Below are positions 1 to 4,337 of a stretch of 4,337 nucleotides of DNA, in pieces. Source of the DNA: a virus. Its lineage: Duplodnaviria; Heunggongvirae; Uroviricota; Caudoviricetes. The position numbers were made by a program, and so were the translations under genes. Location of the stretch: the IMG/VR virus record IMGVR_UViG_2648501165_000001; one strand, 5' to 3'. Within the stretch, counting starts at the first letter, position 1, and each line of letters begins with the position of its first letter. The notes below the pieces were generated by a model. That model was not told the DNA's origin. It did not search any database and saw only the letters and a list, made by a program, of their open reading frames with translations.

Positions 1-601
1 CCTGCGGCGGTTCTGGTAGCGGCATCCAGTGGGTTACTCCATGCCATATACCAGTTAAGGTTTCAAACCTTGGCTCTCTGCCTTTCTGTGTCTTGGCATA
101 TTCATTCCTTGTATATACGCATTGTCTAACTGCATATTCATTCCATCCAATAACTGTTTGTCTAATTTCTGGCATTCGCTCACTACAGCTTATCCAACCA
201 TCCAGAATTACCGGAGAGTTGCCAGCCTCATACGCCACACGCATCCAGTGCATAAGCGTTTCAGTGCTCACACATCCGCAATCAACGTCTATTTTTTCTT
301 TTTGTTCTGACAACCATTCCTGGAATGACAGCTTGGCAGTCTGGCTTGCTGGCTCAATTCGTGGCAGGCCGATATATAGCGGTACATTTCCCGGATCCAT
401 CGAATTGTCGGGACAAATAAACGTGTTACAACCATATTTAACGAGCTCAATTCCCGCGGTGTCGATAGTGGCGAATGGTTCAGCGGTCAATGCAGTCAAC
501 GCAATTTCATAAGCACGGCGCTCAATATTGTCCCGCACCCCCAGACTGCTGATATGTTCTTTAATTTCTTTAATTAGCTCTTTGTCGGTAATAGTGGTCA
601 T
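1..601 (-). CDS. DUF551-type prophage protein, N-terminal ~200 aa; C-terminus lies beyond the left window edge
   Basis: Minus-strand frame is open from ATG at 601..599 to the window edge (200 codons, no stop). AAGGTGA Shine-Dalgarno (plus 609..615) sits 7 nt upstream. My translation: MTTITDKELIKEIKEHISSLGVRDNIERRAYEIALTAL...DGWISCSERMPEIRQTVIGWNEYAVRQCVYTRNEYAKTQKGREPRFETLTGIWHGVTHWMPLPEPPQ. The W-I-S...E-R-M-P-E...T-H-W-M-P-L-P-E-P-P tail matches the signature I associate with DUF551 prophage proteins. It is absent from the supplied ORF track because it is incomplete; the plus-strand ORFs 93..512 and 122..310 are its antisense shadow. Confidence 0.75.
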   Translation of the reverse strand, partial: MTTITDKELIKEIKEHISSLGVRDNIERRAYEIALTALTAEPFATIDTAGIELVKYGCNTFICPDNSMDPGNVPLYIGLPRIEPASQTAKLSFQEWLSEQKEKIDVDCGCVSTETLMHWMRVAYEAGNSPVILDGWISCSERMPEIRQTVIGWNEYAVRQCVYTRNEYAKTQKGREPRFETLTGIWHGVTHWMPLPEPPQ

Positions 602-619
602 AGCTATTTCACCTTAATC

Positions 620-1108
620 TCAACATTTCGCANNNNNNNNNNTACTCATTCTCCTGATTTCCCAGAGCACACGAGGAATACCACCGTTTCCGACCGGATC
701 GCGTTTACTCCGCAGGGCGACGCTTGATTCCGCCCAGCTTTTTCTTGGAGGAAGCTCTTTCACACGAACAAAACCAGCTGCGCGAAGAGATGCTCCTGAT
801 TCATCTGCCTGGGTGTACGTAATACAACGTTGATAACCCATAGCTTTTGCTGCCCGCCAGACAGCACCATAAAGCGCGCTGTTAGCGTTGCGTTCTCCTG
901 TGGTACATGTGCGATTTACTTCAAGCGTTAATCCATCGTCCAAATGTCGTGCAACAGGTCGACCAGCTGTCGCCACACCTATCAATTCTCCGGCATTATT
1001 TCTCAGACCAATGCTGAATTTATGCCCCACTGGTGGTTTATTGTGTCGGTGGTGCTGTGCGATAAATTCCTGCGCCGCTTTCAGCGTTATAGGTGAAATG
1101 ACCATCAC
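620..1108 (-). CDS. Conserved phage hypothetical protein, 162 aa, with HHRH motif; possibly GNAT/acyltransferase-like fold; C-terminal end interrupted by an N-run
   Basis: ORF track 620..1108. GTG at 1108..1106 is followed immediately by ATG at 1105..1103 (MMVISPIT...), with AAGGAGGAG upstream (plus 1113..1121). The stop TGA (1107..1105) of the upstream Ea22-like gene overlaps this start region. The C-terminal half (NANSALYGAVWRAAKAMGYQRCITYTQADESGASLRAAGF) resembles the C-terminal motifs of GNAT-fold proteins by eye; this is unverified. The last ~7 codons span the 10-N run, so the true stop and C-terminus are uncertain. Confidence 0.7.
   Translation of the reverse strand: MMVISPITLKAAQEFIAQHHRHNKPPVGHKFSIGLRNNAGELIGVATAGRPVARHLDDGLTLEVNRTCTTGERNANSALYGAVWRAAKAMGYQRCITYTQADESGASLRAAGFVRVKELPPRKSWAESSVALRSKRDPVGNGGIPRVLWEIRRMSXXXXAKC
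634..643. other. Run of 10 ambiguous bases (N); assembly gap or masked bases
   Basis: Literal nnnnnnnnnn in the sequence at 634..643, inside the 3' end of the 620..1108 CDS. Confidence 0.95.
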
Positions 1109-1698
1109 TCAGACTCCTCCTTGATGCCAGCGGCGCTTGCTGATTCTTCATATGCGCGTTTAGCAGCGTTAAGGATTGCTGCCAGTGGCGTATAGCCGCC
1201 ATCCATTCGGATTGTGTTGTGGATGCCAGCCATTGTGTCGCGCAATTTGCTGTGGCTAGCAGACAGTTCTGCTATGCGCTTACTTCCATCCGCGATTACT
1301 CCCTCGTAATACTCGCGTTGCTCGTTGAGTTTTGATTTTGCTTCCTCAAGCTCAACACGCAGTTTCCCTACCGTTAGCGCAATATCCTCGTTCTCCTGGT
1401 CGCGGCGTTTGATGTATTGCTGGTTTCTTTCCAGCTCATCCAGCAGCGCCAAGACGGTAGCCGGATTGGCTGCGGCGATGAATTCAGCATTGGCCTGCTG
1501 TTCCATTTGGAAATCTTCATCGAAACCGCTTTCAGGATGCGCTCCTTCAATTCTGCAAATGGGAATATATCCAGCAGCCTCGCGATGAATTAGTGCATCA
1601 TCACCATCAAATCGGCTCTCTCCATATTCGAGAGACCACTCACCACACGTTGCTTTTTCTGCCTTTTCACGCAGTACCTGATAGTCAATCTTGCTCAC
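1105..1698 (-). CDS. Ead/Ea22-like family protein, paralog A (197 aa from GTG start)
   Basis: The ORF track gives 1105..1731 starting at an ATG with no ribosome-binding site. I prefer GTG at 1698..1696, which has a perfect AGGAGG (plus 1705..1710) 6 nt upstream and forms a GTGA overlap with the stop of the upstream gene. The N-terminus [21 protein letters not shown]... followed by a coiled-coil-like region (LALLDELERNQQYIKRRDQENEDIALTVGKLRVELEEAKSKLNEQ) fits the lambdoid Ead/Ea22-like family as I remember it. Confidence 0.75.
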   Translation of the reverse strand: MSKIDYQVLREKAEKATCGEWSLEYGESRFDGDDALIHREAAGYIPICRIEGAHPESGFDEDFQMEQQANAEFIAAANPATVLALLDELERNQQYIKRRDQENEDIALTVGKLRVELEEAKSKLNEQREYYEGVIADGSKRIAELSASHSKLRDTMAGIHNTIRMDGGYTPLAAILNAAKRAYEESASAAGIKEESE

Positions 1699-1715
1699 TG
1701 GTTTCCTCCTTTGCG
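1661..1715 (-). repeat. Gene-junction direct repeat, copy 1 (~49-bp core 1667..1715)
   Basis: Minus-strand reading: cgcaaaggaggaaaccagtgagcaagattgactatcaggtactgcgtga. It matches copy 2 at 46 of 49 positions and contains the RKGGNQ* codons, AGGAGG and GTG start. Confidence 0.85.
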
Positions 1716-2324
1716 AATCTGTTCCGCCCATTCTTCAAGGGATTTCTCCGCATATTCACCAGACAGGCCATCAATCGGATGCGCTTCATTAGCCAACTCT
1801 TCTTTCGCTGACAAAATCATGCGTGTAACGTCGAAAACTTCACGCAAAGACTTATTGATAAATCCGTGATTGAAAGCAGCAGCAAGACGGCTTGCGGTAT
1901 AGTTAATACCCTCGTTGCGAGCCGCCGCACGAATTTCAGCCAGGAAAGCGTCGGTGGCTGGGGTTTCCGTGAAGTTGTCCTCCCAACCGTAGTACTCCTG
2001 ACGACAGAAGTTATTAAATTCCTTCTCCGACTGTTTAAGCTCCGCATTCTCTGCCGCCAGCACCGAAAACTTCTCGTGTGCCAACTTAACAGCCGCATCA
2101 GCCTGCTTAATTGACTCAATCGCTTTCTGTTGGTCTTCGGCCAGCTCCGCTAAATTAGCCTCCAGTTCGGCTATGCGTTCGTTTAATGCATCTCGTTCAT
2201 CCAGTAGCGCCAGCACAACCTGAGGTGTGACTTTCATACGAAATGCCAGCAATTTTTGAGGCGTTGCTACTGTTTCAATTGCTACTGCCGCCTCACGCAG
2301 TGCCTGATAGTCAATTTTGCTCAC
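1695..2324 (-). CDS. Ead/Ea22-like family protein, paralog B (209 aa), mosaic, coiled-coil rich
   Basis: ORF track 1695..2324. The start is GTG at 2324..2322 with AGGAGG (plus 2331..2336) 6 nt upstream; an in-frame TGA lies 15 codons upstream with no alternative start. N-terminus [13 protein letters not shown] is near-identical to paralog A and shares the internal motif VLALLDE(R/L); the rest is divergent and heptad-like ([27 protein letters not shown]). It ends ...RKGGNQ*, with the stop overlapping the GTG of paralog A. Confidence 0.72.
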
Positions 2325-2341
2325 TGGTTGCCTCCTTTGCG
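2287..2341 (-). repeat. Gene-junction direct repeat, copy 2 (~49-bp core 2293..2341)
   Basis: Minus-strand reading: cgcaaaggaggcaaccagtgagcaaaattgactatcaggcactgcgtga. Same layout as copy 1: RKGGNQ stop, AGGAGG, 6 nt, GTG, SKIDYQ.LRE. Confidence 0.85.
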
Positions 2342-2488
2342 CAACATCGCATTCAGATATTTGTTGTCATTAACAGAACCGAAACTCTTTCTCTTAAGCA
2401 ATTCCTCTCTCGAGGGCATTGGCTTTACGCGTTGGCGAATAATCATTTCTGCCGGAAGAATGCCGGGATTGTATGCAAGTCCTCTCAT
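2321..2488 (-). CDS. Small hypothetical protein (~55 aa) ending in RKGGNQ
   Basis: ORF track gives 2321..2521 (66 aa), but the ATGs at 2521 and 2506 have no ribosome-binding site. ATG at 2488..2486 is preceded by GAGGAA at 7 nt spacing, and that site overlaps the TGA stop (2501..2499) of the upstream 98-aa gene. Predicted product: [55 protein letters not shown]. The start choice is uncertain. Confidence 0.55.
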
Positions 2489-2498
2489 GGTAAATTCC

Positions 2499-2795
2499 TC
2501 AGTCATTACTGATAGCGCCATAGCGTGAGCGGTAATTACGCAGGCGCGGGTCGATATATTCAGGGAATTTGTCTATTGTCGCTTTTCGCAACGGTCTCAT
2601 TGCTGTTTCGTTTGTTCGGTCCTTCTCCTGTTTTAGCGCGAGTTGTATATCGCGTCGGTACATCCGTTCTGCTTTTGTTTCTGGTGTCAGAGCAAGAAAC
2701 GCGTCGAAATTGTTTTTGATATTTTCCAGCACCTCCGCCTTGGAGCTACCGGAGCAGTTGCGCGGGTCATCCGCACCATACAGAGGCGCTGGCAT
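2499..2795 (-). CDS. Hypothetical protein, 98 aa; sits immediately downstream of the recombination genes
   Basis: ORF track 2499..2795. ATG at 2795..2793 has a weak AAGG about 9 nt upstream and lies 23 bp downstream of the SSB-like gene stop. The gene is co-directional and tightly packed with its neighbours. No recognisable motifs by eye. Confidence 0.6.
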
Positions 2796-2818
2796 AATGG
2801 GAGCCTTATTTTCAGTAA

Positions 2819-3406
2819 TCAGAAAGGAGGGTAATCGTTCTGGCTGTAACCATAATCATCTGCATGATTATGGCTTACGTTTTTAGAGCGATTGTCTTTA
2901 TCTTTGAGGCTGGCAACCATGTTGGCGATAGTTTCTGGTTGCTTGCCTTCTGCCTTTTCTTTAAGGGTTTGACCTGTTTGTGCAATAAACGGGATGCGTA
3001 TTTCCATCTGGTAGCTGTCTGCGCCAGTCTTTTTGTTTGTGGTTAATACTTTCTGGAGCACTAACCCGATTTTCTTTCCATGAAATTCAGGTGCAACAAA
3101 TTTACTGGCGGAAACCATATGTTGCGTTAATTGTCCAATCCCGGCACACCCCATCATGGCGTGAACGACATTTGCGCCAAATTTGTTTTCCGTGCCGTCA
3201 TTTTTCTGAACACAGACGCTAAGATACTGGATTTTACGTCCGTCGTCGGATTCTCCAGAAAACTCAATAAATTTGGCTCCTTTTTCTGATTGCTTGAGTT
3301 CTGCTTCAGTAATGGTAATTATGTGAGCGCCAGTTTCGTTAATAAAACCACCTTGCCCTGCGGTCAGTGCTGCTTCTTCGTTATAAGTAAAAATTACGTT
3401 GCTCAT
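2819..3406 (-). CDS. Putative phage ssDNA-binding protein (cognate partner of Sak4), 195 aa, with an SSB-like C-terminal tail ...DDYGYSQNDYPPF
   Basis: ORF track 2819..3406. Its ATG (3406..3404) overlaps the Sak4-like stop in an ATGA arrangement, with AAGGAA upstream. The C-terminus is acidic/aromatic and ends in P-F, like the partner-binding tails of bacterial SSB (DDDIPF) and T7 gp2.5. Adjacency to a Sak4-like ATPase mirrors the HK620 Sak4/SSB pair. The SSB assignment is an inference; the N-terminal region is not a canonical SSB by eye. Confidence 0.65.
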   Translation of the reverse strand: MSNVIFTYNEEAALTAGQGGFINETGAHIITITEAELKQSEKGAKFIEFSGESDDGRKIQYLSVCVQKNDGTENKFGANVVHAMMGCAGIGQLTQHMVSASKFVAPEFHGKKIGLVLQKVLTTNKKTGADSYQMEIRIPFIAQTGQTLKEKAEGKQPETIANMVASLKDKDNRSKNVSHNHADDYGYSQNDYPPF

Positions 3407-4083
3407 GCGGCGTTTTCCTTAATTTGATGAACATTATTGATGCCGTAGTAATCACAAACAGTGGCATCGACGAAAGAGAGATCGTTATCAATCTCATTGG
3501 AATCAAACATTCCCATTGGGGATTTAACAGTGTCTGCACCGTTGTTTTTCGTGGTGAAAAAGAACTGGTCATCGCGGGTAAGAGTGCGAAGAACTATAGT
3601 AAACATGCCTTCGACAGTGATTTTCTCGTCCAGCATTTTGCCGATAGTCTTCATTTTCACGCGCCCCATAGGGGTTTCTTCGGTGTGCGCAAGAAAATAG
3701 ACTCTCAGGTCATCAGGCGCATCCTGTGCAGCCTTAATGACCTCCCATGCGTGGCGGCCTATCTCAGTAAATTTATCAAACGATTTTTCTTCTGAGCGGC
3801 GCATAAACTCATTGCTCATCACATACTGGAAGTCATCAACAATAACGATTCTTTTTCCGTATTCGTGAGCACGCTTAATTACAGCAACTATTACGTCCCA
3901 TTTGTCAGTGGTAACTACGGTTCCTTTTTTTGCTCTGGCATCCCATGCAAGCCAGTTTTTTGATTTAAATGGTAGCGGCTTGCCTATTGGTTTTATAAGT
4001 ATTGCTTCCTCTGGATTGATATTTCTCATGCTGGTTGATTTTCCGGTGCCAGACTCACCGAGTATTAATATCGCAGTTCCCAT
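3403..4083 (-). CDS. Sak4-like (AAA_24-type, RecA-core) P-loop ATPase; phage recombination protein, 226 aa
   Basis: ORF track 3403..4083. GAGGTGA Shine-Dalgarno (plus 4087..4093) lies 3 nt upstream of ATG 4083..4081 and overlaps the stop of the upstream small gene. Walker A GESGTGKST is at residues 9-17 and a Walker B-like hydrophobic run RIVIVDD follows. Size and motif layout are typical of phage Sak4/AAA_24 proteins. Confidence 0.85.
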   Translation of the reverse strand: MGTAILILGESGTGKSTSMRNINPEEAILIKPIGKPLPFKSKNWLAWDARAKKGTVVTTDKWDVIVAVIKRAHEYGKRIVIVDDFQYVMSNEFMRRSEEKSFDKFTEIGRHAWEVIKAAQDAPDDLRVYFLAHTEETPMGRVKMKTIGKMLDEKITVEGMFTIVLRTLTRDDQFFFTTKNNGADTVKSPMGMFDSNEIDNDLSFVDATVCDYYGINNVHQIKENAA

Positions 4084-4091
4084 AATTCACC

Positions 4092-4280
4092 TCAGAATGG
4101 TAATTCGGACGGGGAGGGAAGAAATTCGCGCTCATTCATGCGCTCTCTTTGTGCCTGCCATAAGCAAAGTTGTTTCTTTGATTTATCTCCCGCTTTACGC
4201 CAGTAACGAGCCTCAGCAATGTGATACTCTCTTTTTAATCGACTTAACTCTGGGGTTTTCGCCAGTTCTACCGGAATCAT
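4092..4280 (-). CDS. Small basic hypothetical protein (~62 aa)
   Basis: ORF track gives 4092..4292 (MEVKMIPVEL...). The second ATG (4280..4278) has a strong GGAGGT (plus 4285..4290) 5 nt upstream and forms an ATGA overlap with the stop of the partial upstream gene, so I prefer it. Product: MIPVELAKTPELSRLKREYHIAEARYWRKAGDKSKKQLCLWQAQRERMNEREFLPSPSELPF, rich in K and R. Confidence 0.55.
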   Translation of the reverse strand: MIPVELAKTPELSRLKREYHIAEARYWRKAGDKSKKQLCLWQAQRERMNEREFLPSPSELPF

Positions 4281-4337
4281 TTTGACCTCCATTTTCTGTA
4301 GGCTTCTACGGCTTCACGAAACATCTTTTCATCGCCA
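4277..4337 (-). CDS. 3' end of an upstream co-directional gene (C-terminal residues ...GDEKMFREAVEAYRKWRSK*), start beyond the right window edge
   Basis: The minus-strand frame is open from the window edge to TGA at 4279..4277, which overlaps the ATG at 4280 in an ATGA arrangement. This is the same coupling pattern seen throughout the window. Only 20 codons are visible. Confidence 0.45.
   Translation of the reverse strand, partial: GDEKMFREAVEAYRKWRSK

Follow-up and report, generated by a model that had tools for sequence, protein, structure and literature searches.

The minus-strand gene that starts at position 1105 of the window, the 4,337-nucleotide stretch of viral (Caudoviricetes) DNA analyzed here (IMG/VR record IMGVR_UViG_2648501165_000001), encodes a 163-amino-acid (aa), strongly basic, single-domain protein with a GNAT fold. 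It belongs to the XF1762 family, a compact group that is sister to the Mom family of phage Mu. The annotation is not new and is already carried by public databases; the gene is not novel because PGAP names the exact protein (RefSeq WP_000237063.1, identical in sequence) “XF1762 family protein.” By analogy with Mom, the chances are about even that the product is a stand-alone Mom-type nucleic acid acyl- or aminoacyltransferase expressed from the early-left operon, with a probable role in antirestriction. The initial annotation had proposed a candidate modifier of nucleic acid or protein, or an antidefense enzyme, and the match to Pfam Mom and the naming of PHROG 1384 support this at the level of remote homology.

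Gene boundaries and operon context

The open reading frame (ORF) originally described on the minus strand at positions 620 to 1108 is present in the ORF list and codes for a genuine gene, as indicated by its NCBIfam match (XF1762_fam; E = 7.5e-62). Codons 1 to 154 of this gene (MVISP...EIRRMS) occupy positions 644 to 1105 on the minus strand, according to the ORF list, NF045478, PHROG 1384, JQ011316.1, and WP_000237063.1. In both the GenBank and the RefSeq annotations, translation starts at the ATG at 1105 to 1103, giving a product that begins MVISP. The GTG at 1108 was rejected as a start, since both annotations and the N termini of family members point to the ATG at 1105. The translation start region read from the sequence (positions 1103 to 1121, minus strand) comprises this ATG, the upstream TGA at 1107 to 1105, and the Shine-Dalgarno sequence AGGAGG at 1121 to 1116, 10 nucleotides (nt) upstream of the ATG. 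A single base, the A of the ATG, is common to the start codon and the TGA stop codon of the upstream Ea22-like gene. Coding sequence boundaries in JQ011316.1, whose table lists 1988 to 2179 and 2181 to 2672, likewise overlap by one base, at 2672.

The 3′ end of the gene is interrupted by a run of 10 N's at positions 633 to 642 (no strand), which stands for 193 nt, as established by exact matching of its flanks to two near-identical public records, JQ011316.1 (phage TL-2011a) and Escherichia coli 95NR1 (99.97% identity). The run hides the last nine codons and the stop (TAGIRIKGE*), together with most of a 63-aa downstream ORF. Read from JQ011316.1, the full product is 163 aa long with the C-terminal end ...RRMSTAGIRIKGE, and in the translation of that record the protein terminates ...EIRRMSTAGIRIKGE*. 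Positions 620 to 632 (minus strand), compared with 2004 to 2016 of JQ011316.1, belong to the hidden 63-aa ORF, of which they form the 3′ end, and lie outside the XF1762 family gene. This ORF ends ...LRNVEIKVK*, in a frame differing from that of the mechanical ORF, which ends AKC*. As bases 620 to 632 belong to another ORF in another frame, the C terminus “XXXXAKC*” given previously is an artifact of the N run, contributed by the next gene out of frame, and was rejected. The doubt expressed at the time about the N run was well founded, with 193 nt hidden, while the 162-aa end has to be replaced by that of the true 163-aa protein.

The gene lies in a tightly packed minus-strand unit without a promoter, downstream of N, cIII, kil, and abc2 in the gene tables of the matching records, and this unit represents the early-left operon of a prophage of the lambdoid or Stx type. 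No sigma-70-like promoter sites were found in the window. Expression of the gene appears to be early, as part of the early-left operon, whereas Mu mom is a late, tightly regulated gene under Com, Dam, and OxyR; no com-like gene is located upstream at this locus. The gene is accessory, being found in 144 of 5426 complete E. coli genomes.

A conserved neighbor was sought by BLAST clustering of the three genes on either side in 38 dereplicated IMG/VR loci, in which the largest cluster (terminase) comprised 3 loci, and a Pfam scan of 128 neighbors within two genes on either side found no family in more than 3. The lack of a conserved neighbor in the 38 viral loci fits a one-enzyme system like Mom. 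A DNA methyltransferase gene is adjacent or nearby in phi1026b and prophi68-1, and sporadic fusions within the family involve C5 and D12 DNA methyltransferases and PAPS-reductase domains. These fusions are heterogeneous and rare (one or two each among 54 longer members) and could be gene-calling artifacts, and the DNA modification to which they point is suggestive only.

Family membership and conserved residues

The protein matches the NCBIfam equivalog model NF045478 (“XF1762 family”) with 207.4 bits over residues 4 to 137 and profile positions 2 to 130 of 143, the curated cutoff of the model being 50 bits. It also matches PHROG 1384, named “Mom-like DNA modification protein” (E = 1.3e-43). 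At 50% identity, the family falls into at least 3,295 clusters, and it ranges over tailed phages of many phyla and one nontailed Vibrio virus. A full-text literature search found no paper on the XF1762 family, so no experimental work was located, and PADLOC returned no defense system match.

Conservation was measured on 135, 81, and 133 sequences. The initial annotation had drawn attention to a conserved-looking HHRH motif near the N terminus, which corresponds to H18-H19-R20-H21 at the C-terminal end of helix α1 (positions 1043 to 1054, minus strand), as placed by conservation counts, hhalign, and modeled secondary structure. Among 135 diverse representatives, H19 is conserved in 134, R20 in 133, and H21 in 132 of 134, while the first residue, H18, is variable (histidine in only 76 of 135); the real motif is H-R-H, the near-invariance of which favors the initial annotation, and it is retained in members from Pelagibacter, Streptomyces, and Vibrio phages at 38 to 42% identity. 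In addition to H19-R20-H21, the protein possesses all other residues of the family-invariant set (G48-R49-P50, R53, D57-G58, T60, E62, R65, N73, S76, G90-Y91, T96-Y97, E102, G104, and S106). Approximately 25 to 30 positions with polar residues or glycine hardly vary over thousands of clusters, among them those mapping to Mom's active-site cleft.

Relationship to Mom and predicted fold

Mom (PF25680) was the sole Pfam family detected, with 24.4 bits (E = 2.6e-5; profile positions 3 to 124 of 202), below the gathering cutoff of 27.1. Nearly half of the longer family members (25 of 54) match Pfam Mom at an E value of ≤1e-4, some relatives barely clear the cutoff (27.3 to 28.1 bits), and a precomputed assignment to PF25680.2 exists for many close homologues. 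Alignment of the XF1762 and Mom profiles with hhalign gave an E value of 3.7e-4, with a probability of only 36%, over 121 columns at 17% identity. BLASTP against Mu Mom was not significant (E = 0.23), and searches of PDB sequences with phmmer and the family HMM produced chance matches only, missing 8BV8, which was present in the library. Judged by sequence, the homology to Mom is remote.

Structural comparison placed the protein closest to Mom. The AF2 model (pLDDT, 89.3) has a mixed β-sheet in which β4 and β5 are parallel, with the order β1-α1-β2-β3-β4-α3-β5-α4-β6-β7, as is found in the GNAT fold. Foldseek against the PDB ranked Mom (8BV8) first (E = 2.3e-8; TM score, 0.77), with generic GNATs behind at a TM score of about 0.65. 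The acyltransferase-like fold suggested from the sequence was thus confirmed on the predicted structure, although the resemblance, previously assigned to the C-terminal half, extends over the whole protein. Among the first approximately 30 matches in BFVD were a protein named Mom, a polyvalent-protein fusion, and several proteins of 400 to 700 aa annotated as endonucleases; the rest are mostly unnamed, and named generic GNATs start at rank 34.

Fusion proteins of a Mom domain and an endonuclease have been described for jumbo phages and other myoviruses (PMC7824862). The GNAT domain of such fusions (400 to 700 aa) belongs to the closest structural matches in BFVD, and PHROGs 559 and 3339 gave weak matches over the same region. 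The fusions carry a nuclease and would, by prediction, act as self-contained units of modification and restriction, whereas the protein described here is a bare GNAT with no nuclease fused or conserved nearby. The comparison shows that the Mom-type GNAT is a recurrent DNA conflict module.

The residues aligned by hhalign (protein/Mom) include H19/H58, E62/E108, R65/R111, N73/N121, and S76/S124. Four of these pairs fall in strand β4 and the start of helix α3 (positions 878 to 922, minus strand; located by hhalign and conservation), where E62-V-N-R65 ... R72-N73-A-N-S76 has as its counterpart E108-L-N-R111 ... R120-N121-S-E-S124 in Mom. R65 is invariant in the family, and conservation reaches at least 90% at E62, N73, and S76. 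This segment occupies the place of the coenzyme A (CoA) pyrophosphate loop of ordinary GNATs, with the loop sequence T-G-E-R-N-A-N-S here versus D-M-P-R-N-S-E-S in Mom. R111 and S124, together with R151, are essential in Mom, and the H58A mutant is strongly impaired (PMC13219725).

Several further features are common to this protein and Mu Mom (PF25680; 8BV8): a GNAT fold without helix α2, a histidine ending α1, the E-x-N-R sequence in β4 and R-N-x-x-S starting α3, the lack of a canonical CoA P-loop motif, and an extra β6-β7 segment. Both are also very basic (pI 10.5 here and 10.0 in Mom, with a family median of 9.9), phage encoded, and specified by a single gene without a partner.

The two proteins nevertheless differ in size (163 versus 241 aa, with about 12 to 17% identity) and in several elements required by Mom. 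The N-terminal extension of approximately 40 residues and the 8-residue β3-β4 insert of Mom are absent; M1 lies opposite Mom L40, and the protein begins at β1 with no N-terminal extension. The basic segment at residues 11 to 19 of this extension contributes to Mom activity (PMC13219725). Mom W48, at the dimer interface, is opposite K9, and Mom Y59 is opposite R20, which is not a tyrosine and is itself nearly invariant. In a low-confidence alignment region, Mom D149, R151, and Y159 are opposite Y97, Q99, and L107. An alternative register pairs the D-E of Mom with D101-E102 but still leaves S103 opposite R151, and D101 is variable. D149, R151, Y159, and W48 are thus not conserved. Conversely, R20, H21, G48-R49-P50 (GRP), D57-G58 (DDG), and E102 are invariant here and have no match in Mom.

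A further difference concerns the segment between β6 and β7. Residues 119 to 144 (positions 674 to 751, minus strand; defined from the model and composition) form a basic, low-confidence insertion (pLDDT, 55 to 64; five K/R versus two D/E) with two helical turns of only 3 to 4 residues, flanked in the model by strands at residues 113 to 118 and 145 to 151. It carries the conserved residues W124 and R135. W124 follows β6, as does W181 in Mom, although the insertion sequences have no alignable columns, and global hhalign into the C-terminal insertion likewise gave no reliable columns. This 26-residue unstructured basic loop occupies the same topological position as the essential helix-turn-helix (HTH)-like insertion of Mom, of approximately 35 residues (residues ~175 to 209), the deletion of which abolishes activity (PMC13219725).

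Proposed activity and alternative explanations

Mu Mom was recently shown to be a single enzyme that moves glycine from charged tRNA [Gly-tRNA(Gly)] to DNA adenine, giving N6-carbamoylmethyl-adenine (PMC13219725), and this modification shields the phage DNA from restriction. By analogy, the XF1762 family protein would act alone, with a host metabolite as the source of its activated acyl group. The favored donor is an aminoacyl-tRNA, on the model of the Gly-tRNA(Gly) of Mom, with acyl-CoA as an alternative. The acceptor of the acyl group would be a base in double-stranded nucleic acid, phage DNA undergoing replication being the likeliest target, and host restriction nucleases may act less well on DNA modified in this way. 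Lambdoid and Stx phages are not known to have unusual bases in their DNA.

A narrower version of this proposal holds that the protein is a true Mom equivalent, which would use Gly-tRNA(Gly) to glycylate adenine N6 in double-stranded DNA, with rearrangement to N6-carbamoylmethyl-adenine. Mom is the closest characterized relative by both profile and structure, R111, S124, and H58 all have conserved counterparts, and, as with Mom, a single gene without a conserved partner is involved. This version is nonetheless unlikely, because the essential R151, as well as D149, Y159, and W181, has no identifiable counterpart, nor do the dimer contact made by W48 and the basic region at the N terminus; the required HTH-like insertion is absent or heavily reduced; the invariant residues specific to the family (R20, H21, G48-R49-P50, D57-G58, and E102) are missing in Mom; and the Pfam Mom score is under the curated cutoff. 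As Mom residues and elements for N6-carbamoylmethyl-adenine lack counterparts and the family has invariant residues of its own, the donor, base, and product may differ. It is possible, if tentative, that the XF1762 family represents a minimal, partner-free Mom-type enzyme with a different modification, involving another donor, another base, or an RNA target.

An RNA- or tRNA-directed GNAT, which would acylate or consume aminoacyl-tRNA or other RNA for host shutoff or against tRNA-based defense and leave DNA unmodified, is also improbable. FemX-type transferases and the TacT/AtaT toxins have the GNAT fold in common with this protein, and FemX enzymes have duplicated GNAT domains, but none has a detectable sequence relationship to it. 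They do set a precedent for a GNAT that binds the CCA end of a tRNA, and the donor site of Mom was modeled on them; Mom superposes on FemX and on TacT, a toxin that acetylates tRNA, and its donor site is proposed to accommodate the CCA end (PMC13219725). The very basic character of the protein, the loss of precisely the HTH-like insertion proposed as the DNA-binding element of Mom, and an early operon rich in host-directed functions (abc2, kil, and cIII) would all be compatible with an RNA target. Against this, Pfam gave no match to a GNAT toxin or other Acetyltransf family at an E value of ≤1, PADLOC gave none, and the recurring fusion partners and neighbors are DNA methyltransferases rather than RNA enzymes. 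Moreover, there is no adjacent antitoxin-like gene and no conserved neighbor in the 38 loci. A GNAT toxin of a TacT/AtaT-type toxin-antitoxin pair was rejected on the same Pfam and PADLOC results and the lack of an antitoxin gene.

It is quite unlikely that the protein is an ordinary N-acetyltransferase that depends on acetyl-CoA and acts on a protein or small molecule (such as a host protein of defense or repair, a polyamine, or a compound resembling an antibiotic). The motif A pyrophosphate-binding loop marks acyl-CoA use, and a search with the pattern [QR]xxGx[GA] found it neither in the protein nor, within 16 residues after β4, in any of the 135 members examined. Canonical acetyl-CoA GNATs (RimI, phosphinothricin acetyltransferase, the NatA catalytic subunit, and 1y9k of Bacillus cereus) possess this loop and are acidic or neutral, whereas the protein described here lacks it, is basic, and has the extra β6-β7 insertion; there is no sequence family match to them, nor to any Pfam acetyltransferase family. 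Furthermore, the conserved residues are of the Mom type, and a pI near 10 across a family is unusual for metabolic GNATs. Binding of acetyl-CoA has, on the other side, been reported for Mom itself, with a Kd of about 49 μM (PMC7261163).

A protein with the GNAT fold that is catalytically dead or has a purely structural role, such as a DNA-binding protein or decoy, would fit the several missing Mom catalytic residues and the accessory distribution of the gene but is very improbable, given that the near-invariance of polar and glycine positions is a pattern typical of an active enzyme.

A modification different from that of Mom, if the family proves to install one, would mean that E. coli prophages of the common lambdoid and Stx types carry an unnoticed DNA or RNA hypermodification activity. 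“Mom-like GNAT enzymes” have been named as the next field by the authors of the work on Mom (PMC13219725). Within the Mom clade, the XF1762 family forms a far larger and more compact branch, and it is a good test case, as it keeps the equivalents of the essential R111 and S124 without the third essential residue, R151, and without the presumed DNA-holding element, and this member is located in the well-studied, genetically tractable background of an E. coli prophage. If the DNA is not modified, the gene remains a correctly annotated accessory gene; if it is, the modification would bear on restriction evasion by Stx and lambdoid phages and on the reading of their sequencing signals.

The XF1762-family gene and its product

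The minus-strand ORF recorded at 620 to 1108 by the initial annotation is present in a mechanical ORF list and is a true gene. Both public annotations start it at the ATG at 1105 to 1103. This codon overlaps the upstream Ea22-like gene by one base, its A being also the last base of that gene's TGA stop, and an AGGAGG sequence precedes it by 10 nt. The N-run at 633 to 642 (10 N) stands in for 193 nt in both near-identical records (positions 2017 to 2209 of L001, the Escherichia phage TL-2011a record). The real product has 163 aa and the C terminus ...EIRRMSTAGIRIKGE*. The hidden 193 nt include most of a 63-aa ORF (MNGQISIVRPGACDDREIRM...VEIKVK), which follows the XF1762 stop after a single base and has no Pfam match. 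Window positions 620 to 632 are the 3' end of this ORF read out of frame, and the tail XXXXAKC* originally assigned to the protein is therefore an artifact.

The HHRH motif that had been noted exists (1043 to 1054), and its core is conserved among diverse representatives (H19 in 134/135, R20 in 133/135, and H21 in 132/134), but H18 is variable, being histidine in just 76 of 135. The HRH core is kept at only 38 to 42% identity in a Pelagibacter podovirus, Streptomyces phage Samy, and a nontailed Vibrio virus.

The protein matches NCBIfam NF045478 (“XF1762 family protein”; 207 bits versus a cutoff of 50) and PHROG 1384 (“Mom-like DNA modification protein”; E value, 1.3e-43) and has no PADLOC match. 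The sole Pfam match is Mom (PF25680), the DNA-modifying enzyme of phage Mu, at 24.4 bits, under the gathering score of 27.1, and extends no further than the first 124 of the 202 positions in the profile. The earlier proposal of a candidate modification enzyme is already present in public annotation, as this exact protein carries the name XF1762 family protein in PGAP annotation and its family is classed as Mom-like in PHROGs. Exhaustive phmmer searches over representatives clustered at 50% identity place 3,295 clusters in the family at an E value of ≤1e-3 and 2,199 at ≤1e-10. At a threshold of at least 90% nucleotide identity, the allele is carried by 144 of the 5,426 complete E. coli genomes, in 131 chromosomal and 20 plasmid places. 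Full-text literature searches found no experimental work on the family.

A family member also occurs in Vibrio phage 10N.286.55.F1_PE001 (Vinavirales; nontailed, Tectiliviricetes; L088, 1489 to 1984), where a frameshift or stop divides the gene into two ORFs. In Pectobacterium phage ZF40, the tblastn match to the “Mom-like” gp36 (L004, 4046 to 4453) starts ~18 codons upstream of the annotated start (MHRHNKPP...); the annotated N terminus is probably wrong and the protein truncated.

Operon and neighborhood

The window is a segment of a lambdoid or Stx-type (Sepvirinae) prophage, with 99.97% identity to the E. coli 95NR1 chromosome and 99.7% to Escherichia phage TL-2011a (JQ011316.1) outside the 10-N run. 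Every sizeable gene is on the minus strand, and most stop and start codons overlap or abut. From right to left, the order is a 66-aa ORF, an AAA_24-type (Sak4-like) ATPase gene (3403 to 4083), a 195-aa ORF (2819 to 3406), the anti-RecBCD gene abc2 (2499 to 2795), a DUF2737 gene (2321 to 2521), two Ead/Ea22-like genes (1695 to 2324 and 1105 to 1698/1731), the XF1762-family gene directly after the second of these, the N-run, and a DUF551 gene. The 195-aa ORF has no Pfam match and, judged by position, may encode an ssDNA-binding or annealing partner of the ATPase. In the matching records (95NR1 and TL-2011a), these genes are preceded upstream by N, cIII, and kil and followed downstream by xis. 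No sigma-70-like promoter sites were found on either strand of the window (1 to 4337) versus 6.3 ± 3.0 expected from shuffles, which fits a single long polycistronic early-left transcript. Gene layout, flanking genes, and promoter absence together identify the window as the early-left operon, and the XF1762-family gene would be cotranscribed from pL.

Three further features of this prophage were observed. A 57-nt direct repeat (1659 to 1715 and 2285 to 2341; 89% identity, 626 nt apart) straddles two gene junctions, at each of which an upstream protein finishes in ...KGGNQ* and an Ea22-like gene begins at GTG ((V/M)SKIDYQ), with stop and start overlapping as GTGA. The repeat has the look of a module boundary that recurs between the tandem Ea22-like genes, and it could serve as a recombination linker. 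The DUF551 gene (2 to 601, minus strand) is open over 200 codons as a single frame and continues past the left edge of the window; in its two closest public records it is annotated as two pieces or a pseudogene, and near window position 485 the TL-2011a sequence differs by a 1-nt indel. Outside the window, the operon of the 95NR1 prophage holds a second candidate nucleic-acid-modifying gene ~4 kb upstream (L002, 11033 to 11656), whose product is annotated “Nmad5 family putative nucleotide modification protein.”

Across 38 dereplicated IMG/VR loci, the XF1762 gene has no conserved neighbor: the biggest BLAST cluster among ±3 neighbors is terminase (3 loci), and no Pfam family recurs in more than 3 of 128 ±2 neighbors. 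The placement of the gene differs among phages: E. coli prophages, phi1026b, prophi68-1, and Samy carry it in an early or replication module, and ZF40 and HTVC034P carry it between the genes for lysis and those for packaging. A DNA methyltransferase gene adjoins it in phi1026b and is nearby in prophi68-1. In rare fusion proteins, the domain is linked to a DNA methyltransferase (C5 or D12), a PAPS-reductase domain, a recombinase, or a polyvalent-protein module. The 128 flanking ORFs (IMG/VR loci L009 to L086) include one Acb3 match and one Acb2/Tad1 hairpin-domain match, both anti-CBASS, indicating that the gene can sit in anti-defense islands. The overall picture is of a self-sufficient accessory gene of variable phage regions, loosely associated with DNA modification.

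Predicted fold and comparison with Mom

The AlphaFold2 model (133 input sequences; pLDDT, 89.3; pTM, 0.82) predicts a GNAT fold without α2: β1 (2 to 6), α1 (8 to 18), β2 (30 to 35), β3 (41 to 48), β4 (60 to 68), α3 (74 to 88), β5 (93 to 99), α4 (105 to 110), β6 (113 to 118), a low-confidence segment (119 to 144), and β7 (145 to 151). Mu Mom (8BV8) ranks first in the PDB by Foldseek (E value, 2.3e-8; TM, 0.77), followed by ordinary GNATs (TM, ~0.65). Among the first ~30 BFVD matches are a named Mom, one polyvalent-protein fusion, and several 400- to 700-aa “endonuclease-like” proteins, which correspond to Mom-REase fusions of jumbo phages (PMC7824862); most others are unnamed, and named generic GNATs appear from rank 34. 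The acyltransferase-like fold suggested initially is thereby borne out, and neither finding named as refuting, a different fold or nonconserved HHRH residues, was obtained.

According to recent work, Mu Mom uses Gly-tRNA(Gly) as the donor of a glycine that it attaches at N6 of adenine in double-stranded DNA, and on-base rearrangement then yields N6-carbamoylmethyl-adenine; R111, S124, and R151 are essential, H58, Y59, D149, Y159, W48, and W181 are important, and the HTH-like insertion (~175 to 209) is indispensable (PMC13219725). BLASTP gave no significant match between the two proteins, and a search with the XF1762 HMM did not find 8BV8. Profile-profile alignment (81 XF1762 members and 64 Mom orthologues) covered 121 columns (E value, 3.7e-4; probability, 36%). 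In this alignment, conserved H19 corresponds to H58, invariant R65 to essential R111, and conserved S76 to essential S124; E62, N64, and N73 are shared with E108, N110, and N121. Like Mom, the protein lacks the [Q/R]xxGx[G/A] CoA pyrophosphate loop (0 of 135 members) and is basic (pI 10.5; family median, 9.9; Mom, 10.0).

Unlike Mom, the protein has no N-terminal extension (it begins opposite Mom residue 40) and no 8-residue β3-β4 insert. Y97, Q99, L107, and K9 stand opposite D149, R151, Y159, and W48 and are not conserved matches. No alignable C-terminal columns were obtained, and at the site of the HTH-like insertion the model has a 26-residue basic low-confidence loop carrying conserved W124 and R135. 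Exact Mom chemistry, to which the shared residues would point, is unlikely given the lack of these four counterparts and of the essential insertion. The family lacks one Mom residue that is essential and several that are important, together with the HTH-like insertion, and has an invariant set of its own (R20, H21, GRP, DDG, and E102); it may therefore differ from Mom in donor, target, or product.

Possible activity

By its predicted fold and the conservation of a Mom-type cleft, the protein groups with the GNAT enzymes of the Mom clade. Its surface composition is basic, the CoA-loop motif and a partner gene are both absent, and the gene lies in an early-left operon context. There is an even chance that it performs activated-acyl transfer to a nucleobase, with a product possibly unlike that of Mom. 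The activated acyl group would be drawn from a host metabolite, for which aminoacyl-tRNA is a candidate by analogy with Mom and acyl-CoA an alternative. It would be placed on a nucleobase, most probably of replicating phage DNA, which would become less cleavable by host nucleases. That this represents a distinct, so far unnoticed nucleic acid modification is a tentative possibility.

A GNAT directed at tRNA or RNA would share the fold and basic character and is as improbable as exact Mom chemistry. An ordinary CoA-dependent acetyltransferase acting on protein or a small molecule would also have a GNAT fold; set beside the missing pyrophosphate loop and the lack of any match to a Pfam acetyltransferase family, it is slightly less probable still. 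A noncatalytic protein, beside the conserved cleft, is very improbable. The remaining interest is biochemical: the family forms a pared-down and very large part of the Mom clade, represented here in a tractable E. coli prophage.

Follow-up and report, generated by a model that had tools for sequence, protein, structure and literature searches.

A duplicated gene junction in the early-left region of a TL-2011a/HK620-like phage is a lambdoid boundary sequence with a probable double role in translation and recombination

The DNA examined here, a 4,337-nt stretch of a Caudoviricetes virus (IMG/VR record IMGVR_UViG_2648501165_000001; referred to below as the window), is early-left DNA of a TL-2011a/HK620-like phage in which the same short sequence stands in front of two neighboring Ead/Ea22-like genes. 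We asked whether this repeat is a linker at which gene modules are exchanged by homologous recombination, a signal that couples the translation of adjoining genes, or simply what is left of a duplicated gene. An earlier note on this DNA had described two 49-bp segments that match at 46 positions, and direct comparison of the window positions confirms the count for the direct repeat 1667–1715 and 2293–2341 (46/49 nt identical). A repeat search lengthens the pair to 57 nt per copy with 51/57 identical nt (89%), and the chance expectation of such a direct pair in 4.3 kb is ∼4.5e-17. Copy 1 (2285–2341, minus strand; CGCAAAGGAGGCAACCAGTGAGCAAAATTGACTATCAGGCACTGCGTGAGGCGGCAG) lies at the boundary between a DUF2737 gene and the first Ea22-like gene (paralog B), and copy 2 (1659–1715, minus strand; CGCAAAGGAGGAAACCAGTGAGCAAGATTGACTATCAGGTACTGCGTGAAAAGGCAG) lies at the boundary between paralog B and the second Ea22-like gene (paralog A). 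The edges of the repeat are sharp: when 240 nt of the surroundings were aligned, both flanks proved unalignable.

All the genes that meet at the two junctions are on the minus strand. The gene upstream of copy 1 encodes a DUF2737 protein and not an Ea22-like one (2321–2491; Pfam PF10930, E = 2e-30); it is the homologue of HK620 hkaI by synteny, and its stop codon lies inside the junction. Upstream of copy 2 is paralog B (1695–2324; 209 aa, GTG start), followed by paralog A (1105–1698; 197 aa, GTG start). Paralog A is a full-length Ead/Ea22-like protein (Pfam PF13935, E = 1.4e-39, 136.2 bits, profile positions 1–138 of 139). The match of paralog B is partial (residues 25–93, 42.1 bits with a cut-off of 27) and confined to profile positions 57–114, so the coiled-coil core of the family is present and its N-terminal domain is absent; the protein ends in a C-terminal region that reads PATDAFLAE...EQIRKGGNQ. 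The two paralogs share their first 13 codons and, as the earlier note had stated, differ beyond the junction, with only 28% identity along the coiled-coil stretch. Its further statement that paralog B is mostly coiled coil needs correction: the predicted structure has a single long helix at about residues 34–115, and residues 116–209 would form a separate C-terminal region, modeled at low confidence. The AlphaFold (AF2) models of both paralogs were computed from single sequences and reach good confidence in the long central helices alone; in both models the junction block is predicted to encode a conserved N-terminal helix. A sequence search of the PDB with paralogs A and B returned nothing significant. 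Eight PHROG families match paralog B and 16 match paralog A. Directly upstream of these genes is an HK620-type recombination module (2499–4083, minus strand) made up of a Sak4-like annealase (3403–4083), its cognate SSB (2819–3406) and the anti-RecBCD protein Abc2 (2499–2795), recognized by PHROG 2872, 743, and 656, by Pfam AAA_24 and PF11043, and by synteny with HK620.

On the minus strand, each junction copy can be divided into a U half (21 nt) and a D half (31 nt). The U half (CGCAAAGGAGGnAACCAGTGA) combines the tail RKGGNQ of the upstream gene, the Shine-Dalgarno (SD) sequence AGGAGG, a 6-nt spacer and a GTGA in which start and stop codons overlap. In copy 1 (2321–2341) the codons R-K-G-G-N-Q and the stop contain the SD at 2331–2336, which is followed by the spacer CAACCA and by GTGA at 2321–2324; in copy 2 (1695–1715) the SD is found at 1705–1710, the spacer reads AAACCA, and GTGA occupies 1695–1698. 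The D half carries the first codons of the downstream gene, paralog B for copy 1 (2293–2323; TGAGCAAAATTGACTATCAGGCACTGCGTGA) and paralog A for copy 2 (1667–1697; TGAGCAAGATTGACTATCAGGTACTGCGTGA). The frame that enters both copies from upstream therefore reads ...(L/I)RKGGNQ-stop and the frame that leaves them reads (M)SKIDYQ(V/A)LRE, in agreement with the minus-strand reading first given for this repeat. The junction has the anatomy of coupled overlapping genes (ATGA/GTGA/TGATG): its start codon overlaps the stop and is preceded, at a functional distance of 6 nt, by an SD embedded in the final codons of the upstream gene. An ordinary junction of this type is peculiar to its own gene pair, whereas the window junction recurs nearly verbatim in many unrelated pairs. 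Of the 190 junctions that contain U, 187 retain the GTGA overlap and three have ATGA in its place. A structured RNA or attenuator at the junctions was considered and rejected, since folding showed no excess structure over shuffled controls (z of +0.23, -0.57, -0.31, and +1.22). An Rfam search of the whole window gave no match at E ≤ 1, and no promoter-like or terminator-like site was found at the junctions. Taken as sequence features, the SD, its spacing, the GTGA overlap and the unstructured RNA fit translational coupling.

We then compared the junction with short conserved elements described in lambdoid phages. The concept of lambdoid "boundary sequences" (bsq) reportedly comes from work on HK620 by Clark, Inwood, Cloutier and Dhillon in 2001 (J Mol Biol 311:657). 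In phage Sf6 (AF547987) the segment 19844–19874, annotated as "bsq3; boundary sequence," reads TGAGCAAGATTGACTATCAGGCACTGCGTGA, and the D halves of copy 1 and copy 2 each match it at 30/31 nt. The Sf6 element occupies the same place as the D halves of the window, the first codons of an Ead/Ea22-like gene in the early-left operon. The U half with its SD, stop and start is also present in Sf6, at the gene 23|22 junction, but falls outside the boundary-sequence annotation. HK620, whose region is syntenic with the window, has the full U plus D junction between hkaH and hkaG. The window differs from Sf6 in carrying two tandem copies around one gene. In PMC3029335, boundary sequences are assigned the same role that we consider here, that of short conserved patches at mosaic joints serving homologous recombination, and reference is made to Clark et al. 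2001 and to Susskind and Botstein 1978; most phage mosaic joints are stated there to be without such sequences. A literature search with strings of the junction sequence and with "bsq3" produced irrelevant matches only. Both window copies span a stop/start at an early-left gene or module boundary downstream of abc2 and DUF2737, both are conserved blocks between otherwise non-homologous segments, and one natural event, described below, places a homologous crossover inside the repeat. We concluded that the repeat belongs to an already named class, the lambdoid boundary sequence as annotated in Sf6, and clearly exemplifies a known phenomenon; it does not represent a new kind of system.

Flanking genes of the junction were counted in other phages in two sets of loci. 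The IMG/VR set, several hundred phage contigs, was fetched via the junction itself, and its counts are therefore biased; within it the U and D halves are joined ∼121 times, U stands alone 69 times and D alone 87 times. The U core precedes at least nine unrelated downstream families, all of which start at the same GTG: Ea22-like, DUF7739, DUF4752, DUF7446, PAPS-reductase, methyltransferase-like, and four without a Pfam match. The D half follows at least six different upstream contexts, in some of which the U core is non-coding because the upstream ORF stops 24–38 nt earlier. The second set, anchored on abc2, was selected independently of the junction and corrects for the retrieval bias; it is small (60 non-redundant loci) and holds close abc2 relatives only. 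The U core occurs in 53 of these 60 loci, with 62 matches in the sense orientation, none in antisense and three to shuffled sequence. The 62 junctions represent 21 distinct combinations of upstream and downstream partners, flanking proteins being classed by their N-terminal or C-terminal context; single-linkage clustering had fused nearly all Ea22-like proteins because coiled-coil and C-terminal pieces are common to them. The upstream partners in the abc2-anchored set are mostly DUF2737 or proteins with one common C-terminal domain, so that the conservation of the U half is partly ordinary protein homology. Paralog A itself occurs behind at least four different upstream genes, and paralog B is found at 97–99% identity beside other neighbors in two further loci (L108 and L150). 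A repeat fixed by tandem duplication would keep constant flanks, which is not what these counts show; the junction flanks different Ea22-like genes as well as unrelated cargo, and its halves have been reassorted.

The similarity of flanking sequences changes abruptly at the junction. Pairs in which one flank is at least 93% and the other at most 45% identical number 2,184, against 170 pairs in which both flanks are shared (∼13 to 1). The switch points range from -25 to +45, a spread of ∼70 nt, and conservation falls to background within ∼20 nt upstream and ∼45 nt downstream of the junction. In the abc2-anchored set the junction zones make up 2.2% of the sequence and hold 9.3% of the similarity-block endpoints, a ∼4-fold enrichment; the other 91% of the endpoints in the region lie away from the junction, which makes it one hotspot among many and not the sole joint. 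In the same set, conservation amounts to 80–99% in the spacer CAACCA and at third codon positions. A scan for the U core in one genome per species gave nine exact matches. Three are genuine, two in Escherichia and one in a short MAG contig that is probably misbinned; the remaining six have unrelated flanks, ∼4 matches being expected by chance, and three of them come from one MAG with its own repeated gene start. The element appears to be confined to phages of Escherichia, Shigella, and Salmonella.

The comparison of the window with a sister phage (L215) provides the crossover. What L215 lacks is exactly one 626-bp unit comprising paralog B and one copy of the repeat; on both sides it is 99.8–99.9% identical to the window. 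The only junction that it has is chimeric, with the sequence of copy 1 to the left of ATTGACTATCAGG and that of copy 2 to the right. This 13-nt stretch is identical in both copies of the window, where it lies at 2303–2315 in copy 1 and at 1677–1689 in copy 2 (minus strand), and the aligned sequences place inside it the crossover by which the window type and the L215 type differ. The chimeric junction is, as read from the two genomes, direct evidence of one crossover inside the repeat. Both states occur in nature, the 626-bp unit being present in the window and in two other loci (L213 and L220) and absent in L215, and the event was either a deletion or an insertion of the unit. L215 also has an extra ORF of 206 aa, which showed no Pfam match. 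The reading of the repeat as a recombination linker is supported by halves that are found joined and apart, by flanking genes that vary, and by the chimeric junction of L215.

A second, different block is found at the 3′ end of Ea22-like genes. Its canonical form, GGCATTCGCATCAAAGGAGAG[TGA]nATG, terminates most Ea22-like genes and precedes at least eight different genes. A variant (GCTGGCATCAAGGAGGAGTCTGAG-TGA-TG) ends paralog A in the window (1103–1131, minus strand), with an embedded SD and a stop codon that overlaps the start of a Mom-like gene. Other junctions of the same operon use different solutions, ATCAAAGGAGAGTGAnATG among them.

The explanation that in our view most likely accounts for these results is that the repeat consists of two composite copies of a boundary sequence of the early-left ea/exo-xis region of lambdoid and P22-like enterobacterial phages, which both starts translation and offers homology for recombination. 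Each half of a junction copy would belong to its adjoining gene. The U half would act as a portable translation-initiation cassette, such that any upstream gene reading into it gains an RKGGNQ tail, and the D half encodes the conserved first 10–13 codons of Ead/Ea22-like genes. The polycistronic pL transcript would provide for expression of the downstream gene, with translational coupling as the probable mechanism. Since these 20–50 nt are common to many otherwise unrelated genes of the region, the junction would have two roles, in expression and as a patch of homology. We infer that the patch lets phage annealases or RecA cross over, the candidates being Sak4 with its SSB and Abc2 in the window phage, and Red-beta, Erf, or RecT in its relatives. 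Such crossovers would reassort whole genes in frame with their expression signals intact. Paralog B starts in a D half and finishes in a U half and is for this reason a double-ended cassette; flanked by the two copies, it is bounded by direct repeats, and a crossover within ATTGACTATCAGG would delete or insert the 626-bp unit. The conservation of the sequence may be owed to its translational role and to the N-terminal peptide; we do not claim that it is retained for the sake of recombination.

This explanation has precedents in Susskind-Botstein linkers and "relaxed" recombination (Martinsohn 2008; De Paepe 2014, PMC3945230), in which functional units are likewise exchanged at short partial homology and flanked by traces of homology. 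Phage recombinases are able to create mosaics across short, diverged homologies (PMC3945230), and a phage-encoded annealase module is common to those systems and the window; the Sak4 and SSB of HK620 anneal ssDNA and support recombineering (PMC5928155). There are differences as well. The exchanged unit in the window is a single small accessory gene or part of a gene instead of the large module of modular theory, its homology patch measures only ∼20–57 nt, and the cited experiments on relaxed recombination relied on longer substrates and on Rad52-like recombinases, not on the Sak4 that the window phage has. At the protein level, the ea22 genes of lambda and Stx phages (PMC10834534) encode proteins that share a brief N-terminal segment, bear the Ead_Ea22 signature in a central coiled coil, and end in interchangeable C-terminal domains, a plan that paralogs A and B fit; that work concerns protein mosaicism and does not deal with the nucleotide junction, with its SD/GTGA anatomy, or with the non-Ea22 genes that use it.

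Several other explanations were weighed against it. Two Ead_Ea22-family genes in tandem with common first codons could be taken as a single Ea22-like gene that was simply duplicated in tandem, with the repeat as its leftover ends, but such an origin is extremely improbable here: identity of 89–94% is held over 49–57 nt and gives way to unalignable sequence within a few nt on either side, the paralogs resemble each other elsewhere only in the coiled-coil segment, and the upstream half of copy 1 sits in the DUF2737 gene. Similarity over the whole unit with uniform divergence was not found, the flanking genes vary across genomes with the same junction next to many unrelated genes, and each paralog is also met apart from the other with different neighbors. 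It is very improbable that unrelated genes arrived independently at the same optimal coupling sequence, in the absence of common ancestry or recombination. AGGAGG, the 6-nt spacer and the overlapping stop/start are near ideal, the region is unstructured as RNA, and these junctions do not show many different SD and spacer sequences at equal frequency, as functional convergence would have it, but convergence would leave the spacer, the flanking CGCAAA and synonymous positions free to vary; the differing junctions in the same operon and the real crossover in L215 also speak against it. That genes bounded by the same short sequence occur or are missing as units might in turn suggest dedicated cassette mobility, with the repeat as a recognition site for a recombinase or nuclease (integron attC-like or a homing site). 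We give this hardly any credence. No recombinase or nuclease gene accompanies the cassettes, the U and D halves segregate independently, and the ∼70-nt spread of switch points leaves no fixed position; an attC-like site in particular was rejected on finding no inverted repeat or hairpin in the repeat, folding equal to that of shuffled controls, and no dedicated recombinase among the neighboring genes.

The junction might also be an adaptive linker in the sense of Susskind and Botstein, kept by second-order selection for module exchange with translation secondary. Nucleotide conservation in the spacer and third positions exceeds what the SD and the peptide need, the U core is retained even where it is non-coding, the different block at the 3′ ends of Ea22-like genes serves the same job, and discordant flanks outnumber concordant ones so strongly. 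On the other hand, frequent recombination alone homogenizes and spreads sequence so that selection is unnecessary, the block already holds an initiation region close to the ideal and a conserved helix at the N terminus, both subject to ordinary selection, and the lack of such sequences at most mosaic joints (PMC3029335) also weighs against it. The present data do not separate cause from consequence, and we consider an adaptive linker unlikely. Only tentatively can the idea be extended, at a similarly low level of confidence, to the U core, the D half and the second block GGCATTCGCATCAAAGGAGAG-TGA-nATG as a universal set of in-frame adaptors, each of which supplies its downstream neighbor with a ribosome-binding site and a start codon, and to the ea region as a recombinase-independent cassette array selected for evolvability. 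If this were true, any accessory gene or sub-gene domain so bounded would be swappable by phage annealases with its expression kept. It may be that this adaptor set, with its U core in front of at least nine unrelated cargo families, has not been catalogued as a system until now.

For the Ea22-like family, the boundary-sequence junction explains why its members are routinely mis-annotated, with GTG starts and fused or split ORFs, and why they are divided among so many partial profile families, as the PHROG matches of paralogs A and B illustrate. For the engineering of accessory genes into lambdoid phages, the junction offers a natural landing pad that brings its own expression signals. The window, L213, and L220 on one side and L215 on the other form a clean natural before-and-after pair, in which one crossover, confined to 13 nt of the 49-bp boundary sequence, adds or removes a whole gene. 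In the old debate on whether phage mosaicism arises through homologous exchange at short, conserved linkers or through illegitimate recombination followed by selection, this pair offers concrete evidence, at one locus, for the homologous route.

The genes of the window are all encoded on the minus strand, in the gene order of the HK620 early-left operon: an hkaM-like small gene (4092-4292), a Sak4-like annealase (3403-4083; Pfam AAA_24; PHROG 2872, E 1.5e-108), the SSB of this annealase (2819-3406; PHROG 743), the Abc2 anti-RecBCD gene (2499-2795; PF11043), a DUF2737 gene (2321-2491), the Ead/Ea22-like paralogs B (1695-2324) and A (1105-1698), a Mom-like gene (620-1105) and a DUF551 gene (2-601). 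Experimental proof that HK620 HkaL is a Sak4 single-strand annealing protein and HkaK its cognate SSB has been published (PMC5928155). Escherichia phage TL-2011a, from an O103:H25 EHEC strain, is 99.7% identical to the window, and the IMG/VR contigs L213 and L220 are 100% identical. A direct-repeat search also returned a 34-nt pair with 74% identity within the DUF551-domain gene (96-129 and 132-165, family D2), probably a repeat within the encoded peptide or a match by chance.

The repeat in front of the two paralogs was found as the earlier note had described it, with 46 of 49 positions the same between 1667-1715 and 2293-2341. It extends to 57 nt (1659-1715 and 2285-2341, 51/57 identical), a pair with a chance expectation of ∼4.5e-17 within the window. 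Its edges are sharp; when 240 nt around each copy were aligned, the sequence outside the block was unalignable. On the sense strand the upstream frame of both copies ends in ...(L/I)-R-K-G-G-N-Q-stop with an embedded AGGAGG; after a 6-nt spacer comes the GTG, which shares bases with the stop (GTGA), and the downstream frame begins (M)SKIDYQ(A/V)LRE. Beyond the junction, paralogs A and B share only 28% identity, over part of the coiled coil; A covers the entire Ead_Ea22 profile (E 1.4e-39) and B no more than its central part. In single-sequence models of both proteins the junction encodes a short N-terminal helix, and each protein has one long confident helix (B 34-115, A 79-165), the rest being of low confidence. 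Because its predicted long helix covers only 34-115, B is not "mostly" coiled coil as previously proposed. In the TL-2011a record (JQ011316; L002 4143-4732), paralog A is annotated from an internal ATG as a 402-nt CDS, leaving the GTG start unused and a gap behind paralog B. The TL-2011a junction aligns with that of the window as 70 nt against 71 (95.8% identity), which points to an indel or a sequencing error in that record.

A natural counterpart of the window was found in IMG/VR contig L215, which matches it at 99.9% identity between the SSB gene and position 2293 and at 99.8% between 1715 and the run of N at 641-650. Both alignment blocks include the one 49-nt junction of L215, so what is missing from this contig is exactly a 626-bp unit made up of paralog B and a single copy of the repeat. 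Three of the 49 positions distinguish the two copies in the window: at the first two, the junction of L215 agrees with the upstream copy, and at the third with the downstream copy. Since this junction is chimeric, the exchange is placed within 13 identical nt, ATTGACTATCAGG (2303-2315 / 1677-1689). Deletion between direct repeats or insertion by two crossovers would each yield this pattern. We concluded that the block is a shared mosaic joint, inside which at least one homologous crossover has taken place. Between flanks that match the window at 99-100% identity, the recombinase region of L215 (3486-4734; window ∼3408-4031) differs as well: its Sak4 allele (218 aa) is divergent, and an additional ORF of 206 aa separates sak4 from ssb. 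This ORF gave no Pfam match; it contains a GRIDNNGNYEPSNCEW motif, which we take to be like those of phage homing endonucleases.

IMG/VR was then scanned separately for the upstream half, U (CGCAAAGGAGGNAACCAGTGA), and the downstream half, D, which corresponds to bsq3 of phage Sf6. With a few mismatches allowed, the halves were present in 207 loci, joined in ∼121 cases, U alone in 69 and D alone in 87, and arrangements of U, D and the joined junction (J) included U-D 240-860 bp apart, D-J, D-U, U-J and J-J. Without D, U precedes genes of at least nine unrelated families, all of which begin at this same GTG: DUF7739 (99 aa, a homologue of Sf6 gene 22), DUF4752, DUF7446, a methyltransferase-like protein, a PAPS-reductase-domain protein (335 aa), and proteins of 74, 181, 214 and 87-118 aa. 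Among the genes that have U at their end are DUF2737, a number of small proteins unrelated to one another, and many mosaic genes of the Ea22-like kind with a common PATDAFLAE...QLRKGGNQ C-terminal region. The upstream contexts in which D occurs without U number at least six; several have an upstream ORF that ends 24-38 nt earlier, which leaves the AGGAGGCAACCA core non-coding and suggests that the RKGGNQ tail is a passenger peptide, acquired by any gene that becomes joined to the front of a portable initiation region. Cassettes with both ends, as in B, are a minority: of 159 distinct proteins that start with D, only 11 have RKGGNQ at their end. B-type bodies (97-99% identical) lie in two other loci (L108 and L150) behind a different non-coding upstream region and before other Ea22-like genes, and A-type bodies follow at least four different upstream genes. 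In four abc2-anchored loci (L227, L255, L273 and L283), at the end of a 214-aa MNNRFYMMC gene, a 5'-truncated D half is fused as ...GAATGACAATTGACTATCAGGCACTGCG, with an ATG start and the reading MTIDYQALR; this joint is at the same ATTGACTATCAGG stretch as the L215/window crossover.

Because these loci were retrieved via the junction itself, a control set of 80 abc2-anchored loci (60 non-redundant) was drawn. The 18-nt core was present downstream of abc2 in 53/60 non-redundant loci, at 163 to ∼1,130 nt from it; core matches in this set numbered 62 sense, 0 antisense and 3 in shuffled sequence, and 21 different upstream x downstream combinations were seen. In the all-against-all comparison, junction zones made up 2.2% of the sequence and held 9.3% of the endpoints of blocks with ≥90% identity, with almost no endpoints ±60-130 nt beside the junction. 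Comparison of the 224 unique 400-nt contexts of all loci gave 2,184 pairs with one flank ≥93% identical and the other at random level, against only 170 pairs with both flanks shared; the points where similarity began or ceased lay from -25 to +45 relative to the start codon. In the window, block endpoints also clustered inside the Ea22-like genes (∼1326-1350, 1426-1475, 1926-1975, 2026-2050 and 2176-2225), in agreement with published ea22 protein-level mosaicism (PMC10834534). One site among these clusters is the NPATVLALLDE / VVLALLDE motif, and there is another peptide motif. Ea22-like genes are sub-gene mosaics in which several short conserved islands act as joints; the partial PHROG matches of paralog B (8 families) and paralog A (16) are consistent with this.

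A second conserved block, ...GCTGGCATTCGCATCAAAGGAGAG[TGA]nATG, encodes the peptide AGIRIKGE-stop with an embedded SD; most Ea22-like genes end in it, and at least eight different genes follow it. Its canonical form is found in L213 (8156-8186) and many abc2-anchored loci, and a variant at the end of paralog A (1103-1131, GCTGGCATCAAGGAGGAGTCTGAG-TGA-TG). In L213 a non-Ea22 gene, the Mom-like gene, has this block at its end as well. The 10 N at 641-650 stand in place of 193 bp found in L213, L220 and TL-2011a, which hold the Mom-like gene 3' end, this second block and most of a 63-aa hkaF-like ORF (MNGQISIVRPGACDD...); the window ORF listed as 620-1108 is therefore an artificial fusion across the gap.

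By BLAST, about 420-450 GenBank records of Escherichia, Shigella and Salmonella phages contain the junction. The matching stretch of Shigella phage Sf6 falls under a feature that its record annotates as "bsq3; boundary sequence", 31 nt (TGAGCAAGATTGACTATCAGGCACTGCGTGA) at the start of Ea22-like gene 21, which matches each window copy at 30/31 positions; the record numbers its boundary sequences bsq2 to bsq7. In HK620 the complete junction lies between hkaH and hkaG. PMC3029335 refers to the 2001 HK620 paper and to Susskind and Botstein (1978). The element is a member of an already described class, its D half already named in the public Sf6 record. Megablast, which requires a 28-nt exact word, gave a lower bound of 250 junction-carrying genomes among 5,426 complete E. 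coli genomes. Genuine matches in a one-genome-per-species scan were confined to Escherichia contigs and one short, probably misbinned MAG contig. Three contigs of one Candidatus Hydrogenedentes MAG (L288, L290 and L291) all carry the core followed by AAAGGAGGTAACCAGTGAGCCG(C/T)AT(T/C)TG(T/C)CG(T/A)GA(A/G)TGCAAGAAAGGAACGCT, which looks like a repeated gene start of that genome with no relation to the phage junction.

The AGGAGG, the 6-nt spacer, the GTG, the retention of GTGA in 187/190 U-containing junctions (ATGA at the same position in the other three) and the lack of RNA structure suggest that translation of the downstream gene starts from the junction, and the stop/start overlap suggests translational coupling. 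The data are compatible with conservation for these roles in translation and in the encoded peptide, recombination being a by-product, and also with a contribution of selection for exchange. The spacer and synonymous sites are conserved at the nucleotide level, which fits either reading because frequent exchange itself homogenizes the block. Independent convergence on an optimal coupling sequence was rejected in view of that same conservation, the chimeric L215 junction and the differing second block. Simple tandem duplication of one gene is ruled out by the low identity of the paralogs and the unalignable flanks of the repeat. No RNA structure was found at the junction, and an RNA element there was rejected; a site-specific cassette system was rejected as well, from this result and the spread of the switch points. 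Exchange at the joint may be catalyzed by the phage's Sak4, SSB and Abc2, by analogous recombinases in relatives, or by RecA, as the literature suggests (PMC5928155; PMC3945230).

The recombination linker proposed in the earlier note is supported by the many flank combinations and by the L215 crossover within the repeat. Possibly new are the list of cargo families behind the U core, the second boundary block and the natural pair with and without the cassette, points that refine a known idea.

Follow-up and report, generated by a model that had tools for sequence, protein, structure and literature searches.

The hexapeptide RKGGNQ, with which two unrelated neighbouring proteins of a phage early operon terminate, is best understood as the incidental in-frame reading of a cassette of about 22 nt, and we put the probability of this reading at about 0.8. 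In this reading the cassette is a translation-initiation region which doubles as a mosaic joint, that is, a so-called "boundary sequence". Its consensus is CGCAAAGGAGGCAACCA-GTGA-G, also written C[G/A]CAAAGGAGGCAACCA-GTGA-G, and it is composed of the Shine-Dalgarno (SD) motif AAGGAGG, a 6-nt spacer and a GTG start codon overlapping the TGA stop codon of the gene upstream.

The whole stretch of DNA analyzed here, hereafter the window, is 4,337 nt long and matches Escherichia phage TL-2011a (JQ011316.1), a relative of the Stx phages whose source is an O103:H25 outbreak strain, with 99.7% identity along its entire length. The window makes up the distal portion of the early-left (PL) operon, with every real gene on the minus strand (Table 1), and its order Sak4-SSB-Abc2-DUF2737 is also the gene order of phage HK620; the Sak4 and SSB genes meet in an ATGA overlap. 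The match extends over 4520 nt of JQ011316.1 for the 4337 nt of the window, and a run of 10 Ns at 634-643 replaces about 190 nt of the TL-2011a sequence. Because of this run, the Mom-like gene lacks its 3' end and the next gene its start, and the ORF end listed at 620 is an artefact. The Mom-like gene itself (620-1108, minus strand) matches PHROG 1384, "Mom-like DNA modification protein", with E=1.4e-43, and scores 24.2 bits against the Pfam Mom family, slightly under the cutoff of 27.1. In addition, an imperfect tandem-like direct repeat of 34 nt (74% identity, spacing 36) was observed at 96-165 on the plus strand, in the coding region of the last, leftmost gene of the window.

Table 1. Genes, initiation signals and boundary elements of the window, in the direction of transcription.
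Feature	Position	Strand	Remarks
66-aa recombinase-associated protein	4292-4092	-	profile matches
Sak4-like annealing protein	4083-3403	-	
SSB	3406-2819	-	
Abc2 anti-RecBCD	2795-2499	-	
GAGGA Shine-Dalgarno of the DUF2737 gene	2496..2500	-	read from the sequence; 7 nt before ATG 2488, overlaps the abc2 TGA stop
DUF2737 gene, 55 aa + stop	2488-2321	-	Pfam PF10930, PHROG 1117; last six codons, RKGGNQ, lie inside the linker
Linker copy 1: CGCAAAGGAGGCAACCAGTGAG	2320..2341	-	SD AAGGAGG 2337-2331; Ea22-like B GTG 2324-2322; DUF2737 TGA 2323-2321
Ea22-like paralog B, 209 aa, ends EQIRKGGNQ	2324-1695	-	Pfam PF13935 E=1.7e-10; PHROGs 614 and 368
bsq3-type boundary sequence copy 1 (TGAGCAAAATTGACTATCAGGCACTGCGTGA)	2293..2323	-	codes for the N-terminus of Ea22-like B; 30/31 identical to Sf6 bsq3
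Linker copy 2: CGCAAAGGAGGAAACCAGTGAG	1694..1715	-	SD 1711-1705; Ea22-like A GTG 1698-1696; Ea22-like B TGA 1697-1695
Ea22-like paralog A, 197 aa from GTG 1698, ends IKEESE	1698-1105	-	Pfam PF13935 E=1.4e-39
bsq3-type boundary sequence copy 2 (TGAGCAAGATTGACTATCAGGTACTGCGTGA)	1667..1697	-	5' end of Ea22-like A; 30/31 identical to Sf6 bsq3; part of repeat D1
Third junction, Ea22-like A / Mom-like gene: AAGGAGG-AGTCTGA-GTGA	1105..1122	-	read from the sequence
Mom-like protein	1108-~620	-	PHROG 1384

The initial annotation of this DNA had noticed that a small ORF (2321-2488) and the Ea22-like paralog B share the ending RKGGNQ while being otherwise unrelated, and that the six shared codons are the piece of a junction repeat which holds the AGGAGG of the next gene. 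These observations are borne out: the common ending is read from both translations, BLASTP aligns the two proteins in the tail alone (6/7 identical), and AAGGAGG is located 6 nt before the GTG in both copies. The 25-mer CGCAAAGGAGGNAACCAGTGAGCAA occurs twice on the minus strand (1691-1715 and 2317-2341), with 0.00 occurrences expected according to 200 shuffles, and is nested in a 57-nt direct repeat, D1 (1659-1715 / 2285-2341, 89% identity), made up of the 17 nt upstream of the GTG start and 40 nt of the Ea22-like 5' coding end. Each copy is read as CGC AAA GGA GGN AAC CAG TGA on the coding strand, and in each the next gene starts at a GTG overlapping the upstream stop (caGTGAgc), with GTGA at 2324-2321 and 1698-1695. 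A stop/start overlap with the SD sequence inside the upstream gene is the textbook layout of translationally coupled genes in a compact operon, and both elements are found here, with a functional spacing between the start and the SD, which the upstream ORF contains. From this junction architecture alone, we infer that the cassette may drive coupled translation. Folding of 86 nt around each copy gave z scores of -0.72 and -1.06 with structures that differ from each other and with no sign of sequestration of the SD sequence, and Rfam gave no match anywhere in the window at E<=1.

To survey the cassette beyond the window, IMG/VR was searched in three ways, namely with the junction pattern, with DUF2737 relatives of two tail types, and with the Ea22 5' end while the leader was left unconstrained. 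Over all IMG/VR loci, the relaxed cassette pattern yielded 237 distinct contexts, in which proteins of 8 unrelated clusters upstream are paired in 31 ways with those of 13 clusters downstream; these counts of contexts, like the counts of pairs below, do not represent independent events, as the loci were gathered by pattern and homology searches and many belong to related prophages. The setting is the accessory part of the PL operon ("ea", equivalent to exo-xis) in lambdoid and P22-like phages of Escherichia, Shigella and Salmonella. An exact 20-mer, CAAAGGAGGCAACCAGTGAG, was found in 2 Escherichia contigs only, in a search with one genome per species and exact matching which is uninformative on range. 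When each upstream-downstream combination was represented by a single context, identity reached 90-100% only between about -18 and +4, counted from the G of GTG, and was at background beyond on either side, so that a short sequence is conserved between phages with unrelated flanks, as is characteristic of a boundary sequence. The positions at which similar loci part from each other tell the same: among pairs alike only in the upstream flank, about 53% (1152/2185) diverge at +4 to +8, and a second mode at about +31 to +50 is the end of the conserved Ea22 5' segment, while 70% of the pairs alike only in the downstream flank (941/1347) diverge at -13 to -18, and as far as -38 where the upstream proteins have the ending ...FAAQLRKGGNQ. 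Moreover, the same downstream genes (MSNSARLQL..., MSVTVEKID...) are found behind both DUF2737 and Ea22-like C-termini.

Downstream of the GTG, the repeat of the window runs into a second element. Both paralogs belong to the Ead/Ea22-like family PF13935 (cutoff 27 bits), A with 136.2 bits and profile positions 1-138 aligned from residue 2, and B with 42.1 bits; they are 39% identical to each other, and their first 13 residues are nearly identical. Clark, Inwood, Cloutier and Dhillon are said to have defined the boundary sequences in phage HK620 in 2001, seven of them being named bsq1-7. The GenBank record of Sf6 (NC_005344) labels the features bsq2 to bsq6 as "boundary sequence", and its bsq3, the 31-mer TGAGCAAGATTGACTATCAGGCACTGCGTGA, covers the beginning of the Ea22-like gene gp21, so this element is already annotated in the public record. 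In HK620, the hkaH/hkaG junction has both the linker and bsq3, and hkaH ends with ...LFADQLRKGGSQ. When the junction of 57-61 nt was compared with phage records, 461 of them matched, some over the full length and others in the bsq3 part only, the latter including ea22 of lambda DE3 and L0069 of 933W. The junction repeat of the window thus appears to be two adjacent and separable boundary elements, the SD linker and bsq3. As a side observation, the C-terminal ~75 residues of paralog B (1695-~2100, minus strand) recur nearly identically on IMG/VR proteins (U001 being one example) which have an unrelated hkaH-type N-terminus (...EMEGFLRGKC...VNETNAEYLVRKF...); judged from the protein sequences, this recurrence shows an apparent domain-level mosaicism within genes as well as between genes.

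These distributions bear on the suggestion that the two copies reflect local tandem duplication only, in which the Ea22-like gene was copied together with its 17-nt leader and landed behind DUF2737 by chance. The tandem Ea22-like paralogs, the repeat of 57 nt spanning the leader and 13 codons, and the presence of two cassette copies on one strand in 31 of 350 loci would all be expected from such an event; however, RKGGNQ-tailed DUF2737 precedes non-Ea22 genes in many phages, for which Sf6 gp23/gp22 is a named case, and neither the 31 partner combinations nor the 461 matching phage records agree with a chance landing. As a complete explanation, duplication is therefore refuted by the many-to-many distribution, and we consider it unlikely, although it may still explain the two copies in the window.

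A second question is whether the cassette could have arisen by convergence, i.e. whether strong coupled initiation would by itself evolve AAGGAGG, a spacer and GTGA with neither common descent nor recombination. In favor of this, the third junction of the window has the same architecture (7-nt spacer, GTGA overlap) in a different sequence, with the paralog A tail IKEESE, and the SD, start and stop bases are the best conserved ones, the SD bases at 97-100% and substitutions occurring in the spacer codons (N to S, K or D). Yet the spacer CAACCA and the flanking CGCA, which are under no known functional constraint, are conserved at about 80-99%. At the same time, the leaders are not graded: in 135 distinct Ea22 5' ends, collected without reference to the leader, the mismatch distribution is bimodal, with 121 leaders within 3 mismatches of AAAGGAGGCAACCAGTG and 14 unrelated ones with at least 8 mismatches, so that about 10% of Ea22-like 5' ends bear unrelated leaders (lambda ea22 and Sf6 gp21 are named examples). 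In addition, near-identical flanking genes occur in new combinations whose breakpoints are at the cassette edges. Part of the conservation, namely that of AAGGAGG, GTG and TGA, would persist under selection for translation even without recombination, but such selection alone does not explain the conservation of CAACCA and CGCA, the bimodal leaders, or the new combinations breaking at the cassette edges, and convergence is accordingly a very improbable account.

The relation between the tail of the upstream protein and the gene that follows was examined in DUF2737 proteins, which are conserved to about YLNAM[WL]R and then have alternative tails: RSGKK (the commonest), RKGG[NKS]Q, EMILRSKKDYVKK and others, with RKDKCNR in P22. 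In 159-168 distinct DUF2737 contexts, the tail type follows the downstream initiation region without exception. About 95 contexts with RSGKK have an ATGA overlap and then an HK620 hkaH-type gene beginning with MKQM[ST]LIEM, and about 70 contexts with RKGG[NKS]Q have a GTGA overlap, 4 of them being ATGA through a change of CAG to CAA. Concerning this last change, a few linkers have the Gln codon CAA for CAG, which is synonymous for the upstream gene and turns the GTG start of the downstream gene into ATG (caATGA); in one locus, a TAG stands one codon earlier (aacTAGtgagc) and cuts the tail to ...RKGGN. What follows the proteins ending with RKGGNQ, which the initial annotation had wished to see recorded, is given by the IMG/VR loci as at least eight different genes behind RKGGNQ-tailed DUF2737, not all of them Ea22-like, with the starts MSKIDYQ, MSEINYQ, MSNSARLQL, MSVYLIDKR, MSNRFYMMC, MSVTVEKID, MSESKCQIN and MTGHAAILD. 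Since RKGGNQ is followed by so many genes and about a tenth of the Ea22 leaders are unrelated to it, the cassette is a generic linker common to both neighbours. Hence the proposal that the junction is inherited as a unit stands in that the upstream tail is set by the initiation region, and is refined in that the cassette is not specific to Ea22-like genes.

The cassette also has a second reading, since the sole long upstream ORF of at least 33 contexts enters it in another frame and ends with ...(K/Q)EATSEQD, at a TGA inside codons 4-5 (ATT GAC) of the Ea22-like gene. The families concerned are DUF7446/phrog_1578, phrog_3126, Lar restriction-alleviation proteins and DNA methyltransferase; in IMG/VR loci such as L146, L057, L207 and L231, the upstream genes were seen to run in the +1 frame, with a 14-nt overlap with the Ea22-like gene and the ending ...KEATSEQD. 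About a dozen unrelated gene families thus obtain their C-terminal peptide, in one of two different versions, from one nucleotide stretch, and the idea that the C-terminus of each upstream protein is dictated by the initiation region of the next gene gains from both lines, i.e. the unbroken agreement of tail type with that region and the second reading frame.

This decides largely against the view that RKGGNQ has a function of its own at the C-terminus, be it as a degron, as a tag for binding a partner or as a signal for localisation, and that different proteins acquired it independently and kept it by selection on the protein. In favor of this view, the tail is found on at least eight unrelated protein clusters, and in many Ea22-like C-termini the similarity extends to [FI]A[AE]Q[LI]RKGGNQ. 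But four other families of real genes read the same nucleotides as KEATSEQD, which indicates that the conservation is at the nucleotide level and that the peptide is a by-product; moreover, DUF2737 orthologs exist with RSGKK, RKDKCNR or other tails in its place, and the codons of the spacer vary while the SD bases hardly do. AlphaFold2 does not predict the DUF2737 tail confidently either (pLDDT about 55), though the whole model, from a 33-sequence alignment, is poor (mean pLDDT 63.5, pTM 0.22). On this balance, a protein-level motif has little to recommend it.

As for the small ORF itself, it belongs to a known family. It scores 104.1 bits against Pfam PF10930 (DUF2737; cutoff 25, E=3.5e-30) and matches PHROG 1117 with E=6.8e-37, and a large protein collection contains 166 DUF2737 cluster representatives at E<=0.001, some clusters having hundreds of members; P22 orf56, HK620 hkaI, Sf6 gp23 and HK97 gp38 are homologs. 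The gene is placed directly after abc2 in HK620 (hkaI) and P22 (orf56) also, with one extra gene, gp24, between abc2 and gp23 in Sf6, and its position downstream of abc2 or the recombination module is thus conserved in the PL operons of P22-like and lambdoid phages. In 112 distinct core sequences, the variable sites are distributed over the three codon positions as 17/15/35, and the single-nucleotide codon differences comprise 24384 synonymous and 8871 nonsynonymous ones, a ratio which points to purifying selection on the protein. The HK620 record, for its part, places a terminator "tL3" inside hkaI, at 4045-4057 of the HK620 locus (L350), corresponding to about 2383-2395 of the window. That the small ORF is not a gene at all, being a frameshifted remnant of an Ea22-like paralog or an untranslated spacer, is scarcely credible: the ORF is short and without a known function, but the profile score, the number of homologs, the bias to third codon positions and the excess of synonymous differences all contradict it, and there is no similarity to Ea22-like proteins anywhere beyond the tail. 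The frameshifted remnant, which the initial annotation had named as the result that would overturn its reading, was rejected on these grounds.

The long reading of the ORF spans 2321-2521 on the minus strand, and three start codons had been proposed, namely ATG 2488, 2506 and 2521. Positions 1-51 of the 53 in the PF10930 profile are aligned, beginning with ATG 2488 (residue Met-12 of the long ORF), the PHROG profile begins at the same Met, and JQ011316.1 annotates a CDS of 168 nt, agreeing with the 55-aa reading (2321-2488). A leader with GAGGA as in the window is present in 87 of 159 homolog contexts. In 56 of the 159 distinct contexts, there is no in-frame ATG upstream of the equivalent of ATG 2488, and in 41 of these 56 a single in-frame codon lies between the upstream stop and that ATG; because of these contexts, ATG 2488 is the predicted start of the DUF2737 gene. 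The starts at 2506 and 2521 were rejected, as they lie inside the 3' end of abc2, the family profiles begin at 2488, and the same 56 contexts do without an upstream ATG.

Taken as a mechanism, the preferred reading would run as follows. The frame of the upstream gene passes through the ~22-nt cassette, by which RKGGNQ would be encoded incidentally; the strong AAGGAGG, the 6-nt spacer and a GTG whose last two bases open the upstream TGA would provide for coupled initiation; and the cassette, marking the exact point at which homology between phages begins or ends, would act as a mosaic joint. Gene cassettes would most likely be swapped through recombination inside the short stretch in common, and each exchange would leave the ribosome site of the downstream gene and its coupling intact. 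The window would hold two copies because two Ea22-like paralogs stand in tandem, each with a linker and bsq3. The combinations were, as we infer, probably made by recombination inside the cassette rather than by selection after illegitimate joins, for which the breakpoint positions are comparative evidence. Regarding length, the minimal homology for RecA- and Red-dependent recombination is about 30 bp (PMC2327257). The core common to the DUF2737 and Ea22-like C-termini, about 21-23 bp, is under this minimum, so crossing-over inside the core is a candidate event only; the extended versions reach about 30 bp, being about 36 nt with FAAQLRKGGNQ and 57 nt with the Ea22 5' end.

A bolder possibility, which we hold only tentatively and judge to be well below an even chance, is that the cassette could be a dedicated "plug-and-play" joint of the accessory region, at which the phage's own annealing recombinase, here Sak4 with SSB, encoded about 1 kb upstream, swaps gene cassettes at micro-homology, with coupling preserved at every swap. 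The upstream genes could then tolerate either of the imposed peptides, KGGNQ or KEATSEQD. If this were true, the cassette would be a translational-level analogue of the PeSLs of T4 or of the attC sites of integrons.

With respect to what the mosaic-joint reading means, the cassette accounts for a recurrent oddity of annotation, in which unrelated small phage proteins have identical C-termini, and it cautions against concluding on a protein motif or on homology from such tails. It also offers a quantifiable case, in which a core of 22 nt is read in two frames and joins at least 12 gene families upstream and 13 downstream, for the old question whether lambdoid mosaic joints form where short linkers are conserved (Susskind-Botstein, Clark) or by illegitimate recombination on which selection then acts. 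No new biology is opened by it, and it is already partly annotated as bsq3.

Among known systems, the nearest within the same phages are the boundary sequences, which are short, conserved among mosaic lambdoid genomes at the boundaries of modules or genes, and proposed as foci of homologous recombination, a model which reviews credit to Susskind and Botstein 1978 and Clark et al. 2001 (PMC3233612, PMC2327257). The likeness is close, as Sf6 bsq3 is identical at 30 of 31 positions to the window at 2323-2293 and at 1697-1667; the difference is that the SD part of the window (-18 to +1), which encodes RKGGNQ, lies just outside the feature annotated in Sf6, and that the SD linker also stands alone before non-Ea22 genes. 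A text search of the literature for "bsq3" returned unrelated papers only. The cassette likewise resembles ordinary coupled junctions of the ATGA/GTGA kind, in its GTGA overlap, its AAGGAGG 6 nt upstream and the SD sequence in the last codons of the upstream gene; however, those junctions are specific to a gene pair, whereas here a near-identical 22-mer is reused among many unrelated pairs. In another phage group, the nearest analogue would be the PeSL cassettes of T4-type phages, in which conserved regulatory motifs flank variable accessory genes and for which modular shuffling with the expression signals kept has been proposed (PMC2839356, PMC4122927). A PeSL, however, is by description a transcriptional composite of promoter and terminator, while the linker is a translational signal within a polycistronic operon, and unlike the PeSL stem-loops no RNA structure was detected at the linkers of the window (z -0.7 and -1.1). 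On the whole, the phenomenon belongs to a known class, namely junctions for translational coupling which are at the same time mosaic boundary sequences of lambdoid phages, and is real but ordinary; what may be new, in a modest way, is the explicit demonstration that about a dozen unrelated upstream genes receive one of two C-terminal peptides from a single 22-nt initiation cassette.

Follow-up and report, generated by a model that had tools for sequence, protein, structure and literature searches.

A divergent allele of the anti-RecBCD gene abc2 ends an HK620-type phage recombination module

We find that a 98-codon open reading frame (ORF) in a 4,337-nucleotide stretch of tailed-phage DNA, hereafter the window, is by profile and pairwise comparison a true homologue of P22 Abc2 and, as judged from gene order, closes an early-left (pL) Rec module of the HK620 type, hkaM-sak4-ssb-abc2, as its last recombination gene. 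The encoded protein belongs to the Abc2 family and retains conserved residues of the RecC interface, its gene occupies the operon position of abc2, and no Exo- or Gam-type genes accompany it. We consider it very probable that the product is a functional member of the family that hijacks RecBCD rather than blocking it; by homology we infer that this allele binds RecC and abolishes the response to Chi, and that its biochemical effect serves a cooperation with Sak4 and the single-strand DNA-binding protein (SSB). The gene itself is already known, being named in GenBank and RefSeq within a known module type, and because Abc2, its RecC complex and the Sak4-SSB-Abc2 module have all been published, little is added biologically. 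For annotation, the ORF should be named abc2 (phage anti-RecBCD protein), and positions 2321-4292 form a Rec module of the HK620 type that Stx-converting phages of enterohaemorrhagic E. coli carry.

A preliminary description of this DNA had reported a 98-aa ORF at 2499-2795, of no stated strand, co-oriented with and 23 bp downstream of a Sak4/SSB gene pair. The ORF is real and lies on the minus strand, its coordinates in the ORF list taking in the stop codon, and the spacer that separates it from the equally oriented SSB gene (2796-2818) is exactly 23 bp long and contains an AAGG motif resembling a Shine-Dalgarno sequence. A scan of this spacer gave no promoter-like or minus-strand terminator-like site, nor were promoter-like sites found anywhere in the window or minus-strand terminator-like sites between its genes. 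Across 58 distinct homologous genes the abc2 frame shows a pN/pS of 0.46, with 59 of 123 variable sites at third codon positions, a pattern that indicates purifying selection on this frame. With an in-frame pN/pS of this size and a family match at E 1.5e-35, the sequence comparisons identify abc2 as something other than a chance ORF.

The Abc2-like character of the product, first proposed from synteny and size, holds at the level of sequence. Residues 1-98 align with positions 1-97 of the 97-position Pfam profile PF11043 (Anti-RecBCD_p2; 121.7 bits against a cut-off of 25, at the E-value given above), and the full 98 residues match PHROG 656, 'abc2 anti-RecBCD' (phrog_656; E 5e-45, 153 bits). 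The suggested comparison with P22 Abc2 was run with phmmer against all PDB chains and returns that protein as the only match (8b1t_A / 8b1u; E 3.7e-32), end to end, with residues 1-98 on 1-97; the RecBCD-bound structure of P22 Abc2 was solved by cryo-EM (PDB 8B1T/8B1U; eLife 2022, PMC9836394). By tblastn, the product is 61.2% identical to P22 abc2 and 86% identical to abc2 of Salmonella phage SE1. A match to an unrelated family, which would have spoken for a different identity, was looked for in the Pfam and PHROGs profile searches and not found, and the same collections gave no match to the Gam family. A search of 5.8 billion proteins yields 105 clusters, every one of them PF11043, and all the named ones are from Escherichia, Salmonella or Shigella. 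The length given for P22 Abc2 in the preliminary description, about 97 aa, is right (97 aa); the P22 gene order, however, has abc1 between erf and abc2.

Escherichia phage TL-2011a, which comes from an outbreak strain of EHEC O103:H25, matches the window at 99.7% identity and encodes an identical protein (AEW24510.1), named 'anti-RecBCD protein 2 family protein' in GenBank; the literature searched contains nothing on this phage. By tblastn, Abc2 proteins of at least 99% identity occur in 51 phage records, mostly Stx1a/Stx2a-converting phages, and of 5,426 complete E. coli genomes, 1,101 (~20%) carry abc2-like DNA, for which the PGAP product name is 'phage anti-RecBCD protein'. That the best-matching record, TL-2011a, is a partial, prophage-derived genome, and that rearranged fragments occur among the related loci (L045, L047), could be taken to mean that the abc2 ORF is an unexpressed or decaying remnant of a defective prophage. 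We regard this as extremely improbable: the ORF is uninterrupted over its full length and has a ribosome-binding site, the surrounding module is intact, abc2 is under purifying selection, and the protein is 100% identical in 51 phage records that include complete, inducible-type Stx phage genomes.

All genes of the window lie on the minus strand, in the order hkaM-like, sak4, ssb, abc2, DUF2737, two Ead/Ea22-like genes, Mom-like and DUF551 (Table 1), and in TL-2011a this string is found downstream of N, in the early-left operon below N and cIII-type genes. The two genes immediately upstream of abc2 are the Sak4/SSB pair that the earlier reading had named; their products match phrog_2872 and phrog_743 and are 99.1% and 99.0% identical to HkaL and HkaK, respectively, of HK620, whose Sak4 and cognate SSB have been characterised experimentally and whose hkaJ is recognised as the abc2 of a Sak4 module (PMC5928155). 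The hkaM-like gene, annotated in GenBank as a CDS of 189 nt, is 96.8% identical to HK620 HkaM over 62 aa. Downstream, the longest DUF2737 ORF (2321-2521) overlaps abc2 by 23 bp; the true CDS is probably 2321-2488, starting at M12, because a GAGGA ribosome-binding site precedes this codon and the family match begins at residue 12. This start lies 10 bp past the abc2 stop codon, and the GenBank CDS is 168 nt long. A PADLOC scan of the module genes gave no meaningful match to a defence system.

Table 1. Features of the window, listed from abc2 upstream and then downstream
Feature	Coordinates	Strand	Description
abc2	2499..2795	minus	98 aa, ATG start; 'window-type' allele of the Abc2 family (PF11043)
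Shine-Dalgarno-like AAGG	2804..2807	minus	8 nt 5' of the abc2 ATG; found by eye from the sequence
ssb	2819..3406	minus	SSB of HK620 HkaK ('SSB-2') type, cognate partner of Sak4; phrog_743 at 3.3e-66
sak4	3403..4083	minus	core-only RecA/Rad51-like single-strand annealing protein; phrog_2872 at 1.5e-108, AAA_24
hkaM-like	4092..4280 (longest ORF to 4292)	minus	first module gene; likely start M5 at 4280; phrog_1723
DUF2737 (probable CDS)	2321..2488	minus	55 aa; HK620 hkaI / P22 orf56 homologue; PF10930 at 3.5e-30 from residue 12
Ead/Ea22-like genes, tandem pair	1695-2324 and 1105-1731	minus	coiled-coil (PF13935), profile match
Mom-like	620-1108	minus	162 aa; PHROG 1384 'Mom-like DNA modification protein', E 1.3e-43
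DUF551	2-601	minus	at least 200 aa, runs off the left end; C-terminal DUF551 domain, E 1.2e-15

The first gene of the module, as its longest 66-aa ORF (4092-4292), matches phrog_1723, which is labelled 'recombinase', and shares 35% identity with the HK022 gp42 / Sf6 gene 29 frame, which precedes erf in modules of the Erf type. The counterpart in HK75 is an unannotated frame (L090 1079-1258) that overlaps HK75_33. According to a 2026 preprint it is HK75 Gp33, and not Abc2, that triggers P2 OLD; Gp33 was considered as a homologue of the hkaM-like ORF and rejected, BLASTP to the annotated HK75_33 having found nothing. No function is transferred from Gp33, because the 35%-identical homologue, the HK022 gp42 counterpart, lies in the overlapping unannotated frame, and since this gp42-type frame overlaps HK75_33, the attribution of the P2 OLD trigger is ambiguous between the two HK75 products.

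P22 Abc2 and the window protein (97 and 98 aa, respectively, the latter with an additional Y80) are alignable end to end at 61% identity, and both contain the CSG loop, E39, K41, R47, P68 and a C-terminal motif beginning D-P-R-L-R. In P22 as in the window, abc2 comes last in the early-left recombination module, with DUF2737 behind it, whereas the upstream genes differ, arf-erf-abc1 in P22 and hkaM-sak4-ssb in the window, where no abc1 homologue is found. HK620 (hkaM-hkaL(sak4)-hkaK(ssb)-hkaJ(abc2)-hkaI) has the same gene order and spacing as the window, with identities of 97% for HkaM, 99% for Sak4, 99% for SSB and 90% for HkaI, but just 61% for Abc2. HK620 carries the P22-type abc2 allele, while the centre of the window protein is of the other allele class (R13N, Y30F, K44R, H48R and further changes), and the swap between HK620 and the window is confined to codons 12-78.

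This swap was delimited by aligning window positions 2499-2795 with the HK620 gene (L091, 3789-4085) and 58 other abc2 genes. Between the classes, codons 12-78 are near-saturated at synonymous sites (pS 0.55) with a pN of 0.26 and a dN/dS of 0.33, whereas hardly any difference, synonymous ones included, separates them in the first 11 and the last 20 codons (pS 0.10 and 0.03, respectively). Across the family, identity to the window protein is bimodal, at either 80-100% or 50-65%. Because the gene ends are near-identical and the centre is deeply diverged, mosaic recombination joints lie inside abc2, and the sequence comparisons thus define two anciently diverged alleles in which the RecC-contacting centre behaves as an exchangeable intragenic cassette, swapped between Rec modules that are otherwise almost the same, whatever the recombinase type or the host genus. 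Positive selection between the alleles was considered and is not supported at a dN/dS of 0.33. It is unlikely, in our estimate, that the dimorphism is kept by selection and that the window-type allele differs from P22/HK620 Abc2 in specificity or in evasion of defence; candidate selective agents would be host systems that guard RecBCD or sense Abc2, or variation in RecC or PpiB.

We then compared the window protein with the 15 Abc2 residues that touch RecC in the P22 complex (PMC9836394, Fig. 4 source data). Eight of these are identical (A3, C14, S15, G16, L36, E39, K41 and R47) and two are changed conservatively (K44R and H48R); three that contact RecC through the backbone only have a different side chain (I33F, M34L and E45M), and side-chain contacts are altered at the remaining two (R13N and Y30F). 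Among 108 aligned, distinct full-length Abc2 members, all residues of the window protein at these positions, N13, F30, R44 and R48 included, are majority or co-majority states, and conservation reaches 93-98% at E39, K41, R47 and in the C-S-G loop. P68, which in P22 Abc2 fills the active site of PpiB, a prolyl isomerase of the host (PMC9836394), is kept in the window protein (codon CCG at 2594-2592) and is invariant in 108 of 108 members. An AF2 model of the product predicts an extended segment at 1-18, helices at 19-35 and 41-72 and a low-confidence tail, a layout compatible with the cryo-EM description; fold searches with this model were uninformative. P22 Abc2 is disordered in cryo-EM past residue 52-66 (PMC9836394), and the C-terminal third that is absent from the maps, residues 67-98, is the most conserved segment in the family alignment (mean 0.91). 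The tail motif is kept even in a 38%-identical homologue from MagusPhagus, though that protein is without the C-S-G loop. This conserved tail and the majority allele, which is unstudied, are the only openings that we see for further work.

What counts against a P22-like function for the window protein is its identity to P22 and HK620 Abc2 of only 61% and the loss of the R13 and Y30 contacts. A rival proposal is that the window-type allele has diverged in function, binding RecC differently, acting on another host target or evading systems that sense P22-type Abc2. The remodelled centre (R13N, Y30F, H48R and ~38 other changes), the bimodality of the family and the confinement of the divergence to codons 12-78, where the modelled RecC contacts lie, are compatible with such a change, as is the gap between the 97-99% identity to HK620 of hkaM, sak4 and ssb and the 61% of abc2. 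Yet a dN/dS of 0.33 with a pS of 0.55 describes an old divergence under purifying selection and no recent adaptive burst, the invariant contact residues and P68 are kept, and both alleles occur in E. coli and in Salmonella phages with the same partner genes. We consider a diverged function very unlikely and retain the hijack of RecBCD as the preferred reading for this allele.

Lambda Gam and T7 gp5.9, like Abc2, are small early phage proteins that counter the anti-phage action of RecBCD, but they obstruct the DNA-binding site and shut down every activity of RecBCD; Abc2 instead attaches to RecC, and helicase and nuclease remain active (PMC9836394). The P22 protein binds RecC far from the DNA entry site, and RecBCD DNA binding, unwinding and nuclease activity are not inhibited in vitro; the complex is unresponsive to Chi and degrades the 5' strand constitutively, without productive RecA loading, and the recombinase-loading step of the hijack model is unproven even for P22 (PMC9836394). 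By homology, the extended N-terminal segment and two helices of the window protein would attach to host RecC at its Chi-recognition ('inactivated helicase') domains, P68 would engage host PpiB, and the conserved C-terminal tail probably extends towards the RecB-RecC interface. RecBCD modified in this way would keep its unwinding activity and lose both Chi response and RecA loading, degrading the 5' strand as an enzyme in the constitutively Chi-modified state would. The hijacked enzyme may thereby spare phage DNA ends from destructive degradation and yield a 3' single strand for annealing by Sak4 and SSB, which would offset the missing phage exonuclease.

To place this model in the context of the family, we scanned 80 IMG/VR loci that encode Abc2 relatives with reference proteins. 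None of the 80 encodes lambda Exo, Bet or Gam, or Rac RecE or RecT, within 6 kb of abc2, and these genes are likewise absent from 24 kb of TL-2011a and from 50 kb of the Stx2a phage Stx2_EH0505, which carries an identical module. Directly 5' of abc2 are Sak4 with SSB-2 (28 loci), Erf with gp40 (24), Erf with SSB-1 (16) or Erf with Abc1 (6); four further loci are truncated, and two are rearranged prophage fragments with a DnaQ-like ORF before abc2. The hijack model fits this distribution, in which abc2 comes after an annealing protein and SSB or Abc1, to the exclusion of Exo, Bet, Gam, RecE and RecT; a 2025 survey of lambdoid Rec modules likewise reports no nuclease gene in the modules of P22 and HK620 (PMC12315714). 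The window-type allele is seen with all four partner sets and the P22-type allele with Sak4 as well as Erf. A specific contact between Abc2 and the recombinase is unlikely, because the same allele is found with unrelated annealing proteins, and this mixing of alleles and partners weakens the recombinase-loading part of the model more than the part in which Abc2 secures a supply of resected ends. The survey thus gives modest support to an Abc2 that acts on RecBCD whatever annealing protein the phage has, and it bears on the recombinase-loading step. Co-variation of Abc2 allele with recombinase type was looked for among the 80 loci and not found.

The same exchange of alleles among non-homologous recombinases, which implies that no recombinase-specific cooperation is required, could also be read as a sign that Abc2 inhibits RecBCD in the simple, protective manner of lambda Gam or T7 gp5.9; it would turn the enzyme off so that rolling-circle and linear phage DNA survives, and would have no role in Sak4 recombination. 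The family name, 'anti-RecBCD', suits this view, and HK620 abc2 does not stimulate Sak4 oligonucleotide recombineering (PMC5928155). The recombineering result does not bear on the hijack model, however, since oligonucleotides need no end resection. Against simple inhibition stand the uninhibited DNA binding, unwinding and nuclease activity of RecBCD in the presence of P22 Abc2, together with its RecC site far from DNA entry (PMC9836394), and the finding that 0 of 80 abc2 loci have an exonuclease of their own within 6 kb, as expected if RecBCD activity is needed. In phage lambda, by contrast, gam adjoins exo and bet, and tblastn finds no Gam in the Abc2 loci. We judge simple inhibition decidedly unlikely.

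Chi sites are not enriched in the two carrier genomes, with 0 in the 24 kb of TL-2011a and 2 in the 50 kb of Stx2_EH0505; base composition predicts 0.5 and 1.4, and the Chi density of the host 5 and 11, numbers too few for a test of avoidance. The window alone contains 0 (0.09 expected) and is too short to inform. The absence of Chi enrichment agrees in direction with PMC3784561, although the counts here are small.

DUF2737 follows abc2 in 79 of the 80 loci, with a 10-bp gap in 57. It is found in 264 phage records, compared with 232 for Abc2, and also in phages of Serratia, Enterobacter and Cronobacter, genera absent from the organism names listed for the Abc2 matches, and these differences rule out a strict co-dependence of the two genes. 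The literature searched reports no function for DUF2737; that it might be an unrecognised cofactor is a weaker corollary of the reading in which the Abc2 dimorphism is kept by selection.

Several minor observations concern the rearranged loci and the genes at the left of the window. In L045, a complete 182-aa ORF of the DnaQ-like 3'-5' exonuclease type (5436-5984) directly precedes abc2, with a C-terminal remnant of SSB further 5' (by eye), and in L047 a 90-aa C-terminal remnant of such an ORF (5712-5984) is recognisable by eye from the translation; both loci have an oppositely oriented portal-like ORF further upstream, and L047 also a terminase-like ORF (by eye). The tandem Ead/Ea22-like genes of the window have a common N-terminal start, 'SKIDYQ.LRE', and the GenBank CDS of the first is shorter. 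The Mom-like ORF, which falls below threshold against Pfam PF25680 Mom (24.4 bits versus 27.1), may be an early-left gene for DNA modification or anti-restriction. Inside this ORF, 10 consecutive N at 634-643 mark an assembly gap, and the window is ~183 bp shorter than TL-2011a across the match. In TL-2011a the DUF551 region is annotated as two separate CDSs.

Follow-up and report, generated by a model that had tools for sequence, protein, structure and literature searches.

The stretch of DNA analyzed here (the window; 4,337 nucleotides) was matched over its full length, at 99.7% identity, by Escherichia phage TL-2011a (accession number, JQ011316), a Sepvirinae Stx-type lambdoid phage originating from an O103:H25 outbreak strain. 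This match is interrupted only at 633..642, where the window has 10 N in place of 193 bp of the phage record. In TL-2011a, the window is positioned in the leftward early (pL) operon, between N/kil and xis, and all sizeable genes of the window are encoded on the minus strand (Table 1). The HkaM-like ORF is 66 aa long when read from its first ATG (annotated homologs, 62 aa) and is separated from sak4 by an 8-nt spacer containing a GAGGTG Shine-Dalgarno motif; abc2 lies directly downstream of ssb, in the position of hkaJ in phage HK620.

Table 1. Coordinates of the genes assigned in the window and the profile matches on which the assignments are based
Feature	Coordinates	Strand	Profile match or position
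HkaM-like small ORF	4092..4292	-	phrog_1723, E 1.4e-32; directly 5′ of sak4; hkaM position in HK620
sak4 (HkaL-type), 226 aa	3403..4083	-	phrog_2872, E 1.5e-108; Pfam AAA_24, 31.5 bits
ssb (HkaK-type, 'SSB-2', DUF669-like), 195 aa	2819..3406	-	phrog_743, E 3.3e-66
abc2, anti-RecBCD (RecBCD hijacker)	2499..2795	-	Pfam Anti-RecBCD_p2 (PF11043), E 1.5e-35; phrog_656, E 5e-45
DUF2737 gene	2321..2521	-	Pfam, E 3.5e-30
Ead/Ea22-like gene	1695..2324	-	Pfam Ead_Ea22
Ead/Ea22-like gene	1105..1731	-	Pfam Ead_Ea22
Mom-like gene	620..1108	-	phrog_1384, E 1.4e-43

No Pfam or PHROG match to Red-beta, Erf or RecT was obtained among the window ORFs of at least 40 aa, as the first-pass annotation, made from the sequence alone, had claimed for the window, and none was obtained among the further TL-2011a genes scanned from N to excisionase. 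As no other annealase was found in the genes scanned, the Sak4-SSB pair together with Abc2 is taken as the recombination module of the phage. P22 has erf/arf/abc1/abc2 in the slot occupied here by Sak4-SSB-Abc2, and lambda has gam/bet/exo there.

The region 2400..4337 was also scanned for promoters and terminators. Promoter-like sites were not found there; 7 terminator-like sites, including 6 on the plus (non-coding) strand, were returned and taken as chance matches.

The Sak4-type ATPase

The 226-aa ORF begins with MGTAILILGESGTGKSTS and carries a Walker A motif (GESGTGKS) at residues 9-16 and a Walker-B-like stretch (RIVIVDD) at residues 77-83; the 226-aa protein with an N-terminal Walker A had been described at the outset with the correct coordinates and motif. 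The matching PHROG family (phrog_2872, 'Sak4-like ssDNA annealing protein') covers residues 1-220 of 226, the Pfam AAA_24 match exceeds the gathering score of 27 and was shared by 54 of 59 diverse Sak4 homologs, and G14, K15 and D84 are invariant across the 59 homologs. The layout is that of the Sak4 family, with Walker A near the N-terminus and Walker B in a core-only protein that has no added RecA domain at either end (226 aa; about 220 aa expected). Because the PHROG matches of this protein and of its neighbor (phrog_743) are near full length, both ORFs are considered not to be chance ORFs.

A search of 1.84 billion representative proteins gave 1835 hits at E <=0.001 and supplied a profile of 59 Sak4 sequences. 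Against PDB sequences, this profile returned only weak, non-significant matches, mostly spanning the P-loop (RAD57, E 0.39; Twinkle, E 1.5), and phmmer searches of PDB sequences with Sak4 or SSB returned no meaningful match. Alignment of the profile with single-sequence E. coli RecA by hhalign gave a probability of 12% and covered the P-loop only, and a single-sequence AlphaFold2 model of Sak4 reached a pLDDT of 39.8, too low for use. The RecA-core relationship of Sak4 has been described by Lopes 2010 and Hutinet 2018 (PMC5928155), and the designation of the protein as a core-only RecA-like ATPase rests on this literature for its RecA-core homology.

The weakness of these RecA-core searches would also fit a generic P-loop NTPase (ABC, AAA+ or defence) that is not a recombinase and merely neighbors a small protein to which it is unrelated. 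AAA_22 was matched at its threshold (27.2 bits, threshold 27), ABC_tran, AAA_16 and nSTAND gave weak matches below threshold, and the gene name in RefSeq is 'AAA family ATPase' only. These weak NTPase matches, however, amount to about 20 P-loop residues, whereas it is the Sak4 PHROG that matches over the full length; moreover, ATP-dependent annealing has been demonstrated for a 99%-identical protein, and the pairing of the ATPase with ssb, including the 4-nt overlap, is conserved across genera. On the sequence identity to HK620 Sak4, this generic reading is effectively refuted and is hardly credible. A defence-ATPase assignment was rejected separately, with the sub-threshold PADLOC mad8 match confined to residues 1-23 (P-loop) and a weak PDC-S19 match to residues 20-86 (E 0.006). 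The first-pass annotation had named an ABC or defence ATPase as the outcome that would tell against Sak4; what was found of such matches was short and lay over the P-loop region, and the Sak4-like assignment stands.

Sequence, fold and tail of the 195-aa partner

The 195-aa protein ends with ...HADDYGYSQNDYPPF, the last six residues being NDYPPF. Its PHROG match (phrog_743, 'single strand DNA binding protein') is nearly full length, and searches of Pfam (up to E 10), NCBIfam and PDB sequences gave no match. Among the individual Pfam families, SSB (PF00436) was not matched, and DUF669 (PF05037) was absent for the window protein and weakly matched in 4 of 19 homologs (best E, 0.019); the NCBI cluster is named 'DUF669 domain-containing protein'.

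An AlphaFold2 model computed with 18 homologs (pLDDT 80.5) has a core of the order strand-strand-strand-helix-strand-strand at residues 26-140 and disordered residues 177-195 (pLDDT <50), and the terminal F is invariant in the 18 homologs. The protein is accordingly described as an SSB with a predicted OB-like core and a predicted disordered C-terminal tail, an OB fold being what structure prediction had been proposed to look for. A protein lacking any OB-like fold or ssDNA binding had been regarded as speaking against the assignment; an OB-like core is predicted here, and the 99%-identical HK620 protein binds ssDNA.

In Foldseek searches with this model, the closest solved fold was PrgE of pCF10 (E 6.5e-4), and matches to bacterial SSBs were weak (E 0.01-0.1, TM 0.2-0.38), in keeping with the absence of a Pfam SSB match and with the earlier remark that the partner is not a canonical SSB. 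Among the BFVD viral models, the match to DUF669 proteins was at E 1.7e-12; two proteins annotated as SSBs, from Vibrio phage phi50-12 and Roseobacter phage RD-1410W1-01, matched at E 5e-8, and we take both phages to be N4-like. T7 gp2.5 was in neither of the PDB lists obtained for the SSB. The modelled fold is of the DUF669 / N4 gp45 / PrgE kind, not gp2.5-like and not close to the canonical bacterial SSB. The likeness to the DUF669/N4 gp45-type phage SSBs is one of fold, with a sequence identity of only 13-26%, and PrgE (PDB 8S4S/8S4T), at 13% identity, is a protein of an Enterococcus conjugative plasmid and not of a phage.

The tail of the window SSB resembles that of E. coli SSB, DDDIPF; T7 gp2.5 ends with an acidic stretch and F, not with P-F. 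The tail likeness to SSB noted at first holds through the P-F end, that to gp2.5 is loose in this detail, and any gp2.5 likeness of the protein is limited to its tail. E. coli SSB likewise uses a disordered acidic/aromatic P-F tail to recruit partners, and the HK620 protein is, like it, a tetramer. The structural matches also agree with an HHsearch that linked HK620 SSB to N4 gp45, where no direct link between HK620 SSB and E. coli SSB was found by HHpred (PMC5928155), and they are consistent with the 'SSB-2' label given in a Genome Research survey of 2025 that covered lambdoid Rec modules (PMC12315714).

Junction, identity to HK620 and probable function

The plus-strand letters at 3403..3406 are TCAT, i.e., ATGA on the minus strand, in which the stop codon of sak4 (TGA) overlaps the start codon of ssb (ATG), as had been read from the sequence before. 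An AAGGA Shine-Dalgarno-like motif is located about 9 nt 5′ of the ssb ATG, within sak4. The overlap probably couples translation of ssb to that of sak4, and the AAGGA motif could permit independent initiation of ssb. The same ATGA overlap was found in the pairs of Enterobacter, Xenorhabdus and Salmonella, whose Sak4 proteins are 92%, 66% and 52% identical, respectively, and this persistence supports a putative selection for tight co-expression.

Phage HK620 was found by tblastn. The window Sak4 is identical to HK620 HkaL (NP_112045) at 224 of 226 residues (substitutions I5T and N43E), and the window SSB to HkaK (NP_112044) at 193 of 195 (E153V and H179Q); the substitutions spare Walker A and the SSB's six final residues, and the last 15 SSB residues are the same as in HK620. 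Every base of the sak4-ssb junction equals that of HK620, and the HK620 gene order hkaM-hkaL-hkaK-hkaJ(abc2) is also the order of the window, which supports the early proposal of an HK620-type Sak4 plus cognate SSB module. In the Sak4 family as a whole, a cognate ssb adjoins about 80% of sak4 genes, as it does in the window and in HK620. We are confident that the region serves homologous recombination in a temperate lambdoid phage of the Stx type, being a module read leftward from pL and of the HK620 type hkaM-sak4-ssb-abc2.

The biochemistry that had been proposed at the outset, namely ssDNA binding by the partner, stimulation of Sak4 and deletion of the tail, has been published for HK620 (PMC5928155). 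HK620 Sak4 bound ssDNA only with ATP and did not bind dsDNA (Hutinet 2018, Front Microbiol 9:743, PMC5928155), and it annealed complementary strands in an ATP-dependent manner without strand exchange (PMC5928155). HK620 SSB eluted as an apparent tetramer, with an ssDNA affinity about 4-fold below that of E. coli SSB; it blocked RecA-mediated annealing and stimulated Sak4-mediated annealing only when the tail was present (PMC5928155). The interaction of the two proteins was detected only on ssDNA, and Sak4 bound SSB-coated ssDNA solely via the tail (PMC5928155). In oligo recombineering, HK620 sak4 alone gave 15-fold and the whole module 210-fold over background; sak4 and ssb alone, without HkaM, reached the level of the full module, Abc2 added nothing, and loss of NDYPPF from the SSB lowered recombineering 10-fold (PMC5928155). 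HkaM was called an 'orphan' in that study (Hutinet 2018, PMC5928155). A function for the window pair is transferred from these HK620 proteins, each differing at two residues, and would be the same by analogy.

In the mechanism proposed, Abc2 would turn host RecBCD into a 5′-3′ resection enzyme making ssDNA, following the literature on P22 Abc2, and the phage SSB, as a tetramer with an OB-like core, would coat this ssDNA, as indicated by the binding of the 99%-identical HK620 protein. The DNA-bound SSB would then recruit Sak4 by its disordered NDYPPF tail, and Sak4 would act as a 226-aa core-only RecA-like ATPase in ATP-dependent single-strand annealing, both steps being modelled on HK620. With the 4-nt ATGA overlap, the two partners would probably be made together, and the module would replace Red-beta, Erf or RecT, none of which was found among the genes scanned.

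The pair might instead serve mainly phage DNA replication (the rolling-circle switch or concatemers), with the SSB as a general replication SSB and recombineering as a secondary effect, which we consider unlikely but worth keeping in view. Two structural neighbors of the SSB are the annotated SSBs of presumed N4-like phages, in which the SSB would be a replication and transcription factor. Rec modules have been implicated in the theta-to-sigma switch (PMC12315714), and in Staphylococcus phage Phi11, Sak4 is described as essential both to growth and to the formation of genome multimers, the ssb mutants of Staphylococcus phage having a similar, milder phenotype (Neamah 2017, to the extent cited in PMC5928155). 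By analogy with these multimer data, recombination may be only part of the role of the pair. On the other hand, sak4 and ssb are located in the pL recombination slot beside abc2 and not in the O/P replication region, and the HK620 pair raises oligo recombineering as given above; the two roles are, moreover, mutually compatible. A recombination module remains the preferred reading of the pair.

Distribution of the module and variation of the SSB tail

The module is already known, having been characterized in 2018 and catalogued in 2025, and what is new here is the phage background; the new biology is little. HK620 is a P22-like Lederbergvirus, and the carrier of the window is of the Sepvirinae Stx-type lambdoid kind (TL-2011a). 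With both proteins 99% identical in such different phage backgrounds, the module has passed between phage lineages as a cassette.

Dozens of Stx2a-converting phages carry the pair with 100% identical DNA, and in Stx1a-converting phages its DNA identity is 99.8-99.9%; of 5426 complete E. coli genomes, 179 have the full sak4-ssb pair, in all cases on the chromosome. These data bear on the notion that the module is a decaying remnant of a cryptic prophage, unexpressed or non-functional, to which the 10-N run, a source that is possibly a prophage or a draft assembly and the deposition of TL-2011a as a partial genome might lend some weight. Against it, both ORFs are intact and of full length with Walker A and the tail kept, the N run is about 2 kb off in another gene, and many of the Stx2a-converting phage genomes carrying the identical pair are those of inducible phages; such decay is very improbable.

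The order HkaM-Sak4-SSB2-Abc2 was found at 73 of 80 related IMG/VR loci, and HkaM was upstream of sak4 at all 73 Sak4-type loci, counts that express gene-order prevalence and not tail-partner statistics, the loci scanned being mostly near-identical copies. In the complete E. coli records listed, the RefSeq labels of the pair are 'AAA family ATPase' and 'hypothetical protein', and in the annotation of TL-2011a both sak4 and ssb are hypothetical. The main practical value of the analysis is the correction of the annotation of both genes.

An 87%-identical copy of ssb was observed behind GamL-RecT-Exo(YqaJ) in VT2phi_272, PA2 and P13374-type Stx phages and at 7 of the 80 IMG/VR loci. These GamL-RecT-Exo-SSB2 modules occupy the same early-left region, with RecT and a YqaJ-type exonuclease replacing Sak4 and without Abc2. 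Stx phages thus have at least two recombination cassettes, Sak4-SSB-Abc2 and GamL-RecT-Exo-SSB, with one SSB type common to both, and this two-cassette use bears on the recombination of mosaic, toxin-carrying phages.

The homology between the RecT-linked and the Sak4-linked ssb extends from about 4 codons into the gene to about 6 codons before the stop. The RecT-linked SSBs end with YG[GS]D[NS]F or YNYDQF, versus NDYPPF in the window, and the tails of the Sak4-linked SSBs are NDYP[PAS]F, DDDIPF, DDDIDF and DDAPF. The last approximately 6 residues of HkaK-type SSB might accordingly be imagined as an exchangeable partner-specificity peptide, a rather doubtful proposal drawn from what are essentially two lineages; the difference in the tails could equally stem from one past recombination event and carry no functional code. 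In the 2025 survey, TL-2011c is listed with SSB-2 and a type-4 annealase, and a 'shuffling of partner interaction domains' was left unanalysed there (PMC12315714). If the tail does set the recombinase, new SSB-annealase pairings for recombineering could be made by swapping tails. Among the Sak4-linked homologs, some (Xenorhabdus) carry an exact copy of the DDDIPF end of E. coli SSB.

Suggested exchange at the ends of the SSB gene and variation of its tail

In VT2phi_272 (locus L003, 2065..4588), an 87%-identical SSB gene of the HkaK type is preceded by GamL-RecT-Exo(YqaJ), not by Sak4, and the same arrangement was found ahead of such an SSB gene in locus L091 (1079..3588) and in 7 of the 80 related IMG/VR loci (L078-L084). 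Homology between RecT-linked and Sak4-linked ssb begins approximately 4 codons inside the gene, and the last ~6 residues of the RecT-linked SSB are YG[GS]D[NS]F or YNYDQF, versus NDYPPF in the Sak4-linked copy. The comparison suggests that cassettes were exchanged at the two ends of ssb, and the tails of HkaK-type SSBs are possibly partner-specific.

The ATGA overlap was retained in divergent Sak4-SSB pairs from prophages of Xenorhabdus, Salmonella, and Enterobacter (L085, 2324..3615; L087, 2333..3585; L089, 2324..3582). The SSB tails of these pairs are DDDIPF, DDDIDF, and QDDAPF, the first being the same as in the E. coli-type SSB of the host. Tails other than NDYPPF thus occur at the Sak4-recruiting position.

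Annotation of the pair and the HkaM-like ORF

The full sak4-ssb pair was detected in 179 of 5426 complete E. coli genomes. In the records listed (genome hits H141-H148), the sole RefSeq/PGAP names for the pair (window 2819..4083) were 'AAA family ATPase' and 'hypothetical protein', and both genes are hypothetical in the record of Escherichia phage TL-2011a. For a biochemically characterised Sak4-SSB pair, this naming is an annotation gap.

An HkaM-like ORF accompanied sak4 in all Sak4-type IMG/VR loci (73/73). HkaM was described as an orphan, and in its absence the full recombineering level was reached with sak4 and ssb alone (Hutinet 2018, PMC5928155).

Other genes of the window

Features neighbouring the sak4-ssb pair (window coordinates)
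Feature	Position	Strand	Remark
Mom-like DNA-modification protein homolog, pL operon	620..1108	-	phrog_1384, E 1.4e-43
Ead/Ea22-like coiled-coil gene, first of two in tandem	1105..1731	-	37-nt overlap with the second
Ead/Ea22-like coiled-coil gene, second of two in tandem	1695..2324	-	37-nt overlap with the first
HkaM-like small ORF, 5' of sak4	4092..4292	-	phrog_1723, label 'recombinase'

With the Pfam Mom model, the Mom-like ORF scored 24.2 bits, slightly under the cut-off of 27.1. Its translation contains XXXX because a 10-N run (633..642) sits within it; this run, which stands for 193 bp in TL-2011a (L001, 2017..2209), probably reflects a gap in the assembly or masking of the sequence. The TL-2011a annotation (L001, 2672..3073) gives 133 aa for the 208-aa Ead/Ea22-like ORF of the window, so that the two records must differ in the choice of start codon or by a frameshift.
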